Shown here: in pieces, positions 1-64,000 of the stretch
Numbering within the stretch: position 1 is the stretch's first letter
Layout: each line of letters starts with the position of its first letter
Origin: Escherichia phage MX01
Sequence record: NC_031934.1
DNA length: 64,000 nucleotides
Reading direction: 5' to 3' (one strand)
Position numbers and translations under genes: made by a program
The notes under the pieces: generated by a model
The model's database searches: none
Told to the model about the DNA's origin: nothing
What the model saw: only the letters and a program-made list of their open reading frames with translations

Positions 1-48
1 AACTACTTTCTCTTGTTCAGATTTAGCCAGACATTTAATATTGTACAT
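1..48 (-). CDS. rIIB: rIIB, N-terminal 16 codons only (gene continues past window start)
   Basis: ATG at 46-48 preceded by TAAGGAAA SD overlapping rIIA stop; translation MYNIKCLAKSEQEKVV matches recalled T4 rIIB N-terminus. Confidence 0.6.
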   Translation of the reverse strand, partial: MYNIKCLAKSEQEKVV

Positions 49-62
49 AATATTTCCTTAGA

Positions 63-2273
63 TTAAGCCGCTTCCACGGCTTTCATGAATTTAACAATTT
101 GAGCTACAGAAGCCTCGGTAATAGATGTTCCACGACGATACATGTAGTCCGAAACTAAATGGTAATCAGATTCAAACTGTACAGTCATTTTATCATTGTT
201 GCTTGAAGCATTATCGGTTAACGTATAGAACGTCGTGTTACAAATTTTCTTGATAACAGAAAGCTTATCATCAGTGATATATCCACCGAAATTCATATAA
301 CGGAATATATCATAGAAATTACTCAGACGAGTATATGCTTCAGTTACCGGCTTGTCACTGAAATACTTGGTCATGAAATTAAGCTGAGGGAACTTAGCAA
401 TGATTTCAAGATAATACCTTGCACGGGTATTACTGCCAATATAATCATCAACATCTACCGAGTCTAAGGCTTCAGCATAAGCTTCTAATGTAGCTTCCAT
501 CAAGCATTCGCATTGGCCTAACTTTTTAATCTTTTTGGCAATCTGAGGGCGAATGATATGGAATTCGGTAGCACCAATCAAATTAGCCATACGACACATG
601 GTAGTGGTGTTGATGTCAAAGATACCATAAGCTTCATCCATTCCCATGATATCAGAACGACTGCCAAACAGAACATAACCGGTAATTTCTTCTGCTTCAG
701 CTGCGGTCAAATACATGGTCTCTGTTTGCCAACGGCCATCTTTAATGAACCAACGATAAGCACTTGGTGTTTTAGGACGAGGTTCTGATGAACGAACCGT
801 AACCGGAATCCATGGCTTAACAATTTTATTCAGCTCTGAGACTTTATAAAAATGAATAGTGTCACCTTTAAAAAGTTCTTTAACCTTTTCAAGTTGTTGC
901 ATTTGCAGCATTGAATTTGGGTCGACAAAAATAAGGTCGGTTCCGTATTTAGGAATATTGTTCTCTTTAACAATTTTCTTAGCCGAAGCACTGTTGTCCA
1001 TTGCCAAGGCCCAAAGTCCTCGAACTAGTGGCACACGACCCTTTTCATCATCATAAACAACATGGATTTCTTTCTTATTAATGCCTAATAAACTACTAAG
1101 TCCTGCCACCGAAGAAGTATTACCACTCGGCTTAATTCGTTTCAAACGTGGGTCTGAAACGATTTCGTAAACAACGCCTAAATTAAGAAGGTCGTTTTGA
1201 AGTGTATATTTTTGATACAGTTTTTCAAAGGTCAATTTTTCTGTAGTAAACAAGCTAGTTCCACCTTTTTTGGTAAGATAGTCACGAGCACTGTAACCAA
1301 GGTTAGAAAGGTCACGATAAACATGACGTGGGTTATCAGATTCAACCCATTCCTTCGTATCATTTTTAAAGACCACTGCATCAAGTGCTTCAATACGGGT
1401 TGCAATATTTTCCATCGTACGTTTATCAAGAGACAACACTTCACGAGACGGAGCAATATCCAGTGAACCCATAGGGAACTTAATATAAACTACATCATGG
1501 CGAGTACGCATCCATGTGCCTTTATTATAGGCAGAATCCAATGGATAGACAATACCACCATAAACTGCATAAAGCCCTGAACGTTCGAAGCTGCCATAAT
1601 TTGTAGTGGTTACAGGATGGTAATCGTCAAATTCAGGGAAATAATCAACTTCAACACCGTCTACATCACCAAGACCAATGAAAGGCCGCATGATATAACG
1701 AACTTCAGTTTCAAACTTACGGAAATCTTCTTCATCAACAGGAACTGTGATTTCGATACCTGTTTTATCACCTGGCTGCATAGGTTCTACGAAAGTAGGT
1801 TTAATCTGTGGCCCATCACCATCCATATATGCTACATAACCGCGAACTTCGCCATTGTGCCATGAGGTAATATTAAACGTTTCGGTATAACTGAACGGAG
1901 ATTTTGAACCAAGGCCAAAGCCGCCGATGAAATCATTAGAAGCCGTTTTGGACGACGCGAAATAAGAGTTATACAAACCTGTTTCGTTTTCATCACCACG
2001 AATTTGGAAATCGCTCATACCCGGACCGAAATCACGGCATACGAAACGAGGGTCCAGTTTACCAGGAACCTGTACTTTCCAACGTTCTTTATTACCATTC
2101 AGAATATGGGCATCAATCATGTTGGTAATTAGTTCACGTACTACAGCACGTACCTTATTACTATAAAGGTCTGATGAAAGAATTTTAAAGACCTTAGGAG
2201 AAGCCTGGATAGTAAAGCCCGTGGACTTAGCACCATTACCAATGATTTGTTCTTTTTCGGTTTCGATAATCAT
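63..2273 (-). CDS. rIIA: rIIA membrane-associated protein, N-terminal GHKL-type ATPase
   Basis: 736 aa, T4 rIIA size and position upstream of rIIB; ATG start. Confidence 0.9.
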   Translation of the reverse strand: MIIETEKEQIIGNGAKSTGFTIQASPKVFKILSSDLYSNKVRAVVRELITNMIDAHILNGNKERWKVQVPGKLDPRFVCRDFGPGMSDFQIRGDENETGLYNSYFASSKTASNDFIGGFGLGSKSPFSYTETFNITSWHNGEVRGYVAYMDGDGPQIKPTFVEPMQPGDKTGIEITVPVDEEDFRKFETEVRYIMRPFIGLGDVDGVEVDYFPEFDDYHPVTTTNYGSFERSGLYAVYGGIVYPLDSAYNKGTWMRTRHDVVYIKFPMGSLDIAPSREVLSLDKRTMENIATRIEALDAVVFKNDTKEWVESDNPRHVYRDLSNLGYSARDYLTKKGGTSLFTTEKLTFEKLYQKYTLQNDLLNLGVVYEIVSDPRLKRIKPSGNTSSVAGLSSLLGINKKEIHVVYDDEKGRVPLVRGLWALAMDNSASAKKIVKENNIPKYGTDLIFVDPNSMLQMQQLEKVKELFKGDTIHFYKVSELNKIVKPWIPVTVRSSEPRPKTPSAYRWFIKDGRWQTETMYLTAAEAEEITGYVLFGSRSDIMGMDEAYGIFDINTTTMCRMANLIGATEFHIIRPQIAKKIKKLGQCECLMEATLEAYAEALDSVDVDDYIGSNTRARYYLEIIAKFPQLNFMTKYFSDKPVTEAYTRLSNFYDIFRYMNFGGYITDDKLSVIKKICNTTFYTLTDNASSNNDKMTVQFESDYHLVSDYMYRRGTSITEASVAQIVKFMKAVEAA

Positions 2274-2280
2274 ATTTTTC

Positions 2281-2484
2281 TCAATTCAGGTTACGTTTAA
2301 AAAGGTCTGCCACTTCAAGGAGCTCGTCCTTAGTAGCGATGTCGTTAAGTATTTTATATCTGATTTCTTTAAAGCGTTCTTTAAAATCCTCAGCCGCATT
2401 GATATCAAAAAATCGTTGGATTAACCGGAATTCTTTATGGACGGCTTTATCGAACAAATCAATATTCACTTTAAAGTTTGTCAT
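2281..2484 (-). CDS. hypothetical protein, 67 aa
   Basis: Co-oriented small ORF between rIIA and gene 39; no recognisable motif. Confidence 0.45.
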   Translation of the reverse strand: MTNFKVNIDLFDKAVHKEFRLIQRFFDINAAEDFKERFKEIRYKILNDIATKDELLEVADLFKRNLN

Positions 2485-2794
2485 TTTTAACTACCTCATG
2501 TTGAACATATTCTCTGGTAGAACCTAGTTCAGCCAGAATTCTTCTCATAGAACCCATTGTACTTTTGTGCTCTCTGTGGCGATACATTATCTCTAAAACC
2601 TTTTCCTGGACTACAGGAGAGAGCGCCTGGTTATCTTTAATCTTTAAGGCAATAGATTTTACAGCCTTAAGGTATTCAAGTCCCTTACCGCTTGTAGTCA
2701 CTATTCCTTCGTCCTTACAATTTCGTATGGCCGTCTCCATGAAGGATAAAGCCAGGTTGTCTGTGTTCACTATACTGTTATCTTGCATAATCAT
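2471..2794 (-). CDS. hypothetical protein, about 107 aa
   Basis: Start moved to internal ATG (M10) preceded by AGGTGA SD and an upstream promoter. Confidence 0.5.
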   Translation of the reverse strand: MIMQDNSIVNTDNLALSFMETAIRNCKDEGIVTTSGKGLEYLKAVKSIALKIKDNQALSPVVQEKVLEIMYRHREHKSTMGSMRRILAELGSTREYVQHEVVKNDKL

Positions 2795-2811
2795 ATTCTC
2801 ACCTCTAGATA

Positions 2812-2841
2812 ATCCTATCATGACTAAGGGTCTTTGTAAAC
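2812..2841 (-). promoter_or_regulatory. early sigma70-type promoter (GTTTAC-N18-TAGGAT)
   Basis: Minus-strand -35 GTTTAC right after terminator stem; weak -10. Confidence 0.45.
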
Positions 2842-2863
2842 CCCGAAAAGGGCCTTGCGGCCC
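2841..2863 (-). terminator. rho-independent terminator (stem GGGCC-GCAA-GGCCC then TTTT)
   Basis: GC-rich hairpin with T-run on minus strand. Confidence 0.55.
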
Positions 2864-2866
2864 TTA

Positions 2867-3067
2867 TTAGTTACTTGAATCGACCTTATAGACTTGTCCG
2901 CGGGTTTGGTAAACTTCGCCGTCCCATGTCTCGACTGTAATAGTCACGTATTCTGCAAACTGAGGTCTAGTATCAGTCCAGATATAACCGTATTCGCCGG
3001 TGACGAGCGTAACCCAGTACTTTCTCATAAAGTCTCCTTTTGTATGGCACCAATTAGTACCATACAT
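2867..3067 (-). CDS. hypothetical protein, 66 aa
   Basis: ATG-initiated ORF immediately upstream of gene 39. Confidence 0.45.
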   Translation of the reverse strand: MYGTNWCHTKGDFMRKYWVTLVTGEYGYIWTDTRPQFAEYVTITVETWDGEVYQTRGQVYKVDSSN

Positions 3068-3072
3068 ATTTA

Positions 3073-4890
3073 TTACGACATCCAGGCCTTACGGAGTTGA
3101 GGGTCATTACCAAGGAGCATTTCGAACTGTTCTTTCCAATCTTCAGGTAATTGAACAACATCAAATTTAGGGTCTTGAATCATTCGACGGTATTCAGCTT
3201 TCTCAAGAGAACCTAGTCCTTTGATATAGCGAATAGAATGTTTTGGTAGAGAGTCCTTAGCTTTGGTATAACTAGGGACATCATAGAACCATTCCTGTTC
3301 TTTACCAACCTGGGCAATAATTACCGGAGTTTTACAGAAACGTACTCGGCCTTGTTCGAACAATTCAGGCCATTGACTAAAGAAGGCTAGCAATGATGGA
3401 TAAATCGAGCCAGTACCATCCACATCGGCATCAGTCATAATAGCAATATTACGATAGTTAGTTTTCTCTGCAGGTTCACCAATAACCAATCCAGTGATTG
3501 CACAGATATCAAATAGTTCCTTGTTCTTCATGATATCTGTTGCTGTCATTCCCCAGGTATTCATAACCTTACCACGTAATGGATAGCCACCTTGAAGGTC
3601 TTTATTACGAACTTCAATGAAAGGACCCATAGCGGAATCACCTTCGGTTAGGAACAGGGTTGTATCGGCATCTTTGCCGTATAAGTTAGCTTTAATATGC
3701 TTATGGACCTTGGCTTTAGAAGCTTTCTTAGCGGCTTTAGTTTCAGCTGCCTTTTCGGCTGCTAATTTACGTGCTAAAGCAGCTTCAACGATAGGCATAA
3801 TCAACCCATCGACCTTAAGAATAGCTGTGGCAATTTTCTTAGCATCAATTTGGATATGGTTACGAATCTCGCCAAATGGAGATGTTAAGCGCTCTTTAGT
3901 CTGTGAATCAAAACGCATGTTGCTCATATCACGAATGAACATCACCATCGTAAGGCATTCTTTAACTCGTGCCTTACTTACTTCGATGCCTTTATATTTC
4001 TTCTTGATGCCTGGCAAGAGATGTTCGCAGATATCATCAAACACACATTCAACATGATGACCACCATTCTTAGTATGAATATTGTTCACATAAGTTAGGT
4101 GACGGAATCCATCCGGAGAAGGAGTAAATGCCATTGAAACATTATCAGTTTCTTGGATTACAAAGTCTTCACCAAATTGCTTAGCATACTTTTTAAAGTT
4201 GCCATCTACTTTTTTACCATTAAAAGTAAATTGAATATCAGGATAAATTACGGCCAGAGTTTGCAATCGGTCTAATGTAATATCCAGATAAATTTGCGAC
4301 AGGCTATTTTCTTCGAAATGGCTAAAGTCCGGAGTGAATATAACAGAAGTACCCTTACCTTTAGATTTCTTAGTAGACCAACCTTTGTTTTCCATTCCGT
4401 TTGAACAGTTGACAGTAATCTCATTCTCACCATCAGAGGTGATGCCTGTGAACAAAACAGAGAAGATATTAGTTAAACTACTACCGACACCATTCATGCC
4501 GCCTGTCTTACGCTCAGTGTCATCTCCAAAGTTACCACCTGCCTTTGGAATAGTCCATGCAGCTACAGGACCTGGAATTTGTTCACCGTTTTGATCGATG
4601 ACCATTGCTTGTGGAATACCACGACCATTATCAGAAACTGAAACCTGGTTATTCTTAATTTGGACATCAATTTTATTTGCGAATTTAAAATTGGTACGAA
4701 TAGCTTCATCGACAGAGTTATCAATGATTTCGTCAATTAATTTAACCAGCCCAGGAACATAGTTTACCTGTGTAAAATTACCAAACAGGAATCGACCGTG
4801 AGCTTCATTAGCACTGGAGCCAATATACATCCCACTACGTTTTTTGATATGTTCAATGTCGGACAGTACTTTAATTTCATTCTTAATCAT
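3073..4890 (-). CDS. 39: DNA topoisomerase II large subunit (GyrB-like ATPase + Toprim; unsplit 39/60 form)
   Basis: 605 aa with GHKL ATPase N-terminus and Toprim region; size fits fused gp39+gp60. Confidence 0.88.
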   Translation of the reverse strand: MIKNEIKVLSDIEHIKKRSGMYIGSSANEAHGRFLFGNFTQVNYVPGLVKLIDEIIDNSVDEAIRTNFKFANKIDVQIKNNQVSVSDNGRGIPQAMVIDQNGEQIPGPVAAWTIPKAGGNFGDDTERKTGGMNGVGSSLTNIFSVLFTGITSDGENEITVNCSNGMENKGWSTKKSKGKGTSVIFTPDFSHFEENSLSQIYLDITLDRLQTLAVIYPDIQFTFNGKKVDGNFKKYAKQFGEDFVIQETDNVSMAFTPSPDGFRHLTYVNNIHTKNGGHHVECVFDDICEHLLPGIKKKYKGIEVSKARVKECLTMVMFIRDMSNMRFDSQTKERLTSPFGEIRNHIQIDAKKIATAILKVDGLIMPIVEAALARKLAAEKAAETKAAKKASKAKVHKHIKANLYGKDADTTLFLTEGDSAMGPFIEVRNKDLQGGYPLRGKVMNTWGMTATDIMKNKELFDICAITGLVIGEPAEKTNYRNIAIMTDADVDGTGSIYPSLLAFFSQWPELFEQGRVRFCKTPVIIAQVGKEQEWFYDVPSYTKAKDSLPKHSIRYIKGLGSLEKAEYRRMIQDPKFDVVQLPEDWKEQFEMLLGNDPQLRKAWMS

Positions 4891-4916
4891 GTTATTTCCT
4901 CATGTAGTAGGAGAAT

Positions 4917-4941
4917 ATTATACCACTCCACTTAAAGCAAT
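4917..4941 (-). promoter_or_regulatory. promoter for gene 39: TGGTATAAT -10 with upstream MotA-box-like ATTGCTTTA
   Basis: MotA-box-like motif 10 nt upstream of TATAAT; middle-type geometry approximate. Confidence 0.4.
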
Positions 4942-4956
4942 AAAGGGCCGAAGCCC
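4933..4956 (-). terminator. rho-independent terminator-like hairpin (GGGC-TTCG-GCCC)
   Basis: Hairpin followed by TTTATTGCTTT downstream of lipoprotein gene. Confidence 0.45.
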
Positions 4957-5217
4957 TTAATCAAATCGAATGGTCGACTTTTTAAAGAATAATCCAGAAC
5001 AAACAGTTCCTTCAACCCTTTTACCTGTCGGACCCACAGCAATAAAGCCTGTACGTTGGAAATCATCTTCAGAACAGCCAAATAGGTTGTATCCTGTGAT
5101 TTGGATTTGTTCGTAGCCATTTGCATCCAATACACGGGTAGCATTATCAGCATCAGTACATCCAACCAATGAAACCGCCAATACTAAAGCTGCAATAGAA
5201 CGATTAATATATTTCAT
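4957..5217 (-). CDS. predicted lipoprotein, 86 aa
   Basis: Signal peptide with lipobox LVGC. Confidence 0.55.
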   Translation of the reverse strand: MKYINRSIAALVLAVSLVGCTDADNATRVLDANGYEQIQITGYNLFGCSEDDFQRTGFIAVGPTGKRVEGTVCSGLFFKKSTIRFD

Positions 5218-5223
5218 AATTTC

Positions 5224-5400
5224 TCACTTAGTCAGCAGGTCGTAAAAACCGCCATTAACATGTTTAGGAGCCGAGACTAACCGAACAGCCAGCCGATGGC
5301 AATCAGGACAAACATCATTATCTCTTTCAGAGATTTTCTTGATTTTTTCGTATTCTTTTGCACAGTCTTCAGATTGGCATTTGTAATCATAAAGTGGCAT
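5224..5400 (-). CDS. zinc-ribbon protein, about 58 aa
   Basis: CxxC...CPDC pair; start moved to ATG (MPLYDYKC) preceded by AAGGAG. Confidence 0.5.
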   Translation of the reverse strand: MPLYDYKCQSEDCAKEYEKIKKISERDNDVCPDCHRLAVRLVSAPKHVNGGFYDLLTK

Positions 5401-5611
5401 TATAAGTCTCCTTCCAGAATTCAGTACCTTCAGCAGTGATTTCACGGAACACTGCATAGATAGGGGTTTTATCACCCTGATTTTCGTATACATAAACCGA
5501 CGATAAATGAGAAAACGTATCAGAATGTTCCTTTTGAACCACGATTAAATCAGGGTTGAACAGAACATCTTCAAATTCTTCACGAGTCGAGTTCATCGTA
5601 ACTTTAGCCAT
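5387..5611 (-). CDS. hypothetical protein, 74 aa
   Basis: ATG start with upstream promoter-like element at 5642-5671. Confidence 0.5.
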   Translation of the reverse strand: MAKVTMNSTREEFEDVLFNPDLIVVQKEHSDTFSHLSSVYVYENQGDKTPIYAVFREITAEGTEFWKETYNATL

Positions 5612-5641
5612 TTTATTTTCCTCTCATTTGTTGATAGGGTA

Positions 5642-5671
5642 ATCTTATCACTACCCTACCATATTGTATAC
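5642..5671 (-). promoter_or_regulatory. early promoter-like element (GTATAC-N18-TAAGAT)
   Basis: Degenerate copy of the recurring cassette. Confidence 0.35.
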
Positions 5672-5684
5672 TGTTTTTTAAACT

Positions 5685-6251
5685 TTATGCAAAATGAATA
5701 TCAGCATACTCAACGATAAAGCTCTCAGGAACAACCTTAAAGGTTCCAAGGAACACGATGTTATAGAGCTTAACGCCTTTTTCAACCCACTGGTCGGTGA
5801 TGTAACCGGACATACTAGTGGTTTCATAAGTCGGACCGTACTTGCACTTGTATTCAAACGGTTTAGGTGAAACGAAAAAGACACCTTTACCTAATTTCCA
5901 TTTGAAATCAACACCAACATGAGATTGGTCAATAGTTTCAACGTCTTGAGCTACTACGCCACGGATATCATTGCTTTCACATACATACCCATCATGGGAT
6001 TCAACTTCTTCAACTACAGGAGCGATGTATCCGGTAAATTCAGTCGATTCCAAGAATTTAGCACGCACATAAGCGAATTGAGTTTCAGTCTGGCCATTTT
6101 TAGGAATGATACGCACTTTTACTTCAGAATTTTCTTCACTGACACCTTCTTTAAGTTGGATGCTAACAACTTCAACTAAACAGCCTGCAGCTTTTGAACG
6201 AGACTTTTTGGATACACGAACAATACCGCCGATATCGGAAATAGTAATCAT
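5685..6251 (-). CDS. hypothetical protein, 188 aa (paralog of next gene by C-terminal motif)
   Basis: C-terminus GYITDQWVEKGVKLYNIVFLGTFKVVP resembles C-terminus of 6325-7080. Confidence 0.55.
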   Translation of the reverse strand: MITISDIGGIVRVSKKSRSKAAGCLVEVVSIQLKEGVSEENSEVKVRIIPKNGQTETQFAYVRAKFLESTEFTGYIAPVVEEVESHDGYVCESNDIRGVVAQDVETIDQSHVGVDFKWKLGKGVFFVSPKPFEYKCKYGPTYETTSMSGYITDQWVEKGVKLYNIVFLGTFKVVPESFIVEYADIHFA

Positions 6252-6324
6252 AATTTTTCTCTCTTGGTTAAAGGTTTATTCTCCATGAGAGCCATTATAA
6301 CATGGCCCTCGATAAAGTAAACTA

Positions 6325-7080
6325 TTAATTCAATACATTAACCACTGCACTACGAGGTACTACACTAAAATCACCTGCATGGACAACGTTCAGCAGCTCA
6401 ACACCGTCTTCAACCCACTGGTCTGTTACCCAACCACAGATAGGATTATCAAAAGGACGACGGATAGACACAGCAGCACACAGCAGGTCGGTAGGGTCTT
6501 GTTCTTCAACTTCTTGGAACAGGATTAACTCTGCTTCATAAACCAGGTTTTTCTCTATTTTGTTATTGTCTAAACGACGACCGTGGATGACGTAAGATTT
6601 GGCAAACCAGTCACTTTTAGCAAATTCTTCAACAATAAATTCGCCTTCGCCAAAAACATCAGTCAGAGTTTTATAACCAGAAATCAAGGCCTTAGTTTTA
6701 ATTTCAGGTTCAACCAGTTTGTAGGTTTTGCCGATTTCGATAGTCTGAGTAGTCATAGGTGATTCCTTAATTTCCGGTGGTTTAACAGGGCATACATAAG
6801 TGCTTAAAACATCAAAATCAATTAGCTGGCTTGCCATTGGGGCCAAACGAATAAATGAATCAATTTCTCGTTGTGACAAACGAATGGTGTGGATTTCCGG
6901 AACACCGCATTCTTGAACTGTTACGGATTTAATATTATCAAACTCGTCAGGTTCAATAGAAAGAATACGGAACTCGTTACCTTTAGTCATCTTTTTAAGG
7001 ATGTCATAAGCTTGGTTGTGGAGCTTAAGGGCTGAAAACGGCGTAACAATATATTTGGCATTCGGGTCAAAAGTGTTCAT
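6325..7080 (-). CDS. hypothetical protein, 251 aa (paralog of previous gene by C-terminal motif)
   Basis: C-terminus GWVTDQWVEDGVELLNVVHAGDFSVVP. Confidence 0.55.
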   Translation of the reverse strand: MNTFDPNAKYIVTPFSALKLHNQAYDILKKMTKGNEFRILSIEPDEFDNIKSVTVQECGVPEIHTIRLSQREIDSFIRLAPMASQLIDFDVLSTYVCPVKPPEIKESPMTTQTIEIGKTYKLVEPEIKTKALISGYKTLTDVFGEGEFIVEEFAKSDWFAKSYVIHGRRLDNNKIEKNLVYEAELILFQEVEEQDPTDLLCAAVSIRRPFDNPICGWVTDQWVEDGVELLNVVHAGDFSVVPRSAVVNVLN

Positions 7081-7586
7081 AATTTTCTCATTTCAATAAA
7101 ATCTACAAGTTCGGCATAGGATTTGCGGAACATTACTTGGCGGCCACCGATGACAACCTCATCTTCTGGTATTTCGTAAACAGCAAGATAGAATCCTTTA
7201 GAAGATAATTCTTCACGCTCTTCACGGGTGAACCAGCGCATCATATCATACTCACTGGCAAAAGCAAAATGGTAGAGATTAACAAACCAACCTGGAATAT
7301 AATCATCACAGCCTTCATAATCAGGCTGGTTCCACTTAGTTCTAATGGTTTTATTAGAATTTTCCACCAACAACTTGTCTTGACCTGGTAGCGGAATATT
7401 TTTATTATTGGTATGGTGGTGTCTAAAATTAGGTTTGTCGAAACCTACTTCTAATAACCAACCTTCGCTCCATTCATCAAACGAGCCTCTATACGGTGTT
7501 AATTGGCGGCACTGTTGGTGAGTGATTGCTATAACATCGCTGTTATCTAAGATACTGAACGATGACTCCACTCGATAAATTTTCAT
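7077..7586 (-). CDS. hypothetical protein, 169 aa
   Basis: ATG with AGGAG SD and canonical early promoter upstream. Confidence 0.6.
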   Translation of the reverse strand: MKIYRVESSFSILDNSDVIAITHQQCRQLTPYRGSFDEWSEGWLLEVGFDKPNFRHHHTNNKNIPLPGQDKLLVENSNKTIRTKWNQPDYEGCDDYIPGWFVNLYHFAFASEYDMMRWFTREEREELSSKGFYLAVYEIPEDEVVIGGRQVMFRKSYAELVDFIEMRKL

Positions 7587-7613
7587 TTTGTTCTCCTCGT
7601 GTTGATAGGGTAG

Positions 7614-7642
7614 ATAATATCATGTCATGAGGAGAAGTAAAC
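7614..7642 (-). promoter_or_regulatory. early promoter (GTTTAC-N17-TATTAT)
   Basis: Cassette followed by AGGAG SD and ATG of 169-aa gene. Confidence 0.6.
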
Positions 7643-7646
7643 ACTT

Positions 7647-8321
7647 TTATCGATTTTTTATACTTAATGGGTCAGGATTCTCAGGGACATCTTCCAAGCC
7701 CAAGGCGTACCGTTGAGCGTATTTCAGCATCAAGATATCCTTGGCACAGTCATGGATGGAGTCATGAGCAACAAAGCCATTCAATGTTCCGTTAGGCAGA
7801 GGACACATGCTCAATCCACGAGTTAGTGAATATGCTTCAATAGCTGTACGGATGTCACGTTGGTTCCAGAATTTAACCGGTTCTAATTTACTGGTATCGA
7901 TTTCATTCTCAGGAACCCCTTCAGAACGATAAGCATCACGAATAAGGTCGACTAAGATAGGAAAGTCAAAGGACATTCCACGACACCACATCTGTGATTT
8001 CCATTGGTCCACTTCGTTTTTACGGCAGTATTCCAGGAAATTACCAAGGCCAATAGAAGTGGACACATCAATTTCAGATGGAGCCAGGTTTTTACGTGCT
8101 TCAGGTCCTTGCTCTTTCCACCACTGTAACGTGCTTTTAGAAAACAGACGTTTATCACGTTGAGAAGCGAGGTCAAATTTAATACGAAGGCCACGTTGAG
8201 TAAGCTCTTCAAACGTTTCTACAACCTCAGGATTAGGGTCGTAAGCAATTACGGCTAGGTCGATAACCGCTGCATTTTGAGTAGTGGCAAAGGTTTCAAA
8301 GTCAATAATTATATCTTTCAT
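7647..8321 (-). CDS. dexA: exonuclease A (DEDD-type 3'-5' exonuclease)
   Basis: 224 aa; IIDFET motif and strong similarity to recalled T4 DexA. Confidence 0.85.
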   Translation of the reverse strand: MKDIIIDFETFATTQNAAVIDLAVIAYDPNPEVVETFEELTQRGLRIKFDLASQRDKRLFSKSTLQWWKEQGPEARKNLAPSEIDVSTSIGLGNFLEYCRKNEVDQWKSQMWCRGMSFDFPILVDLIRDAYRSEGVPENEIDTSKLEPVKFWNQRDIRTAIEAYSLTRGLSMCPLPNGTLNGFVAHDSIHDCAKDILMLKYAQRYALGLEDVPENPDPLSIKNR

Positions 8322-8557
8322 TTAACGTACCTCATAAGGTCTCGGATTTGGCCGACGGTGTAGTCTTCAATATAAACCGAAGAGATATTGTCGTCCATCA
8401 GATTTTGTACTGCAATAAAATCACTTTCAATCTCTTTAAGAGAGTTCAGGACAGTATGGGCCTTTTGCCTAATGCTGATATTATTTTGGTTGACCTTAAT
8501 AATATATTCAGTTTCAAATTTCAACTTATAAAATTGGTCTTTGGTTACTTTAATCAT
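8318..8557 (-). CDS. hypothetical protein, about 79 aa
   Basis: Start moved to internal ATG with GAGGA SD to avoid overlap with dda. Confidence 0.45.
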   Translation of the reverse strand: MIKVTKDQFYKLKFETEYIIKVNQNNISIRQKAHTVLNSLKEIESDFIAVQNLMDDNISSVYIEDYTVGQIRDLMRYVK

Positions 8558-8564
8558 ATTTTCC

Positions 8565-9896
8565 TCAAACGTAATAGGCATCAGTACGAGCACGAGTAAT
8601 ACTAACATAAGCTAGCTGTGAAGCTAAACTCACATCAGCCATATGCATACACGGGGTATAGATGAAACTGTTCTGGACTGTGAGGCCCTGCGATTTATGA
8701 ACAGTGCTCACCGGAAGAGCTCGAACCTTAGTAAACATTCTCTTAGCTTTCCAAAAATCAGCCCACTTAGGTTTCTTACCCGTTCCACGCATGGCTTTGT
8801 ATTCAGTAGCAACCTTAGCCAAGAAATAATGGAACTTCTCGACTGAAGCCTCATCGATGACCTTTAAATGCTCTACATAGTACTCGTCATCTTCATCGAT
8901 AGATTCTACTTGAAGGTCCCAGTAATTAATCATTTGACGAGTGCCTACATCCTTGGCAGACAAGAACAATGAGGTGTGGTTCACATCCAGAATACGAACC
9001 ATTTGGCCATTATTAAAAATGGTTTCAGAGAATTTCTTGCCGTCGTATTCAAGTTCCTTCATAAAAGGCTCTTGCATTACTAGGATTTCACCCTTAATAT
9101 AAGGCGCATCGGTTTCATAAAGCTTTTTACGAATAATACTATTCAGCTTTTCAACCGATTTATTTGTATAAGCAAACATCCTATTCTCAAACAGTGCATC
9201 AGCATCCTTTACGATGGAAAAATAATTCATCATAAAATCTTTTAATGCTGTTTGGGATTTAAAACCGTGGACCCCGTGGTCTTCGAATATACAATCTCTA
9301 AACCATCCACCATTACGGATTTCAGTAGCCACCTCAATGATAGGAGCATTACTACGCATCACTTCAGTCAAATGTAATTGTTTGATTTTTGGATGCGTAA
9401 AGAATGGAGACAACTGCGGACTACCATCACTTCCAGGTTCCACTGGCTGTAGCTGAGCTCTGTCGCCAATCCCTAATACAGTACACCACGGTGGCACGGA
9501 AGATTCGATAATCTTAAACAGCTTACCGTCAATCATCGAGCCTTCATCAACAACCAGCACATTACATTTGCTCAAGTCAGGAGCTTCGCGCTGTTCAAAG
9601 ATGTCCTGGTCTTCGTATGTGGTAGGGTTAATCTTTAAGATTCGATGGATTGTTGATGCTTCTTGACCTGCGAGTTTCGACAACACCTTTTTGGCCGCAT
9701 GGGTGGGTGCAGTCAAAATAACTCCGAGTTCACCGTTCTTGACTAGATGGTCAAGAATAAATTTGGTAAGGGTTGTTTTACCCGTACCAGCAGGGCCGTT
9801 CAATGTAATCCATTCGCCCTTACGTCGTTTAATAGCTTCAATGATTTCTTTAAAAGCCGTCCTCTGGCCGATGTTCAAGTCTTCAAATGTAATCAT
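8565..9896 (-). CDS. dda: Dda 5'-3' DNA helicase (SF1)
   Basis: 443 aa; Walker A GPAGTGKTT; strong similarity to recalled T4 Dda. Confidence 0.9.
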   Translation of the reverse strand: MITFEDLNIGQRTAFKEIIEAIKRRKGEWITLNGPAGTGKTTLTKFILDHLVKNGELGVILTAPTHAAKKVLSKLAGQEASTIHRILKINPTTYEDQDIFEQREAPDLSKCNVLVVDEGSMIDGKLFKIIESSVPPWCTVLGIGDRAQLQPVEPGSDGSPQLSPFFTHPKIKQLHLTEVMRSNAPIIEVATEIRNGGWFRDCIFEDHGVHGFKSQTALKDFMMNYFSIVKDADALFENRMFAYTNKSVEKLNSIIRKKLYETDAPYIKGEILVMQEPFMKELEYDGKKFSETIFNNGQMVRILDVNHTSLFLSAKDVGTRQMINYWDLQVESIDEDDEYYVEHLKVIDEASVEKFHYFLAKVATEYKAMRGTGKKPKWADFWKAKRMFTKVRALPVSTVHKSQGLTVQNSFIYTPCMHMADVSLASQLAYVSITRARTDAYYV

Positions 9897-10192
9897 GCCA
9901 ATTTTACTCGTTTAACATATAAAGTGTCTAAAACTAATTTAAGTTCTCGAGCCCGTTCTTCAGTAGGATATACGGTTTTTGTTTCCCGCTTATCAAACCA
10001 CCATTTTCTAGGTGTGTACACCGTTTCAATGCGTCCAAGCCGAAGATATCTTTTTGTCGCCATTTCATAAACGGATAGAGCGGTATCGGCTCCAATCTTT
10101 GTCGAATACAAAGTCACTTCACCAGCCTCTTCTAATGGAATTTCGTACCCGTCTTTGTCCTTGTGAACTAATACGTATGCATAGTACATCAC
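9893..10192 (-). CDS. hypothetical protein, 99 aa
   Basis: ORF overlapping dda start by 4 bp (translational coupling). Confidence 0.5.
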   Translation of the reverse strand: MMYYAYVLVHKDKDGYEIPLEEAGEVTLYSTKIGADTALSVYEMATKRYLRLGRIETVYTPRKWWFDKRETKTVYPTEERARELKLVLDTLYVKRVKLA

Positions 10193-10193
10193 G

Positions 10194-10940
10194 TTAACCT
10201 CTAATCAGTGAAAAAATTGAAGCATTCAGCGGAAGACCTTTTTTCAACTTCATTTTGTCAATAAAAGAAAGGTGTTCTAAACGCTCCAGACCTTGAATAA
10301 TTTTATCATACATATCGTAACGCGTTTCTGCTTCAGACAATTTAAACTTGACACGCCAATCAGGCCCACCAATTAAAGATTTAAGACCCTTTTCCATAGT
10401 ACCTATTGAAGCGTTAGAACCATGGATACGGGCCTTAACTGCGATGACAGAAGGGGTCTTATCAGTAGCTCCTGATTTAATAAGGTCCTTAAGACGTTTT
10501 TCACGCTTTTTAAGACCTCTTTGGGTATCTTTAATATTTTTAACGATTTTACGAATTTTATAATAATTATCGGGAGTAACTTTAAAACTATTAGGCATTT
10601 TAGAACTACCTGAAATACGGACCGCTAAACGGGTCTGGGCGCGCTTCAATTCATCTAGAGACAAATCGGCACGTAAGCTGTTGTACTTAACTTTAACCGG
10701 GATTACATTACCCTCAATATAACCAATATCATTATTAAAACGTTCAAATGAAATCTTATCATTAACTGAATTCTCATCAAAGCGCTCGCCTGAATAAGCA
10801 CACACTTTTTGTTCAAGAAGTCTACGAACATAATTACTAGACAGATTGAAGTCCTTACCACGTTTATAAGCAGAAGCTTTGGTATGTTTGCGGCGGTTGT
10901 AAACCTTTAACTCAAATTCAGTAGTCATGATATTTCTCAT
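10194..10940 (-). CDS. hypothetical basic protein, 248 aa; positional equivalent of T4 srd
   Basis: Sits between dda and the ADP-ribosyltransferase pair as srd does in T4; size about 250 aa; sequence not verified. Confidence 0.55.
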   Translation of the reverse strand: MRNIMTTEFELKVYNRRKHTKASAYKRGKDFNLSSNYVRRLLEQKVCAYSGERFDENSVNDKISFERFNNDIGYIEGNVIPVKVKYNSLRADLSLDELKRAQTRLAVRISGSSKMPNSFKVTPDNYYKIRKIVKNIKDTQRGLKKREKRLKDLIKSGATDKTPSVIAVKARIHGSNASIGTMEKGLKSLIGGPDWRVKFKLSEAETRYDMYDKIIQGLERLEHLSFIDKMKLKKGLPLNASIFSLIRG

Positions 10941-10966
10941 CTTACGGACGATTGGTTGATAGGTCT

Positions 10967-10995
10967 ATAGTATCATGTTGCTTGGTAAAGTAAAC
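10967..10995 (-). promoter_or_regulatory. early promoter (GTTTAC-N17-TGATACTAT)
   Basis: Canonical cassette upstream of srd-like gene. Confidence 0.65.
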
Positions 10996-11065
10996 AACTT
11001 TTTTGCTTTAAATTTTCGACGGTATAATGAATCAAGGACTTTGCCTTTCAATTAAACCGGGTGGT

Positions 11066-11680
11066 TCAGTAAGAAAGAACGGAAAGATTCCATAATGTAT
11101 AATCTTGCCATCCATAAACCTTCTCAATAGAGTCTACGCGCAGCGTAGTTCCCGCAGGGAACATCATCTCATCCTCATCATTCACTAGTTGTAAGTTTGA
11201 AGTTCGAGTTATTTCAGGATACGGCCCGTTGAACTCTTCGGGAGGAGCGCCACAAATCATTTTAAAGATTGCTTCCTGATAATCAAATGCAAAGGGAGCA
11301 TCGTTAATACAGAAAATATTTTTAGTTCCGTAAAAATTATATGAAGCAAAATTACGGGCAATCTTAAAATCTTTAGAGAAGCTCATTACCCGGTCAAATT
11401 CAATAGTAGCACCGACACATCCTACCGATTCAAGGTATTTCAAAGTTTTCTTAGAAATCCCACGGTACAACTTGTCAGGCACTACAGAAGTCAGATTCTT
11501 ACGGATAATTTTATTCAGAGTTTCTTGGATGCAGTCCGGTTTATTTTCCATACACTGCCAGAGGGTACTCTGTTCTAAATCAGAATACTGCTGGTCGATT
11601 TCACACTGAATGTTTTCACGGAAATCATCGCACTTAACATTGTCATAGAACTCTGATAATCTATGGTTAGGGTATAACAT
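11066..11680 (-). CDS. modA: ADP-ribosyltransferase, ModA/ModB family
   Basis: R-S-E ART motifs: LYRG, SFS, EDEMMF; modA versus modB assigned by position only. Confidence 0.75.
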   Translation of the reverse strand: MLYPNHRLSEFYDNVKCDDFRENIQCEIDQQYSDLEQSTLWQCMENKPDCIQETLNKIIRKNLTSVVPDKLYRGISKKTLKYLESVGCVGATIEFDRVMSFSKDFKIARNFASYNFYGTKNIFCINDAPFAFDYQEAIFKMICGAPPEEFNGPYPEITRTSNLQLVNDEDEMMFPAGTTLRVDSIEKVYGWQDYTLWNLSVLSY

Positions 11681-11705
11681 ATTATTCTCCTCAGTTGATA
11701 GAAAG

Positions 11706-11735
11706 ATAGTACCACAAGCTTCCTTGCCTGTAAAC
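11706..11735 (-). promoter_or_regulatory. early promoter (GTTTAC-N18-TACTAT)
   Basis: Cassette upstream of modA-like gene. Confidence 0.6.
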
Positions 11736-12304
11736 TAAAAATCCAACATTTTTAAATGAATTGTTTTGTACTCGATTTCGTACGGGTCCCTTTTGACGGT
11801 TTCGATTTCAACAATCTCAAATCTTGATAGGCTGGAGACCATGAACTCACATTCAGTTTCAACCATATCATAGAGGTCAATACGGGTTTCATCTATTTCA
11901 AGCTCATCCACATTCCCTGCAAGAACAAGGTCGATAGCATGATTGTAGTAGTCGAAAATGAACGGTGCATTCCTGAGACTTAAAATGGTTTTGGTTCCGT
12001 ATTCCCATGCCCCTGCGAACTGACGAGCCTGAGAGTATTGTGTGCTAAAAGAAGTAACCCGGCCAGGAGACCATTGACATCCTACTGAAAGGAGCTCTAA
12101 TTGTTCAAGTTCTCTGGGGGTAATCCCACGATACAACTCCACTGGAACGGCTGAAGTAACATGCTTACGAACCAGTTTGTCGAGGTCGTAATGGAAGTTA
12201 GGGTCCTTTTTAGCATCTAGACATTTTTCTAAAAGATTCTGTTCGTGTTTTGAGAATTTGGAATTGATTCGGTCTTGATAAAGACATTTTTGTTCGATGT
12301 TCAT
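11735..12304 (-). CDS. modB: ADP-ribosyltransferase, ModA/ModB family
   Basis: R-S-E ART motifs: LYRG, SFS, ECEFMV; GGAGG SD. Confidence 0.75.
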   Translation of the reverse strand: MNIEQKCLYQDRINSKFSKHEQNLLEKCLDAKKDPNFHYDLDKLVRKHVTSAVPVELYRGITPRELEQLELLSVGCQWSPGRVTSFSTQYSQARQFAGAWEYGTKTILSLRNAPFIFDYYNHAIDLVLAGNVDELEIDETRIDLYDMVETECEFMVSSLSRFEIVEIETVKRDPYEIEYKTIHLKMLDF

Positions 12305-12328
12305 ATGACCTCCAGTGATTTAGAGGTC

Positions 12329-12358
12329 ATTATAACATGAAGGGAGGAGGTGTAAAAC
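12329..12358 (-). promoter_or_regulatory. early promoter (TTTACA-like -35, TATAAT -10)
   Basis: Upstream of modB-like gene with GGAGG SD. Confidence 0.5.
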
Positions 12359-12359
12359 T

Positions 12360-12548
12360 TTATTTTACCCAAGGAGCCCAAGGTGGAGGGTCTAAGTAAT
12401 AAGAAGCAAGGTCACTAAGGACCTCTTTAGGCAACTTAAAACCGTGCTTCTGTATAATCATATCAAGTTCGTTGACAAGGTCAACAGGCGGCTCCTGGGT
12501 TGTTTCAGGCTCAGGGTCCGGAATGACAAACATATCAAATAAGTCCAT
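12360..12548 (-). CDS. hypothetical acidic protein, 62 aa
   Basis: Small co-oriented ORF. Confidence 0.4.
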   Translation of the reverse strand: MDLFDMFVIPDPEPETTQEPPVDLVNELDMIIQKHGFKLPKEVLSDLASYYLDPPPWAPWVK

Positions 12549-13039
12549 TAGTAGCCACCTATAGGACCGTACTCGTACATACGAGCTCGCACCTTAGCAT
12601 CACGAATAGCGTCTTCAGTCATGGTAAAGCGCAATCCAATATCAAAGTGTTTCCAAATCTGACGTTCGACTTCAGTAAGGTCTTCGGTAGCGGAAATCAG
12701 ATAAGTACGACCTTTAAGACGTTCATTAGACATTCTATCGGTATCTTTATAGAAAATGTCCATTGTTCCTTCGGCATATGGGTCCGCCGGATAACGATAA
12801 CCCTTGATATGTAATGCTTCAGCCAGGCTAAAAGGACAACCCTCAGCAACATCAACATTTTTATTATGATATGCCTTCATTAGAATATTTTCTGGCAGCT
12901 TAATATCTTTTAATCGTGTTTCTAACTGGGTTATAGAATTCGTACCATTATCGACAAGGATAAGACACGCCGTAGCATCATAAGGACGCGTTTGCCCGGC
13001 AGAATCACGAACAAAGAATTCTAGTTCATAAACTTTCAT
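12548..13039 (-). CDS. hypothetical protein, 163 aa
   Basis: ORF in early operon; no motif recognised. Confidence 0.55.
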
Positions 13040-13189
13040 TATGTTTTCCTCTTTTTAGTTTACCTACTAAAGGACCATCCGGAATCTTATTTCCCTGGAT
13101 GTATTTCTCATTTTCTTCCATCATTTTACTACCAATTTTAAGAAGCAAATCCAGTGCCTCTTTAGCGTGTTTTTCAGCCTCTTCAGTAG

Positions 13190-13390
13190 TCATGATTTAT
13201 CCCCATAGATGTCACGCATAATTCTAAGAGCTTCGCGTTCTAATTTCTTTTCGCGTTCTTCACGGATACCTTTAAGAATCCATTCTTCGGAGTCACGTTT
13301 CATTTCTGCATTGGCTTGGTCTAACCACCCGTCATCAAGATAATCACCAGGACGGTCCAGCCAATCTTTAAGCCATGATAAAGGTTTCAT
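13190..13390 (-). CDS. hypothetical protein, 66 aa
   Basis: Small co-oriented ORF. Confidence 0.4.
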
Positions 13391-13713
13391 TAATCACACG
13401 AGCCGGACGATGAGTCACAGCTTCCTGAGTCATAAGACGAATAAGAAGAATCACCAGTCCAAGAACTGACAGCAGCCGCAACCATAATAGGAGTAGTATC
13501 AATATGGCTTGTGCGACGAGCTTCTAGATGCTCTTTAAACTTTTTAGAATTCAAAGGAAGGGCACCCGGGCCTACATTACCGGCTTTTTCAGGTTGACGG
13601 ATAACTTCTTCCATCATACCATCGCCCACATAAACATATTCCTTCGGGCCTGAGATAGGAACCGGTCCTTCGCCAGGGGTAATCTTGAAAAAATTCTTAA
13701 GCCAACGAATCAT
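13390..13713 (-). CDS. hypothetical protein, 107 aa
   Basis: ORF, start shares a base with stop of upstream gene. Confidence 0.45.
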   Translation of the reverse strand: MIRWLKNFFKITPGEGPVPISGPKEYVYVGDGMMEEVIRQPEKAGNVGPGALPLNSKKFKEHLEARRTSHIDTTPIMVAAAVSSWTGDSSYSSYDSGSCDSSSGSCD

Positions 13714-13919
13714 AGGAAACCTCGTTTAAATTCAACTTTATCGTTATCATCAGTCTCGTGACGGATTTCAGCATTAAATTCGATAGAACCGTCTTCATGC
13801 ATCATAAATGAATGGACAATAACTTCGGTATACCAAGGAGTATAAAAGTACTTTTTCAATACGTGGTTAGCGATAATTTCATCCAAAGTTTTATTAGGTT
13901 TAATCCAACGATTTAACAT
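13710..13919 (-). CDS. hypothetical protein, about 69 aa
   Basis: Start moved to ATG preceded by AGGAG; promoter 13946-13975 upstream. Confidence 0.5.
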   Translation of the reverse strand: MLNRWIKPNKTLDEIIANHVLKKYFYTPWYTEVIVHSFMMHEDGSIEFNAEIRHETDDNDKVEFKRGFL

Positions 13920-13945
13920 AGTGTTCTCCTCTATAAGGTAAGACC

Positions 13946-13975
13946 ATCTTAACACAACCTTCCTAGAAAGTAAAC
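13946..13975 (-). promoter_or_regulatory. early promoter (GTTTAC-N18-TAAGAT) fused to soc terminator
   Basis: -35 follows terminator T-run directly. Confidence 0.5.
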
Positions 13976-13983
13976 CCTTAAAA

Positions 13984-14008
13984 CGAAAAAAGGAACCCGA
14001 AGGTTCCT
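13984..14008 (-). terminator. rho-independent terminator after soc (GGAACC-TTCG-GGTTCC then TTTTTT)
   Basis: Perfect 6-bp stem, tetraloop, T6 run. Confidence 0.65.
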
Positions 14009-14013
14009 TATAA

Positions 14014-14247
14014 TTAAACTACTGGGGTCGGCGTGAACATTGCTGCGTTCTTAGTTCGCCAATCGGCTGCATCAGTCACTACGGTTGAGTAGGCCGCAAC
14101 GGCTGAAGGGAAAGTCTGATAATGAGAGTCTGCAATACGGTGCTCGTTTGAATAAATCTCAAACGGGACCGAAACCTCAGTACCTTTAACTTCTTTGCCT
14201 TCGCCAGCTGGATGCGTGAAGGTTTTAATATTAACGAAACCACCCAT
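14014..14247 (-). CDS. soc: small outer capsid protein Soc
   Basis: 77 aa; VNIKTF...HYQTFPS..AAYSTV matches recalled T4 Soc; own late promoter and downstream terminator. Confidence 0.82.
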   Translation of the reverse strand: MGGFVNIKTFTHPAGEGKEVKGTEVSVPFEIYSNEHRIADSHYQTFPSAVAAYSTVVTDAADWRTKNAAMFTPTPVV

Positions 14248-14278
14248 AATTAACTCCTTTGTTGTTTAATTACAGGTG

Positions 14279-14286
14279 TATTTATA
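14279..14286 (-). promoter_or_regulatory. late promoter TATAAATA for soc
   Basis: Exact TATAAATA about 30 nt upstream of soc ATG, then AGGAG SD. Confidence 0.7.
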
Positions 14287-14290
14287 CTGA

Positions 14291-14806
14291 TTAATAGCCA
14301 TTGTCCTGACGTTTGAAATTTTCAATATTCTTTAGATAGTAAAGTTTGAACAATTCTTCAGAAGTCATACCAAGACCTGTAACCATGTTTAATACGAAAT
14401 GAAATATGTCCACAAGTTCAAACTTAATTTCGAGTTGGTCTTCAGGAGACATTTCTGAAATTGGTTTAGCCTGTGCTTCAGGATAACGAGCTTTCCATTT
14501 TTTCCAGACTGCAGAAGCATCTTTCTCACCTTTAGACATTTCACCAAGTGAAGTCAGAAGTTCACGGAATTCATCGTCAATGCAATCTTTCTGTTCGCGC
14601 ATCCATCCAACAACATCACCTGCAGTAGCCAGTTTATCCGGATGGTAACAATAATCACGGTCATTAGCCAGACGAACCTGTAAAGATTTCTGCATATCAA
14701 GCATAACCTGCAGAGGGTCGATACCTTTGGTAATTGAACTAACATAAGCTTCCTGAGCTTTATCAACGCCAGCAATCAAACCACTGCATTCATTAAAATG
14801 AGCCAT
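14291..14806 (-). CDS. 56: dCTP pyrophosphatase (dCTPase/dUTPase, MazG-like)
   Basis: 171 aa, same length as T4 gp56; N-terminus MAHFNEC as recalled for T4. Confidence 0.8.
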   Translation of the reverse strand: MAHFNECSGLIAGVDKAQEAYVSSITKGIDPLQVMLDMQKSLQVRLANDRDYCYHPDKLATAGDVVGWMREQKDCIDDEFRELLTSLGEMSKGEKDASAVWKKWKARYPEAQAKPISEMSPEDQLEIKFELVDIFHFVLNMVTGLGMTSEELFKLYYLKNIENFKRQDNGY

Positions 14807-14869
14807 TATATTTTTCCTTTTTCAATTCATTAATAAGTTAGATAATTATAACATTAAAATTATAAGCAA

Positions 14870-16209
<1,340 letters not shown>

Positions 16210-16236
16210 TTTTAATCTCCAGTAGTTGATAGGTCT

Positions 16237-16265
16237 ATAGTATCATATCTACCTGGGATGTAAAC
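16237..16265 (-). promoter_or_regulatory. early promoter (GTTTAC-N17-TGATACTAT)
   Basis: Canonical cassette upstream of the PD-(D/E)xK-like gene/dam. Confidence 0.65.
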
Positions 16266-16271
16266 TGATTT

Positions 16272-16279
16272 TATAAATA
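16272..16279 (+). promoter_or_regulatory. late promoter TATAAATA, plus strand
   Basis: Exact TATAAATA 22 nt upstream of plus-strand ATG at 16301. Confidence 0.5.
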
Positions 16280-16300
16280 TTAATTTAACAGGAGGATAGC

Positions 16301-16501
16301 ATGGGCAGTATTTTTTACCAAATCTGGAAATTGGCCGAAAAGAAAGACAAGAAAATGATGTTAGGTTTTCTTGCGCTAGACGTATTCCTTTGGAATCTTC
16401 TAGTAGTCCCTGTAGCCGCTAGCCAAGGGATAATTTTACCAGCGGTTACAATGGAACACGTGTTAAGCATAATTGGATTCTTTAGCGGAATTCCTGCCTA
16501 A
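16301..16501 (+). CDS. small hydrophobic (membrane) protein, 66 aa, plus strand
   Basis: Strong AGGAGG SD 5 nt before ATG; TATAAATA late promoter upstream; convergent with gene 61. Confidence 0.5.
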   Translation: MGSIFYQIWKLAEKKDKKMMLGFLALDVFLWNLLVVPVAASQGIILPAVTMEHVLSIIGFFSGIPA

Positions 16502-17526
16502 ATTTTGGAATATTTTGAAAGTCTCATTTTAGCCATTAGACCTTGGGCTATATTAGCTTTCATATATGCCAATACATCATTTATATCAGCTTTATCTTTC
16601 ATAATCATATCATTTATATCTTTAGAAGGCCATGGAGCCTTGTCCCAGAATAGAACCCTTTCGCCAGCATCAACTAATCGTTGCATACGCTTAATTGTGT
16701 CAGGATGGCGGGGTTCATTGTCCATTACCCAGGCACGTGTTTCTTTACAAGGAACCATAGCCAAGTCCAATGACCCACCAGTAATTGCTATTGCATTCGG
16801 TACGAATAATGAATCGATAGGACCTTCCATTACCCACACCAACTGACGTTCGTCAACTGTATCCATTCCATATATTTTTGTAGCTTGGTCGTGAGCTTTT
16901 ATTGTAATATATTTTTGTGGAGCATCTTTACGTAAGGCTCGACCCTGAAAACTTTCAATTTGTTTATTCTTATTGAAAATTGGAATAACCAAACGAGGCT
17001 CAGGCATTTCTTTAGAATAGGTCCCTGGATTCACAGAGTTAACTAATGCAGGCCATTCTTTAGTAAACCACAGCCGATTCCATTTGTTTTCAGGAATGCA
17101 ACGCGACGTCACATATTTGATAATAGGATGGTCCTTTGGCATTCTATCCAGACGTTCACAGAAATTAAGTTTTTCGATGACAGGCATCTTGGCTTTAATC
17201 TTTTCTGATATCTCCACCTTAGGTGCAGCTTGTCTCCCGAACGATTGCTCTTTATGTTTCTCAAGAATATATTCACGATATAAATCAGGCTCATATTCGT
17301 ATAGATACTTCTTAATTCCTGCTGAATAGTCACAGTTAAAACAGTGTAGCATTACGGACCCGTCATTAGCCGGATAGGCCCAAAAACGAGCTTTGTTCTC
17401 ATCTTTTTGGGAGTCACCACATACACGACAGCGACAGTTTAATTTAAAATCACTACCAGTTACTTGTCTGAATTTAGGTTGGTAATTCAAGGCACGTACA
17501 GCAAATTCTTTATCGACATATGACAT
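16498..17526 (-). CDS. 61: DNA primase
   Basis: 342 aa, same length as T4 gp61; N-terminal zinc ribbon CRCRVCGD...CFNCD. Confidence 0.88.
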   Translation of the reverse strand: MSYVDKEFAVRALNYQPKFRQVTGSDFKLNCRCRVCGDSQKDENKARFWAYPANDGSVMLHCFNCDYSAGIKKYLYEYEPDLYREYILEKHKEQSFGRQAAPKVEISEKIKAKMPVIEKLNFCERLDRMPKDHPIIKYVTSRCIPENKWNRLWFTKEWPALVNSVNPGTYSKEMPEPRLVIPIFNKNKQIESFQGRALRKDAPQKYITIKAHDQATKIYGMDTVDERQLVWVMEGPIDSLFVPNAIAITGGSLDLAMVPCKETRAWVMDNEPRHPDTIKRMQRLVDAGERVLFWDKAPWPSKDINDMIMKDKADINDVLAYMKANIAQGLMAKMRLSKYSKI

Positions 17527-17564
17527 TATTTTTCCTTGGGCTCTAAATTAATAGAGCCATTATA

Positions 17565-17726
17565 TCATTCGTTTTCGGATTTTTCTTTACGCTTTTTAGA
17601 TGGGATTTGTTCAGGCCCTTTATTGACGACTGCGCCTGAGGTAGTTCCGGAGGCAATAGCAGTAGGATTACCACCTGCATCGCCTGCGACCATATCTTCG
17701 TTCATAACTTCTTTAAAAGATTTCAT
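17565..17726 (-). CDS. small protein, 53 aa (not in ORF track)
   Basis: ATG with AGGAG SD directly downstream of a TATAAATA late promoter. Confidence 0.45.
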   Translation of the reverse strand: MKSFKEVMNEDMVAGDAGGNPTAIASGTTSGAVVNKGPEQIPSKKRKEKSENE

Positions 17727-17739
17727 AGGCTCCTGGCCT

Positions 17740-17747
17740 TATTTATA
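17740..17747 (-). promoter_or_regulatory. late promoter TATAAATA
   Basis: Exact TATAAATA directly upstream of AGGAG-ATG of 53-aa ORF. Confidence 0.5.
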
Positions 17748-17934
17748 TTACGAAAATAGCTTTATCACCATTTGCATCAGTGACTTCATAGGTATCTTCG
17801 TGGTAAAGTGGAATAATCCAAGTCACACCATCATCAGCAATAATATGGATAGCTTCTTGGTCTTTTGATATGATTTCATATTCTTCGAATAACTCGAATA
17901 CAGAAATCTTAGAGCCCGTACACATTGCACTCAT
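17743..17934 (-). CDS. hypothetical protein, about 63 aa
   Basis: Start moved to ATG with GAAGGG SD. Confidence 0.4.
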   Translation of the reverse strand: MSAMCTGSKISVFELFEEYEIISKDQEAIHIIADDGVTWIIPLYHEDTYEVTDANGDKAIFVI

Positions 17935-18130
17935 ATTGTTCCCTTCTTTCAATCAGTTGGCGATGGGCCTTTTTAAGTTTACGAAGCTGGCGCTTAGTCG
18001 GCCGTGCAACATAAGCTTGAGTAGTTACTCGTCCAAAAACACCGTACTTAGGTGAAGGAGAATCGATAAAGACTTCCCACTGGCAGGAGTAACCATATAC
18101 CGCTTTAGAGAATTGAGTTAAAACAAACAT
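17909..18130 (-). CDS. hypothetical basic protein, 73 aa
   Basis: ATG 1 nt after stop of upstream gene. Confidence 0.45.
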   Translation of the reverse strand: MFVLTQFSKAVYGYSCQWEVFIDSPSPKYGVFGRVTTQAYVARPTKRQLRKLKKAHRQLIERREQYECNVYGL

Positions 18131-18131
18131 A

Positions 18132-18572
18132 TTAACCTCGATTCATAAAGGCATTAAAAATCTGGTCGTCAATTGAATAAACCGGAGCTTCCAGAATTTT
18201 CAACAGACTGTTTTTGATATACTTGCTAGGGATATCCATATTAACGCGGTCGTTCAATTCGTTGTCCGGGTGGATATCTTTAAATTCAAACCCATCAAAC
18301 TCAACCTTGTCAGGAATACCATCGGCGAAAAAATAAACCAATTGGTGCATTGTATTGCATGAAAATAATTTAGACCTCACCGCAATAAGTTCTTGCCAAT
18401 GGTTTAATTCTCTGTTAAGAAGTTTATGAGCCATTGTAATTCGATCATCGCTATCAACAAGAAAATAACCTAGGTATTGGTGGTCGTCGCTCCAAAACAT
18501 CCTGTATGCTTGTGCATTTGGATTTTTACAACGAAGTTTTTTGATAACCAAATTTCTGTTAATCTTATTCAC
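18132..18572 (-). CDS. hypothetical protein, 146 aa
   Basis: ORF in insertion between genes 61 and 41. Confidence 0.55.
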   Translation of the reverse strand: MNKINRNLVIKKLRCKNPNAQAYRMFWSDDHQYLGYFLVDSDDRITMAHKLLNRELNHWQELIAVRSKLFSCNTMHQLVYFFADGIPDKVEFDGFEFKDIHPDNELNDRVNMDIPSKYIKNSLLKILEAPVYSIDDQIFNAFMNRG

Positions 18573-18858
18573 CTGTCACCTCTTTAACGATGTTTTTGTT
18601 ATCGAAATTAGCGTCACAATACAGAACATAGTTATACTGCATAACGCCGCTTGAAGCCAATTGGTCTGACACTTCTTTAACCATATCAGGGCGGTCACGT
18701 TTAGTGATGTTCATGATATCAGCATAAATCTGATGTTCGACTGATTCTTGGTCTGCAGTCATAGACCATTCACAAAGGTCTTTATCAAGTCCAGCAGTAA
18801 CTGGAGCTGTACCACATGATGCTACGGCAAGAATTGCTGCGATTAATAACTTTTTCAT
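18565..18858 (-). CDS. predicted lipoprotein, 97 aa
   Basis: Signal peptide with lipobox VASC; AGGAG SD; own early promoter. Confidence 0.55.
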   Translation of the reverse strand: MKKLLIAAILAVASCGTAPVTAGLDKDLCEWSMTADQESVEHQIYADIMNITKRDRPDMVKEVSDQLASSGVMQYNYVLYCDANFDNKNIVKEVTGE

Positions 18859-18886
18859 AATGTTCTCCTCGGTAGTTGATAGGGAT

Positions 18887-18916
18887 AATATACTGCATTA
18901 TCCCTTTGATGTAAAC
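18887..18916 (-). promoter_or_regulatory. early promoter (GTTTAC-N18-TATATT)
   Basis: Cassette upstream of lipoprotein gene. Confidence 0.55.
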
Positions 18917-18918
18917 TG

Positions 18919-19122
18919 TTATTTTTCGTTAGAACGGTAATCACACTCAAAAACTTTATTGTCATCAACAAAGGCTTTCACCAGCGCATTATTCACTTCT
19001 GCATACTGCACTGTAACCCATTCAATCATATTTTGGTCACTAACATCCAGAACGGTTTCTTTGGTAAACATATTACCATTTTCAAACCAACCAATAAACA
19101 CTACTTTCTCTAATTTAGGCAT
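18919..19122 (-). CDS. hypothetical protein, 67 aa
   Basis: Small co-oriented ORF. Confidence 0.45.
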   Translation of the reverse strand: MPKLEKVVFIGWFENGNMFTKETVLDVSDQNMIEWVTVQYAEVNNALVKAFVDDNKVFECDYRSNEK

Positions 19123-19440
19123 TTAGATTTCCTCACAGAAGGCCCATTCTGCGTGAAACACAGTAGCGCCTTTAGTATCATTTAAACAAACCACATCTAC
19201 CGGAGCAATTACACGATAAAGACGAGGTTCTCCTCCCACTGAACGAGCTGCTCGTCCAGCATAAATCTTAGCCAAACCAATATCTTCAGTAAAGAACACA
19301 CGATTTAGGTTTTTCTTACGACCAGTTTCAGACAGAACTCCTGTCTCCTCAGGAGGACAAAGCATATTACCGATATTAGCAACACTACAACTTCCGTGAT
19401 AATACACTTTATATTCTGCTTTACAGTCGATGGTTTTCAT
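19123..19440 (-). CDS. hypothetical protein, about 105 aa, with YHGS motif
   Basis: Track start is TTG; moved to ATG preceded by GGAG; early promoter 19465-19493. Confidence 0.55.
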   Translation of the reverse strand: MKTIDCKAEYKVYYHGSCSVANIGNMLCPPEETGVLSETGRKKNLNRVFFTEDIGLAKIYAGRAARSVGGEPRLYRVIAPVDVVCLNDTKGATVFHAEWAFCEEI

Positions 19441-19464
19441 TTTGTTCTCCAAGTTGATAGGTCT

Positions 19465-19493
19465 ATAGTATCATGCCTATAGGAGATGTAAAC
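19465..19493 (-). promoter_or_regulatory. early promoter (GTTTAC-N17-TGATACTAT)
   Basis: Canonical cassette directly after gene 41 terminator. Confidence 0.65.
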
Positions 19494-19500
19494 CCTTAAA

Positions 19501-19522
19501 ACAAAAAAGGAGCCGAAGCTCC
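19501..19522 (-). terminator. rho-independent terminator after gene 41 (GGAGC-TTCG-GCTCC then TTTTTT)
   Basis: Hairpin abuts gene 41 stop; T6 run. Confidence 0.65.
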
Positions 19523-20962
19523 TTAAAATTTGATAGATGCTGCTAAATCATCTAAATCACTTCTATTAACACGCGTCTGTCGATTGACCTCGGCCTGGCG
19601 ATTCATCTCACCTGTAGCCTCACGAACAGTGTTCACTGGGCCTGGGTTGGAATCGTCTTCAACTTCGTACCAACGTTGATTTCCTTTCTTAACACCAATC
19701 TTAAATTTGTTGTAGTAGCTCTTATCACCGTAACGAGATTTAAGCTGCTTAACCATCTGCATACCCATCTGAGCAAACTCTTCTGTCTCGACCACGCCTA
19801 ACATGAAGTCTGCAGTATGTGCAATACCAAAGGATTCAGCAATATCGGCCATATCGATTTCGGCTGCAACGTTCGCACCACGAGTAGTCTGGGCTGCAGT
19901 CCACAACAGTAATTTCTTCTCTACTGCAAGTCCACGTAGTTCTTCGGCAACCATCTTAATCAATCCGTAACTGTTTTCAGAGAAAACTTTCGTACGAGAT
20001 GATGCACAGATAGCCAAGTAGTCGACGATAACAACCTGTGGGACAAAGTTTTGTTTAAGCTTGTATTCGTTTAATAATGCACGGAAGGTATCGGCATTAG
20101 CACCACCGGTAGGATACTGTTTAATCTTTAAACGACCTAAAGTAGCAGTTGAACGCCATTTATCCATCTTAGCTTTGTATTCAGGCCAAGAGACATGACC
20201 ATCATCGATATCATCCAGTGATACATCCAGAAGGTTGGCATCGATACGCTTAGCACATACTTCCTCTGCCATCTCCATGGAGATATAAAGAACGTCGTAA
20301 CCAGATTGAAGGTAATCAGCAGCCAATGAACACAGACCAAGAGACTTACCTACGTTTGTTCCTGCCAACAATACGTTTTCAGTACCAAACTCAGCACCAC
20401 CCTTGGTAATCTTATTCAGAATATTAAGACGGAATGGAACCTTACGTGCTTTATCGGAATAACTTTTGAATCGTTCTTCATAGTCATCCATCCAGTCATG
20501 ACCTAATTCAGAATCGAAACAAATCGATAATGCATCACGCATGATATCTGGAATAGCACCAATACCTGGAAGTTTTCTATTTTGTTGCTCAACCGGAAGG
20601 TCGGCATTAGTTTGGATTTCAATGATTTTTGAAGTTGCATTATACATCGCTGCTTTCTGAACGTATTTCTCCGTCTCTTTAACCAACCATTCTTGGTCTT
20701 CAGGTCCAGCATTCAGTGAGCTTAAAAGCTCTTTAGCTCCTTGATGTTCGACTTCTGAAAGCGTGCTGTTATCTAATGCAATGCTCAATGCGTTCTTGGA
20801 AGGCACTGCATTATATTCATTGACGTGTTTTTTAATTTCTTTGAAAAGGGTCTTTGCTGGACCCTGGTCAAAATATGAATCATTCATATAAGGCCAAACC
20901 TTAGTGAAATAATCACTATTGCCTAGCAGTTGAGCCAAAATAGTTTCTACCACTTCCACCAC
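19523..20962 (-). CDS. 41: replicative DNA helicase (DnaB-like)
   Basis: 479 aa; Walker A GTNVGKS; T4 gp41 size and position. Confidence 0.9.
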   Translation of the reverse strand: MVEVVETILAQLLGNSDYFTKVWPYMNDSYFDQGPAKTLFKEIKKHVNEYNAVPSKNALSIALDNSTLSEVEHQGAKELLSSLNAGPEDQEWLVKETEKYVQKAAMYNATSKIIEIQTNADLPVEQQNRKLPGIGAIPDIMRDALSICFDSELGHDWMDDYEERFKSYSDKARKVPFRLNILNKITKGGAEFGTENVLLAGTNVGKSLGLCSLAADYLQSGYDVLYISMEMAEEVCAKRIDANLLDVSLDDIDDGHVSWPEYKAKMDKWRSTATLGRLKIKQYPTGGANADTFRALLNEYKLKQNFVPQVVIVDYLAICASSRTKVFSENSYGLIKMVAEELRGLAVEKKLLLWTAAQTTRGANVAAEIDMADIAESFGIAHTADFMLGVVETEEFAQMGMQMVKQLKSRYGDKSYYNKFKIGVKKGNQRWYEVEDDSNPGPVNTVREATGEMNRQAEVNRQTRVNRSDLDDLAASIKF

Positions 20963-21276
20963 CTCTTAGATTTAATTTTATCCAGTTCTTCTTGTATTTG
21001 CATTGTAACACATTTTTCTACATGAAGCGCTAGCTCTTCTTTTCGGTCTTCGGAAGGTGTTCCGAAATCAACCGACACTTTTCCATCTTTCTCAATAACA
21101 ATATTCATCACATAAACGATGTGAGCAGTGCCATCGGGTAAAGTAAGCATAATTTCCTGCTTAACAGAACCCATTGACTTACGGATTATATCTAATGATT
21201 TCTCATAATAACGAGGGTCACTAGGACCCTCTTCAGCATCTTTAACAAAATTATCTAAATCAGATAAATCAGTCAT
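20947..21276 (-). CDS. hypothetical protein, 109 aa; positional equivalent of T4 gene 40
   Basis: Located between uvsX and 41 as gene 40 is in T4; sequence not verified. Confidence 0.5.
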   Translation of the reverse strand: MTDLSDLDNFVKDAEEGPSDPRYYEKSLDIIRKSMGSVKQEIMLTLPDGTAHIVYVMNIVIEKDGKVSVDFGTPSEDRKEELALHVEKCVTMQIQEELDKIKSKRWWKW

Positions 21277-22441
21277 CTAAATCCATCTCTTCTAAATCGT
21301 TTTCGATATCAGCGGCGCTTTGGGTATTTCCGCCTAATTTAACAGCAACGTTCTTGGAGACACGAGAGTTAATAAGGTCGTTCACTGCATCGTCAACTTC
21401 TTTAATAGAATTAATTGCACCAAGCTTATACTTATTCTCGATTGCTTCACGGAACGGAGCATGTTTAAACAGTGGTCCCCAGAACTCAACACAATCGGTA
21501 GCTTTAGCACGCCATGCTTTTTCTTCTTGAACCATTTCACCTGTGGTTTCGTCAAGGAATGCACGATTATACCAACCTGCTTTAGGTTTCACGACAAAGC
21601 CGATATCAGTAGCCATTTCGAGCAATCCACTGAACGGGTCGATACCGCCTTCAAAGTTAACGGTGATAGGGAAAGTTGATTTCTCTTTAACTGTACGAGA
21701 TTTCTCTGCTTTCAGTGTGAAGTCATAACCTGTGAGCTCTGTGCCATCTTTAACTTGGCGTTTAGAGATAAAGAACACGGTAGAAGCAGAGTACAGAATA
21801 CCAGTACCACCACCCATAATCTCTTTAGGGTACATTCCACCAATTTCCATAGCCGTGTGGTTAATTGCTACACAAGGGATATCTTTGATGGTCAGATAAG
21901 GTGTTACGATACGGAACAGAGATTTCAGTGATTTAGCACGAGTCATATCACCTACAACTTTCTCGTTCAAAGCATCTTCGGTTTCTTTCTTAGAAGCAGT
22001 GTTACCGATGGAGTCGATAAAGATAATAACCTTTTCGCCACGAGTAATTTCTTCTAACTGGTTGGTCATATCAACTTTAAGCTGTTCGACTGACTGGATT
22101 GGTGTATGAACCACACGTTCCAAATCAACACCCATCGAACGGAAATAAGATTCTGAAGCACCAAACTCAGAGTCATAGAACAAACAAATTGCGTCTGGAT
22201 ATTTCTTCATATATGCCGCGACCATGGTAAGTCCAAACAACGTTTTAAAGTGTTTAGATGGAGCAGCAAAGATTGTCAAACCTGATTGTAAGCCTGCATT
22301 CAACGCACCGCCTAATGCAATATTCAGCATAGGGATACGAGTAGGAACTTCGTCACGACCATTAAACAATTTAGATTTGGTCAGGTCGGCAGTCATTTTA
22401 GAAGTAGAAGCTTTAATCAAACGGGATTTTAAATCAGACAT
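21269..22441 (-). CDS. uvsX: UvsX recombinase (RecA-like)
   Basis: 390 aa; RecA-fold ATPase; T4 UvsX size and position. Confidence 0.9.
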   Translation of the reverse strand: MSDLKSRLIKASTSKMTADLTKSKLFNGRDEVPTRIPMLNIALGGALNAGLQSGLTIFAAPSKHFKTLFGLTMVAAYMKKYPDAICLFYDSEFGASESYFRSMGVDLERVVHTPIQSVEQLKVDMTNQLEEITRGEKVIIFIDSIGNTASKKETEDALNEKVVGDMTRAKSLKSLFRIVTPYLTIKDIPCVAINHTAMEIGGMYPKEIMGGGTGILYSASTVFFISKRQVKDGTELTGYDFTLKAEKSRTVKEKSTFPITVNFEGGIDPFSGLLEMATDIGFVVKPKAGWYNRAFLDETTGEMVQEEKAWRAKATDCVEFWGPLFKHAPFREAIENKYKLGAINSIKEVDDAVNDLINSRVSKNVAVKLGGNTQSAADIENDLEEMDLDD

Positions 22442-22493
22442 TATATTTTTCCATAGGCATCATTATATTTTACTCACGTTTTAAGATAGGGTA

Positions 22494-22502
22494 ATTATAT
22501 CA
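22494..22502 (-). promoter_or_regulatory. extended -10 element TGATATAAT upstream of uvsX
   Basis: TGn-TATAAT present; no convincing -35. Confidence 0.35.
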
Positions 22503-22518
22503 CTTCACATTTACAGCG

Positions 22519-23412
22519 TTAAAGGACCACGTCCTCATAACTTGGCATTTCGTGCTCAGAATGGATGTGGGCACCGAAATAAATGAATTCAGCCAGACCA
22601 GGATGGAATACTAAACTGGGATTCTCATGATAAATGATATGAGGTCTTGATTTCAGAATCTGATAATATTCAACCTTACTCGGTTTGAATTTAATAATCT
22701 CTACATCAGGACGATGGTCTTCACGCTTAAATGAATCATTCGGATCGGTGATATAAAGGCGAGAACCTTCAGCCGCAGCTTGGTCTACAACTCTTTCGAA
22801 TTGATAGCATTTATCTGAGATACGGAATGGATGGAAAATACCATCAATTTTAATAGGCGCTAGACCTTCAGAGTAACGCTCAATTACTGCGGGATTAATT
22901 ACCTTTTGGTCTACAAAAATCTTATCAGAGGACGCACCTCGTGACACCAGGACGTCTTTCTGACATTGATTCAAGACTGTAGTATAAATCGAACGTTCAA
23001 CTGAACCCACGTCGGTATCAATAAACTCATCGATGTAATAACGAGGAACTTCAGGGTCCATTGTAATGTTAAAGTTGAATTGTACGGTATGAGCACCATC
23101 ATAACCTGTGATATCGGTTACCAATCCTGAGCAGTCATAGTATTCGATTAACGAATCAACAACGAACTCATTTTCAGACCAAAAATGTTTACGAGTTTCA
23201 TAAGCATTTTCTTTATACCAAAGAGGTACAAAATTCAGTTCAGGAAATAATTCAATGCATTCTTTGATATCGCTCGAATTTCTAGGATAAGCCAGATAAT
23301 CACCTGGGCGAGCACGGTTTAAATGGAGTTGAAAATTGCCGTCCTTAAGGACAGCATATTCACCTGTTTCGTAACTACGCATACTGAAAATAGGAACGAT
23401 AAACAAACTCAT
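22519..23412 (-). CDS. putative hmC-DNA sugar transferase, 297 aa (occupies the T4 beta-gt position)
   Basis: Last gene of the 5-gene coupled operon; ATGA overlap with upstream gene; function inferred from synteny only. Confidence 0.55.
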   Translation of the reverse strand: MSLFIVPIFSMRSYETGEYAVLKDGNFQLHLNRARPGDYLAYPRNSSDIKECIELFPELNFVPLWYKENAYETRKHFWSENEFVVDSLIEYYDCSGLVTDITGYDGAHTVQFNFNITMDPEVPRYYIDEFIDTDVGSVERSIYTTVLNQCQKDVLVSRGASSDKIFVDQKVINPAVIERYSEGLAPIKIDGIFHPFRISDKCYQFERVVDQAAAEGSRLYITDPNDSFKREDHRPDVEIIKFKPSKVEYYQILKSRPHIIYHENPSLVFHPGLAEFIYFGAHIHSEHEMPSYEDVVL

Positions 23413-24107
23413 TTCAGGAATCCTCGAACGTAGTCAAAATCACGTTCAAACACGTGTGCACTAACCATAGTATGGGAATATGTACCCAGACCAACACCAC
23501 ACTGTTCGGCAATAAAGGCCATCAGTTTACCCTGCAGATAGAAATCCAGCTGCATAACGATAGCACAGTTCTGTGAACGCATATGAGTGTGTGCATACAG
23601 ACGTCCATCACGAATATAATATGTTACCGAATCGGTACACGGATATTCTAGGGATTCGTCAGAATCAAGGAGTGCTTGGTCTTGTTCTTGGAGAATCTGG
23701 AACACAACTCTTCGCGAGTTAGGCTTTTCTTTAAGCTCTTTAAGTAGGGCTGGGAGTTGGGCCACAATTCGAGGTCCATAGAAAGTGTTGAAGTTTGCAG
23801 GCAATACGTCACTTTTCGGCTTATCAATGAACTTAGCAACATTAGGGTATTCCTTAAATGCTTCGGCTGCGTCAGTACCACCAGAAATCATAAATTTCCA
23901 GAAAGATTCGGCATAATCATAGTTGATACGATTAATACGAGGGTCGGTGAATTTATAGGTGCTTGCATCCAGTACTTCTACCGAAGCAGAACCAATTTCA
24001 TAACAACGGCCGATACGAGAATCAACTGCAAACTGTGGAGCTTCCAGGATTTCTTCGTTCATTTGTTTAAACGCGTTTTCAAAACTAACAGCGGTAATGT
24101 GTTTCAT
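23409..24107 (-). CDS. 42: thymidylate-synthase-fold pyrimidine hydroxymethylase (dCMP hydroxymethylase-like)
   Basis: 232 aa; YPCTDSVTYYIRDGRL...MRSQN resembles TS/dCMP-HMase active-site region. Confidence 0.65.
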   Translation of the reverse strand: MKHITAVSFENAFKQMNEEILEAPQFAVDSRIGRCYEIGSASVEVLDASTYKFTDPRINRINYDYAESFWKFMISGGTDAAEAFKEYPNVAKFIDKPKSDVLPANFNTFYGPRIVAQLPALLKELKEKPNSRRVVFQILQEQDQALLDSDESLEYPCTDSVTYYIRDGRLYAHTHMRSQNCAIVMQLDFYLQGKLMAFIAEQCGVGLGTYSHTMVSAHVFERDFDYVRGFLK

Positions 24108-24640
24108 TTATTCACCTTATTTTCAATATATTCATTCAGACGTTTTAATTCTACCATATCAACATTAAGCAAATTATTATGGCCGTCGTGATTTAAGATT
24201 TTAAACACGTTTTCAAAACATGTTTCATACTTCTGGATAGTTAGGTTGAACTCATCTTTGGTTAATTTAATAAGGTCATCTTCGAAGTCTTCATCTAATG
24301 GGTTACGGGTTAAAATAACCTCAATAATATTGAATTCAGATTTAAACCCTTTCCAATCTTCCAGTTCTACATAAGGGTCCATTTCACCACGAAGGAATCC
24401 TGAGTAAACAATATTACTAGGATATCCACGGTCTAAGATGTAGACAAAATTAGGGTCTAAAAACTTATATAAGGTTTCGACTAAAGCCTTATCATTATCA
24501 GTCCCTATTGAAATGCACTTACCATTAATCTTTTTAGGGAAATCGATAAGACGATATTTCTTATCAGATAAAAGTGATTCAATTAAAGTAGACTTCCCGG
24601 AATTATCCGGGCCGTCGATAACAATGATTTTTGGTTTCAC
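24104..24640 (-). CDS. P-loop kinase (nucleoside/nucleotide-kinase-like), 178 aa
   Basis: Walker A IVIDGPDNSGKST at N-terminus; ATGA-coupled on both sides. Confidence 0.65.
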   Translation of the reverse strand: MKPKIIVIDGPDNSGKSTLIESLLSDKKYRLIDFPKKINGKCISIGTDNDKALVETLYKFLDPNFVYILDRGYPSNIVYSGFLRGEMDPYVELEDWKGFKSEFNIIEVILTRNPLDEDFEDDLIKLTKDEFNLTIQKYETCFENVFKILNHDGHNNLLNVDMVELKRLNEYIENKVNK

Positions 24641-24996
24641 GGATGATATGCCTTATAGGTTTCAAGAGTTCCTTCACGAACCATTTCTTTAAAATGGTCA
24701 GGACGGATTGCTCGGTCATCGATGATAAAAGTATAACTCGGCTTATGTGTAAGCAGATTATGATATTTCAATCCAATCTTTTCAAGGTTCTTAACCAATG
24801 CAGGAACTACTTCAACCAAGATTCGACCCGGGCCACATGAAGTCATACCACGAGCAGTGAACAATGTAATCTCATGGCCTTCATCATAAAGCTTATTAAT
24901 CATGGACACCATTTCGGTGTCCGGTTTAAAGTTTTCGTAATCACGGTCGTGGTTCCAAACCGTGATTGTGTTATCGATATCAAAACACAGATGCAT
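24637..24996 (-). CDS. HAD-superfamily phosphatase, about 119 aa
   Basis: HAD motif I FDIDNT near N-terminus; start set to ATG sharing a base with upstream stop. Confidence 0.6.
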   Translation of the reverse strand: MHLCFDIDNTITVWNHDRDYENFKPDTEMVSMINKLYDEGHEITLFTARGMTSCGPGRILVEVVPALVKNLEKIGLKYHNLLTHKPSYTFIIDDRAIRPDHFKEMVREGTLETYKAYHP

Positions 24997-26669
24997 TAAA
25001 TTTTCTTCCATTGTTTGTGGAGTTCAGTAGAACCTGTAGGTTTATATTTTACACCAGTTTCTTGGTCAAGCAAAACCCACTTATCAGGACAACGAGTAAT
25101 AATTTGGGCCGTAATAGGGTCGCGAACTTCATCAACGAATTCACCTGTGATAAGCTTACGCTTACGAGGGTGCCGCTTCAGCAGCACACTCAGTTGATAT
25201 AAACCATTGTAATAAGCACCCAGAGCTTTCAGAGGGTTATTTTTAAAGTAACCTGCTAATGCCATCCAGATAACAGCAATCCAGAGCTTGTGCTTAAATG
25301 TACACATCGGAATATCATCTAAAGGCATAACCTTTTCAATATCAACGAATACACGAGTTCCGTTACGAGTTAAGCCACCCCATAGAGGGTCAGAGTTAAA
25401 TTTGTCATAACCATCGATAGAATAAAGCACCTTAGCTTCATCATAAATCGCAGGGCCTTTAGAACTATTACCAAAATAACCACGTGGGTCGATGATTTTA
25501 ATATTACCTTCGTCCGACAACATAATATTACTGTAGTGCGGGTCGCCATGAATAAGTTGGTACGGTTCTTTATGTTCAGACAGAATTTCTAAGGCGTGAC
25601 GAAGAAGTTTTTCTGGGTCGCCTACCTTGAAGTCGTTAACATGGGTAATACCCTGTGGAGCAAAGCCTTCAATCAATCCGGCAATAGAAGCATTACGAAT
25701 AAGGACCTTGTCCAATACTTCTTTCTTAACATCAGAATACCATTGCTCATCGGACGGATTATCGATAGTTCCACCGAACGAACGTAATGCACTAATAACC
25801 TTATAAACCATTAGGACTTTAGTTTCTTTAGACATAAACCGGTAGGCATCTGCCATGGTTCGACCAAAGATACGTTCCATTTTAATGAATTCACCTGGAG
25901 CAAAGTCTACAATGCTAGGAACGAATTCAGAATCAATAGAATTGTACCAATTGATTTCTTTAGATTGGATTTCTTTACCTAATTCGTTTGTAGGTACTTT
26001 AATAGCTAGATTCTCAGTGAACTCTAATTTATTAAATTCACGGTTAATTTCAGAATCTTCATGGGCCTTAGCCAGTTTCAGTTTGTCACCAACATCAACT
26101 ACAAAGTCTAACTTACGTTCAGTCAAATGGACCATTGAATCCAGGTTGTCGGCAAGGTCTTCACCGTAATTAGAACGGTCGAAACCTGCCCAATTAGCCA
26201 CCTGATACAAACCAACTACACCACCACCGGTACCAATTTCACGCAAGTACGGTTCTTCAAATGTAAAACGACAGTCGGTCCCATAGGTATAACAGTAGTC
26301 GTTATCCCACTCAACTTTATGACCCTCAGGAATGATGTCACACCAGTTAAACAAGACGTTATGCCCGATGATATCTTCAGCAATGCAATCGATGGCATGA
26401 GCTGAACCATTGGCAACATCTACGTTACGAATAATGAATTTAGGCTTATCACTATTAATCATGTTAATGGATTTAATGTAACCCTTAACGAGGTCATTAA
26501 ATTTGCTGTGAATTACCAAAATGATTTCATCTGATTGGTTACTATACAAATCATACAAATGTTTTAGTACTGTATGCTGTTTGTAGTTAACCAATACCTT
26601 CGGGATTTCGTTAGTAATTGGATACAACCGTGAGCCAAGACCTGCGCCTAAAATAACAACCTTTTTCAT
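24996..26669 (-). CDS. bifunctional sugar-1-phosphate nucleotidylyltransferase / APH-like anomeric sugar kinase
   Basis: N-terminal ILGAGLGSRL nucleotidylyltransferase motif; C-terminal HGDPHYSNIML...IIDP kinase motif; start at ATG with GAGGA SD. Confidence 0.75.
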   Translation of the reverse strand: MKKVVILGAGLGSRLYPITNEIPKVLVNYKQHTVLKHLYDLYSNQSDEIILVIHSKFNDLVKGYIKSINMINSDKPKFIIRNVDVANGSAHAIDCIAEDIIGHNVLFNWCDIIPEGHKVEWDNDYCYTYGTDCRFTFEEPYLREIGTGGGVVGLYQVANWAGFDRSNYGEDLADNLDSMVHLTERKLDFVVDVGDKLKLAKAHEDSEINREFNKLEFTENLAIKVPTNELGKEIQSKEINWYNSIDSEFVPSIVDFAPGEFIKMERIFGRTMADAYRFMSKETKVLMVYKVISALRSFGGTIDNPSDEQWYSDVKKEVLDKVLIRNASIAGLIEGFAPQGITHVNDFKVGDPEKLLRHALEILSEHKEPYQLIHGDPHYSNIMLSDEGNIKIIDPRGYFGNSSKGPAIYDEAKVLYSIDGYDKFNSDPLWGGLTRNGTRVFVDIEKVMPLDDIPMCTFKHKLWIAVIWMALAGYFKNNPLKALGAYYNGLYQLSVLLKRHPRKRKLITGEFVDEVRDPITAQIITRCPDKWVLLDQETGVKYKPTGSTELHKQWKKI

Positions 26670-26729
26670 TATCTGTTCCTCAAGTGAATGTAGGTACATT
26701 ATACACTATTTTTAATAAATTGGTATTGC

Positions 26730-27230
26730 TTAAATCTTATCTTTACCGATTTCGATGCACTGTTCTATTGCTGCAGGCACTTTGGTCTTGAGCTTATTGA
26801 TTTGTTTCTTATAATCACGGGCTTTATCGAAGCTCTCGGTTTCGAGCATTTCGTAATAACGAGCCTCGTGGATGGAAATCTGTAGATTGATATGGTTTAC
26901 GCACATCGCATACAGTTTCTGCTTTTTGTACAAATCATCTTGGCGCTTCATTTCTGCCTGGTGTTTGGCTAGTACCGCTTCACGCTTAGACTCTTGTTCA
27001 CGTTGGAATTCGATTTCCCTTTGAGCATATTTTGCACAGTTATTACCACATTGATTATTAGCTCGAGTATACACAAGTCCAGAACCTGCACGGAATTTCA
27101 TTTCGCCATCGAATTGTTTCTGTTCAGCTGCGATACGAGCTTTACCAACTTCATCGGCCGAAACTGCATCACCATATTGGACCGCGCAACCTGATAGAAG
27201 CATACTCATTGCGATAATTAACTTTTTCAT
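26730..27230 (-). CDS. predicted lipoprotein, 166 aa
   Basis: Signal peptide with lipobox LSGC. Confidence 0.6.
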   Translation of the reverse strand: MKKLIIAMSMLLSGCAVQYGDAVSADEVGKARIAAEQKQFDGEMKFRAGSGLVYTRANNQCGNNCAKYAQREIEFQREQESKREAVLAKHQAEMKRQDDLYKKQKLYAMCVNHINLQISIHEARYYEMLETESFDKARDYKKQINKLKTKVPAAIEQCIEIGKDKI

Positions 27231-27237
27231 AATATCC

Positions 27238-27375
27238 TCAATTAAAACAGTTATACTTAATTTGTGCTATAAGAATAATCCATCCGATGATTAGTGTCGG
27301 AATCATTAGCGGAATTGCCACTGCCCAATAAACGGTAAAGGCGACCATTATAAGAAATAAAATAATTATTTTCAT
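27238..27375 (-). CDS. small hydrophobic membrane peptide, about 45 aa (not in ORF track)
   Basis: ATG-initiated ORF encoding one predicted TM helix between lipoprotein and imm-like gene. Confidence 0.35.
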   Translation of the reverse strand: MKIIILFLIMVAFTVYWAVAIPLMIPTLIIGWIILIAQIKYNCFN

Positions 27376-27608
27376 TGTTTAACAATAATGATTTGTGCGT
27401 TTGATTTACGTTCAGCGACGATAGCCCAGATTAAAGCCACTACCCAACCAATCATCGTCCAACCCAACAGGAGATTAAGGAAGAAAATTCCTACATTACT
27501 ACGTGTTCCTCGCAGAAGAGCTAAAATCCATGGTAAAAAGTAACCGATGAACATAATAACCAGAGAACCGAATCCTAAAACACCAGCACTAACGATTAAA
27601 GCTTCCAT
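27372..27608 (-). CDS. imm: two-TM membrane protein, Imm-like (superinfection immunity)
   Basis: 78 aa, two hydrophobic helices; between 42-like and 43 as imm is in T4; GAGGA SD and own promoter. Confidence 0.5.
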   Translation of the reverse strand: MEALIVSAGVLGFGSLVIMFIGYFLPWILALLRGTRSNVGIFFLNLLLGWTMIGWVVALIWAIVAERKSNAQIIIVKQ

Positions 27609-27638
27609 TGTAATTTCCTCATGTAGTTGATAGGAAGG

Positions 27639-27668
27639 ATAATACCACGTTCCATGTGGTATGTAAAC
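27639..27668 (-). promoter_or_regulatory. early promoter (GTTTAC-N18-TATTAT)
   Basis: Cassette upstream of imm-like gene. Confidence 0.55.
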
Positions 27669-27670
27669 AC

Positions 27671-30382
27671 TTAAAAGTCGAACATGTCAAATAATGTTGC
27701 TTTTTTCTCGTAGTCGATTTTAGCAGACTCAGTAAAACCAGTCAGAGGCTTGATAAAGGTCTTTTGGAACAGTACGTTGTAGTCCATCCAACGGAGGACT
27801 TGGTCACGAATCTGAACCGGGAGTTCAATACCTGACGGCCATGCCATACAAGCTTCACCGAATGGGTTGCCTTCTTTAAGTGGCAGTACGTATACCTTTT
27901 CACCATCAACGATACGAGGCATAGTCAAATCACCAGCAGAAGCGCGCATGTAAGCTAAGCAACCTTTGATGTGGTATGGGCATTTAGAACCAGGGAATCC
28001 GCCTTCATTATATTTCTCGATGTTGTTAGCACTGGATACTGCTGCAATGCTTACATAGTCCAGTTCGTTAAATTCCTTATTAAACTGTTTGAAATATTCT
28101 TGCAAAGATGCCTCGCCTTCCTGAAGCATACGACGGATACATTCTTTCAGAGCTTTCTGAACCGCTTTAGGTGTACTTGATTTCTGAGTTTCGAGACCCA
28201 TGATTTTCAAGTGTGGTTCGGCATAACGAGTACCTTCCATGTCCCAAACGTTAAGTGCATAACGTTTCTTGCCTGTCCAGAATCCACCAAGACCTTTAGA
28301 ACCAAGTGGAGGACCTGCGATAGCTTCTCGGTCCATGAACATCAAGTGTTGTTTGTTGTTCATGTACTCGCACATCTCACGGAAGCCTGCATCAATAGCC
28401 GGTTCCATACGTTCACGTGCAAATTTATCTAAGAAGTCGACCCAGTGGTTAGTGTCACGGAATTTATCTTCGCCTACTTTATTGATGATTGCATCTGCCT
28501 TAACATAAATGGAGTCAGTATCACCATAGAGCACGAACTTCTGGTTTTCAGTCTTACACACGCTATTCAGATATTCGTTAACCTTACGTTCAATCCATTG
28601 GAGGGCCATTTGACCAAACAGTGTGATTGCAGTTGCGTTCCTGAGGTCATAGTAACGGAACCATACGTTACCAAGTGCACCGTAAAGGGAGTTGATAAGC
28701 AACTTACGGTTAATCTGAGCAGTGTTACCTGCAACTTCAGTGAGCTCGGCTTTCTTCAACATTTCTCTTAAAGAAGGCGCTGACAGTGCTTTAATCTGGG
28801 CTTTGATTTCGTCAGAGAAGTCAAAACGATAATCGATATCCAGTGGACTATCGACCGAGAGATTAGGATTTTCCAATGCTTCTTTAATTAACTCACCATT
28901 ACGTTGAGCTGCAAGCATGTAACCTTTATGTTCTTTACGCTGCAAGAATACCTTGGTGATTTCTGTCGGAATCACACCTTCACGGTCTTTATAGTACATC
29001 ATGCCGTTAGGAGAGCAACTGTAGGTGTCGCTAGGACGCTGAGCAGTTCCGGCAATATATTCATGTATCGGTGCGTTAGCGAATGTGCCTGCGATGGTCT
29101 CTGGGCTTATATTCACTTGTCGAATGATACTCGGATACAGAGATGTAAGGTCGAAACTCATTACATATTTGTAAGCGTTAGGAATAGGTTCTTTAACGAA
29201 AGCACCAGGATAAGGTTGGACCACGTGTGAACGAGCTTGTGGAATGACCTTGCCTTGTTCTTTAAGGCTATTAAAGATAATAGCATCCCAAGTCTTAATT
29301 GGACTGAACACTGACTGAATCTGCATCTTAGCATAATAACCCATGTCCAAACTCAGAAGAATGAACTGGCGTTTCATATCAATCTGCACTACACGATATA
29401 CGTCGATAATGTTATAGGAAATATATCGTTGGTGGTTCGTCTCACGTAACTTGGAGATTGGACCATCATATTTCAACTTACCTACTTTCAATTCATATTC
29501 AGAAACATAATCCAGAGAATAAGAAGGCTGGTTGGTAAAGCTGAATTTTTTATAAAGGTCGATATAATCCAGAACAGAGATACCGAACAATGTAATAATT
29601 TCACGAGCACCGTACATGTTCTCGATAACTTTAACACGAGTCTTACGATGCGGGCTTAATCGCTTAGCAGTGTTCTCACCGAACAGATTTTTCAGACGGT
29701 TATAAACGTACGGTACGTCAAATGATTCAACGTTCCATCCAGTCAAAATCACAGGAGTTTTCTGTTGCCAGAAATTCAGATACTCAAGCATCATTTCTTC
29801 TTCAGAATTAAATGGAAGATAAACGATTTTGTCAATGATTTCTTGTGGAACTTCGTCACCGCCTTCTTCTTGGAGTTTCTCAGCGATTTTAATTGACCAC
29901 TCTTCAACAGTACCATAAGGCGAAACTAAAAGGTCGAATACATAGAATTTATCGTCAATCGAGTCGTAGTGGGTAATGGCATCGATAGGATGTTTAGCCT
30001 GAGCTGGTTCAGGGAATCCATCAGGAGATGTTACCTCGATGTCGAAGTTAGCAATACGAATCTTAGAAGAATCATACTTGATTTCTTTACGATAGGTATC
30101 AGACAAATAGGCTAATTTATAGTCGTCCATACCCAGGGCTTCGAGACCCATATCATCCATACGTTTCATCCATTGGGAGGCATCGCGCATAGAGTCGAAT
30201 TCTTTCTTAACACAACCCTTACCATAGATATCAATGTATTTTACGGCTTGCTCTGGATTGGCATGCATAAACATTGTAGGCTTGTAAGGAACTTCACGAC
30301 TACGTTCTTTGCCATTTTTATCGATGTAACGTTCGAGAATATTATCACCGATTTGTTCGACTGTCAAATAGAATTCTTGCAT
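27671..30382 (-). CDS. 43: DNA polymerase (family B)
   Basis: Start moved to internal ATG (MQEFYLTVEQ...) giving 903 aa; exonuclease and polymerase motifs (FDIET, YGDTDS); track ORF begins at upstream TTG. Confidence 0.93.
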   Translation of the reverse strand: MQEFYLTVEQIGDNILERYIDKNGKERSREVPYKPTMFMHANPEQAVKYIDIYGKGCVKKEFDSMRDASQWMKRMDDMGLEALGMDDYKLAYLSDTYRKEIKYDSSKIRIANFDIEVTSPDGFPEPAQAKHPIDAITHYDSIDDKFYVFDLLVSPYGTVEEWSIKIAEKLQEEGGDEVPQEIIDKIVYLPFNSEEEMMLEYLNFWQQKTPVILTGWNVESFDVPYVYNRLKNLFGENTAKRLSPHRKTRVKVIENMYGAREIITLFGISVLDYIDLYKKFSFTNQPSYSLDYVSEYELKVGKLKYDGPISKLRETNHQRYISYNIIDVYRVVQIDMKRQFILLSLDMGYYAKMQIQSVFSPIKTWDAIIFNSLKEQGKVIPQARSHVVQPYPGAFVKEPIPNAYKYVMSFDLTSLYPSIIRQVNISPETIAGTFANAPIHEYIAGTAQRPSDTYSCSPNGMMYYKDREGVIPTEITKVFLQRKEHKGYMLAAQRNGELIKEALENPNLSVDSPLDIDYRFDFSDEIKAQIKALSAPSLREMLKKAELTEVAGNTAQINRKLLINSLYGALGNVWFRYYDLRNATAITLFGQMALQWIERKVNEYLNSVCKTENQKFVLYGDTDSIYVKADAIINKVGEDKFRDTNHWVDFLDKFARERMEPAIDAGFREMCEYMNNKQHLMFMDREAIAGPPLGSKGLGGFWTGKKRYALNVWDMEGTRYAEPHLKIMGLETQKSSTPKAVQKALKECIRRMLQEGEASLQEYFKQFNKEFNELDYVSIAAVSSANNIEKYNEGGFPGSKCPYHIKGCLAYMRASAGDLTMPRIVDGEKVYVLPLKEGNPFGEACMAWPSGIELPVQIRDQVLRWMDYNVLFQKTFIKPLTGFTESAKIDYEKKATLFDMFDF

Positions 30383-30440
30383 TTCATTTCCTTTATAGAC
30401 GAGTGATTGTCTTTTGTTTGTTGATGTAGCTATTATACTC

Positions 30441-30459
30441 CAAAAGGGACCGAAGTCCC
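30441..30459 (-). terminator. terminator-like hairpin after regA (GGGAC-TTCG-GTCCC then TTTT)
   Basis: Hairpin plus T4 run between regA and gene 43. Confidence 0.5.
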
Positions 30460-30470
30460 TTTGCTTAAAT

Positions 30471-30833
30471 TTAATTACCAATTGTGTACTTAGACATCAG
30501 TTCCCAGTCATTTTTCTGTTTAAAGGAAATGACACGGAAGTTATTGGTGATTTCGAACAGTTCAGATTCATCTACAATATCAATCAGTCCCCAATCCTTA
30601 AGAAGCTGAGCTATGGAATCACGTCGTTGGTAGTCTTCACCATCGATATCGACTTGTCGACCATCCATACGCAACATCTCTTTAAAGTGGACAATATAAT
30701 ATCGACCTTGCTTTTGCAAAATGTGACAGGATTGATATAGTTTCTTTTCTTTATTATTAGCGATACCCATACGAGTTAGGGTCTCTTTTACTTTCAAGAA
30801 GTCTTCAGGTTGTTTCAGAGTAATTTCAATCAT
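30471..30833 (-). CDS. regA: RegA translational repressor
   Basis: 120 aa; near-identical to recalled T4 RegA. Confidence 0.9.
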   Translation of the reverse strand: MIEITLKQPEDFLKVKETLTRMGIANNKEKKLYQSCHILQKQGRYYIVHFKEMLRMDGRQVDIDGEDYQRRDSIAQLLKDWGLIDIVDESELFEITNNFRVISFKQKNDWELMSKYTIGN

Positions 30834-30839
30834 TTTAAT

Positions 30840-31412
30840 TTACCATTCCAATGCTTTCTTTTTCAAGTCTTTTTGTTCTTTAACATTTTTGGTTACGGAT
30901 TTCAGGAACTCGTCTGTAACCAACCCTTTCATCTTCTTAAGCATTGCCGGAAGATGGCCTTTAATTTTATAAGTCTCGAGATAACGATAAGCGTCATCAT
31001 TATTAATTGAATGGTATTTCATCAATAAACGAGTAATAAAAACTACACTAACTTCATCATCATGGGCCTTAGCCCATTTACCAAATCTCTTACCCTTAGG
31101 AACGGCATGCAAAAGATAGTTGAAATGGCTTTGGTCATCAAGTTTCAGACAGTTAACCATTGCAGCTTGCATAATGCAATCTACATGTTGGCTCAAACTA
31201 TTATCAAGCCAAAATTGATTGTAGTTTTCCGACTGAGCCAAGTTACGTTGTTTCTTACCATATGTGATATCGTTCATAATGGCAAACAGTTCGTTTTCAG
31301 CCTTTTCTTTAAATGAATCGGCCAAGGCTTGAATTGCAGCGTCGTTACGTTGTTTCCAAGCAACTTCATGTTCGTTCAGTTCAACGTCATCATCAAAAAG
31401 ACTTATAGCCAT
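30840..31412 (-). CDS. 62: clamp loader small subunit
   Basis: 190 aa; between regA and 44. Confidence 0.8.
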   Translation of the reverse strand: MAISLFDDDVELNEHEVAWKQRNDAAIQALADSFKEKAENELFAIMNDITYGKKQRNLAQSENYNQFWLDNSLSQHVDCIMQAAMVNCLKLDDQSHFNYLLHAVPKGKRFGKWAKAHDDEVSVVFITRLLMKYHSINNDDAYRYLETYKIKGHLPAMLKKMKGLVTDEFLKSVTKNVKEQKDLKKKALEW

Positions 31413-32380
31413 TGGAGCTCCAGAGCAAGTTGGATGAACAGATAAGTCATGTGAATTTCTGGGTTAGCCGCAATACCGTGGTATTGGTTATTTTCACCGA
31501 CAATTTCATACATTCTAACAATGCTTGGTCCAGGCAATTTACCATAGAGTTCGTTAGCCAGTGACATAATAAAGTTGGAATAGTCATTGACATGGCGTGG
31601 AGCTAATGCACGGAGTTCTTTAAAGTTTTTATCTTTCAGTGCAGCCACTACTTCATCGATAGGAGAATTGGTATTCATTACAATACTCAGAATGCCTGTA
31701 TCGATTTTACCACTGGATGAGTAACGGTCTAGTTGGTTAACTGTTTTACGGAAGTCAGGAAAGTTTTGTTTAACTAAGGCAGCAATAACTTTAAGGTCTT
31801 CGACTTCGATATTTTCGTTTTTACAGATTGCTACAGCACGATGAATCATTTCTTTCATCATGGATGTTTGGTCGGCCGGAGTGGCTTCACCAAATTTAAT
31901 AACACGACAACGAGATTGAAGTGGACCGATAATACCATCAATATTGTTTGCTGTAATAATTACAGAACAGTTTGAGGAATAGGCCTCTAAGAACGAACGA
32001 AGGTGGCGTTGAGCTTCAGCAACACCGGCACGGTCGAATTCGTCGATAACAATTACCTTACGCTTACCTTCGATAGATTTAGAAGATGCAAAACGAGTAA
32101 GTTCATTACGAACGAAATCAATACGGCAGTCAGAACCGTTAACAAACAGCATGTCTGAATTTGTATCAGCACACAATGCTTTAGCTACGGTAGTTTTGCC
32201 TGTGCCTGGTGAAGCAGAGACTAGGATAATGTTAGGGATTAGACCCTTATTAACAATGGCTTGGAGGGTTTCTTTATCATGTGCAGGCAGAATACACTCA
32301 GATAAAGTACCTGGACGATATTTCTGTTCCCACATGAAGTCATTTTCATTAATAGTTAAACCATTTACCACTTTACTCAT
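31403..32380 (-). CDS. 44: clamp loader large subunit (AAA+)
   Basis: Walker A SPGTGKTT, SRC motif; start set to ATG with GAGGA SD (track start is TTG). Confidence 0.88.
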   Translation of the reverse strand: MSKVVNGLTINENDFMWEQKYRPGTLSECILPAHDKETLQAIVNKGLIPNIILVSASPGTGKTTVAKALCADTNSDMLFVNGSDCRIDFVRNELTRFASSKSIEGKRKVIVIDEFDRAGVAEAQRHLRSFLEAYSSNCSVIITANNIDGIIGPLQSRCRVIKFGEATPADQTSMMKEMIHRAVAICKNENIEVEDLKVIAALVKQNFPDFRKTVNQLDRYSSSGKIDTGILSIVMNTNSPIDEVVAALKDKNFKELRALAPRHVNDYSNFIMSLANELYGKLPGPSIVRMYEIVGENNQYHGIAANPEIHMTYLFIQLALELQWL

Positions 32381-32939
32381 TATTATTTTCCTCATTAAAA
32401 TGTTTAACAATTTTATTCAATTCGTTTGCAGAATAATTATATCCATAATTTTGTAAAAGCGTACTAAATCTACCCTTTTTAGGCATACCAAGTTCTATCC
32501 AAATCTTACGGAGCTCTTCATAATTCTGCCATATTTCAGAGCGTTGCCATTTAGAGCAATTAAGCTTATGGCTTTCGGAAAATGTTCTTGATTTTCCGGT
32601 CCTGGTGATAGACATCTTACGTTTAGATTCAGCACTGTGGAAATCTACACCACCTGGACCACCGGGAGCTTTATTAACACAACGTGAACCATACTTGGCA
32701 ATACCTTCTTTAACAAGGGCCTCTTCAATAAGTTTGGCTTCTTTAAATGTATCCGTTTTGTGGACAACCTCAATACTAAACTCCCAAACACCAGGAGTTA
32801 TAGCATTTTCTCGCTTGCATTTCTTAACAAATTTACCAGTACCATAATATTCTTCAGGAGTAACACGGTGCCTACCGAAATAATGGTAGACATCCTTAGT
32901 TTTGGTATTTGTTATTGTATTATGATAGCAAATGTACAT
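32373..32939 (-). CDS. GIY-YIG homing endonuclease (Seg-like)
   Basis: N-terminus YICYHNTITNTKTKDVYHYFG fits GIY...YIG module; inserted between 45 and 44; TAATG overlap with gene 45 stop. Confidence 0.65.
   Translation of the reverse strand: MYICYHNTITNTKTKDVYHYFGRHRVTPEEYYGTGKFVKKCKRENAITPGVWEFSIEVVHKTDTFKEAKLIEEALVKEGIAKYGSRCVNKAPGGPGGVDFHSAESKRKMSITRTGKSRTFSESHKLNCSKWQRSEIWQNYEELRKIWIELGMPKKGRFSTLLQNYGYNYSANELNKIVKHFNEENNNE
32373..32939 (-). mobile_element. free-standing GIY-YIG homing-endonuclease insertion between genes 45 and 44
   Basis: Endonuclease ORF precisely fills the 45-44 junction, which is contiguous in T4. Confidence 0.5.
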
Positions 32940-33637
32940 TAGAACGAGTGGCTTGAGCCTGCTTCCATAGCTAGTACGTAAGAAGCTTGTGAACCTTCAA
33001 ACTTAGCTGCGAAACGAGCATCTTGACCTTCACCGCGTGCCCATAACAATACATGGTAATCAGCCGGCATCATTTTCATATTAGTTTTGTTAATAATGAA
33101 TTTGAATTCAGGGCCATCATGGTCTGCAACCACTAAGGAATACAACGGTCGAGTCAATTCTTTATCGTCAACTTGTTTATAACCGTTGATAACGATTTTA
33201 CCATTGTCTGTAGTGATTGCAAATGTATCAATACTCAATCCAGAGGATACACGCATCAGTTGCTGGTAGTCTTCAGCTTTAAGGTCAAAAATAACTTCAG
33301 CGACCGGGAATGGAATCTTTTTGCTTGGGAATGCAATTGTGCTTGGGTCGGCAATAGGCCACTTAATAGTTGAACGTTGGTCTTTAATAATTAAAGTGGT
33401 TTGGTCTTCACTTACCGAAACTTCAGCACTTTCAGATACCAAAGACAGAATACTTAAGAAACCGTTCAGGTCATAGATTGCGGCTTCGATATCAAAGGTA
33501 TCGGATACGGTAGCTTCACCATAACTTGCACCTGTTACAGAACGAGTTAGAATAGTGTTACCAGGTTTAAGCATGATACCTGGATTAATACCGGAGAAGT
33601 TTTTCAGAATGTTCAGAGTTTCTTTAGAGAATTTCAT
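32939..33637 (-). CDS. 45: sliding clamp
   Basis: 232 aa; similarity to recalled T4 gp45 throughout. Confidence 0.9.
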   Translation of the reverse strand: MKFSKETLNILKNFSGINPGIMLKPGNTILTRSVTGASYGEATVSDTFDIEAAIYDLNGFLSILSLVSESAEVSVSEDQTTLIIKDQRSTIKWPIADPSTIAFPSKKIPFPVAEVIFDLKAEDYQQLMRVSSGLSIDTFAITTDNGKIVINGYKQVDDKELTRPLYSLVVADHDGPEFKFIINKTNMKMMPADYHVLLWARGEGQDARFAAKFEGSQASYVLAMEAGSSHSF

Positions 33638-33662
33638 AATGTTTCCTTATCAAGTCAAATTA

Positions 33663-34076
33663 TTAAGCAATAACGATCATTTGTTTACGAATGGATTCAG
33701 GCAGAGATTCAATATACTCTGGAATCTGGGAAGCAACAATAGCACCGGCTTCAAGCAGTTGTTCGTCAAAATCTACGCAATAATCATCTTCGAGACGTTC
33801 AGAACCATCACGGTCGATAACCAGTTTAGCACCTGCGGCCAGTGAATCATTATAGTGGCGACGCATAATTTCTACCCACTTATCGGATACGTCGTTATCA
33901 ATGATACCGTAGAGCATGAACTTAGTTTCTTGTGGAAGAGACTGCAGACGACGTGCAGAGTTGGTATCAATATTCAGTACCCATGATTTACGGATACGGT
34001 TTTGATTATGTGGGTTGGAATCAGTACGGATAGTTTTAACTTGGATATCTTTAACAGTAATAGCGTTAGCAAACAT
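33663..34076 (-). CDS. rpbA: RNA polymerase binding protein RpbA-like (positional)
   Basis: Between 45 and 46; start moved to internal ATG; sequence not verified. Confidence 0.5.
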   Translation of the reverse strand: MFANAITVKDIQVKTIRTDSNPHNQNRIRKSWVLNIDTNSARRLQSLPQETKFMLYGIIDNDVSDKWVEIMRRHYNDSLAAGAKLVIDRDGSERLEDDYCVDFDEQLLEAGAIVASQIPEYIESLPESIRKQMIVIA

Positions 34077-34138
34077 AATATTTTCTCTCATTTGGTTGGT
34101 AAATGTATTATAAATCAATATTTTAAAGCATTTAACGT

Positions 34139-34333
34139 TTAATCGAAGTATTCATAAACGAACCAGGCAGGGTTCCTGTTCGACATGATTCTATCATACT
34201 CTGACTTAAAAGCATTTCGGAGATAATCTTCAGTAACAAGATGTTCGTCACCAGAGAAGTTGTTGACTAAAACATACCGCTTTAGTTCAGGAACGGCCAA
34301 CAAATGCTGGCCTGTTATAAAATTGGAAGCCAT
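34139..34333 (-). CDS. hypothetical protein, 64 aa
   Basis: Small ATG-initiated ORF. Confidence 0.45.
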   Translation of the reverse strand: MASNFITGQHLLAVPELKRYVLVNNFSGDEHLVTEDYLRNAFKSEYDRIMSNRNPAWFVYEYFD

Positions 34334-34339
34334 ATAAAT
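34332..34339 (+). promoter_or_regulatory. late promoter TATAAATA for HNH endonuclease gene
   Basis: Exact TATAAATA about 40 nt upstream of HNH ATG. Confidence 0.5.
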
Positions 34340-34376
34340 ATCTTTATCGGTCGCTGTATCAAATAAGGATTTGATA

Positions 34377-35093
34377 ATGAATTATAAATCAATATACGAA
34401 AAGCTTATTCAACGAGCAGTTAATAGAAATTTAACTACCTATAAAGAACGTCATCACATTATACCACAATGCATGGGTGGAACGGACGACGCTTTAAACT
34501 TGGTAGACTTAACACCTGAAGAACATTACTTGGCTCATCAGTTGTTAGTTAAAATCCATCCAGATAATGCATCGTTAGTCTATGCGGCAAGAATGATGAC
34601 AGTTAGCTCACCAAAAGCTGATAGGTCTAAAAATAAATTATTTGGATGGCTTCGTCGTAAGAATTCAGAAGCCCAAAAGGATAAAGAATTCTCGGAAGAA
34701 ACCAGAAAGAAAATGTCAATTTCCGCTTTAAAAAAGCCTAGAGTTACCTGTCCACACTGCGGTAAAACTGGATTGGTAGGCAATATGAACAGATGGCATT
34801 TCGATAACTGCCCTAAAGGCCCTAATAAAGTAGACCGCTCTATATCTGAAGAGCAAAAATTAAAAATAAAGAAAGGCCTAGAAAACATGGTCCATAAAAT
34901 TGTGGAATGTGAATTCTGTGGCCTTTCAGGAAAATCCTGTGTTATTGCCTCTCATAAAGTTTTTTGTAAGAAAAATCCTAACGGGCGCAAAAAAACAGAA
35001 AAGAAGGTAGAATGCCCTCATTGTGGTAAACAAGGGAATTCCGGTAATATGAATCGTTGGCATTTCGATAACTGTAAAATGAAGCCTCAATAA
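34377..35093 (+). CDS. HNH homing endonuclease with C-terminal zinc-finger repeats
   Basis: HNH motif ERHHIIPQCMGGTDDALNLVDLTPEEHYLAH; two CPHCGK...NMNRWHFDNC repeats; only large plus-strand gene; AAGGA SD; TATAAATA upstream. Confidence 0.8.
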   Translation: MNYKSIYEKLIQRAVNRNLTTYKERHHIIPQCMGGTDDALNLVDLTPEEHYLAHQLLVKIHPDNASLVYAARMMTVSSPKADRSKNKLFGWLRRKNSEAQKDKEFSEETRKKMSISALKKPRVTCPHCGKTGLVGNMNRWHFDNCPKGPNKVDRSISEEQKLKIKKGLENMVHKIVECEFCGLSGKSCVIASHKVFCKKNPNGRKKTEKKVECPHCGKQGNSGNMNRWHFDNCKMKPQ

Positions 35094-35098
35094 GAGGC

Positions 35099-36781
35099 TT
35101 ATTCCATAATTGTAAATCGACCAACCTTTTTCATTTGTAAATGCTGACCATATGCTTGAGGGTCATGGTCCCTGTGGCTGATTATAAAAACATTACTGTC
35201 TTCAAGACTATTAAGAATACTTGCAATCGACTTAACAGCCTCAGCGTCAACTGCTCCATCAAAAACTTCATCCAACACTAATGTACTAATGTGGACTCCA
35301 CTGACTTTTTCAGCAATATCACGCCAGGTAAAAAGTAGTGCGATATCAATACGTGCTTTCTCACCCTGTGAAAATGAAGCATAACTAAAGTCTTCACGTC
35401 CACGTGATTTAATCGTCTCATTGAACTCTTCGTCTAGTGTAAAGACGTAGTCGGCTTCCATAATCTTCAAATAAGAATTTATCTGCTTATTAAAGATAGG
35501 AATGTATTTCTTAATAATGGAACCTTTAATACCGGTATCCTTCAACATTTCTGTCAGAATTCCACGATGGTATTTTTCCATTACCAGGGACGATTTGGTA
35601 GAGACGATTTTATCAAGCTCTGCTTGAAGCGTGGCAATCTCTTCGGCATTACTTACGAACTCAGCAGCGGCTTGGTCTATTAATACTTTAACTTTTTTAG
35701 CTTTCTCTACGGCAGTAATGGCTTGTTGCTTATGAGTAGCTATCTGAGATTTAATAGCCAGCGCTTTATTACGTTGTTCGGTTACTTGGTCCTTAATGAG
35801 CTTGAGTTCTTGGTACTGCTCATTAATCTTATCCAAAGATTTTTGAAGTTCAAAGTTCTTGTCCTTAATTTTAGTAAGGATATTTCCATGCTCTTCTAAT
35901 CCTTGCATACACGTAGGACAACTACCACCGGTTTCGTATAATTTCACGACCTTAGTAAAGGTTGCCATATCATTCTTGATTGCAAACCCTTTATTACTCA
36001 GGTCACTCATAGAGTCGCTAGGGTCATCATCGACAATGACATTGAGTAATTCATCAGTTAGTTTTTCTATATTGCCTTTCGCAGTCCTGGCTTCTTTAAC
36101 GAGCTCGTCATACATTACTTGTAGTCGTGCTGCGTTCTCGCCGGATAATTTACGTTGACGTTCTTCGTTGTCATTATAAATTTTAATCTGTTGGGTAATA
36201 GAATCCTGTTTAACGTCGATTACTTGGATTTGGCTATTAGTCTCACGAATCAAAGATTTGTTCAACTTATCCATATCCGCTAATACAGAAACCTCTAAGA
36301 GGTCTTCGACAAGTTTTCTTCTTGCAGGAGTGGATAGGCCCATAAAAGGGGTATATCCAGCTGTCCCGAGTACGACAATCTGTTTGAAGCTTGTGTAGGA
36401 CATTCCGATAAGCTGTTCAAATTCCGCTTGGAAGTCTTTACTGCTGGCAGATTCATCAAGACGTTCACCGTCACAAGAGATTTCAAAAACGTTGGGTTTT
36501 TGCCCGCGTTTGATGTAGTATTCTTTGCCATCATATTCCATCCACAGTTCGACCAAAAGGTCTTTCTTATTACTTGAGTTAATCAACTGCCCTTTCTTAA
36601 CATCGCGAAAAGGCTTACCAAACAGAGCAAATGTTACGGCTTCAAGGAATGTTGATTTCCCTGCACCATTTTTACCAGTGACTAAGGTCTTTTGGACCTT
36701 ATCAAGTTGGATTGTAATAGGTTGCTGGCCTACCGACATAATATTTTTATACGTTACTTTCTTTAACTTAAAAGTCTTCAT
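35099..36781 (-). CDS. 46: recombination endonuclease subunit (SbcC/Rad50-like)
   Basis: Walker A GKNGAGKST; coiled-coil middle; start set to ATG MKTFKL. Confidence 0.88.
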   Translation of the reverse strand: MKTFKLKKVTYKNIMSVGQQPITIQLDKVQKTLVTGKNGAGKSTFLEAVTFALFGKPFRDVKKGQLINSSNKKDLLVELWMEYDGKEYYIKRGQKPNVFEISCDGERLDESASSKDFQAEFEQLIGMSYTSFKQIVVLGTAGYTPFMGLSTPARRKLVEDLLEVSVLADMDKLNKSLIRETNSQIQVIDVKQDSITQQIKIYNDNEERQRKLSGENAARLQVMYDELVKEARTAKGNIEKLTDELLNVIVDDDPSDSMSDLSNKGFAIKNDMATFTKVVKLYETGGSCPTCMQGLEEHGNILTKIKDKNFELQKSLDKINEQYQELKLIKDQVTEQRNKALAIKSQIATHKQQAITAVEKAKKVKVLIDQAAAEFVSNAEEIATLQAELDKIVSTKSSLVMEKYHRGILTEMLKDTGIKGSIIKKYIPIFNKQINSYLKIMEADYVFTLDEEFNETIKSRGREDFSYASFSQGEKARIDIALLFTWRDIAEKVSGVHISTLVLDEVFDGAVDAEAVKSIASILNSLEDSNVFIISHRDHDPQAYGQHLQMKKVGRFTIME

Positions 36782-37031
36782 CGTTATAAGCATCCTTGAT
36801 GCATGATTCGGCCATATGAATTAATGTTTCTGGAGTATCATCTACCATTACATTAAAGCTAAATTCCACAGCCCAATCAGTAGCAACATAAACTTTAATA
36901 AGCTCGTTGGTATCACGAGTGCTCACAGCTTCAAACCAGAACTTAATTGTACTAGGTTGTCCATCGTCATCAATAACGATACAGTCGTGTTCTAGTTCAA
37001 GGCCTGATTTTTTAAATTCATCTAAAGTCAT
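36768..37031 (-). CDS. hypothetical acidic protein, 87 aa
   Basis: ORF between 47 and 46, overlapping both ends. Confidence 0.5.
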   Translation of the reverse strand: MTLDEFKKSGLELEHDCIVIDDDGQPSTIKFWFEAVSTRDTNELIKVYVATDWAVEFSFNVMVDDTPETLIHMAESCIKDAYNDEDF

Positions 37032-38050
37032 CGTGTAACCTCATTATAAAGTTGTGCAGCCATAGTCTTAAGGGCTTTAACATCGTCTTCAGTGTGGCCA
37101 TCAGGAAGGGCATCGATATAATCATACATCATATCCAAGAGGGACTTAACTTCATCTTCCTCTTCAGAATCATCGATATCAACACTGTTATCTACCTTAG
37201 ACACGATACGTAAAGAGTGGACAACCTTTTCAAGCTCTGATTCGAACTTAGTAAGACCGTCATCAATTTTATCGACTATAACACGAACTGCGATATTTGT
37301 AAAATCTTTGTAATCGATAGTCGCGTTAGGATAATGAATCTTACGGTGCCAACAGGTTTCATTGATGATGAAATCCATCTTATGAGTTTCTGTATCAAAA
37401 ATCCAGAAGCCTCGAGGGTCGTTCTCATCACCGGCAGTCAAGGTCCATGGTGTACCGATATACTTAACGTTTGCTGCATCAGAAATAGTGTGGAAGTGGC
37501 CTGACCAAACCTGCTTATACTTCTTAAGGAAATCAGGTTCTAAACCATGAGATTTCATTCCTTTATAGAAATAGAAACCATTTAATTCCCAGTGACCAAT
37601 ACAAAAATCTGCTGTGGTATTTTTGATATGCTCCATGATATCAGTCGTGTTTTCTTCACACATCCATGGAATCAAATCAATTTCGGTGCCATCAAAGTTA
37701 ACCGTAGTAGGTTTCTCAATAACCTTGATATGCTCATATTTACCCAGAACTTCAGAAGCAGCGTTCGGAGTCAAGGTATTTTTGTAGTGCATATCATGGT
37801 TACCAACAATGGTATACATGGTAATGCCATTTTCTTTAAGCAAATCTGAAATATGTCTGGCAAATTCCATGCACTTATGAGTAATTGCTTTACGAACATC
37901 AAAAATATCACCATACTGAATCCAGACAGTGATACCGTTTGCTTTAGAATAATTGATGGCGTCTTTAATGCCTGCCAATTGAATATTTTGCACCCAAGGG
38001 TCATCGTTCTTAACTCCAAGGTGCCAGTCACCTGTGTTTAGTATTTTCAT
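37028..38050 (-). CDS. 47: recombination endonuclease subunit (Mre11/SbcD-like phosphoesterase)
   Basis: Calcineurin-like motifs GDWHLG, GNHD, GHFH; start set to ATG MKILNTGDWH. Confidence 0.88.
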   Translation of the reverse strand: MKILNTGDWHLGVKNDDPWVQNIQLAGIKDAINYSKANGITVWIQYGDIFDVRKAITHKCMEFARHISDLLKENGITMYTIVGNHDMHYKNTLTPNAASEVLGKYEHIKVIEKPTTVNFDGTEIDLIPWMCEENTTDIMEHIKNTTADFCIGHWELNGFYFYKGMKSHGLEPDFLKKYKQVWSGHFHTISDAANVKYIGTPWTLTAGDENDPRGFWIFDTETHKMDFIINETCWHRKIHYPNATIDYKDFTNIAVRVIVDKIDDGLTKFESELEKVVHSLRIVSKVDNSVDIDDSEEEDEVKSLLDMMYDYIDALPDGHTEDDVKALKTMAAQLYNEVTR

Positions 38051-38190
38051 AAGCCAAGCGCCGTTATCGCAGTGCAAAATAAAATTATTGAAATGAACCC
38101 GTCAGGAGTGGAAAAGAATCCTATCCAACAAGCTCGTGTGAATGTATAGAATGCCATTAATAGCACGACATATCCTAAAAATAATTCCAT
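38047..38190 (-). CDS. small hydrophobic protein, about 47 aa (not in ORF track)
   Basis: ATG with GAGGAG SD; stop overlaps gene 47 start (ATGA). Confidence 0.4.
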   Translation of the reverse strand: MELFLGYVVLLMAFYTFTRACWIGFFSTPDGFISIILFCTAITALGL

Positions 38191-38233
38191 ATGTTCTCCT
38201 CAGTTTAGACTATTGTACTCCGATATACATAAA

Positions 38234-38256
38234 GCAAAAAAGGAGCCTAAGCTCCT
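38234..38256 (-). terminator. rho-independent terminator (GGAGC-TTAG-GCTCC then TTTTTT)
   Basis: Hairpin with T6 run upstream of the gene-47 unit. Confidence 0.55.
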
Positions 38257-38420
38257 TTACCAACTAATACACCATACAGAGGTTCACGTGAAGATTTGAA
38301 CTTAATAGGCTTATATGTAATAGTACCTTCATTTTCTGATTTAATACGAGCGGCTTCAAATTGAAGAATCATCTCGTTTTTGTCAGATTTAATCTTATCA
38401 AAATCCGTCGAATTCGTCAT
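38247..38420 (-). CDS. possible small ORF, about 57 aa
   Basis: ATG with AAGAGG SD; stop lies inside terminator stem; weak. Confidence 0.25.
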   Translation of the reverse strand: MTNSTDFDKIKSDKNEMILQFEAARIKSENEGTITYKPIKFKSSREPLYGVLVGKGA

Positions 38421-38478
38421 TCATATAACCTCTTAAACTTTTTCGTATTCGTCATTCATTAGCCTGCAGTCCATGTTA

Positions 38479-38679
38479 TCATCTCTGCCACCACTTCTTA
38501 AGTTGATGAGAATCTACCCAAACCTTGGCTACAGGCTCAATCTGAAAAATTCCATCGGAATACTGGCCGACCATTTTGTATTCGGTTTCGGACTGCTTAA
38601 TACAGATATTACCGTATGAGCGAAGTCTAAAGGCGGCTCCAATAAGAAGCCGTTTAAAGGGTTTATTTACTAGAGCCAT
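38479..38679 (-). CDS. hypothetical protein, 66 aa
   Basis: Small co-oriented ORF. Confidence 0.4.
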   Translation of the reverse strand: MALVNKPFKRLLIGAAFRLRSYGNICIKQSETEYKMVGQYSDGIFQIEPVAKVWVDSHQLKKWWQR

Positions 38680-38974
38680 TGACGATTTCCCAAATTTGTT
38701 TGCGGGTAGATTCCCACATCAATTGAACAAGTTCATCAGTAACAGGTTGACGGTAAATACCACGTAATTTAATTAAAGCGTACTTATATGCTTCAAAGTT
38801 GTTTTCAAGTACAGCGCCTTGGGCATGGAGATTTAAACGACGGATTTCACGAGCATTCTTCTTAAGAATCTTAGCCGCTTGAGAATTAGCTTCTTTAATA
38901 TTGTGCTCTTCTAAACGTTGCTGGGCTTCTTCAATTTGCTCATCAGTCAATTGAGAAATGTCATGGCTTTGCAT
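38663..38974 (-). CDS. hypothetical protein, 103 aa
   Basis: Co-oriented ORF. Confidence 0.5.
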   Translation of the reverse strand: MQSHDISQLTDEQIEEAQQRLEEHNIKEANSQAAKILKKNAREIRRLNLHAQGAVLENNFEAYKYALIKLRGIYRQPVTDELVQLMWESTRKQIWEIVNGSSK

Positions 38975-38975
38975 A

Positions 38976-39206
38976 TTAATCCTTTGGAGTCAATTCAATA
39001 GTGAAGTAGAAATTAGCGTTCTCAACATGATAACGATAATCTACGTTATTGTCAGGAGAAGTGAATTCGATATTCCTGACGTTAAGTGGGTCAATATCAA
39101 TAGGAAGGCCTTTAACATCCCGTAATATCAATTTAATAAAATAAGGGAGTGCTTCGAAGTCTTCCATTCCATCTAAAAGTGGAGTGATATTAATCTGATG
39201 TTCCAT
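38976..39206 (-). CDS. hypothetical protein, start uncertain
   Basis: Track start is GTG inside gene 55; internal ATG chosen; no clear SD. Confidence 0.35.
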
Positions 39207-39747
39207 ATAAAAAATCCAGTTCACCAACTTTAGGTTCGGCACTCTTATCAGACCCTGGTGCTTTAGTTAAAGAGGTTTCATACTGAGTCATTTTGTCGTA
39301 GATATCTTGGATAAAGGTTTCATCTGCAATACCTACCATGTCGTCATCATTACTGTCATAGACATTATGGACGAAGTAGCTATATTTCTTTGCCATTTCT
39401 TTACGTTCTTTTTTGATACGCTGAACGAAGGCATTAAAACAAGCCATAGTGATATATGCATGTGGGTTGTCGTATTTTGTTTCGTCGAAATTGTGAAGAC
39501 CTTTAATCGAAGCTTCGATTCCATCAGCTATCATTTCCTGCCGCCAAGATTGGGTATATCCTGAGAAGTTGAAACGCTTGCTGAGGCCTTCTGCTATAAG
39601 CATAATAGCCAATCCTATAGTATCATTTTGTCTAATGATTTTATTAGGGTCGGTGTTAGCATATAATTCCTGCTTCCAACTTGTAATAGCTTTAAGAAGC
39701 TCCTTGTTATTTACATAATTATTTTTAGTCAGTTTAATTTTGGTCAT
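39190..39747 (-). CDS. 55: late-transcription sigma factor
   Basis: 185 aa; near-identical to recalled T4 gp55 core (NYVNNKELL...[29 protein letters not shown]). Confidence 0.92.
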
Positions 39748-39778
39748 TGTTACCTCAGATAACTCAAATCATAGGTCT

Positions 39779-39813
39779 ATTATATCATAGTATTTGAAGA
39801 CCCTTTTAAAGCA
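39779..39813 (-). promoter_or_regulatory. promoter for gene 55: TGATATAAT with upstream MotA-box-like TGCTTTA
   Basis: Extended -10 plus TGCTTTA; spacing imperfect. Confidence 0.4.
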
Positions 39814-40077
39814 TCAACGGAGTAAGCAATAAGCCTGAAATACTGTTTCAAGGATTTGTGTGAACTCGGAATAAGAAATTGTATCAGTACACCCGTGTTC
39901 AGACATATATCCACAAAATTCTTTAAAAAGACTTGGATATTCACGATGGTTGTATTTGGAAATATGAGACTTCCATACTAAAGAAGTCTCACCACAAACA
40001 AACTCAACATCCATACAGTTATCTATTAAGAAAAATCCGAGACCTTCGTAGGCGAGGGTGGTGGATATGGGTTTCAT
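39814..40077 (-). CDS. hypothetical protein, 87 aa
   Basis: Co-oriented small ORF. Confidence 0.45.
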   Translation of the reverse strand: MKPISTTLAYEGLGFFLIDNCMDVEFVCGETSLVWKSHISKYNHREYPSLFKEFCGYMSEHGCTDTISYSEFTQILETVFQAYCLLR

Positions 40078-40340
40078 TGTAGGAATCGAGCTCCTTCCAA
40101 GGCATCATCTAGGTTATCGAACTCGTCGACGTAGTCAACACCGCCAACCTCATCTTTTGCATACAGCCAATACTGTTTAAATTCGTATTCAATAATAAAG
40201 TGGTCACCCTCAATCTGGAGAACCCCATCGCCATTAAATTGAATTGCATAACCTGTAAAGCGGACATCATTCAAGAGTTCTTCTTTCATAGCAATCATTT
40301 CCAAGTTTTTATCGTAATTAGAGAGTTTTATTTTAATCAT
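40074..40340 (-). CDS. hypothetical acidic protein, 88 aa
   Basis: ATGA-coupled small ORF. Confidence 0.45.
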   Translation of the reverse strand: MIKIKLSNYDKNLEMIAMKEELLNDVRFTGYAIQFNGDGVLQIEGDHFIIEYEFKQYWLYAKDEVGGVDYVDEFDNLDDALEGARFLQ

Positions 40341-40666
40341 TTCGCCGCCTTAACAATTTTCAGGTCAACGAATTTTTTCTTACGTTGGTTTTTCATACGA
40401 CGGATAGTTTTATCCGTGATTTCACCCGGTTGCCAAGCTTTAGATTCAACACCAAATGCAGCGACATCGAATTCATCAAGGATATATTGAACCAGGATTT
40501 CACGAATACCGTTCTTACCAATTTTCTGGTCTTTAGAGTGCATGATTGGTAACAGTTCAGCAACCCATTGGTCGAGAATTTCAGGAGTCACAAAACCTGT
40601 ATTCATCAGTTCATTTACTTTATCGAAAGCGAAAGAGTTCAGTACGTTTTTAATAGCTTGTGACAT
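40337..40666 (-). CDS. hypothetical protein, 109 aa
   Basis: ATG with GAGGAA SD; initiation region identical over 22 nt to that of 47307-48149. Confidence 0.5.
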   Translation of the reverse strand: MSQAIKNVLNSFAFDKVNELMNTGFVTPEILDQWVAELLPIMHSKDQKIGKNGIREILVQYILDEFDVAAFGVESKAWQPGEITDKTIRRMKNQRKKKFVDLKIVKAAK

Positions 40667-40733
40667 AATAATTTCCTCAGTTTTAAATTATAATCCGTAG
40701 GACCATTATACTCTGGTCCCAAGAGTTTGTAAA

Positions 40734-40934
40734 CTATTTTTGTGCTTTGGCGCCTTTCCAACCTTCATACATCATTGCTGCGGAAATTAACAAAGCACCC
40801 GAGCAACTTGAATATTTGTGATTCCAAAACCAGTTTAGAAAAACTTCGTCATCAATACCTTGGGCTATCATATTTTCAAAGAACTGACGACGAGATTCGG
40901 CAATTCGCTGTGATAATTTAGATTCAGGATTCAT
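40734..40934 (-). CDS. hypothetical protein, 66 aa
   Basis: Small ORF. Confidence 0.4.
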   Translation of the reverse strand: MNPESKLSQRIAESRRQFFENMIAQGIDDEVFLNWFWNHKYSSCSGALLISAAMMYEGWKGAKAQK

Positions 40935-40945
40935 TTAAATTTTCC

Positions 40946-41239
40946 TCAGCTGTAACGATAACACTCGTTTGATTTACGTTTTGCAACTCGATGAGAAGTA
41001 TTGTAATCAGGTTCATCGTCGTTGTAAACATCTTTTTTCAGCTTTCTCACTTCTTTACGAAGCTGGCGGTTCATTTCATTCTTAACTTCGGAATCAACGC
41101 CTCTCATACGTTTCCACTTGTCAGAACGGAAGATATTTTCTTCAACCAGTTCCTGACTTACACCGTCCGGTGCTTTACGGCGACCTGAATAATAAAAATC
41201 TTTTACAGACAATTCTTTACGACGGATAGTTTTACCCAT
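40946..41239 (-). CDS. hypothetical basic protein, 97 aa
   Basis: Lys/Arg-rich ORF. Confidence 0.45.
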   Translation of the reverse strand: MGKTIRRKELSVKDFYYSGRRKAPDGVSQELVEENIFRSDKWKRMRGVDSEVKNEMNRQLRKEVRKLKKDVYNDDEPDYNTSHRVAKRKSNECYRYS

Positions 41240-41246
41240 AGTTACC

Positions 41247-41495
41247 TCAGCAATTTACATCAATAAGATTTTTAATGTAATTAACGTCTGCAATACTCAG
41301 ATCGAGTTTAATAGCTTTCAGACGTTCATCCAGAGTAAGAAAAGTTACTCGCTTCCAATTCTTAACAGGGCAGCAATACGTTTTAGGGCCGTTAGCGATT
41401 TCAATATTTTTATCTGTGATGGTGATAAAAATCAGACGTACATAGTCAAGATTCAGGGTGATGACATTTCTCTTTGCATGTATTTTCAGGCTCAT
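41247..41495 (-). CDS. hypothetical protein, 82 aa
   Basis: Small ORF. Confidence 0.45.
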   Translation of the reverse strand: MSLKIHAKRNVITLNLDYVRLIFITITDKNIEIANGPKTYCCPVKNWKRVTFLTLDERLKAIKLDLSIADVNYIKNLIDVNC

Positions 41496-41674
41496 AATTT
41501 AATTTCCTTAGCTATCGAACAAAACACACTACGGTCACACACCATCAATGGAATATTTTTATGGTCCAGTACACGATACCATACGTCTGAATCACTAGCA
41601 GCAATTACACGAACCGCACGTCCATTTATCAAATAATACTGGTCGGCTTTAATTTCTTTATCTTGGATAGTCAT
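41492..41674 (-). CDS. hypothetical protein, 60 aa
   Basis: ATG with GAGGAG SD; early promoter 41704-41732. Confidence 0.5.
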   Translation of the reverse strand: MTIQDKEIKADQYYLINGRAVRVIAASDSDVWYRVLDHKNIPLMVCDRSVFCSIAKEIKL

Positions 41675-41703
41675 AATGGTCTCCTCATGTGTTGATAGGA
41701 TAG

Positions 41704-41732
41704 ACTATAACACGCGAGGAGAGGAAGTAAAC
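41704..41732 (-). promoter_or_regulatory. early promoter (GTTTAC-N17-TATAGT)
   Basis: Cassette followed by GAGGAG SD. Confidence 0.6.
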
Positions 41733-41733
41733 A

Positions 41734-42051
41734 CTAATCTTCAATTAAATCTCGGTCATAGCCAAGTTCAATCAAAAGTGACTTAAAGGCAGGAATATTT
41801 TCTATTTTCTTATTATCGACAAATATGACAGGGTAGCGTATCGCTAAGCTCTTGAAGCCAGCACGTTTGGCCAATGATACTATAAGAGGCTTGTCATATA
41901 CTGCGCCTGACGGCGTCTGGTTAATCACAGGATAGAAAGTATGCGGGATAGAAAGGGAATTTAGGAGCGATAGAACTGCAATGCACCCTGGACAGCGCAT
42001 GACTGTCTCAGGGATACCGTAAATCTCAATTTTAGTTAACTTTTGGCCCAC
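41734..42051 (-). CDS. glutaredoxin-like protein (NrdH-like)
   Basis: CPGC redox motif near N-terminus; about 100 aa. Confidence 0.55.
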   Translation of the reverse strand: MGQKLTKIEIYGIPETVMRCPGCIAVLSLLNSLSIPHTFYPVINQTPSGAVYDKPLIVSLAKRAGFKSLAIRYPVIFVDNKKIENIPAFKSLLIELGYDRDLIED

Positions 42052-42328
42052 AGGAAATCACTCCTTGGTAGTCCCAGGTTTTTAGAACTTCGTCATCAAC
42101 AGTTTCATAAGGAACATAAATCTGAATAAGGAACCCAGTATCATCAAAAGAGAAGTAGACAGTAGGTTTAATACCATGAATCTCTGACAGAGCATAGATG
42201 TCCTTGAGGTCGTCTTCCTTACCTTTAAAGAATTCGGGATTCAGGTCACAGTCATGGAAGTACCAATCATCACCAAACTTGTCCCAAGCACCCCAATCAG
42301 TAGCTACATATTCTTCAAAACGTTTCAT
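42032..42328 (-). CDS. hypothetical acidic protein, 98 aa
   Basis: Co-oriented ORF. Confidence 0.45.
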   Translation of the reverse strand: MKRFEEYVATDWGAWDKFGDDWYFHDCDLNPEFFKGKEDDLKDIYALSEIHGIKPTVYFSFDDTGFLIQIYVPYETVDDEVLKTWDYQGVISCGPKVN

Positions 42329-42552
42329 TCTTTCACCTTCATCATTTTAGAAATAACACCGTGGACAGACTGGATTCGTTTTTCGAACTCAGACCCTTCA
42401 AGACCTTTTTCAGTACTCAGGGCACCGATAATAACAAACAGTAATCCAAACGGGATGACCAGGATTAAAAGGCACACGATAAACAGGACAAATGTAATAT
42501 TGGCCAGGATATCAGAAACAGCATTACGAAATTTGTTCATTAAAGAACCCAC
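42325..42552 (-). CDS. small membrane protein, 75 aa
   Basis: One long hydrophobic helix. Confidence 0.45.
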   Translation of the reverse strand: MGSLMNKFRNAVSDILANITFVLFIVCLLILVIPFGLLFVIIGALSTEKGLEGSEFEKRIQSVHGVISKMMKVKE

Positions 42553-42661
42553 ATGTTAGTTACAACAAATAACCATTGAGCAGGATACTCAACACCCATA
42601 ATACGAACCGCATCGTTCAGAGATTCGGCTAAAGCATAAAATGTATAGCCATAAAAATTAA

Positions 42662-43135
42662 TCATTTAAGCGATTTCCTCAGTTGTTTTTTGAATGAATC
42701 CACCATTTGTTTCTTAGTGGCAGATTCATTATAAGACATTCCGTGTGAAAGCATTTCAGCAATCATTTCTTCCTTACCCAACCTGCTGAACTCTTTGGTT
42801 TTATCAGGAACGAAATTAGGATGAATATTGTTTTCAGTATAATCAGCTTTCAGATAGACCAGCAAATTCTCTAACCATTCGAGGTAGTCAACGTTTTGAC
42901 CTTTAAGACCAGAACGGTTGAACTTATGCTTCATTTGTCCTTCTGCAGCATTGCACAGGTTACATAGTAAACCACGAACCTTACCGGCTTTTGGCCCGTT
43001 CAATTCATGGTCGTGGTCAAGGTGGTTACTTTGAACATCAGGGTTTAATTCACGTTTACAAATCAAACACTTACCACATTGTGCATCATAAAGTTTTTGT
43101 TTTTCTTCTTTGTATAATTTGCCGGTCAACAACAT
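42662..43135 (-). CDS. 49: endonuclease VII (Holliday junction resolvase)
   Basis: 157 aa; near-identical to recalled T4 endo VII, zinc-binding CxxC pairs. Confidence 0.92.
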   Translation of the reverse strand: MLLTGKLYKEEKQKLYDAQCGKCLICKRELNPDVQSNHLDHDHELNGPKAGKVRGLLCNLCNAAEGQMKHKFNRSGLKGQNVDYLEWLENLLVYLKADYTENNIHPNFVPDKTKEFSRLGKEEMIAEMLSHGMSYNESATKKQMVDSFKKQLRKSLK

Positions 43136-43264
43136 AATAAACCCTTACCATTATTAGATAAGGGTATTTATTAATATCCTAATAGTTTAGCAGTGCAACT
43201 TAGCACTAACAACAATCCGAATAAAACAACTCCTACCCAAAATACCGTAATAAGAGCCTCCATA

Positions 43265-43441
43265 TCAGACCCCATAGAATGAACGATGCAAACGTTTAAA
43301 TTGCCGAATCATCTTTTTAGTAGGACGGGTATATAATCCTATACAGGTGGCCATAAACTGGTCAGTTGGACTTCCTTTGATAAGAAGTTTCCAGACCTTA
43401 CCGCCATTTAATTTTTCGGTATAGACTAATACAGTTTTCAT
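43265..43441 (-). CDS. possible small basic protein, about 58 aa (not in ORF track)
   Basis: ATG overlapping stop of upstream ORF (ATGA). Confidence 0.3.
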   Translation of the reverse strand: MKTVLVYTEKLNGGKVWKLLIKGSPTDQFMATCIGLYTRPTKKMIRQFKRLHRSFYGV

Positions 43442-43740
43442 GCGACCTCAAATTCATTATCATCGTTAGTCCAAAAACACCAGAATGCAGATTTAGTGCC
43501 TTCATACATTTCTTTGGTGTATTCATATACCTTACCGTTGAACTCAATAGCAGTCACACCAATGATTTCAGGATTACCCCAGGGAGAAATCTCCACCTTC
43601 AAGATTTTAACTTCAGCACCTTCACAGAGCTTACCGGATTCAAAGCCGCGATTGCCGTTTAATTCAGGCCAGTCAACATAATGGTCAACGGTTTCTTCAG
43701 TAATACGAACAGTTTTACCTTCAAATTCAAATAAATTCAT
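43438..43740 (-). CDS. hypothetical protein, 100 aa
   Basis: Co-oriented ORF. Confidence 0.5.
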   Translation of the reverse strand: MNLFEFEGKTVRITEETVDHYVDWPELNGNRGFESGKLCEGAEVKILKVEISPWGNPEIIGVTAIEFNGKVYEYTKEMYEGTKSAFWCFWTNDDNEFEVA

Positions 43741-43955
43741 CAGAATACCTCATCAGAAAAGCGAAGTTGAGATTCAAGCCAATGGATATAGTCAGCGGCA
43801 GCTTTAATCAAATCGGATTCTAGGTCAGGTAAAGAACCTGAATCCGACAACTCGTAAAGCGAATGTTCAATCAGACGGCCTTTATGACGGCCAACTTCAA
43901 TTTTGGTACTCATATCCAAACTCCATATCGATGAAATCATTGTTTGAAGGTTCAT
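43740..43955 (-). CDS. hypothetical protein, 71 aa
   Basis: Co-oriented ORF. Confidence 0.45.
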   Translation of the reverse strand: MNLQTMISSIWSLDMSTKIEVGRHKGRLIEHSLYELSDSGSLPDLESDLIKAAADYIHWLESQLRFSDEVF

Positions 43956-44029
43956 TATACTCTATTTCGGAATCGTTGTAAACCGGTTCCTCTGGCCCGG
44001 TAGTTTCCCACCGAGCGACATACCATGGC

Positions 44030-44338
44030 TTAACGGTCACACCACCAACTAGATACTTCAAAATCGGGTTCACCATCTTCCCAATACCAAGGACCAATTG
44101 GGTGCCAATCACCGTGTTCATCTTCTTCAAATTCTTCGGATTCAAGCCCAACGTATTGCCATTGGACTTCATAAGCAGTACCACCGATTACAACGGTGTT
44201 CTCACCATATGGGTGAGCTACAGCAAAGTCTATACCTTCTGCTTTAGCCAACCAAACCATATATTCATATAGTTTATATTCCAGGTCATCTTCGGTGCCA
44301 TCACCTAGAAAAATGGTTTGTTCGTTTAATTCAATCAT
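44030..44338 (-). CDS. hypothetical acidic protein, 102 aa
   Basis: Highly acidic ORF, ATGA-coupled to nrdC. Confidence 0.45.
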   Translation of the reverse strand: MIELNEQTIFLGDGTEDDLEYKLYEYMVWLAKAEGIDFAVAHPYGENTVVIGGTAYEVQWQYVGLESEEFEEDEHGDWHPIGPWYWEDGEPDFEVSSWWCDR

Positions 44339-44598
44339 TTGAAATACGCTCGCAGCTGGTCAAACCCACCAATATGACTTCCGTCTGGAGCGAATACCTG
44401 AGGCATAGTCAAACCGACCTGAGATTCGCGTCCAAGTGCAGTCAAGAGTTCAGCAATCTTCTCATCATCAAACACGCCTTTTTCCGGCATCACGTTAATG
44501 AATTCGTAAGGTTGTTTCTTAACATCAAGCAGACGTTTGGCATTATCACAGAAAACACAACGGTGAATATTTGAATCGTAACCATAAACTTTAAACAT
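44335..44598 (-). CDS. nrdC: thioredoxin NrdC
   Basis: 87 aa; near-identical to recalled T4 NrdC (MFKVYGYDSNIH.CV.CDNAKRLL). Confidence 0.9.
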   Translation of the reverse strand: MFKVYGYDSNIHRCVFCDNAKRLLDVKKQPYEFINVMPEKGVFDDEKIAELLTALGRESQVGLTMPQVFAPDGSHIGGFDQLRAYFK

Positions 44599-44599
44599 T

Positions 44600-44836
44600 T
44601 TAAATTCCTAATATTTGTTTGAATGCTTCAGAACGGTCAAGTTCTGTTCCGTATTTTTCCATGTGCTCATATTTTAAATCATACACATCAGATAGTATAT
44701 TATTATACGAGCGAGTTAAAGCAGATTTCAATACTGAATAACTGTCCGGAAATTTACCGTGCTCTTTATAATAAGCTAGAGTAAGTTCGCGGACTGCCTT
44801 ATCGGCAGCCTCTACATATTCTTTACGCTTTGCCAT
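44600..44836 (-). CDS. hypothetical protein, about 78 aa
   Basis: Start moved to internal ATG to remove overlap. Confidence 0.45.
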
Positions 44837-45161
44837 TTTCGTCTCGCTCAAATTTGTGTTTACAATGGCGGCATTTGTAACGAAGATTACTAGTCTGCCA
44901 ATGGACCAATTGGACCTGTTCTGTACCGCACTCAGGACAGTTAGGAACATTCTTAGAAGATTGTTCTCGTCGTGCGACCATAGCCATCACAGCGTCCCAA
45001 TTAACAGGGCTATAATCATCACAGCCATGAATTTTACCAACCAATTCAACTTCAACATCAGCGGCTTTAATAAATTTTAAAAGACCTTTATTAAGCCCCG
45101 CTGCGGGGGTCCATTCTGGAAATGCAGTTTCTGCAATATCTTCAGCTAAACGTTGTTTCAT
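44823..45161 (-). CDS. zinc-finger protein, 112 aa
   Basis: CPEC...CRHC cysteine pairs. Confidence 0.5.
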
Positions 45162-46168
45162 TTCAGCAGCTCCAGAGCCTGTTCAAGACGGTCTAAACGA
45201 TTGGTAGACTCTTCCCAAAGTTTCTTGGCAGCGGTATATTGCCCGGTCAGTTTTTTGTTGATATCAAGGGCATCTTTATACGCTTTTTCTAAGGCAACGA
45301 CTTCTGGTAACTTGGATTTAGTAATTGGTGTAGGGGCCATGATAGGGCTGTTCAAGTCGTTAATCAAGTCTTCTAATGTAGCAGGCTCTTTATCAGTATT
45401 CACAATTTCCTCACATTTTTCTTGGTAAATTTCAGCGTCAGTTTTTGGAACGGTACATTTGATTTCACGGACTGTTACTAAGACCTCATATCCTTTCCAG
45501 CCTAAGTGGTGTTTAACTTCTTGGGTCTCATATTTCTCTACGGTATCCATCAGAGCTAAAGCTTGTTCGATAGTATTCAAGGTATCGTAAGCAATATCTT
45601 GATACTTTACAACTTCCGCATCATCTTTAGGTTTCCTATTAGGTGACCAAATAACAGAAATAATAGCTTTTCCTTTATAACTATTTGTTTTAATCATGCA
45701 ATTAGCCATCGGGTGAATAGTACGACAATCACCGGAAACTATAGTTTTAGAGGCCGCTTTGAGAATTAATGCAGAGTTAGCCTTGAATTCGCTAACCCAA
45801 CGTTGCGGAAATAAACTATTAGGGTCCATACCTTTAATTTTGATATAACCTTTTATGGTATCACCAAACCATTTGTAGCTAACAACACGGTTGGAACCTG
45901 GATATTTCTCTTTGCCAAACTCTGAAAGGATGTCCTTATTGACCAGGCGCGAAAGCAGTCGAGAACCTTTAAATGTTTTAATGATATCATGAATGCACAA
46001 ACGGCCTGCAATCTTTTCGATTTCAGCTTTGAAACAGCGCGATAATGCATCATCAATTTGGTCGACCCATTTATTGATATTAGAAACTATTACCTCGTAT
46101 GGGGTTAACGGAGGGGTGTTGGTAGTGATATACGTAGTAAAGGCATTGATGTATTCAGTACGAGTCAT
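45158..46168 (-). CDS. hypothetical protein, about 336 aa
   Basis: Start set to ATG with GAGGAG SD downstream of promoter 46196-46225. Confidence 0.55.
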   Translation of the reverse strand: MTRTEYINAFTTYITTNTPPLTPYEVIVSNINKWVDQIDDALSRCFKAEIEKIAGRLCIHDIIKTFKGSRLLSRLVNKDILSEFGKEKYPGSNRVVSYKWFGDTIKGYIKIKGMDPNSLFPQRWVSEFKANSALILKAASKTIVSGDCRTIHPMANCMIKTNSYKGKAIISVIWSPNRKPKDDAEVVKYQDIAYDTLNTIEQALALMDTVEKYETQEVKHHLGWKGYEVLVTVREIKCTVPKTDAEIYQEKCEEIVNTDKEPATLEDLINDLNSPIMAPTPITKSKLPEVVALEKAYKDALDINKKLTGQYTAAKKLWEESTNRLDRLEQALELLK

Positions 46169-46195
46169 GATATTCTCCTCAGTAGATTTAAAAAG

Positions 46196-46225
46196 ATTAT
46201 ACTCCATCCGTCCTTGGATGTAAAC
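46196..46225 (-). promoter_or_regulatory. early promoter (GTTTAC-N18-TATAAT)
   Basis: Cassette followed by GAGGAG SD and ATG at 46168. Confidence 0.6.
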
Positions 46226-46226
46226 A

Positions 46227-47126
46227 TTATTTTAGAGCTAATACTGCCGCGCGGAGCTTGTCACGCTGGAGTTCCATGTTCTTGATGCGAATCAATACGT
46301 CTTGGATACTCTTTTTCTCATCTTCGATCTGACCGTTTAAACGGTGGATTGATTCCTGGAGGTGGTCCTCATGATACTTCTCGATAGGTTTCATCGTAGG
46401 GTTAGTAACCACCATAGAATTCTCAGGCTTGATTTTCCACTGATACTGTTTGGAATTGAATGGACTAGGCACAGCCGTGGTTTTGAATTTGTCATAGGCT
46501 GCATATTGGCCTACGCTATCACATGATACCGCAGAGGTAGAGATACGTCGTTCCATTTGTGGGTCCTTTTGTTGGGATTGATAAGGGGCGTAAGACAAAA
46601 GATATTCGCGAGTTAGTTTAATATTAAAATAAACTGCATCGGGCCGTCCGGAACAATCAGCATATTCATCTGTTGTAACCTTATATGATTCTACGGCCTT
46701 AATACGAGTCATTGCTTCTCTGAATAAGGTTTCAAATGCTCCACGAAGGGCCTTATTACCTTTTGAGGTAGGACGGAAACGAACTTGAATACCGTCAGCC
46801 AAAATATTAATGACTAGGTTACGAGCCGTAAAATTAATATTCTTGATATTGATATGAACCGTAGAAATACGTCCTGCGGTAGCCAAGAGGTCTTTGATAT
46901 TAGCTCGCAATGTTGCGCCGAACAGGTGGGCCGGGCAACGGCAATAATCGTTCAAAGAACTAATATAAGTCCCTTTACGTCCTACACCATAAGTATAATT
47001 ACCATTACAAATATGGCCAAAGTCGGCCAGACGGTCAATAGCGATACGACGTGTGGTATCAAAATCATATCGGGAATATTCTTTACGTGTTTTAATGTTC
47101 ATATTAAAGTCCAAATAATTTTTCAT
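46227..47126 (-). CDS. hypothetical protein, 299 aa
   Basis: Large ORF; no motif recognised. Confidence 0.55.
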   Translation of the reverse strand: MKNYLDFNMNIKTRKEYSRYDFDTTRRIAIDRLADFGHICNGNYTYGVGRKGTYISSLNDYCRCPAHLFGATLRANIKDLLATAGRISTVHINIKNINFTARNLVINILADGIQVRFRPTSKGNKALRGAFETLFREAMTRIKAVESYKVTTDEYADCSGRPDAVYFNIKLTREYLLSYAPYQSQQKDPQMERRISTSAVSCDSVGQYAAYDKFKTTAVPSPFNSKQYQWKIKPENSMVVTNPTMKPIEKYHEDHLQESIHRLNGQIEDEKKSIQDVLIRIKNMELQRDKLRAAVLALK

Positions 47127-47304
47127 AGAATTTAGCGATTGGCCAGGTTATAATAAAAACTATCCCAAATATAGCAAGAACTGGCCAGATAAAGGTGGCA
47201 AACACTGCTTCACCACCTGAGTTAATTTCCATATGATTACGACCAATAAGGACAGTAATGAATCCTAATGCAAGGTACAGAAGAATAAAACCTGCGATTT
47301 CCAT
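47104..47304 (-). CDS. small two-TM membrane protein, 66 aa
   Basis: Two hydrophobic segments. Confidence 0.45.
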   Translation of the reverse strand: MEIAGFILLYLALGFITVLIGRNHMEINSGGEAVFATFIWPVLAIFGIVFIITWPIAKFYEKLFGL

Positions 47305-47306
47305 AA

Positions 47307-48149
47307 TTAATCCTTAAGAAGATTTAAAATATCTGTATATTTTTGACGTTCAGCCTTAGCTTTAGCGTTCAGACCAGAGAGTCGGAAAATCTCATCGTCT
47401 TGTTGCTGAATTGTAACATTCAAGCAAGTAAGCAAATTGCTAAAATACTCGATTTGAGCTTGATGCTTCTCATTGCTGCGCACTGGTACAGGTTCCATTT
47501 TAGGAGCTTCTGAATGATTCTTAACTTCATTACCCGGCTTAACAAGTTTAATACGCCAGCCTGTACTGGTATTAACATTATCGAAGGTAAGAATACCGCT
47601 ACGTTCTAGTTCAGACAAAGCCAATCGAAGATGGAACTCCCAGTTGTCATATTGACAACCACTAAAAGTTGAAGTAAGATACTCGTTTTCGTTACCTGGT
47701 TGGTTGACAATATTAAAGATAATCCAATCACCTGAACCATTAGTCTTAAATGGCATTTGCTTATCTTTACCTAAAGCTAGACGAGCACCCAGTGCTAGTA
47801 AACGACGTTGGTTAGTACGAAGGTCTTTAACAACTTCATCAAATGACATCGCCGGGATTAAACGACCATAGAGGTCATAGCCTTTGTTATAATTTCTAAG
47901 AATAATTCTGGCGTTAGCACGAGTCAACATACCGGCCCTGTGAAGAGATTTCATGACTCGGTCTTCTAACGTAAACAAACCTTTAGTCTTGTCAAAGATT
48001 TTAGTGAATTCATCTACAGAAATACAAACTTCAAACTTTTCCCACATCATGGCCAAAACCTTTTCAACCACTTCTTTATTCAGTGGAATACGACCAAATT
48101 TAATAACTTTTTTAACTTCAGAACGAATTTGATTAATTGCCTGTGACAT
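47307..48149 (-). CDS. hypothetical protein, 280 aa
   Basis: ATG with GAGGAA SD. Confidence 0.55.
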   Translation of the reverse strand: MSQAINQIRSEVKKVIKFGRIPLNKEVVEKVLAMMWEKFEVCISVDEFTKIFDKTKGLFTLEDRVMKSLHRAGMLTRANARIILRNYNKGYDLYGRLIPAMSFDEVVKDLRTNQRRLLALGARLALGKDKQMPFKTNGSGDWIIFNIVNQPGNENEYLTSTFSGCQYDNWEFHLRLALSELERSGILTFDNVNTSTGWRIKLVKPGNEVKNHSEAPKMEPVPVRSNEKHQAQIEYFSNLLTCLNVTIQQQDDEIFRLSGLNAKAKAERQKYTDILNLLKD

Positions 48150-48212
48150 AATAATTTCCTCAGTAAGTAATTAAGAACCTAGAACCATTATACCATCCTT
48201 GGTATAAAGCGT

Positions 48213-48737
48213 TTATGCGAGAACCGTCTTTAAACGCTCTTCAAATTTCTGAAGCAGAGCTTGGCGTTCAGCTCGTTGTGATTTGTACTGCTCGATACGA
48301 CCTGAAGTGAGGGCGTACTGTTCGTTTACTGATTCCCGCATGAATTCAGGAATCTCTTTACAAGCTTTGATTTCGTCAAACTTATCAATAACAGCTTGTT
48401 GTTCAGCAATCAGATTATCGAAATAAGCGATATCAGATTTAACGTTTGCCAGGTCGGATTCGGTAGGCATTAAACGTTTGTTACGTTCAGCTTGATAAGC
48501 TTGATTGGTTTCACGACTCCAGTGAAGAGTACGTTTTTTGTTGGTGTTTTTATAGAGCTCTACAATACCAACTGAATCGATGATAACAATCCAGTTCCAA
48601 CGGCTTTTGTAAATCTCTCCTCCAGATACGGTAATCTCATTACCGCAAGCAACGTCGTTAAAGAACTTGCTTTGTTTTTCAGATTTGAAATTACCATTAT
48701 TAAAATTAATCAGTGAAAAAATATCTTTAGCGTTCAT
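48213..48737 (-). CDS. hypothetical protein, 174 aa
   Basis: ATG with GGAGG SD; canonical early promoter upstream. Confidence 0.55.
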   Translation of the reverse strand: MNAKDIFSLINFNNGNFKSEKQSKFFNDVACGNEITVSGGEIYKSRWNWIVIIDSVGIVELYKNTNKKRTLHWSRETNQAYQAERNKRLMPTESDLANVKSDIAYFDNLIAEQQAVIDKFDEIKACKEIPEFMRESVNEQYALTSGRIEQYKSQRAERQALLQKFEERLKTVLA

Positions 48738-48763
48738 GATAACCTCCAGTAGTTGATAGGTCT

Positions 48764-48792
48764 ATAGTATCATTTCTACCGGAGATGTAAAC
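48764..48792 (-). promoter_or_regulatory. early promoter (GTTTAC-N17-TGATACTAT)
   Basis: Canonical cassette followed by GGAGG SD. Confidence 0.65.
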
Positions 48793-48794
48793 AA

Positions 48795-49136
48795 CTAATA
48801 GAAACTTTTTTCACCGGCTTGACCACTAAACCATGCGGATTGAGTGTTCTCTTTCCGTTGGTGTTCAATACGAATGCGATATTCATTCCTGATGGCGCAG
48901 AGTTCATCTCGGAAGTCGCCTGCCAACTTTACCTGCTTGCGGTCTAGATTTATTAAGGCCTGGGTGTTAACGGCCAAGCGCAGTCTCCTGAAGTCTCCTC
49001 CACTACACGGATTTTTATAGAATTTCTCAGAAAACTTAGTACTACATTCATTAGTATAGTCTTCAACAGACTGTTTCATAGCTTTGGAAAAAGTCTGACC
49101 TGCGTTATAAAGATTGTAAATAAATTGTTCAAACAT
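48795..49136 (-). CDS. hypothetical protein, 113 aa
   Basis: Co-oriented ORF. Confidence 0.5.
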   Translation of the reverse strand: MFEQFIYNLYNAGQTFSKAMKQSVEDYTNECSTKFSEKFYKNPCSGGDFRRLRLAVNTQALINLDRKQVKLAGDFRDELCAIRNEYRIRIEHQRKENTQSAWFSGQAGEKSFY

Positions 49137-49145
49137 AATTCACCC

Positions 49146-50126
49146 TTATTTCAGAAGTGTAACTTCAGCGATTTCGCTCCAGTCATTTTTATCGGTGGCA
49201 ATGAAGTCCGCCAGATAAAGAGCTGTACGTAATGATACGTTACGAAGACGAGATACATTAGCCTTCATCCATGCTAAAGCTTGATAAGTCTCAGCATCAG
49301 TCAGACCTCGATTTTGCATCATATCAGTGGACAGGATAACGTCTTCAACACGAACCATAATCTCTTCGTTAGAGTGAACTCCAAGGTCTAAGTAAACTGA
49401 ACGAGATACTAAAGCCTGGAGGTGTGGAGCAAGTTTAGTTCCACGCTCTAATTCACGGTCGATATCAACGTTGGTGATGAACACGATGGTGCCTTCGTAT
49501 TCGAATTCTTTATCGATGTTTTTATCATCGAGGTAAGAACTTGAAGTGCTCCAGCACACCTTACGTTTTTCACCAGTATCCAATGCTGCTTTTAACAGGT
49601 TCAGGATATCCATATCAGAGAATACATCAACATCATCAATAAGAAGAACACTATTAGGGCCGCGGTTATTCCAAAGCTGCTCGTAAAGACCGATTCCACT
49701 AATCTTTCCGTTGATTGATTTATATTCGATAGTTTCATTTTCGTGGGCATTCTGTAATGCTTTATCCAAAGAATACGTTTTACCAATACCTGCGGCACCA
49801 GAGATGATAAGGGAACGAATTTTACCATCGATGATTCCATTAGTCATCATGTTCATTACTTTAAAACGTTTGTTAATGCGATGTTTCATTTCTTCAGCGG
49901 ATTCAGTAACCATTGCAGGAGCTCCAGCACCTTCGGTTTCGATATCACATTTGAACACCCATACACCACGTTCAACACCATCAATCTGTACGAATACCTT
50001 GCCATCACCTAGGTGAGCTTCGGATTCATGAATTTTATTAGGGAACCAGGTTTTACCTGAACTCATGAACGTACCGGAGATTACATTACCGCGATAGATA
50101 CCTTTGTTGATTTTGATAGTTAACAT
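49146..50126 (-). CDS. AAA+/P-loop ATPase, about 326 aa
   Basis: Walker A SGAAGIGKT, Walker B LLIDDVD; start set to ATG after GGAG. Confidence 0.65.
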   Translation of the reverse strand: MLTIKINKGIYRGNVISGTFMSSGKTWFPNKIHESEAHLGDGKVFVQIDGVERGVWVFKCDIETEGAGAPAMVTESAEEMKHRINKRFKVMNMMTNGIIDGKIRSLIISGAAGIGKTYSLDKALQNAHENETIEYKSINGKISGIGLYEQLWNNRGPNSVLLIDDVDVFSDMDILNLLKAALDTGEKRKVCWSTSSSYLDDKNIDKEFEYEGTIVFITNVDIDRELERGTKLAPHLQALVSRSVYLDLGVHSNEEIMVRVEDVILSTDMMQNRGLTDAETYQALAWMKANVSRLRNVSLRTALYLADFIATDKNDWSEIAEVTLLK

Positions 50127-50163
50127 TATATTCTCCATTTCACTCAGTAGATTTGATAGGTCC

Positions 50164-50192
50164 ATAATAACATGCTCTACGAGAGTGTAAAC
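50164..50192 (-). promoter_or_regulatory. early promoter (GTTTAC-N17-TATTAT)
   Basis: Cassette between terminator and AAA+ ATPase gene. Confidence 0.6.
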
Positions 50193-50212
50193 TCTTTTTT
50201 TGCACTAAACCC

Positions 50213-50234
50213 AAAAAAGGCCCGAAGGCCTTTT
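50213..50234 (-). terminator. rho-independent terminator (GGCC-TTCG-GGCC flanked by A6/T4)
   Basis: Symmetric hairpin between NTase-fold gene and next promoter. Confidence 0.6.
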
Positions 50235-50235
50235 A

Positions 50236-51246
50236 TCATTTATAATACGAGTTATGGTTTTCTAGGTATACCTCTTCGACGAACTTGTCCCAGAACTTCA
50301 TGTCTACCTTAGCAGGCATACCGTTCTTAGATGCCTGGATGGCTAGGACTTCAACCAAATCAACAGTATCTTCAAGAAGTTCTTGAACTTCTTTAAATGG
50401 TAATTCACCGGCTTTAATCAGCTTAATGATAGAGGCTTCGCGCAATGGGAACACCAGGTCGCCTGTTTGGTAGATTTCTAACAATTGATACCCTGCGCGA
50501 TAAGCATGGCTCAGAGCTTTCCAGTCAATACCTTCGTTAGCTTCAGCTTTACGGGCCCGTTCACCATATTCCGCATCGAGCTTATTCAGAGATTGCTTGA
50601 GCTCGATTAAAGATAAAGTAGTTTGGTACTTACGTCCGAGAACAGTATAGAACGTTTGAGGACCTGTTTTCTCATGGTTATGGAATACCCATTCACAGAA
50701 CTCGTTTTCAGGGAGTCGATGTTTGATATCTTCTACACGAGTACGACGTTGCTTAGTCGAACCATCTTCTTGATAATCGACCCACTGTTCAGGAATCTGG
50801 TTAACAATAGCCAGTACACCACGCAGTGCAGCTAGTCGAGAACCCTTAACACCATATTTAGAAGCTTGCTTACGGACGTACCCTAAATAGGCTTTCATGT
50901 TAGTCGTATAGAACCGAGAACGATTGTCTTGGATAAATTTCCATACATCAGGTAAATCAGATTTAACCACCATTTCAGGTGGAGTGTGGAGCATATCCAG
51001 AGCAACGGTTTCGCCATCTGCCGCCAGTTTAAAGAAATATTTCAGACTGTAAAGCTCATGGTCAACATCATCTTTAGTGTTTTTGGAAGCAGTGTTATTC
51101 GTGTTCAGGTTGGTATGGTTCATTGCCGTACCCAACAGAATATCACGCGGATGTGGAACAAAGATTTCTTTAAAATCGACATCAGATTCCGGAGTACTTG
51201 TTCCATAAAGGTGGGAGCCAAAATATCCCTTCATAACTGTTCTCAT
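50236..51246 (-). CDS. Pol-beta-superfamily nucleotidyltransferase-fold protein, 336 aa
   Basis: N-terminal GS-x(9)-SDVD minimal NTase motif (GYFGSHLYGTSTPESDVDF) plus helical C-terminal region. Confidence 0.6.
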   Translation of the reverse strand: MRTVMKGYFGSHLYGTSTPESDVDFKEIFVPHPRDILLGTAMNHTNLNTNNTASKNTKDDVDHELYSLKYFFKLAADGETVALDMLHTPPEMVVKSDLPDVWKFIQDNRSRFYTTNMKAYLGYVRKQASKYGVKGSRLAALRGVLAIVNQIPEQWVDYQEDGSTKQRRTRVEDIKHRLPENEFCEWVFHNHEKTGPQTFYTVLGRKYQTTLSLIELKQSLNKLDAEYGERARKAEANEGIDWKALSHAYRAGYQLLEIYQTGDLVFPLREASIIKLIKAGELPFKEVQELLEDTVDLVEVLAIQASKNGMPAKVDMKFWDKFVEEVYLENHNSYYK

Positions 51247-51695
51247 TCTTTGTTCTCGAAGTGGATTACCGGACAGACCTTAGATTTACGAGCTTTGATA
51301 TATTGGATGACAACGTTTTCTTTAGTTTCTCGGCCTTCACGCTCAGCTTGAATACGTTGCCATTCCTTTTCTTCTCTACGGGCATCATACCATGCGTGTA
51401 AATTCATCGCACCGAATGCCAAACCAATGGATAGCGCAATAATAAGAGCTATTGCAACCAATCCTAAAACAAACCCTAGACTCAACAGAACAGGGGTACT
51501 TAATACAAAGAAATGCTCTAATACACCAACACCTGCAACAGTTAATCCAAAAAGCGTACTACCTGCAACAACAGCACAAGCAAAACAAGCCCAAACCATT
51601 TTCCAGAAGTAAGCACACAAAGAGTGTGGACGAGAATGGCGGTCATAAAATTTATCGTGGAAACGAGCATGCCAAGAGTTTGCATTGATAATCAT
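51243..51695 (-). CDS. membrane protein, 150 aa
   Basis: Several hydrophobic helices; AAGGA SD. Confidence 0.5.
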   Translation of the reverse strand: MIINANSWHARFHDKFYDRHSRPHSLCAYFWKMVWACFACAVVAGSTLFGLTVAGVGVLEHFFVLSTPVLLSLGFVLGLVAIALIIALSIGLAFGAMNLHAWYDARREEKEWQRIQAEREGRETKENVVIQYIKARKSKVCPVIHFENKE

Positions 51696-51705
51696 AATAT
51701 TTTCC

Positions 51706-52266
51706 TTAAGAGTTCATAGTTGGGATAACAGAGTTCAGATAAGAGACTAAAACTTTTAGCTCGTCTTTAGTAAATACAACTTCACTTTCACCGTCATGTC
51801 TTTGGGTCAAGGATAGCAAATCACGGCCCTGGTGTTGATACACGGTTAATTCAGTATCATAATTCAGTTCTTCTTCATCACCTTCAAAGGTTTCACTAGA
51901 GCGAATTACAGCATCTTGACCCGGGACTTTCCATTCAACTTCCGGCTTGCATTCTTCCTGGAACAGTTTAAAAATACATTTAAAGAAATTATCGGGATTG
52001 CTAATGCTTAGGCATTCTGCATCCGTTTCCAAATTAAACCCAGCGCTGTGCTTATAAATGCGGGCGCATACATCATCGTTAATATCAAATACACCGCTAA
52101 AGCTACCACCAAGATAATCCTGTTTGTCCAAAACCTTTAAATCATAAAGCGGTTTAATATCAGCGATAGTCAGTACGATTTTATCGTCTTCTTGTGAAAG
52201 CTCAATTGCGTTATTAACTACTTCAGCGGACAGTTCGCCAAACAATTCAGTTGTTTCAATAATCAT
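51706..52266 (-). CDS. hypothetical acidic protein, 186 aa
   Basis: ATG with GAGGA SD. Confidence 0.5.
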   Translation of the reverse strand: MIIETTELFGELSAEVVNNAIELSQEDDKIVLTIADIKPLYDLKVLDKQDYLGGSFSGVFDINDDVCARIYKHSAGFNLETDAECLSISNPDNFFKCIFKLFQEECKPEVEWKVPGQDAVIRSSETFEGDEEELNYDTELTVYQHQGRDLLSLTQRHDGESEVVFTKDELKVLVSYLNSVIPTMNS

Positions 52267-52276
52267 TTTCTATTCC

Positions 52277-52474
52277 TCAACGGTTATGTTTTAAAATACT
52301 ATAAAGCTCTTCGACTTGGTCTGCATTCAGACAAATCATATCATTTTCTTGTTGGAGCGTAATTCCACCTTTTTCTTCCCAATCTTTAACAAAGACATCA
52401 TCGTCAGATTCTTCAACATCTGCCAAAAGAACAATAATACCATCTTCAGAATTACCACTAGGGTCATATAACAT
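52277..52474 (-). CDS. hypothetical acidic protein, about 65 aa
   Basis: Start moved to ATG with AGGAA SD. Confidence 0.4.
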   Translation of the reverse strand: MLYDPSGNSEDGIIVLLADVEESDDDVFVKDWEEKGGITLQQENDMICLNADQVEELYSILKHNR

Positions 52475-52594
52475 TACAGTTTCCTCGCTAACCGTGAAAA
52501 GAATAAACCAATTAAAACAGGCCCTACAACCATTGTTAACCAAGCCCAAGGTTCAAGATAGTAAATCATCTTCATGCTCCTATGCCACCAGCCA

Positions 52595-52777
52595 TTAGGC
52601 TTTCAATTCTTCTAAATAATCAACCAAAGCCTGTTTTGATTTAGCCAAATCTCGTTTACACCGTTCTATTCCGGAATATGAATAACCTTCACACATCTCA
52701 ACCGCAAGGTCGTTAGAATCTCTTTCAATTTCAATAGCCAATTTAAGAATTTTTGCACACTGTTCAGTAGTTAACAT
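52595..52777 (-). CDS. hypothetical protein, 60 aa
   Basis: Small ORF. Confidence 0.4.
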   Translation of the reverse strand: MLTTEQCAKILKLAIEIERDSNDLAVEMCEGYSYSGIERCKRDLAKSKQALVDYLEELKA

Positions 52778-52781
52778 AATA

Positions 52782-53018
52782 TCACCAGTATTTGTTGATG
52801 GTAGAAATTAATTCTTGGGCCTGGGTGGTTTTCAGTTTACACCCACAGCCCTTTAATGTGTCTTTAAGGAGCCACGGTTCCTTGAGCTCGTCCTTTTCTA
52901 GACGAATTCTGTATCCTCGATAATCAGCGAAGATACTTCGGTCGTCGAATATCTTAATCTCAAGGATACGGTCATTTATTTCATATTCTAATGAAACCGT
53001 AGTACTTGTAAGTTTCAT
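52782..53018 (-). CDS. hypothetical protein, 78 aa
   Basis: ATG with AGGAG SD; early promoter upstream. Confidence 0.5.
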   Translation of the reverse strand: MKLTSTTVSLEYEINDRILEIKIFDDRSIFADYRGYRIRLEKDELKEPWLLKDTLKGCGCKLKTTQAQELISTINKYW

Positions 53019-53046
53019 ACTGTTCTCCTCATTAGTTGATAGGTCT

Positions 53047-53075
53047 ATAGTATCATGTTCCTAGAGGATGTAAAC
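53047..53075 (-). promoter_or_regulatory. early promoter (GTTTAC-N17-TGATACTAT)
   Basis: Canonical cassette directly after a terminator. Confidence 0.65.
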
Positions 53076-53083
53076 ACTAAAAC

Positions 53084-53110
53084 GAAAAAAGGTCCCACCG
53101 AAGTGAGACC
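53084..53110 (-). terminator. terminator-like hairpin (imperfect 8-bp stem) then TTTTTT
   Basis: Hairpin with T-run directly upstream of promoter 53047-53075. Confidence 0.5.
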
Positions 53111-53115
53111 TTTGA

Positions 53116-53499
53116 TTATTCTAACGTCAGCAAATACTTAGTCTGGTAAAAGACGCCAGTGATATCGTCCAAAGTCGACTGGATGGCCTTAGGAAGGGTG
53201 TCATAGATTTTATCAGATGCTTTAAGAAGCTCGTCAAGAAAATCTACAGGGTCCTTAGGCAAGTCTGAAGCAGACGGTAATGATGCTTTATATTCTTTGC
53301 CACTGAATCCAAGATATTGCTCACTAAATTGGTCCAGAGGTCCTTGAACTTCTACATAATAGAAGTCATACGCTTTGTGTCTTGCATAGCTTTTGGTTTC
53401 TAAATGGGCTGACTTAAAATAGGCTAAAGAAACCAGTAGCCAACCAATATAAGAATCCACTTCAGACCCTCGACCGGGTACGAAATCATTGAATTTCAT
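53116..53499 (-). CDS. hypothetical protein, 127 aa
   Basis: ORF followed by stem-loop terminator. Confidence 0.5.
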   Translation of the reverse strand: MKFNDFVPGRGSEVDSYIGWLLVSLAYFKSAHLETKSYARHKAYDFYYVEVQGPLDQFSEQYLGFSGKEYKASLPSASDLPKDPVDFLDELLKASDKIYDTLPKAIQSTLDDITGVFYQTKYLLTLE

Positions 53500-53779
53500 C
53501 TTCTACCTTCATTAGTTTTACATAACGCTCTCCGATGGCCCGACCTTCAATTGAGCACGCTTCTATAGTCCGACAACTTGAAATCTTCCAGGAAGCCGTA
53601 ACATAGGCCCAATAGTCTTCGGAGGCCTTTACGCTGGGTCTACTCATTTGCGCATAAACAGGCATCGCACTACTAGCAAATGCATCCATCAATTTATCAT
53701 TGGTGTTATTTGCTAGTGAAACTGTAGGGCTTAAACATCCAGCCATAAGGATACAAGCCGCTGTACGGAAAATATCCAT
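53486..53779 (-). CDS. rI: lysis-inhibition regulator RI-like periplasmic protein
   Basis: 97 aa, same length as T4 RI; N-terminal signal/anchor; cysteine-containing C-terminal segment resembles recalled T4 RI. Confidence 0.6.
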   Translation of the reverse strand: MDIFRTAACILMAGCLSPTVSLANNTNDKLMDAFASSAMPVYAQMSRPSVKASEDYWAYVTASWKISSCRTIEACSIEGRAIGERYVKLMKVEDEIQ

Positions 53780-53868
53780 ACAAAAGTCCTTTGTTGTTTT
53801 ATACTATTTGCCTTTCGGCCTTAACCGATAGCGATTACCAAAAGCTAAAGCTCTACGGTTAGTATTAT

Positions 53869-53876
53869 TATTTATA
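53869..53876 (-). promoter_or_regulatory. possible late promoter TATAAATA upstream of rI-like gene
   Basis: Exact TATAAATA about 90 nt upstream of the ATG. Confidence 0.35.
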
Positions 53877-54150
53877 GCTTTTTAAGCTTACGACAATAAG
53901 AATAGAACACGTCGTTAAAATTATATTCAACCCAATTCCTCTGTATAGGCGAGGTAATGGAAAGCATATAATGCGCTTTAATTAAATCCATCCCATTTTT
54001 ATTAGGACACTCTTTATTATTAGCATTATACGTCGCTGCTACAACCTCTATCTCTCTTTTGTAAGCCACATCATCCATGATAGGCGAAAGAACAATATAA
54101 GAAATAGCCACAGCGAACGCTAGAATTAAAATCTTTGAATTTAGGTCCAT
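53872..54150 (-). CDS. membrane-anchored protein, 92 aa
   Basis: N-terminal hydrophobic helix. Confidence 0.45.
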   Translation of the reverse strand: MDLNSKILILAFAVAISYIVLSPIMDDVAYKREIEVVAATYNANNKECPNKNGMDLIKAHYMLSITSPIQRNWVEYNFNDVFYSYCRKLKKL

Positions 54151-54157
54151 AGCACCC

Positions 54158-54730
54158 TCAACTCGTTATTTCTATCCAGTGCTTCCTGCACAATGATACG
54201 TAAGAATCGTTGCCACCTATAGAAACTTGGGCTCCGTCCTTAATTGCGATACCATCTTGGACCCTAGCGGTCATAGTAGCTTTACGGCCACAATGGCACA
54301 CACCTTTGTACTCAACGAGTTTATCTGCTGTAGCGAGTAATTCAGCAGAGCCAGGAAACAGTTTACCCTGAAAATCAGTTCTTAGCCCATAGCACATAAC
54401 TGGAACATTATAATTGTCTACTATCTTTGCCAGTTGTTTTATCTGTGCAGGTTCTAAGAATTGCGCTTCATCCACAAACACACAGTGGATATCTTTTTGA
54501 GATTCAGCCCAACGATAGAACTCGTATAGGTCCATATCCGGAGTCACTGCATTAGCCTCTTGGCTAATCCCTATACGAGATGAAATGCTATGGCTTGATT
54601 CTCTATTGTCTATCACAGGCTTTAAAAGGAGTACGCCCATACCGCGTTCTTTGTAGTTATGAGCAGCCGTTAGCAATGAAGCAGTCTTCCCGGAATTCAT
54701 TGCCGCATAGTGAAAATAAAGTTGAGCCAT
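54158..54730 (-). CDS. tk: thymidine kinase
   Basis: 190 aa; P-loop MNSGKT and C-terminal zinc-ribbon cysteines typical of type II TK. Confidence 0.9.
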   Translation of the reverse strand: MAQLYFHYAAMNSGKTASLLTAAHNYKERGMGVLLLKPVIDNRESSHSISSRIGISQEANAVTPDMDLYEFYRWAESQKDIHCVFVDEAQFLEPAQIKQLAKIVDNYNVPVMCYGLRTDFQGKLFPGSAELLATADKLVEYKGVCHCGRKATMTARVQDGIAIKDGAQVSIGGNDSYVSLCRKHWIEITS

Positions 54731-54738
54731 ATTAAACC

Positions 54739-54924
54739 TTAAGCAATTAAGCTTTCTAAATAGTTATCTAAAGCATTATCAGCCTCAGTTAAGACCTTTA
54801 CCAATTCATAATATGTATCTGCATCGCCATATTCAGAATTAACTTCAAAACTGAGCTCTCTTTCGGCCTCCACAATATCACCGACTAAAGAGATAATTTT
54901 AAATTTCTGGTCATGAGTAATCAT
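54739..54924 (-). CDS. hypothetical acidic protein, 61 aa
   Basis: Small ORF. Confidence 0.4.
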   Translation of the reverse strand: MITHDQKFKIISLVGDIVEAERELSFEVNSEYGDADTYYELVKVLTEADNALDNYLESLIA

Positions 54925-54930
54925 ACTACC

Positions 54931-55125
54931 TCAGAGTGTATTTACATAAGCAATTAATTCATTTTCTTTTTTAGAAAACTCGTCTTCTTCGTCGCCGAGC
55001 CAGTCCCAGTCTAGAGAGTTATCAAATTCACATTCAGTATTCGCATCCAAAAGCTCATGGATAAGCTCAAACAATTTATCTTTCTGTTCTTTACTCAGAC
55101 TCATAACCATTGTACCTTTAAGCAA
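54931..55125 (-). CDS. hypothetical acidic protein, 64 aa
   Basis: Small ORF. Confidence 0.4.
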   Translation of the reverse strand: MLKGTMVMSLSKEQKDKLFELIHELLDANTECEFDNSLDWDWLGDEEDEFSKKENELIAYVNTL

Positions 55126-55313
55126 TATTCTTCTACGTGCTGTTTACGTTTATTTTTATCTATAAAAGTATATTCAACATATTCGCCAATATACCATTTA
55201 TCAGTGTTGTGTTGACTTTTTATAGGGCATTTAGTTACTCGGGTTTCGGCCCAGTGTCGAATAATTTCCGCTTTGTTTTTAGGGTCAAACGGATGTGGGT
55301 AATGGGCTTTCAT
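55101..55313 (-). CDS. hypothetical protein, 70 aa
   Basis: Small ORF. Confidence 0.4.
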   Translation of the reverse strand: MKAHYPHPFDPKNKAEIIRHWAETRVTKCPIKSQHNTDKWYIGEYVEYTFIDKNKRKQHVEEYCLKVQWL

Positions 55314-55752
55314 AATCTACCACCACTAAATTAATATCAGGAGTAAACAAATTAATCAATTGGTAAACCTTGTCCCAATCACCACCAGCAATACCACAAC
55401 CGATGCGAGGAATATAAATTCTGGGTTTAAACAAAAGACCCTTTGCGGTACGGTTTAATTCTATCATACAGTTTACTAAAGCACCGTAATCAAGATTAGG
55501 GCCCGGTTCGTATTGGGTGTATAAATTATAGCAAATTTGGCCATTATTACCTGTGGCTTGAGTAAACGTGCCAAGTTTTTCCAAATTGCCTAAATAAGTG
55601 GTTTTATCGATAGCGAGAATAGGCGGATAAGCCTTGGCCAATTGTCCGGCTACACCTGAACCCATTGTGTGGAAACAGTTGCACCCGTGTGCCACATTAT
55701 TACCTTGAAGAAACAGGGCGACAATATCGCCCTTAATATAATCAATAATCAT
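55285..55752 (-). CDS. macrodomain protein, TARG1/DarG-like (putative ADP-ribose hydrolase or binder)
   Basis: 155 aa; aligns by eye to recalled human TARG1 in N-terminal (IKGDIVALF...AHGCNCFHTMGSGVAG) and C-terminal (IPRIGCGIAGGDWD) blocks. Confidence 0.7.
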   Translation of the reverse strand: MIIDYIKGDIVALFLQGNNVAHGCNCFHTMGSGVAGQLAKAYPPILAIDKTTYLGNLEKLGTFTQATGNNGQICYNLYTQYEPGPNLDYGALVNCMIELNRTAKGLLFKPRIYIPRIGCGIAGGDWDKVYQLINLFTPDINLVVVDYESPLPTSV

Positions 55753-56105
55753 TTAGAGTTTAATCCTCGGTTGTATGAGTCAACGAGTCTGTCTACCATA
55801 GACGCGCACATTTCTTTGTACTTTTTATCAGATGGAATACATTCAGTAACGTTTAGACGTTGCTCGTATCTTTTAGAAAGAGTTTTCTCTTTCATTCGGC
55901 GATGCTCTACGTCATTCTGCCCATCTTTAAAAGCAGCTGTGATTTTTGAACTGAATTCGATAACGCATTCAGTATTACTTGGATGACAATAATCTTTTGC
56001 TGTACGGGTAGCATACTCTACAATTGAATTATTGCTATCATCAACTTGTGACGCTAATACTCCCGGAGCGATCAACATAAGCGCTATAGTCATCTGCTTA
56101 ATCAT
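55749..56105 (-). CDS. secreted protein, 118 aa
   Basis: Cleavable-type signal peptide. Confidence 0.5.
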   Translation of the reverse strand: MIKQMTIALMLIAPGVLASQVDDSNNSIVEYATRTAKDYCHPSNTECVIEFSSKITAAFKDGQNDVEHRRMKEKTLSKRYEQRLNVTECIPSDKKYKEMCASMVDRLVDSYNRGLNSK

Positions 56106-56645
56106 TTAATATACCGCCTCAAACATCTTTTTAGATTTTAGGTAATTGGCCTTTTCTAGAACTTCAGAAGCATATTTACTGCCTGCTTTGACGTTCCAGC
56201 CCGCATTATAAGAAGCAATCGCTTTTCTCAGGTCACCTTTGTGAACATCAATCCAATAAGACAGCTCAATGTAGGCCCAAGAGGCACTGTTCTGTCGTTT
56301 TTGGACCATACGAATTATTTCTTTATCAGACATCTTCCAACCTACCTGTTGAACACGACTTCTTAACGTAGGCAAGTAATTTTGGAACATGCCATAAGCA
56401 TGGTGCTTATCTTTATTTAAACCTTGATTAATTCCGGCGGATGATTCCTGCCATAGTAATCCTGCCATGATATATCCTAATCCTTTTTGATTAGGGTTTT
56501 CTTTGAACTTTCCCGACTTTTGGTATTGTTCACCGAAAGCATATGCATAATGCAAATTGTCGAGTTGCTCACTGTTGAAAGTAGGCTCTACGCTATAGGC
56601 AGACATACTAACTGTCAATAGTAAAGTGGCTAATACTTTTTTCAT
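56106..56645 (-). CDS. secreted lytic transglycosylase (SLT domain)
   Basis: Signal peptide; SLT motifs WQESS, AYGMFQ, AYNAG. Confidence 0.65.
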   Translation of the reverse strand: MKKVLATLLLTVSMSAYSVEPTFNSEQLDNLHYAYAFGEQYQKSGKFKENPNQKGLGYIMAGLLWQESSAGINQGLNKDKHHAYGMFQNYLPTLRSRVQQVGWKMSDKEIIRMVQKRQNSASWAYIELSYWIDVHKGDLRKAIASYNAGWNVKAGSKYASEVLEKANYLKSKKMFEAVY

Positions 56646-56657
56646 GAGACCTCATTA

Positions 56658-57116
56658 TTAAAGATAGATTACTTTCGTGCTGGTTTTACCTTCTAAACGT
56701 TTAGAGTTAACAAATGCCATACGACATTTTAACGAGTATCCTTTATCAGGATGTTTACGGTCTACAGTCATACCTAGCCATAAGGTTTTATCGGTAATTT
56801 CGAGACGCAATGGGCGATACACTTTACCAGGGACAATTTCGGATTCTACATCAGGCAGAGGTTCCTGGATTAAGAACTCATGGATTTCTTTAACATGGTT
56901 ATGGAGTTGCTTGAATAAAGCAAAAACGTATTTTTCGTCGATTTCACGTTGGATAGCACGGTCCAACAAATGATTAGAGTACTTAATAAAGAAGGCTGGG
57001 ACTCCGCTCTTAACGGCGGCTTTTTTGATGGACGTGTTCAGTTCACGGAATTCGGTTTCGAACTGACGACGTAATTTATTGCGGCGGATGAATACTTCTG
57101 AATTAATTTCTGTCAT
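56658..57116 (-). CDS. regB: RegB sequence-specific endoribonuclease
   Basis: 152 aa; strong similarity to recalled T4 RegB (EVFIRRNKLRR...HLLDRAIQREIDE). Confidence 0.88.
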   Translation of the reverse strand: MTEINSEVFIRRNKLRRQFETEFRELNTSIKKAAVKSGVPAFFIKYSNHLLDRAIQREIDEKYVFALFKQLHNHVKEIHEFLIQEPLPDVESEIVPGKVYRPLRLEITDKTLWLGMTVDRKHPDKGYSLKCRMAFVNSKRLEGKTSTKVIYL

Positions 57117-57144
57117 TTTGTAATCTCCTGTAGTTGATAGGTCT

Positions 57145-57173
57145 ATAGTATCACGTCTACAGGAGATGTAAAC
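57145..57173 (-). promoter_or_regulatory. early promoter (GTTTAC-N17-TGATACTAT)
   Basis: Canonical cassette upstream of regB. Confidence 0.65.
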
Positions 57174-57177
57174 TGCT

Positions 57178-57456
57178 TTAGTACTTTTCTTCCGGTTGGA
57201 ACACAGAACGACACGCCCACATGCTTGCTTCTTTCAAGCGTTCGATTGCCGTACGAATCTGGGTGATGCGTTCATGAGCCTGGTCTAGTTCTTGTTCAGA
57301 AACCTCTTCGGTGTCTAAACCCATATAATGGTTGACATGCTCTTCTTCCAGAGCTTTAAACATTAACCCAAGACGAACTTCAGCATCTTTGATAGCATTC
57401 ACTTTACCGATTTTATCGTCGGTATGCGGTTTATAACCCTTGATATCTTCAATCAT
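57178..57456 (-). CDS. hypothetical protein, 92 aa
   Basis: Co-oriented ORF. Confidence 0.45.
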   Translation of the reverse strand: MIEDIKGYKPHTDDKIGKVNAIKDAEVRLGLMFKALEEEHVNHYMGLDTEEVSEQELDQAHERITQIRTAIERLKEASMWACRSVFQPEEKY

Positions 57457-57671
57457 TTCACTTCCTCATCAGATGCAATATCATATTCAACTAAATGAAT
57501 CCCATCATATCCACCACGAACAGAGATATATGTGCTAGGATAAACGGTTTCTTTACCATTCCATTGGCCGCCGTCCCAGACTTCCAGAAAGTCTTGTTCG
57601 CCCTGTTCATGGAACCAATCAACAAACATCTTCAGAGCTTCATCAGAACCTTCAATAGTCAATTTAGACAT
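57453..57671 (-). CDS. hypothetical acidic protein, 72 aa
   Basis: ATGA-coupled small ORF. Confidence 0.45.
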   Translation of the reverse strand: MSKLTIEGSDEALKMFVDWFHEQGEQDFLEVWDGGQWNGKETVYPSTYISVRGGYDGIHLVEYDIASDEEVK

Positions 57672-57960
57672 ATTTTTTCCAGCCAGAAATCATATGAATC
57701 TCTTGGTTATAAGTTAAGAGACTGCGAGTAATAATACCCTTACAAGGCCCTGAGATGAACTCGAGAGTGAAGTAAGGAACCTGTTTCATTAATCGGATAC
57801 TAGGAGCATGACATCTAAAACGAGAGCCCTTAAAGGGCCCTGTCATGAATACATATTCCAATGGGTAGAAATAAGCATATTCGAAATTTGCAGTAAGGTC
57901 CTCTCTTCGAACCTTACGTGAGAAATAACAGAACTCAAAAAGTTCTTCATCAGTCATCAT
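57664..57960 (-). CDS. hypothetical protein, about 98 aa
   Basis: Start moved to internal ATG to limit overlap. Confidence 0.45.
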   Translation of the reverse strand: MMTDEELFEFCYFSRKVRREDLTANFEYAYFYPLEYVFMTGPFKGSRFRCHAPSIRLMKQVPYFTLEFISGPCKGIITRSLLTYNQEIHMISGWKKYV

Positions 57961-58484
57961 TGCATTCCTATCACAAAGAACAGAGGCAAAGGCTTGTCGC
58001 CTTGGCACATAAATTTATTAATCATTATCTGGTAAGCTTCGTAGAACTTATCCATCGCTGGAAGGCGCATTGGCTCTTCGATAATAATCAATAATCGAGT
58101 AACAGATAGTCCACGATACTTATGGAAATTGTCTTCATCAAGGAAACTGCGCACAGTATCATAGACAACAAAACCAGGACCTTCGACTTGGAGATGTGGG
58201 TGTGCCTTAGAAACCTGTTTTATTACATTACAAATTTCTCGCGAGCGATGCGAAGAACTCGACATAACAATCACATCATTACCCTTGGAAACCCAATCAG
58301 CGGCGAACTGAGCAAGGGCACTTGTTTTACCTGTTTGGCGTCCGCCATCAAGTCGAAGAGTACCAAACTCTTGCATTCTTGAAGCAGGTTCATACCATGT
58401 GTATTGGTCTGAGTCTAAACGTTCAATGGCGCGTTCAGCGAAGGCGTGCATTAAGGTTAGATAAATGGGAGTTAAAAATTTCAT
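57957..58484 (-). CDS. small P-loop NTPase, 175 aa
   Basis: Walker A GGRQTGKTS, Walker B LLIIIEEP. Confidence 0.5.
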   Translation of the reverse strand: MKFLTPIYLTLMHAFAERAIERLDSDQYTWYEPASRMQEFGTLRLDGGRQTGKTSALAQFAADWVSKGNDVIVMSSSSHRSREICNVIKQVSKAHPHLQVEGPGFVVYDTVRSFLDEDNFHKYRGLSVTRLLIIIEEPMRLPAMDKFYEAYQIMINKFMCQGDKPLPLFFVIGMQ

Positions 58485-58644
58485 AGTAGTCTCTTAGTGG
58501 TGGGGCCGTTCCTTGGCACATAATTCGTCCATGTATCCGTATGTAAACCCTTTACCGCACTTGGGCTCGACCTTATTACAGGTAGGGAAAGGTCCATCAC
58601 TCAGAGGACGCGACGTTCATGAGGAGAGGGCCGGCTTGCCTTTA

Positions 58645-58944
58645 TTAGAAAGAACCAGAACCTCTAATTGTGTTCTGGCGACCTTTATTTTCTAATTCAT
58701 AGTCGTCGATTTCGTAGGCTTGTGCTACACCAAAAGCCTTTTTAACTTTAGCTAAAGAGCCTTTAGACGTAACAATATTAAAAGTATTACCTTTGGTAAA
58801 ATCAACCAAATCCACTTGTACACCCTGTTTACCGAGGCTTGCTACAATAGCATCAACATATTCCTGGTCTAAATTGCCTTGAACTCCAATTTGAAATACT
58901 TTAGGAGCTTTGGCTTCTGTAATAAATTCTTGGTAAGTTTTCAT
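58645..58944 (-). CDS. ipII: internal protein with capsid-targeting leader (IPII-like)
   Basis: 99 aa; N-terminus MKTYQEFITEA; own promoter and AAGGA SD. Confidence 0.7.
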   Translation of the reverse strand: MKTYQEFITEAKAPKVFQIGVQGNLDQEYVDAIVASLGKQGVQVDLVDFTKGNTFNIVTSKGSLAKVKKAFGVAQAYEIDDYELENKGRQNTIRGSGSF

Positions 58945-58968
58945 ATTATTCCTTAAGTTGATAGAAGT

Positions 58969-58998
58969 ATTCTATCACGGATTTAATTAAGCGTAAAT
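58969..58998 (-). promoter_or_regulatory. early promoter-like element (ATTTAC-N18-TAGAAT)
   Basis: Upstream of ipII-like gene. Confidence 0.4.
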
Positions 58999-59403
58999 CG
59001 CCTTACCATAATGTTTGTACCAGGTAGGGCGCTGTGCAATTTTTTCGTCCAAACGGGCCTGTGAAATGGCGATAGAAGCTTCGTGAGGAACATAGTCACC
59101 ACGGAATTCCTGAGGAATATCACTAATGTCCCGGACCGTAGTGTCCTTGATATTAAAACCACGTTTTAAACATTCGGCTATAAGCTCGATTTGACGTTTA
59201 CGTAAAAATTCAAGCTTATCGTAAAAGAATGTAACATGACCTGTACCAAGGATAAAAGTAGGACTGATTTTGAAATCACGGACACGTTTACCATTAGCAA
59301 CATGCTTACGAACTGCACCGAAAACACGTGGTAATTCACGGTACTCAGCCATTAAGTGTTGGTCAGCCAATTCAGATACTAAGGTAAGGTTGATACGAGT
59401 CAT
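58987..59403 (-). CDS. denV: endonuclease V (pyrimidine-dimer DNA glycosylase)
   Basis: 138 aa; essentially identical to recalled T4 DenV. Confidence 0.93.
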
Positions 59404-59432
59404 TTTAGTGTTCTCCGTGTTTGTATGAGAAC

Positions 59433-59461
59433 ACTATATCACAGCTGTTGTAAAAGTAAAC
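59433..59461 (-). promoter_or_regulatory. early promoter (GTTTAC-N17-TATAGT)
   Basis: Upstream of denV with GGAGA SD. Confidence 0.55.
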
Positions 59462-59463
59462 TG

Positions 59464-59766
59464 TTATTTAGCTTTAATTGCTTTAGCTGCTTCGGTAGCC
59501 GCTTGCTGAAGGTCATCCATAGACATACCGAACTTAGAAGCAAAGTTATCAATTTTCTTTTCGACAGAATTCAAAGGCTTGGCCTGTTTACCTTCATTAG
59601 CGCCAGGGAGAGCGAGAATACGCTCTTTGTCAATATAAAGGCTTACAAGTTTCTTACGGTCTTTATCTGGCAAATCATGAAATGAATGGGCCTTTTTATT
59701 TACGGCGGCTTCTAATTTACCCGCACTTACTCGCGCTTCGGTGATAAATTCTTGATAGGTTTTCAT
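59464..59766 (-). CDS. internal protein with capsid-targeting leader, 100 aa
   Basis: N-terminus MKTYQEFITEA. Confidence 0.65.
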   Translation of the reverse strand: MKTYQEFITEARVSAGKLEAAVNKKAHSFHDLPDKDRKKLVSLYIDKERILALPGANEGKQAKPLNSVEKKIDNFASKFGMSMDDLQQAATEAAKAIKAK

Positions 59767-59807
59767 ATGGGTCCTTTAAATGTAAATAAGCCTAAGTATA
59801 GGCTTTA

Positions 59808-60404
59808 TTAATTACCACGGGCTGCATTAGCAACGGCGTAAGCGTACTGAATATTAGCGTCTTTAAACGTACCTTTAGAGGTATCTATTTCTGCCTTAAA
59901 GCCGCCTTTAGCCATAACATCAGCAAATTCTTTACGGAAAGTCATTGCATCAAGACCTTTCCATGTTGATTTGTGCTTGGCAAATTCAAGACCAGCGAAG
60001 TTGACAGCTTTAGCCAATTTATTATCAATAGTCCATTTACCTGCTTTAGGTACAAACACCGGGCCTTTCTGTTTAGAGAACAGTTTTAAATTCCAGCGAC
60101 GAAGGTCACCGTCAGCTTTAACAAAAGCTGCGTCCAAGTTACTAGCAACAACATCTTGGATATGGGCAAATTTAAGTCCATCAGCTTCAATATTTAGGTC
60201 GTTACGCCAGCGAAGTCCTTCCCAGGCGAAAGCTTTAAAGTCGGAAGCTTTTGTAGCCAAGTACCGTTCAATAGGAGCTGTTTTAGCGTCAAAACCGTTT
60301 CCTGGGTTGTCAACGCCGTTTCCTTTGTAAGTCCACTCATCTTTATTAATGCCTTGGACCTTTCCTACAGAAGCTTCGGCGATAAATTCTTTATACGTTT
60401 TCAT
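59808..60404 (-). CDS. ipIII: internal protein with capsid-targeting leader (IPIII-like by size)
   Basis: 198 aa; N-terminus MKTYKEFIAEA; own promoter and AAGGA SD. Confidence 0.65.
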   Translation of the reverse strand: MKTYKEFIAEASVGKVQGINKDEWTYKGNGVDNPGNGFDAKTAPIERYLATKASDFKAFAWEGLRWRNDLNIEADGLKFAHIQDVVASNLDAAFVKADGDLRRWNLKLFSKQKGPVFVPKAGKWTIDNKLAKAVNFAGLEFAKHKSTWKGLDAMTFRKEFADVMAKGGFKAEIDTSKGTFKDANIQYAYAVANAARGN

Positions 60405-60457
60405 ATGGGTTCCTTAAAGGTAAATATTTTAATTGGTCTGTTCAAGTAACTGTAGAT

Positions 60458-60486
60458 ATACTATCACAATTCTAGGAGATGTAAAC
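60458..60486 (-). promoter_or_regulatory. early promoter (GTTTAC-N17-TAGTAT)
   Basis: Upstream of ipIII-like gene. Confidence 0.55.
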
Positions 60487-60885
60487 TTATTTATAGGTCT
60501 TCATCCAATTCTTGAACAAAGCCGCGACGTCTTTCTCTTTAACGTTCAGTTTAAGGTCTAACATTTTACCACCGGCAGCACGTGTCTGACGAATCTTAGC
60601 AGTACCGGTTTCGCCATTCCACTCAACATAATACTGTCCAGTGTTCATTGCAATACCATCGCCGTAGTCTTCATTTTTAGAAGTTGTGAAGGCCAGCTTC
60701 ATAGTCTTAGATACACGAGCCTGCATGCCAGTCTGAAGGGCATTACGAACGCGAATAACCTGAGGAGTGGCCTGGGTCAGGTTCTCATTCAGTTCTTCAG
60801 TGAACTCTTCAGATTCAAACATCGCCAAAAGTTCTTTAGATGCAGGAATTACATTCTCTGCGATAAATTCATTATAAGTTTTCAT
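60487..60885 (-). CDS. internal protein with capsid-targeting leader, 132 aa
   Basis: N-terminus [11 protein letters not shown]; overlaps lysozyme stop by 14 bp. Confidence 0.6.
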
Positions 60886-61366
60886 ATGCTTTCCAAGTAC
60901 CTGTTTTAAATGTGGAAATCACGCGCTTAGCACGATTAGGAGTTTGTTTATACCAACGGGATTGAGCCAGGTTAACTGCTGCATCATCCCAACGTTTTTG
61001 CTGAAGCATACGCAGAGAGTTAGTGAACCCTGCTACGCCTGCTTCACCCATTTGGAAGACCATGTTAATTAAAGCACAACGACGAACTTCGTCCAGTACA
61101 TCATAAACAGGTTTCAATTTAGGATTACGCAGAATAGCTCTACGAGCATTTTCAACCGATCGGTTAAAGAGTTGCTCAGCTTCAGCCATAGTAATACGAC
61201 CGTTGCAAACTCGGCCCATAAGCTTATCGAGTTCAGCGCGAGCAACATCTTTAGATGGGTTCTTGGTAATCAACTGACCAATGCCAATAGTCCAATAACC
61301 TTCGGTGTCTTTATAAAGATTTAAATCAAGACCTTCGTCTTGACGTAACATATCAAAAATATCCAT
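60872..61366 (-). CDS. e: lysozyme (endolysin)
   Basis: 164 aa; strong similarity to recalled T4 lysozyme; TATAAATA late promoter plus AGGAGG SD. Confidence 0.93.
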
Positions 61367-61388
61367 AATACCTCCTGAGTATAGGAGG

Positions 61389-61396
61389 TATTTATA
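61389..61396 (-). promoter_or_regulatory. late promoter TATAAATA for lysozyme e
   Basis: Exact TATAAATA then AGGAGG SD and ATG. Confidence 0.7.
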
Positions 61397-61846
61397 TCAA
61401 AAGAGCGAATCTAAAACCTTAAACATCGACGGGCCCATGACATATTCCCATTGCGGACGTTTAATCAAGGCAAAAGCATCAAATTCAGGAATAGTACGAC
61501 CATCAGGGAACGTATGGTAAGCCGTACATTTGCAATCCTTGAACTGCTCGTGTTCCACAGGCACCGTATATAAGAACAGATGTAGATTCTTATTGCTTGA
61601 ATATTTGAACTCACCCAGGTCTTTCAGGAACGCAGGATCGTATGCTGTGAATCCAATCTCTTCTTCGGTTTCGCGCATTGCCGCTTGAATGGGCTCTTCG
61701 CCTGGTTCGACATGACCCTTAGGAATGTCCCATTTATGACGCATATTCTCTGGATTACGAGAGCCTGTTACACGGCCCATGACCAGTTCTTTATCAACGG
61801 TCATGAATAAAATACCGGCAGATAGTTCTTTCACTTTCTTACTCAT
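61397..61846 (-). CDS. nudE: Nudix hydrolase
   Basis: Nudix box GHVEPGEEPIQAAMRETEEEIG; start moved to internal ATG (about 149 aa). Confidence 0.7.
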   Translation of the reverse strand: MSKKVKELSAGILFMTVDKELVMGRVTGSRNPENMRHKWDIPKGHVEPGEEPIQAAMRETEEEIGFTAYDPAFLKDLGEFKYSSNKNLHLFLYTVPVEHEQFKDCKCTAYHTFPDGRTIPEFDAFALIKRPQWEYVMGPSMFKVLDSLF

Positions 61847-62075
61847 CGTCTCGTTCCCATGATTGTTTAAAAATATCTTGCATAATAATTTGAAGTCTAT
61901 TTTCTGATGATGGACTTTCACTATCAGACACTTGAAGCATATAGTCACCAATAGGACAGAACATATCCATATCGCTTTCTAAGTCTTCTTTAATTTTCTC
62001 TTCTGATGTTCCGGTATCATAGGAATACAGGTAAGAATCACATGACTCAGATTTAATATAAATTGCAATACTCAT
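61839..62075 (-). CDS. hypothetical acidic protein, 78 aa
   Basis: Co-oriented ORF. Confidence 0.45.
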   Translation of the reverse strand: MSIAIYIKSESCDSYLYSYDTGTSEEKIKEDLESDMDMFCPIGDYMLQVSDSESPSSENRLQIIMQDIFKQSWERDDE

Positions 62076-62665
62076 TTACGGCATTCCTCAATAAACTCAT
62101 TTAAATTCTGTTTGATTTTACCTTCGTCGTAAAGACGTTGTTGACGACGTAAACGCCATGGCATTTCAATAGCCAAGCACCAAATACTTAAAGCAGCGCC
62201 AGCGGCGGCAAGGTTCATTAATCCAGCGCCAATAATAGTTCGTTCTAGCGCATCATTCCAGTTGGCATCGATTAAAAATGAACTCAGCACTAACATTGGA
62301 AGTAAAGTAATAAAATACGCTACAACATATCGTCCGAACGTAAGCCATTCAGTATCAATGAGCCTGGCCTTTCCATCTTGGAGACAAATATACTTATCGT
62401 CAGTGCGAGTGATTTTCTTTACTGGTTGCCAGCCGTTTACAATATAGCCCATTTTATATTCCTCAATTAAAAGCTGTTTCATTTCGGCAGTACAACCTGA
62501 CCAATCTATTGTACTGGCTGAAATTCCTTCATCACAGTCATCGATATTTCGCCAGGACTTTTTAATAATCATATGTTCACCACTTGGGATAATAATTCCG
62601 GCATTTTCCGACCTACGGATGAAGTTTGTATCAATACCCATACATCCAGGTTCATAAAGGGCCAT
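62072..62665 (-). CDS. membrane protein, 197 aa
   Basis: C-terminal half with hydrophobic helices. Confidence 0.5.
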   Translation of the reverse strand: MALYEPGCMGIDTNFIRRSENAGIIIPSGEHMIIKKSWRNIDDCDEGISASTIDWSGCTAEMKQLLIEEYKMGYIVNGWQPVKKITRTDDKYICLQDGKARLIDTEWLTFGRYVVAYFITLLPMLVLSSFLIDANWNDALERTIIGAGLMNLAAAGAALSIWCLAIEMPWRLRRQQRLYDEGKIKQNLNEFIEECRK

Positions 62666-63354
62666 TACCAGCCCTCCATAGGAAATTCCAGATATACTTG
62701 AGCATTAACACGGATTTCATTAGTAATCTTTTTAACACGGTCTGTATTACGAGACACACGACCAAACCAGCGCCACCCATTACTTACTGCACGAGAACCT
62801 GTATGCCACGTCTGCCAATCAAACTGGAGCAACGTGCGGTCAGGAGCATCCCACTTAGTTAATTCATTAGACTCAATTTTTTCCAGAACTTCTTTATGCC
62901 ACTGGCGATAGATAAGTTCGCCTTCAGGAATCTGACTGAACTGTGCAGTTCCGGTTGCAAAATGAGTAGGACACACATCAGCGTTAACAAGACCAAGAAT
63001 ATGTTCAGAATGGTATCGAGGATTATCATAATCAGGTTGCCCTGCGGTAATAAAGTGTTGACCAACCGGAATATCCGGACGGGGTACATCATCATGGTGG
63101 AAGCCTGGAATTGCAGGGTACCAGCCAGGCATTAACATGTGTACACGGGAATCAAATACAATATCAGGGCCACATTGCCAATCTTCAGGCAGGTTTTCAA
63201 TAAAGCTACGAGTAATAGGACCGCCATGTTTATGAGCAAAATAAGCATCGCAATTAAAGAACATAGGCTCATTTTTAATCATATCATTACTGATATCTTG
63301 AGCAAAACCACCTACTGCACGAGCTTTAGAATTAAAAATTTTTGGACCGTTCAT
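62665..63354 (-). CDS. hypothetical His-rich protein, 229 aa
   Basis: Large ORF; several His/Asp clusters; fold not assigned. Confidence 0.55.
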   Translation of the reverse strand: MNGPKIFNSKARAVGGFAQDISNDMIKNEPMFFNCDAYFAHKHGGPITRSFIENLPEDWQCGPDIVFDSRVHMLMPGWYPAIPGFHHDDVPRPDIPVGQHFITAGQPDYDNPRYHSEHILGLVNADVCPTHFATGTAQFSQIPEGELIYRQWHKEVLEKIESNELTKWDAPDRTLLQFDWQTWHTGSRAVSNGWRWFGRVSRNTDRVKKITNEIRVNAQVYLEFPMEGW

Positions 63355-63368
63355 AATATTTTCCTCAC

Positions 63369-63581
63369 TTACTTTTTGTTGAAAAAGTACATTTTACCTT
63401 TAGGGGATAAAGATACACGAAGTGCGTTACCAATACCAACTGAACATTTAACCAGGTCAGCAGATTTCAATTCACCAAATGCTTGACGAAGGTCACCGTC
63501 ACGAGTGTTAACCATCAGGCATTTAGCACCAGCTGCACGAACTTCGTTTAACATGTTGATTGCTTGGTTAGAAAGTTTCAT
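63369..63581 (-). CDS. hypothetical protein, about 70 aa
   Basis: Start set to second ATG after GGAG; early promoter 63619-63647 lies inside the track ORF. Confidence 0.5.
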   Translation of the reverse strand: MKLSNQAINMLNEVRAAGAKCLMVNTRDGDLRQAFGELKSADLVKCSVGIGNALRVSLSPKGKMYFFNKK

Positions 63582-63618
63582 TTTATTCTCCATTTCACTC
63601 TGTTGTTTTGATAGGTCT

Positions 63619-63647
63619 ATAGTATCATGCCTATAGACCTTGTAAAC
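63619..63647 (-). promoter_or_regulatory. early promoter (GTTTAC-N17-TGATACTAT)
   Basis: Canonical cassette. Confidence 0.65.
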
Positions 63648-63659
63648 AATTTTATGCAA

Positions 63660-63983
63660 TTATTTTTCGAAAGGACGAATTAAATGTTGGTTACGCTTAA
63701 ACCGTTCAATGTAGTCGTTTTCACCTAAAGTCTTGTACATATTAACCACGGCTTGGTAGTTTTCCCATGCATAAGTGCGGAACCAACCTGAAGTGATTGA
63801 GGTACACACTTTCTCAAGAGCCATATAGAAACTTAATGATGGTGAAATATTGAAGTCATTAGGGACCTGTGAACGTTCTAGTGCCAGGACACAAGTTTCT
63901 TCATATACACCAGCCAGTTTAATAGCTTCAGGCAAGGCCTCGAACTTCTCACGAGAGGTCATGACTTCAGAACCTTCCTTCAT
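63660..63983 (-). CDS. hypothetical protein, 107 aa
   Basis: Co-oriented ORF. Confidence 0.45.
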   Translation of the reverse strand: MKEGSEVMTSREKFEALPEAIKLAGVYEETCVLALERSQVPNDFNISPSLSFYMALEKVCTSITSGWFRTYAWENYQAVVNMYKTLGENDYIERFKRNQHLIRPFEK

Positions 63984-64000
63984 ATAAAAGGTATATGCAG

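Follow-up and report, generated by a model that had tools for sequence, protein, structure and literature searches.

DarTG systems stop phages through ADP-ribosylation of the phage DNA. When adfA and the NADAR gene adfN are both missing, T4 stays resistant to DarTG2, and therefore another factor must be encoded (PMC11825919). In a T4 transposon library on DarTG2-expressing E. coli, tk.4 was the single significant hit, with insertions in this gene lost only on the DarTG2 host, and a clean tk.4 knockout made T4 DarTG2-sensitive; tk.4 received the name adfM (anti-DarT factor Macrodomain) (10.1101/2025.11.20.689424). The key genetic evidence rests on this November 2025 preprint, which infers ADP-ribose removal from DNA via structural similarity to Mtb DarG and leaves the catalytic residue of Tk.4 without discussion (10.1101/2025.11.20.689424). 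The name AdfM was coined independently for gp104 of PhiKZ, and neither study cites the other. PhiKZ gp104 was shown biochemically to strip DarT2-made ADP-ribose from an ssDNA oligonucleotide (PMC13309987, Cell Rep 2026).

The macrodomain protein SCO6735 of Streptomyces coelicolor carries the catalytic residues of neither TARG1 nor DarG, cleaves thymidine-linked ADP-ribose off DNA, and rescues DarT toxicity (PMC9411070). Its activity was abolished by the substitution Q85A and lowered by G128E. His24, Val25, and Asn27 were shown to be important for activity, Asn27 locks Gln85 in a productive rotamer, and an extended mobile loop bearing Lys89 and Lys94 aids DNA binding (PMC9411070).

Within the window (the whole 64,000-nucleotide stretch of DNA that was analyzed), the sole macrodomain was the 155-aa protein encoded at 55285-55752, here referred to as the window protein. 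All sequence blocks quoted in the original prediction were present in this ORF. The gene and its assigned neighbors are as follows.

54158-54730: thymidine kinase gene (tk)
55285..55752, (-) strand: tk.4/adfM ortholog, ATG start, encoding a single-domain macrodomain protein of 155 aa
55749-56105: vs (PHROG 1256)
56106-56645: vs.1 (PHROG 600)

The gene order tk, tk.2, tk.3, tk.4, vs, vs.1, regB, as found in Bp7 and T4, was likewise found in the window. The stop codon of vs and the start codon of the macrodomain gene overlapped as ATGA, as they do in T4, and the 3′ end of the macrodomain gene overlapped the start of tk.3 by 29 nt, as in Bp7. The window protein was 53% identical to T4 Tk.4 (E value, 2e−62; residues 1 to 151 of the 155 in the window protein). 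Because gene order, overlaps, and full-length identity are the same or agree, the gene at 55285-55752 can be assigned as the ortholog of T4 tk.4 by both position and sequence, and for T4 tk.4 the Tk.4/AdfM function has already been described. The two proteins share their length, their position between tk.3 and vs, the ATGA overlap, and the invariant residues detailed below, including Gln80. However, 47% of their residues differ, the T4 protein is from a Tequatrovirus and the window protein from a Dhakavirus, and the DarTG2 phenotype is known from the T4 allele. The 3.1 kb around 55285-55752 was 96 to 97% identical at the DNA level to Dhakavirus LHE83, QL01, WG01, Bp7, and IME08 (megablast), where the matched ORF was labelled tk.4, “phosphatase,” or “hypothetical protein.” Placement in the AdfM group would allow the last two of these annotations to be corrected in the near-identical Dhakavirus genomes. 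More broadly, tblastn identified Tk.4-type relatives in 2735 of 50,697 phage records.

Between tk and tk.3 lay two adjacent small ORFs on the (-) strand, 54739-54924 (61 aa) and 54931-55125 (64 aa), both matching PHROG 653. In the Bp7 annotation this interval holds one gene, tk.2, and in T4 it holds tk.1 and tk.2. The two-ORF difference at 54739-55125 probably accounts for the gap in megablast coverage (90 to 93%, in 2 to 3 pieces). A promoter and terminator scan of 53800-58500 returned 13 promoter-like sites against 13.8 expected and was uninformative on expression, while the full window gave zero matches in scans for tRNAs and Rfam families.

The protein had originally been predicted to be a TARG1/DarG-type macrodomain, and Pfam, profile searches, and the predicted fold all agreed with this. 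The Pfam Macro model (PF01661) matched residues 22 to 132 over profile positions 2 to 117 of 118 (32.6 bits against a gathering cutoff of 22; E value, 8.6e−8), and PHROG 335, labelled “phosphatase,” was matched with an E value of 5e−67. A single-sequence search of solved structures placed Bacteroides BT1257 on top (5e−9), followed by SCO6735, Poa1p, Mtb DarG (9e−5), and TARG1 (0.015). Two sets of relatives were then available for comparison: 71 from phages and metagenomes, used for the profile and the alignment, and 80 from bacterial reference genomes. With the 71-relative profile, the same structures were recovered at E values of 9e−20 (BT1257), 1e−17 (TARG1), 2e−16 (SCO6735), 1e−14 (Poa1p), 3e−11 (Mtb DarG), and 3e−9 (T. 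aquaticus DarG), with the coronavirus nsp3 macrodomains behind at 2e−4. The structure-based search against TARG1 and DarG that had been proposed as a check found a macrodomain fold, and the best Foldseek match of the predicted model was human TARG1/OARD1 (4j5s), with a TM score of 0.77 to 0.85 across the whole domain. The alpha/beta fold with two glycine-rich ADP-ribose-binding loops was present, and members of the ALC1-like class (BT1257/SCO6735, Poa1p, DarG, and TARG1) were clearly on top in the fold comparison. Both sequence and predicted structure thus put the window protein nearer to this class than to the MacroD, PARG, or viral nsp3 macrodomains, and it is classed here as a TARG1/DarG-class (ALC1-like) macrodomain.

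Within that class, the window protein is neither a DarG nor a TARG1, because the defining features of both were looked for and were absent. The DarG2 macrodomains of M. tuberculosis (5m3i) and T. aquaticus (5m31/5m3e) have a catalytic Lys in the motif FPTK, whereas the window protein has Gln80; DarG2 also has a C-terminal DarT-binding domain and a neighboring darT gene, and the window protein has neither. The NCBIfam DarG equivalog model (NF048014) scored 20 bits against a cutoff of 250, and the match covered positions 3 to 138 of 338, the macrodomain part only. No DarT2-like sequence was identified by tblastn in the window (best E value, 0.9) or within 4 kb of the 80 bacterial relatives (best E value, 7), both searches having used a single query, with limited sensitivity for a distant DarT. 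The Lys84/Asp125 dyad of TARG1 is replaced by Gln80 and Ala122 in the window protein, although both proteins have a PRIGCG loop. In contrast, the features of an SCO6735-type site (the Gln, its locking Asn, the neighboring His, and the loop Gly) were all found. Identity to SCO6735 (PDB 5e3b) and BT1257 (2afc/2fg1) was just ∼25 to 29%, the motif NMIGQ of these two proteins reads NLYTQ in the phage clade, and the loop after the Gln is shorter and non-basic in the phage clade, which is acidic overall. The extended Lys89/Lys94 loop of SCO6735 was absent from the window protein. Taken by analogy, the window protein, which belongs to the Tk.4/AdfM orthologous group, probably works most like SCO6735.

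The residues on which this comparison turns map to the following positions.

55645..55692, (-) strand: residues 21 to 36, AHGCNCFHTMGSGVAG, first ADP-ribose-binding loop with invariant His22, Gly23, Asn25, and Gly33, from alignments
55513..55515, (-) strand: codon CAA for Gln80, at the catalytic-Lys position, from HMMER profile alignments and invariance
55372..55413, (-) strand: residues 114 to 127, IPRIGCGIAGGDWD, second (phosphate-binding) loop, from alignments

The original prediction that the TARG1 catalytic lysine is substituted was confirmed, and the residue found in its place is an invariant Gln80, present in 71 of 71 phage and metagenome relatives and in 80 of 80 bacterial relatives. 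It aligned to Lys84 of TARG1, Lys80 of DarG, and Gln85 of SCO6735. In the profile-to-TARG1 alignment, NlYtQyepG of the family stood opposite YLITKKRAS of TARG1; in DarG and PhiKZ gp104, Gln80 paired with the Lys of FPTK, and BT1257 and SCO6735 carry NMIGQHG at this position. When eight reference macrodomains were aligned directly with MAFFT, the Gln region of SCO6735 and BT1257 was misplaced, and HMMER profile alignments were used there instead. The first-loop residues were invariant in both sets of relatives, and His22, Gly23, and Asn25 aligned with His24, Val25, and Asn27 of SCO6735. In chain 5e3b a 20-residue tag offsets the numbering, such that chain residues His44, Val45, Asn47, and Gly148 are His24, Val25, Asn27, and Gly128 of SCO6735. 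Mutation of the Asn corresponding to Asn25 in PhiKZ AdfM (N23A) reduces activity (PMC13309987). In the second loop, P115, G118, G120, and W126 were invariant in the 71 phage and metagenome relatives; Gly120 corresponds to Gly128 of SCO6735, and Ala122 occupies the position of the TARG1 catalytic Asp125. All 80 bacterial relatives also keep His22, Gly23, Asn25, Gly118, Gly120, and Gly124. By analogy, the Lys-to-Gln change is best read as the mark of a known alternative active site, because SCO6735, with Gln85, actively cleaves thymidine-linked ADP-ribose. Of the two explanations initially offered for the substitution, a different mechanism or a binding protein, the former therefore stood and the latter did not: an inactive binder was rejected as the main reading because SCO6735 sets a precedent and the pocket residues do not vary. 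This has a practical side, in that catalytic-dead controls would call for Q80A or N25A rather than a Lys mutant.

It was also predicted at the outset that the gene could be an anti-DarT counterdefense, and the genetics of the T4 ortholog Tk.4/AdfM bear this out (10.1101/2025.11.20.689424). For the window ortholog, at 53% identity, the same role may be expected, the role would be enzymatic, and the substrate would be thymidine-linked ADP-ribose on DNA. In the mechanism proposed, a free-standing macrodomain would be made within the tightly packed tk-regB gene cluster and would bind ADP-ribose attached by host DarT2 to thymidines of single-stranded phage DNA. Hydrolysis of the N-glycosidic link would restore replicable DNA and defeat DarTG2 abortive infection. 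Catalysis would most likely be of the SCO6735 type, not the lysine mechanism of DarG and TARG1, with Gln80, held by Asn25, positioning the distal ribose and a water molecule. Overall, it is likely that the window protein hydrolyzes the thymidine-linked ADP-ribose put on phage ssDNA by DarT2 and does so with a Gln-type active site. Counting against a DNA glycohydrolase are the identity of just 53% to the T4 protein that was tested and the sequence that follows Gln80: the loop QYEPGPNLDY is short, acidic, and free of Lys, whereas that of SCO6735 reads QHGMKTGSKGAPVRY. The isoelectric point was considered as a clue to the substrate and rejected. The pI of the window protein is 5.5 against 9.7 for SCO6735, and TARG1 is also basic. 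PhiKZ AdfM, however, is active on ssDNA (PMC13309987) despite being acidic as well, so that a low pI says little against DNA as the substrate.

Three other accounts of the protein were weighed against hydrolysis of DNA-linked ADP-ribose. The ALC1 macrodomain, an ADP-ribose binder, also has a Gln at the Gln80 position in the alignment, and the window protein has neither the canonical catalytic Lys nor the TARG1 Asp; it might then neutralize DarT2 mainly by binding the toxin or the modified DNA, as a noncatalytic or weakly catalytic inhibitor. Interaction with DarT is enough for the catalytically dead variants SCO6735 Q85A, DarG K80A, and TARG1 K84A to inhibit it in vitro (PMC9411070), and for this reason binding may contribute as well. 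As the principal mode of action, binding is highly improbable and fits poorly with the pocket, since invariance of His22, Asn25, Gln80, and Gly120 across 151 phage, metagenome, and bacterial sequences is what would be expected of an enzyme, and the C-terminal domain with which DarG binds DarT is missing. A catalytic role could also be directed at a soluble ADP-ribose derivative rather than DNA, such as ADP-ribose-1″-phosphate (as with yeast Poa1p), O-acetyl-ADP-ribose, or an immune signal built on ADP-ribose. In structure, the small-molecule phosphatase Poa1p is as close to the window protein as DarG is, and this resemblance and the transferred “A1pp phosphatase motif” annotation are what the suggestion rests on. 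The name “phosphatase,” however, is a motif annotation carried over and not a test, the phenotype of T4 tk.4, being specific to DarTG2, argues for DNA-linked ADP-ribose, and SCO6735, the closest sequence relative with a known substrate, acts on DNA (PMC9411070). A soluble substrate is accordingly regarded as unlikely.

The remaining account, put forward as an alternative in the original prediction, is that the macrodomain erases or reads marks made by the phage's own transferases (ModA/ModB, the small H-Y-E ART, or Alt), tuning or recycling them. The window was predicted to encode two ADP-ribosyltransferases at 11066-12304, and two matches to PHROG 832 were indeed found there, together with a third, minimal ART-fold protein elsewhere.

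11066-11680, (-) strand: Mod-type ADP-ribosyltransferase, 204 aa, PHROG 832 “RNA polymerase ADP-ribosylase” (E value, 9e−42)
11735-12304, (-) strand: Mod-type ADP-ribosyltransferase, 189 aa, PHROG 832 (E value, 3e−37)
19123-19440: small minimal H-Y-E-type transferase (ART fold), beside dmd

Neither of the tandem Mod-type genes reached any Pfam model, and Alt is located elsewhere in the genome. The presence of these transferases favors such a pairing, but Alt, ModA, and ModB belong to the R-S-E transferases and target arginine, and the ALC1-like macrodomains (TARG1, DarG, and SCO6735) are known to act on ester- and thymidine-linked ADP-ribose and are not known to act on the arginine-linked form. 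Myoviruses are enriched in both Macro and ART domains (PMC9503650), which also speaks for a link. On the other side, tk.4 has been reported to matter to T4 under a single condition, DarTG2 (10.1101/2025.11.20.689424), and T4 keeps tk.4 yet lacks any gene between dmd and 41; tk.4 is therefore independent of the small ART. Action on the phage's own marks is thus very unlikely. That the macrodomain has two roles, one against DarT2 and another in erasing a nucleic acid mark written by the minimal H-Y-E transferase beside dmd, is speculation, and the chance of it appears remote.

Returning to the preferred reading, a Gln-type hydrolase directed at DarT2-made marks, the nature of the active site also matters for inferring the origin of the gene. 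PhiKZ gp104 matched Mtb DarG at an E value of 9e−25 and retains the Lys, whereas its match to the window protein had an E value of 0.005 at 20% identity. The two proteins that bear the name AdfM, ∼20% identical, are of different kinds, gp104 being Lys-type and DarG-like and T4 Tk.4 being Gln-type and SCO6735-like. Relatives of the gp104 type were found in 276 phage records, compared with the 2735 of the Tk.4 type, and in largely different phage groups; among the matches listed, they were mostly from jumbo phages, with some from ∼76-kb Escherichia/Shigella phages. Phages have probably recruited two different macrodomain subclades, with differing chemistry, under the one name, as judged from these sequence comparisons. 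For the T-even clade, we infer recruitment from free-standing SCO6735/BT1257-like macrodomains and not from a DarG antitoxin. Neither the Gln-type site of the T-even clade nor its origin separate from the PhiKZ/DarG type was found in the literature consulted. In T-even phages, the macrodomain AdfM would act against thymidine marks as part of layered countermeasures that also comprise AdfA and the NADAR enzyme AdfN, which is directed against guanine marks.

The bacterial relatives of the Tk.4 type were single-domain proteins of ∼150 aa scattered among unrelated genes. Some were nonetheless located next to ADP-ribose or NAD genes, at the following loci.

L015, L042, and L067
L018, L041, and L074
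L011, L020, L071, and L005

In three Undibacterium genomes, one or two ADP-ribosylglycohydrolase genes lay beside the macrodomain gene, and NAMPT-like and PRPP-synthetase genes were found beside some of the other relatives. A NADAR gene was the neighbor in three unrelated genomes (Ruegeria, Bacteroidales, and Victivallales), a pairing that mirrors AdfM and AdfN of T4, the thymidine and guanine erasers.

A further anti-DarT locus of T4, 61.2 (adfA, 208 aa), lies between a 61.1-like ORF and spackle. At this position, the window encodes a 146-aa protein that belongs to another family (18132-18572, (-) strand; PHROG 8539). When T4 adfA was sought in the window, the match was confined to the last 14 to 15 residues of this protein (SIDDQIFNAFMNRG), and the same tail also matched the Pfam AdfA model (PF23813). 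The locus at 18132-18572 may represent an anti-DarT factor A locus that has been replaced or has undergone recombination.

Follow-up and report, generated by a model that had tools for sequence, protein, structure and literature searches.

The e-denV internal-protein locus of Escherichia phage MX01 and a leader-bearing candidate internal-protein family

The e-denV region of MX01

Escherichia phage MX01 is a JS98-like, T4-type phage of the genus Dhakavirus, and the window that we analysed, a 64-kb (64,000-nucleotide) stretch of its record NC_031934.1, contains the e-denV internal-protein (IP) region. Four minus-strand open reading frames (ORFs) in this region open with MKTY(Q/K/N)EFI(T/A)E, at 58645-58944, 59464-59766, 59808-60404 and 60487-60885, as an earlier note on this DNA had reported, and when all six frames of the window were scanned with the pattern MKT[YF]xEF, exactly four matches appeared, each at the start of one of these ORFs. 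The four sit between e and vs.8, on both sides of denV, in the same neighbourhood as in T4. Gene e (T4-type lysozyme; 60872..61366, minus strand; ORF list and domain match) forms the upstream border of the locus, while denV (endonuclease V; 58987..59403, minus strand; Pfam Pyr_excise 1.4e-14; phrog_1183, 2e-62) is a non-member within the cassette array, placed between the ORFs of 100 and 99 residues. The head module (portal, core proteins, scaffold and protease) lies outside the MX01 window and is encoded by a 96%-identical relative, UGJNEcP3, whose protease matches T4 gp21 (PDB 5JBL, E 7e-124).

None of the four IP proteins had a Pfam or NCBIfam match above threshold. Their assignments are given here from alignments and PHROG profiles. 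The 198-residue ORF (MKTYKEFIAEAS; 59808..60404, minus strand; phrog_5341, 3e-115) is 87% identical to T4 IPIII over 187 residues without its leader (7e-122) and also 87% at full length. The 100-residue ORF (MKTYQEFITEAR; 59464..59766, minus strand; phrog_7857, 3e-54) is 94% identical to T4 IPII over 89 residues without the leader (2e-59) and 94% over the full 100. Judged by these alignments, the two are direct orthologs of T4 IpII and IpIII. The earlier note had taken the 99- and 198-residue ORFs as those of IPII- and IPIII-like size; the second assignment stands, whereas the IpII counterpart is the 100-residue ORF. It had also counted two extra members, and two do exist, but they are the ORFs of 99 and 132 residues rather than those of 100 and 132. 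The locus is thus not merely a pair of IPII and IPIII orthologs.

The 99-residue protein (MKTYQEFITEAK; 58645..58944, minus strand) matches phrog_2667, 'internal head protein' (2e-42), and is 84% identical to VR5 Ip7, 92% to VR7 'Ip7' and about 50% to the Ip7 proteins of T2, RB69 and CC31. Its best structural match in BFVD is 'Ip7 protein [phage MX01]'. These matches place it in Ip7, a named family with 282 phage records (those of T2, RB69, CC31 and VR7 among them), and it is thus not a new member. A profile search of Ip7 against PDB sequences found no match, and a PHROG match to 'inhibitor of MrcBC restriction' was weak (E 0.086) and was treated as chance. The 132-residue ORF, here called w132 (60487..60885, minus strand; ORF list; phrog_15461, unknown function), belongs to a small family whose 48 phage records all carry the label 'hypothetical protein'. 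It is a candidate internal protein by virtue of its leader, not labelled as such in public phage records or in PHROGs.

The locus is therefore the known variable T4-like IP locus, with IpII, IpIII and Ip7 orthologs and the leader-bearing w132. According to Repoila et al. 1994 and Comeau et al. 2007, as cited in PMC2839356 and PMC12373910, T-even phages have two polymorphic IP loci (e-denV and 57B-tRNA) with more than 30 known variants. In the parts of this literature available to us, the number, order and identity of the leader-bearing ORFs vary as they do here, Ip7 is a named variant, and flanking early-promoter and stem-loop sequences are proposed to mediate shuffling; the w132 family, although unannotated in public phage records and PHROGs, may itself be among the more than 30 variants. 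In contrast to T4, where both slots are empty, MX01 has two more cassettes, of which the first is fused with the 3' end of e and the second lies on the downstream side of denV. Once the first 11 residues are removed, the cargo parts of the four MX01 proteins show no mutual similarity. We consider it probable that the four cassettes carry independent cargos, with only the N-terminal 10-residue capsid-targeting sequence (CTS) MKTYxEFIxE in common, and that their products would be packaged, processed and injected as in T4, with counter-defence as their likely role.

The capsid-targeting leader

The CTS occupies codons 1-10 of each ORF, at 60856..60885 in w132, 60375..60404 in IpIII, 59737..59766 in IpII and 58915..58944 in Ip7, all on the minus strand. 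The targeting residues Y4 and F7 and the processing residues I8 (I or L) and E10 (Glu and not Asp), which were defined experimentally for IPIII (review PMC9026906), are present in all four ORFs, bearing out the earlier identification of the leader with the T4 signal; T4 IPI, IPII and IPIII carry the same leader with the same four residues in the same e ... denV neighbourhood. In T4, the 10 CTS residues alone are enough to package foreign proteins (PMC9026906), so that any late-expressed carrier should be packaged. As for T4 IPIII, each protein would be held by Y4 and F7 on the scaffolding core while the prohead assembles, and a gp21-type prohead protease would then cut after E10 at the (I/L)-x-E site, for which the predicted cut is ITE|A in two of the ORFs, and IAE|A and IAE|N in the other two. 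The freed mature proteins would remain among the packaged DNA and enter the host with it. The predicted mature forms are small, like those of the T4 proteins. IpII (net charge +6) and IpIII (+8) would be basic, the charge of w132 would depend on its processing (see below), and mature Ip7 would be nearly neutral (net +1, pI 8.2), unlike the classical basic internal proteins. A shortage of (L/I)xE motifs in the predicted mature parts, considered as a possible mark of exposure to the protease, did not reach significance (none observed against 2.2 expected, with none in 9.6% of shuffles either) and was dropped.

At the DNA level, the leader together with the ribosome-binding region forms a four-copy direct repeat of 38 nt with 71-87% identity. 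This raises the question of whether the repeated 5' sequence is kept for a nucleic-acid reason, such as translation initiation or a recombination site, and not as a peptide signal; the extension of the repeat upstream into the Shine-Dalgarno region and the near invariance of the AAA2, GAA6 and TTT7 codons would both fit such an origin. However, among 26 leaders from 16 loci, Y4, F7, (I/L)8 and E10 are invariant in every one, whereas their codons vary synonymously, with four codons used for Thr3, two for Tyr4, four across Ile/Leu8 and two for Glu10. Positions 3, 4, 8, 9 and 10 thus undergo synonymous or conservative changes with the amino-acid pattern retained, which argues for selection on the peptide, and the function of the CTS peptide has been demonstrated experimentally in T4 (PMC9026906). 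We regard a purely nucleic-acid explanation as highly improbable.

Spacers, promoters and rearrangement of the cassettes

The MX01 IP ORFs are flanked by early-promoter-like sequences with an adjacent or overlapping stem-loop. The w132/IpIII spacer holds an early-promoter-like TTTACA-16-TAGTAT preceded by TG (60458..60485, minus strand; a consensus match only). Between IpIII and IpII lies a stem-loop with a 7-bp stem followed by ATTTACATTT (59788..59805, minus strand; fold z-score -2.2). The IpII/denV spacer (59404..59463, minus strand) combines an early-promoter-like TTTACT-16-TATAGT with a 10-bp stem-loop (z-score -3.5, none of 200 shuffles folding as well), and the denV/Ip7 spacer (58945..58997, minus strand) contains TTTACG-17-TAGAAT with an inverted repeat, GATAGAA..TTCTATC, that overlaps the -10 hexamer (z-score -2.5). 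Altogether, three promoter-like sites with a preceding TG lie in spacers, and for three of the four spacers the fold is better than that of shuffled sequences (z -2.2 to -3.5). The promoter-like sites of the region are not above chance in number (7 found, 6.2 expected), so that they count as consensus matches only. The 160-nt gap downstream of Ip7 does not fold better than shuffles, and an Rfam search of the IP locus gave no match.

Comparison of 11 phages revealed ten different cassette orders, and the breakpoints relative to MX01 map to these spacers. The breakpoint at 60474 (against JS10 and IME281) coincides with the promoter-like site in the w132/IpIII spacer, that at 59794 (against QL01 and WG01) falls inside the IpIII/IpII stem-loop, and the left breakpoint of several rearrangements, 59406/59407, lies inside the IpII/denV spacer. 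The leader itself is a further junction: in the IpII genes of IME341 and IME08 the leader is a hybrid, identical to the w132 leader over its first 24 nt, and the homology blocks have a 27-nt overlap exactly in the leader. Related phages thus reshuffle the array by homologous recombination in the leader-coding repeat and in the early-promoter/stem-loop spacers. A similar arrangement is known from the PeSL cassettes of RB49 and phi1, in which promoter-plus-stem-loop spacers are sites of homologous recombination (Arbiol et al. 2010, PMC2839356), and in both systems short spacers let single accessory ORFs be inserted, deleted or replaced. The MX01 locus differs in that its promoter-like sites resemble T4 early promoters (GTTTAC... 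at -35), in that its stems are AT-rich, and in that the 30-nt leader coding repeat also serves as a crossover site. The locus illustrates well how close phages can exchange such cargos through a short coding repeat, 30 nt long, and through small spacers with a promoter and a stem-loop.

The w132 family and candidate counter-defence roles

The w132 family groups into 18 clusters at 90% identity, with only 7 matches among 1.84 billion representatives, and the named genera in which it was found are Dhakavirus, Marfavirus and Mosigvirus. In MX01, 14 nt at the start of w132 are shared with the end of e, so that the last codons of e (...GCA TAT GAA AAC TTA TAA) include the ATG of the w132 leader and the codons that come next. 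Such embedding, the evident use of the leader as a crossover site and the lack of any IP annotation in the 48 phage records would all be expected if the leader were a by-product of recombination, a hitch-hiking 5' handle on an ordinary early protein that is not packaged. The homologs speak against this: at 40-57% identity (Serratia, Erwinia and metagenomic sequences) they retain the leader M-K-(T/S)-Y-x-(E/Q)-F-(I/L)-x-E, although the residues that follow diverge or are deleted. With the targeting and processing residues of w132 also intact, we consider a by-product leader unlikely and continue with w132 as a candidate packaged protein.

The same conservation pattern points to a second processing site. 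In the w132 family, E34 and N35 are invariant and L32 and N33 nearly so, whereas residues 11-31 are variable, or absent in distant homologs. We therefore predict, from conservation, charge and the structure model, that LNE|N is a second prohead-protease site, with its LNE at codons 32-34 (60784..60792, minus strand). Residues 11-34 carry a net charge of -6 and residues 35-132 form a 98-residue segment with a pI of 9.9 and a net charge of +8, which the protein would reach only if E34 is also cut, the charge otherwise being +2; residues 1-34 have a pLDDT below 50 in the model. The protein would then be cut twice, after E10 and E34, losing the acidic spacer and leaving a basic protein of 98 residues. 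Mature w132 cut in this way would be basic, like IPII* and IPIII*. An 'LNE' second site also recurs in three unrelated cassettes.

Precedents exist for both parts of this prediction. In T4, the IPI propeptide is cleaved after residue 19 and is thus longer than the 10-residue CTS, and Alt is processed by gp21 at both termini, i.e., at more than one site. The w132 spacer differs from these in that its 24 residues are acidic overall (net -6) and end in a conserved LNE|N, and a bipartite propeptide of this kind was not found documented for classical internal proteins in the literature searched. The AlphaFold model of w132 as a whole was of low confidence (pLDDT 56), with no functional hint from fold or profile searches; its BFVD matches were not meaningful apart from its own Serratia homolog, and a profile search against PDB sequences returned only sub-threshold flagellin matches (E 0.04).

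What the packaged proteins might do is suggested by T4, whose Ip1, Ip2 and Ip3 each inhibit one distinct GmrSD type IV restriction enzyme (PMC12373910). By sequence identity alone, this activity would carry over to MX01 IpII and IpIII. MX01, however, appears to make an RB69-type modified cytosine rather than the glucosyl-hmC of T4, so that the targets assigned in T4 may not apply to MX01. By analogy, Ip7 and w132 would most likely be injected counter-defence proteins of the same kind, and the view that extra internal proteins are injected anti-defence effectors has already been published (PMC3012670, PMC2839356, PMC12373910). Ip4-10 of T4-like phages gave no reproducible inhibition of GmrSD variants, and Ip7 gave no reproducible match with 15 GmrSD groups (PMC12373910); no mention of w132 was found in the GmrSD-inhibitor literature available to us, nor a usable virion proteome of a Dhakavirus or of VR7 in the searchable literature.

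These results leave some room, which we consider limited, for Ip7 and w132 to be packaged through the leader without being counter-defence proteins, acting instead in generic DNA-associated head filling or charge balancing, or in another early role after injection. The earliest descriptions of internal proteins are of basic, DNA-binding proteins abundant in the head, at about 300 copies each (PMC9026906), and, besides the lack of reproducible GmrSD inhibition by ip4-10, the fold and profile searches gave no hint of an inhibitor for either protein. On the other hand, all three T4 internal proteins of known function are inhibitors of type IV restriction (PMC12373910), Ip7 is not basic, and the presence, absence and order of the cassettes vary among near-identical phages, a pattern of accessory arms-race genes and not of structural need. 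We accordingly favour counter-defence for Ip7 and w132. Dhakavirus, Marfavirus and Mosigvirus, the named genera in which the w132 family was found, reportedly all have the RB69-type 5-hydroxycytosine arabinosylation cluster. A more speculative proposal, to which we give little credence at present, is that the w132 family is an unrecognised injected internal protein whose bipartite propeptide (the CTS and the acidic 24-residue spacer) masks a basic effector until the LNE|N cut, and which, given these genera, could inhibit a host nuclease recognising the RB69-type modification rather than glucosyl-hmC.

Of all phage proteins, the injected internal proteins are the first that host defences encounter, and only recently was it found that each of the three from T4 neutralises its own GmrSD type IV restriction enzyme. 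A catalogue of leader-bearing cargos that includes the w132 family would supply ready candidates for orphan inhibitor/nuclease pairs. Current understanding is unchanged by our analysis, which extends the known catalogue by one family and one processing prediction; w132 adds a useful, if unremarkable, entry to the candidate injected anti-restriction proteins.

The C-terminus of w132 reads MKTYK*, which resembles the start of a leader. Its origin as a relic of a downstream leader was considered and rejected, as distant homologs keep a W-(M/L)-K at their C-termini. The coding region of MKTYK* embeds TATAAATA, a T4 late-promoter motif (60488..60495, minus strand; motif match only) in the last w132 codons and upstream of IpIII; only five motifs of the TATAAATA type occur on the minus strand in the 64 kb.

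Four leader-bearing genes around denV

The four ORFs sharing a leader, the 10-residue N-terminal capsid-targeting sequence of T4 internal-protein (IP) type, that the earlier note had placed around denV were all recovered as ORF calls on the minus strand, at 58645-58944 (Ip7, 99 aa), 59464-59766 (IpII, 100 aa), 59808-60404 (IpIII, 198 aa) and 60487-60885 (w132, 132 aa). With denV (58987-59403, minus) between the 100-aa and 99-aa ORFs and the lysozyme gene e (60872-61366, minus) upstream of w132, the order on the transcribed strand is e, 132-aa, 198-aa, 100-aa, denV, 99-aa, vs.8. Over these 3 kb, identity to the Dhakavirus JS98-like phages SHP1, UGJNEcP3, C6, AnYang, JS10 and JS98 is 92-96%, with weaker matches to 721 phage records, and by its sequence the MX01 region is of the JS98-like type, genus Dhakavirus (Straboviridae, Tevenvirinae). 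A 160-nt non-coding gap of somewhat raised G+C (about 0.48) separates the Ip7 stop from the vs.8 start (58485-58644); it has no Rfam match, folds no better than shuffles and is kept in relatives, including VR5, which has no Ip7 there.

All four ORFs start with MKTY(Q/K/N)EFI(T/A)E, and when all six frames of the 64 kb were scanned for MKT[YF]xEF, it occurred in 4 places only, each the first ATG of an ORF. At the DNA level, leader and ribosome-binding region form a 38-nt direct repeat (4 copies, 71-87% identity); minus their first 11 residues, the four proteins share no detectable similarity. In IPIII, the first 10 residues are enough for packaging, residues 4 and 7 being the main targeting determinants and residues 8 and 10 governing processing, which Asp at 10 blocks (PMC9026906, a review of L. 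W. Black's work). Y4, F7, I8 and E10 are present in all four window ORFs. All 26 leaders gathered from 16 loci have M1, K2, Y4, F7 and E10, with I or L at position 8, while codons vary synonymously (four for Thr3, two each for Tyr4 and Glu10) and position 8 uses four codons across Ile/Leu; the constraint therefore acts on the peptide. Head genes lie outside the window; UGJNEcP3, a 96% identical relative, encodes portal, core proteins, scaffold and a protease matching T4 gp21 (PDB 5JBL, E 7e-124). We infer that the four MX01 proteins are packaged, cleaved and injected.

Alignment to T4 bore out the proposal that two ORFs are IPII/IPIII-like: the 100-aa ORF shares 94% identity with T4 IPII and the 198-aa ORF 87% with T4 IPIII, figures that apply to the whole proteins and equally without the leader. 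The 99-aa ORF had been taken as the IPII-sized one; it is instead 84% identical to VR5 'Ip7' and 92% to VR7 Ip7, shares about 50% identity with the CC31, T2 and RB69 proteins named Ip7 or 'internal head protein', and matches phrog_2667 'internal head protein'. Among viral structures, its model is closest to the 'Ip7 protein' of phage MX01, and the CC31 homolog overlaps the annotated 57B gene, i.e., the ipI locus. The earlier size pairing was therefore off by one ORF: two members beyond T4 do exist, the 132-aa protein among them, but the other is the 99-aa Ip7, not the 100-aa ORF.

Exchange of cargo cassettes

We compared the order of cassettes, each a single leader-bearing cargo ORF, from e towards vs.8. 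The window and UGJNEcP3 have 132, IpIII, IpII, denV, Ip7; JS10 has IpIII, 132, denV, Ip7; QL01 132, IpIII, denV, Ip7; WG01 132, IpIII, denV and two leader ORFs of 119 and 85 aa; IME281 132, denV, Ip7; IME341 and IME08 IpII, denV, Ip7; UP19 an 89-aa leader ORF, denV, Ip7; VR5 Ip3, Ip7, denV; T4 IpIII, IpII, denV; and Marfa 131, IpII, denV, IpIII, Ip7.

BLAST breakpoints relative to the window fall at two kinds of site, the leader interior and the spacers. For IME341 and IME08, one homology block covers IpII up to 59769, the next begins at 60862, and the two share 27 nt of leader. The IpII gene of these phages has a hybrid leader: its first 24 nt, like the context overlapping e, are those of the 132-aa gene of the window, and IpII supplies what follows. 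In JS10, the 132 cargo occupies the IpII slot, with the junction within the leader. Spacer breakpoints lie at 59406/59407, 59794 and 60474. The spacers carry T4-type early-promoter-like hexamers (TTTAC.-16/17-TA...T after TG), and three of the four have stem-loops that beat shuffles (z -2.2, -2.5 and -3.5); such a promoter and stem-loop arrangement of IP loci was reportedly described by Repoila et al. At 60872-60885, the next leader begins in another frame inside the final codons of e (GCA TAT GAA AAC TTA TAA), which take in its ATG and first four codons, a fusion also seen in IME341, IME08, IME281, QL01, WG01, UP19 and Marfa irrespective of cargo, whereas in T4, JS10 and VR5 a spacer of about 85 nt takes its place.

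Further leader-bearing ORFs were observed in UGJNEcP3. One of 154 aa (MKTYNEFLTEQ start, annotated hypothetical; 8388-8852 of the UGJNEcP3 stretch, minus, past the window end) lies directly downstream of tRNA genes, outside the two classical IP loci, and two of 90 aa (MKSYQEFIAES) and 73 aa (MKAYQEFITEA) lie beside 57B; such a genome therefore has about seven leader-bearing proteins.

The 132-aa family and its predicted second processing site

The w132 protein belongs to phrog_15461, where no function is assigned, has no Pfam or NCBIfam match, and is labelled hypothetical in all 48 phage records of its family. Homologs occur in Dhakavirus, Klebsiella Marfavirus (about 84%) and one Mosigvirus, and more distantly in Serratia phage 4S (43%) and Erwinia phage Cronus (40%). 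With 18 clusters at 90% identity among 5.8 billion proteins and 7 profile matches among 1.84 billion representatives, this is a very small family.

IpII, IpIII and Ip7 have a single (L/I)xE prohead-protease site apiece, that of the leader; w132 adds a second, with IAE before N (8-10) and LNE before N (32-34). Every aligned family member has E34 and N35, and L32 and N33 hardly change. Residues 11-31 are variable and absent from distant homologs, the Cronus homolog joining its leader directly to the conserved core. Residues 11-34 are acidic (net -6), and residues 35-132 alone would form a 98-aa, 11-kDa protein (pI 9.9, net charge +8), basic and small much like mature T4 IPII and IPIII. In the structure model, the low-confidence stretch coincides with residues 1-34, and three cassettes with unrelated cargo (UP19 89-aa, UGJNEcP3 90-aa, F27 93-aa) also have 'LNE' following their leader. 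On these grounds, we predict a bipartite propeptide that would be taken off by two cuts. The predicted mature parts contain no (L/I)xE site where 2.2 would be expected, a weak depletion that 9.6% of shuffles reproduce.

The w132 model is itself weak (pLDDT 56), suggesting a helix, a 4-5-stranded sheet and a C-terminal helix. Structure and profile searches with w132 and Ip7 gave no functional lead, PDB sequence profiles returning only sub-threshold matches; one aligned w132 residues 32-100 (60586-60792) with the outer-domain region of Salmonella-type flagellin (1UCU, 8FML; E 0.04, 17 bits, below significance). Similarly weak matches link the family profile to short repeats in the long metagenomic proteins P0043 and P0044. 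A third metagenomic protein, P0041 (194 aa), looks like two cassettes fused together, with a degenerate leader (MKSFDQYIMES) and an unrelated N-terminal domain, then a leader-like remnant (MTESVELTES) and a core of the w132 type. The w132 C-terminus, NWMKTYK (60487-60504, minus; coded by ATGAAGACCTATAAATAA), resembles the start of another leader, and this 3' end holds TATAAATA (60488-60495, minus), the late-promoter motif of T4, just upstream of IpIII. As W-(M/L)-K is kept at the C-terminus of distant homologs, it is probably a genuine C-terminus doubling as a predicted promoter.

Likely counter-defence function and DNA modification

The feature is real, right in kind and largely explained by existing knowledge. 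T4 Ip1, Ip2 and Ip3 inhibit one GmrSD variant each (CT596, ECOR21/BrxU, ECOR17 GmrS1+GmrSD2), and GmrSD variants have been proposed as targets of all proteins from both Ip loci (Silas et al. 2025, PMC12373910), thus the earlier note's idea of extra members as injected anti-defence effectors was already published. In the same study, ip4-10 gave no reproducible inhibition against 15 GmrSD groups. The precedent set by the family, together with cassettes that behave like accessory genes, makes counter-defence the most likely candidate role for Ip7 and w132. Arbiol et al. (PMC2839356) cite over 30 variants of IP, and the 132-aa family may already be among them. New here are the correct assignment of the four ORFs, w132 as a leader-bearing family missed by public annotation, its predicted second processing site and the explicit mapping of Dhakavirus breakpoints.

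No T4-type beta-glucosyltransferase was found in the window, including 22519-26699 (minus) from uvsX to the DNA polymerase gene. The T4 gp42 relative, at 25% identity only, is a thymidylate-synthase homolog (23409-24107, minus) with 71% identity to an Acinetobacter phage DLP3 gene annotated thymidylate synthase and about 79% to coliphage and Shigella phage counterparts; the Yersinia phage phiR1-RT counterpart is annotated 'RB69ORF048c'. Gp80 of DLP3 and gp48 of RB69 are thymidylate synthase homologs acting as 5-hydroxy-dCMP synthases in a cytosine arabinosylation pathway common to Dhakaviruses, Marfaviruses and Mosigviruses (PMC13326640, 2026), and 22519-26699 looks like an RB69-type 5-hydroxycytosine arabinosylation cluster. 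With such a cluster and no T4 beta-glucosyltransferase, MX01 virion DNA is probably not glucosyl-hmC, and with a modification that is probably RB69-like, the nucleases met by its internal proteins may differ from those that T4 meets. Read from translations alone, kinase-like, phosphatase-like and nucleotidyltransferase-like ORFs follow the thymidylate-synthase homolog.
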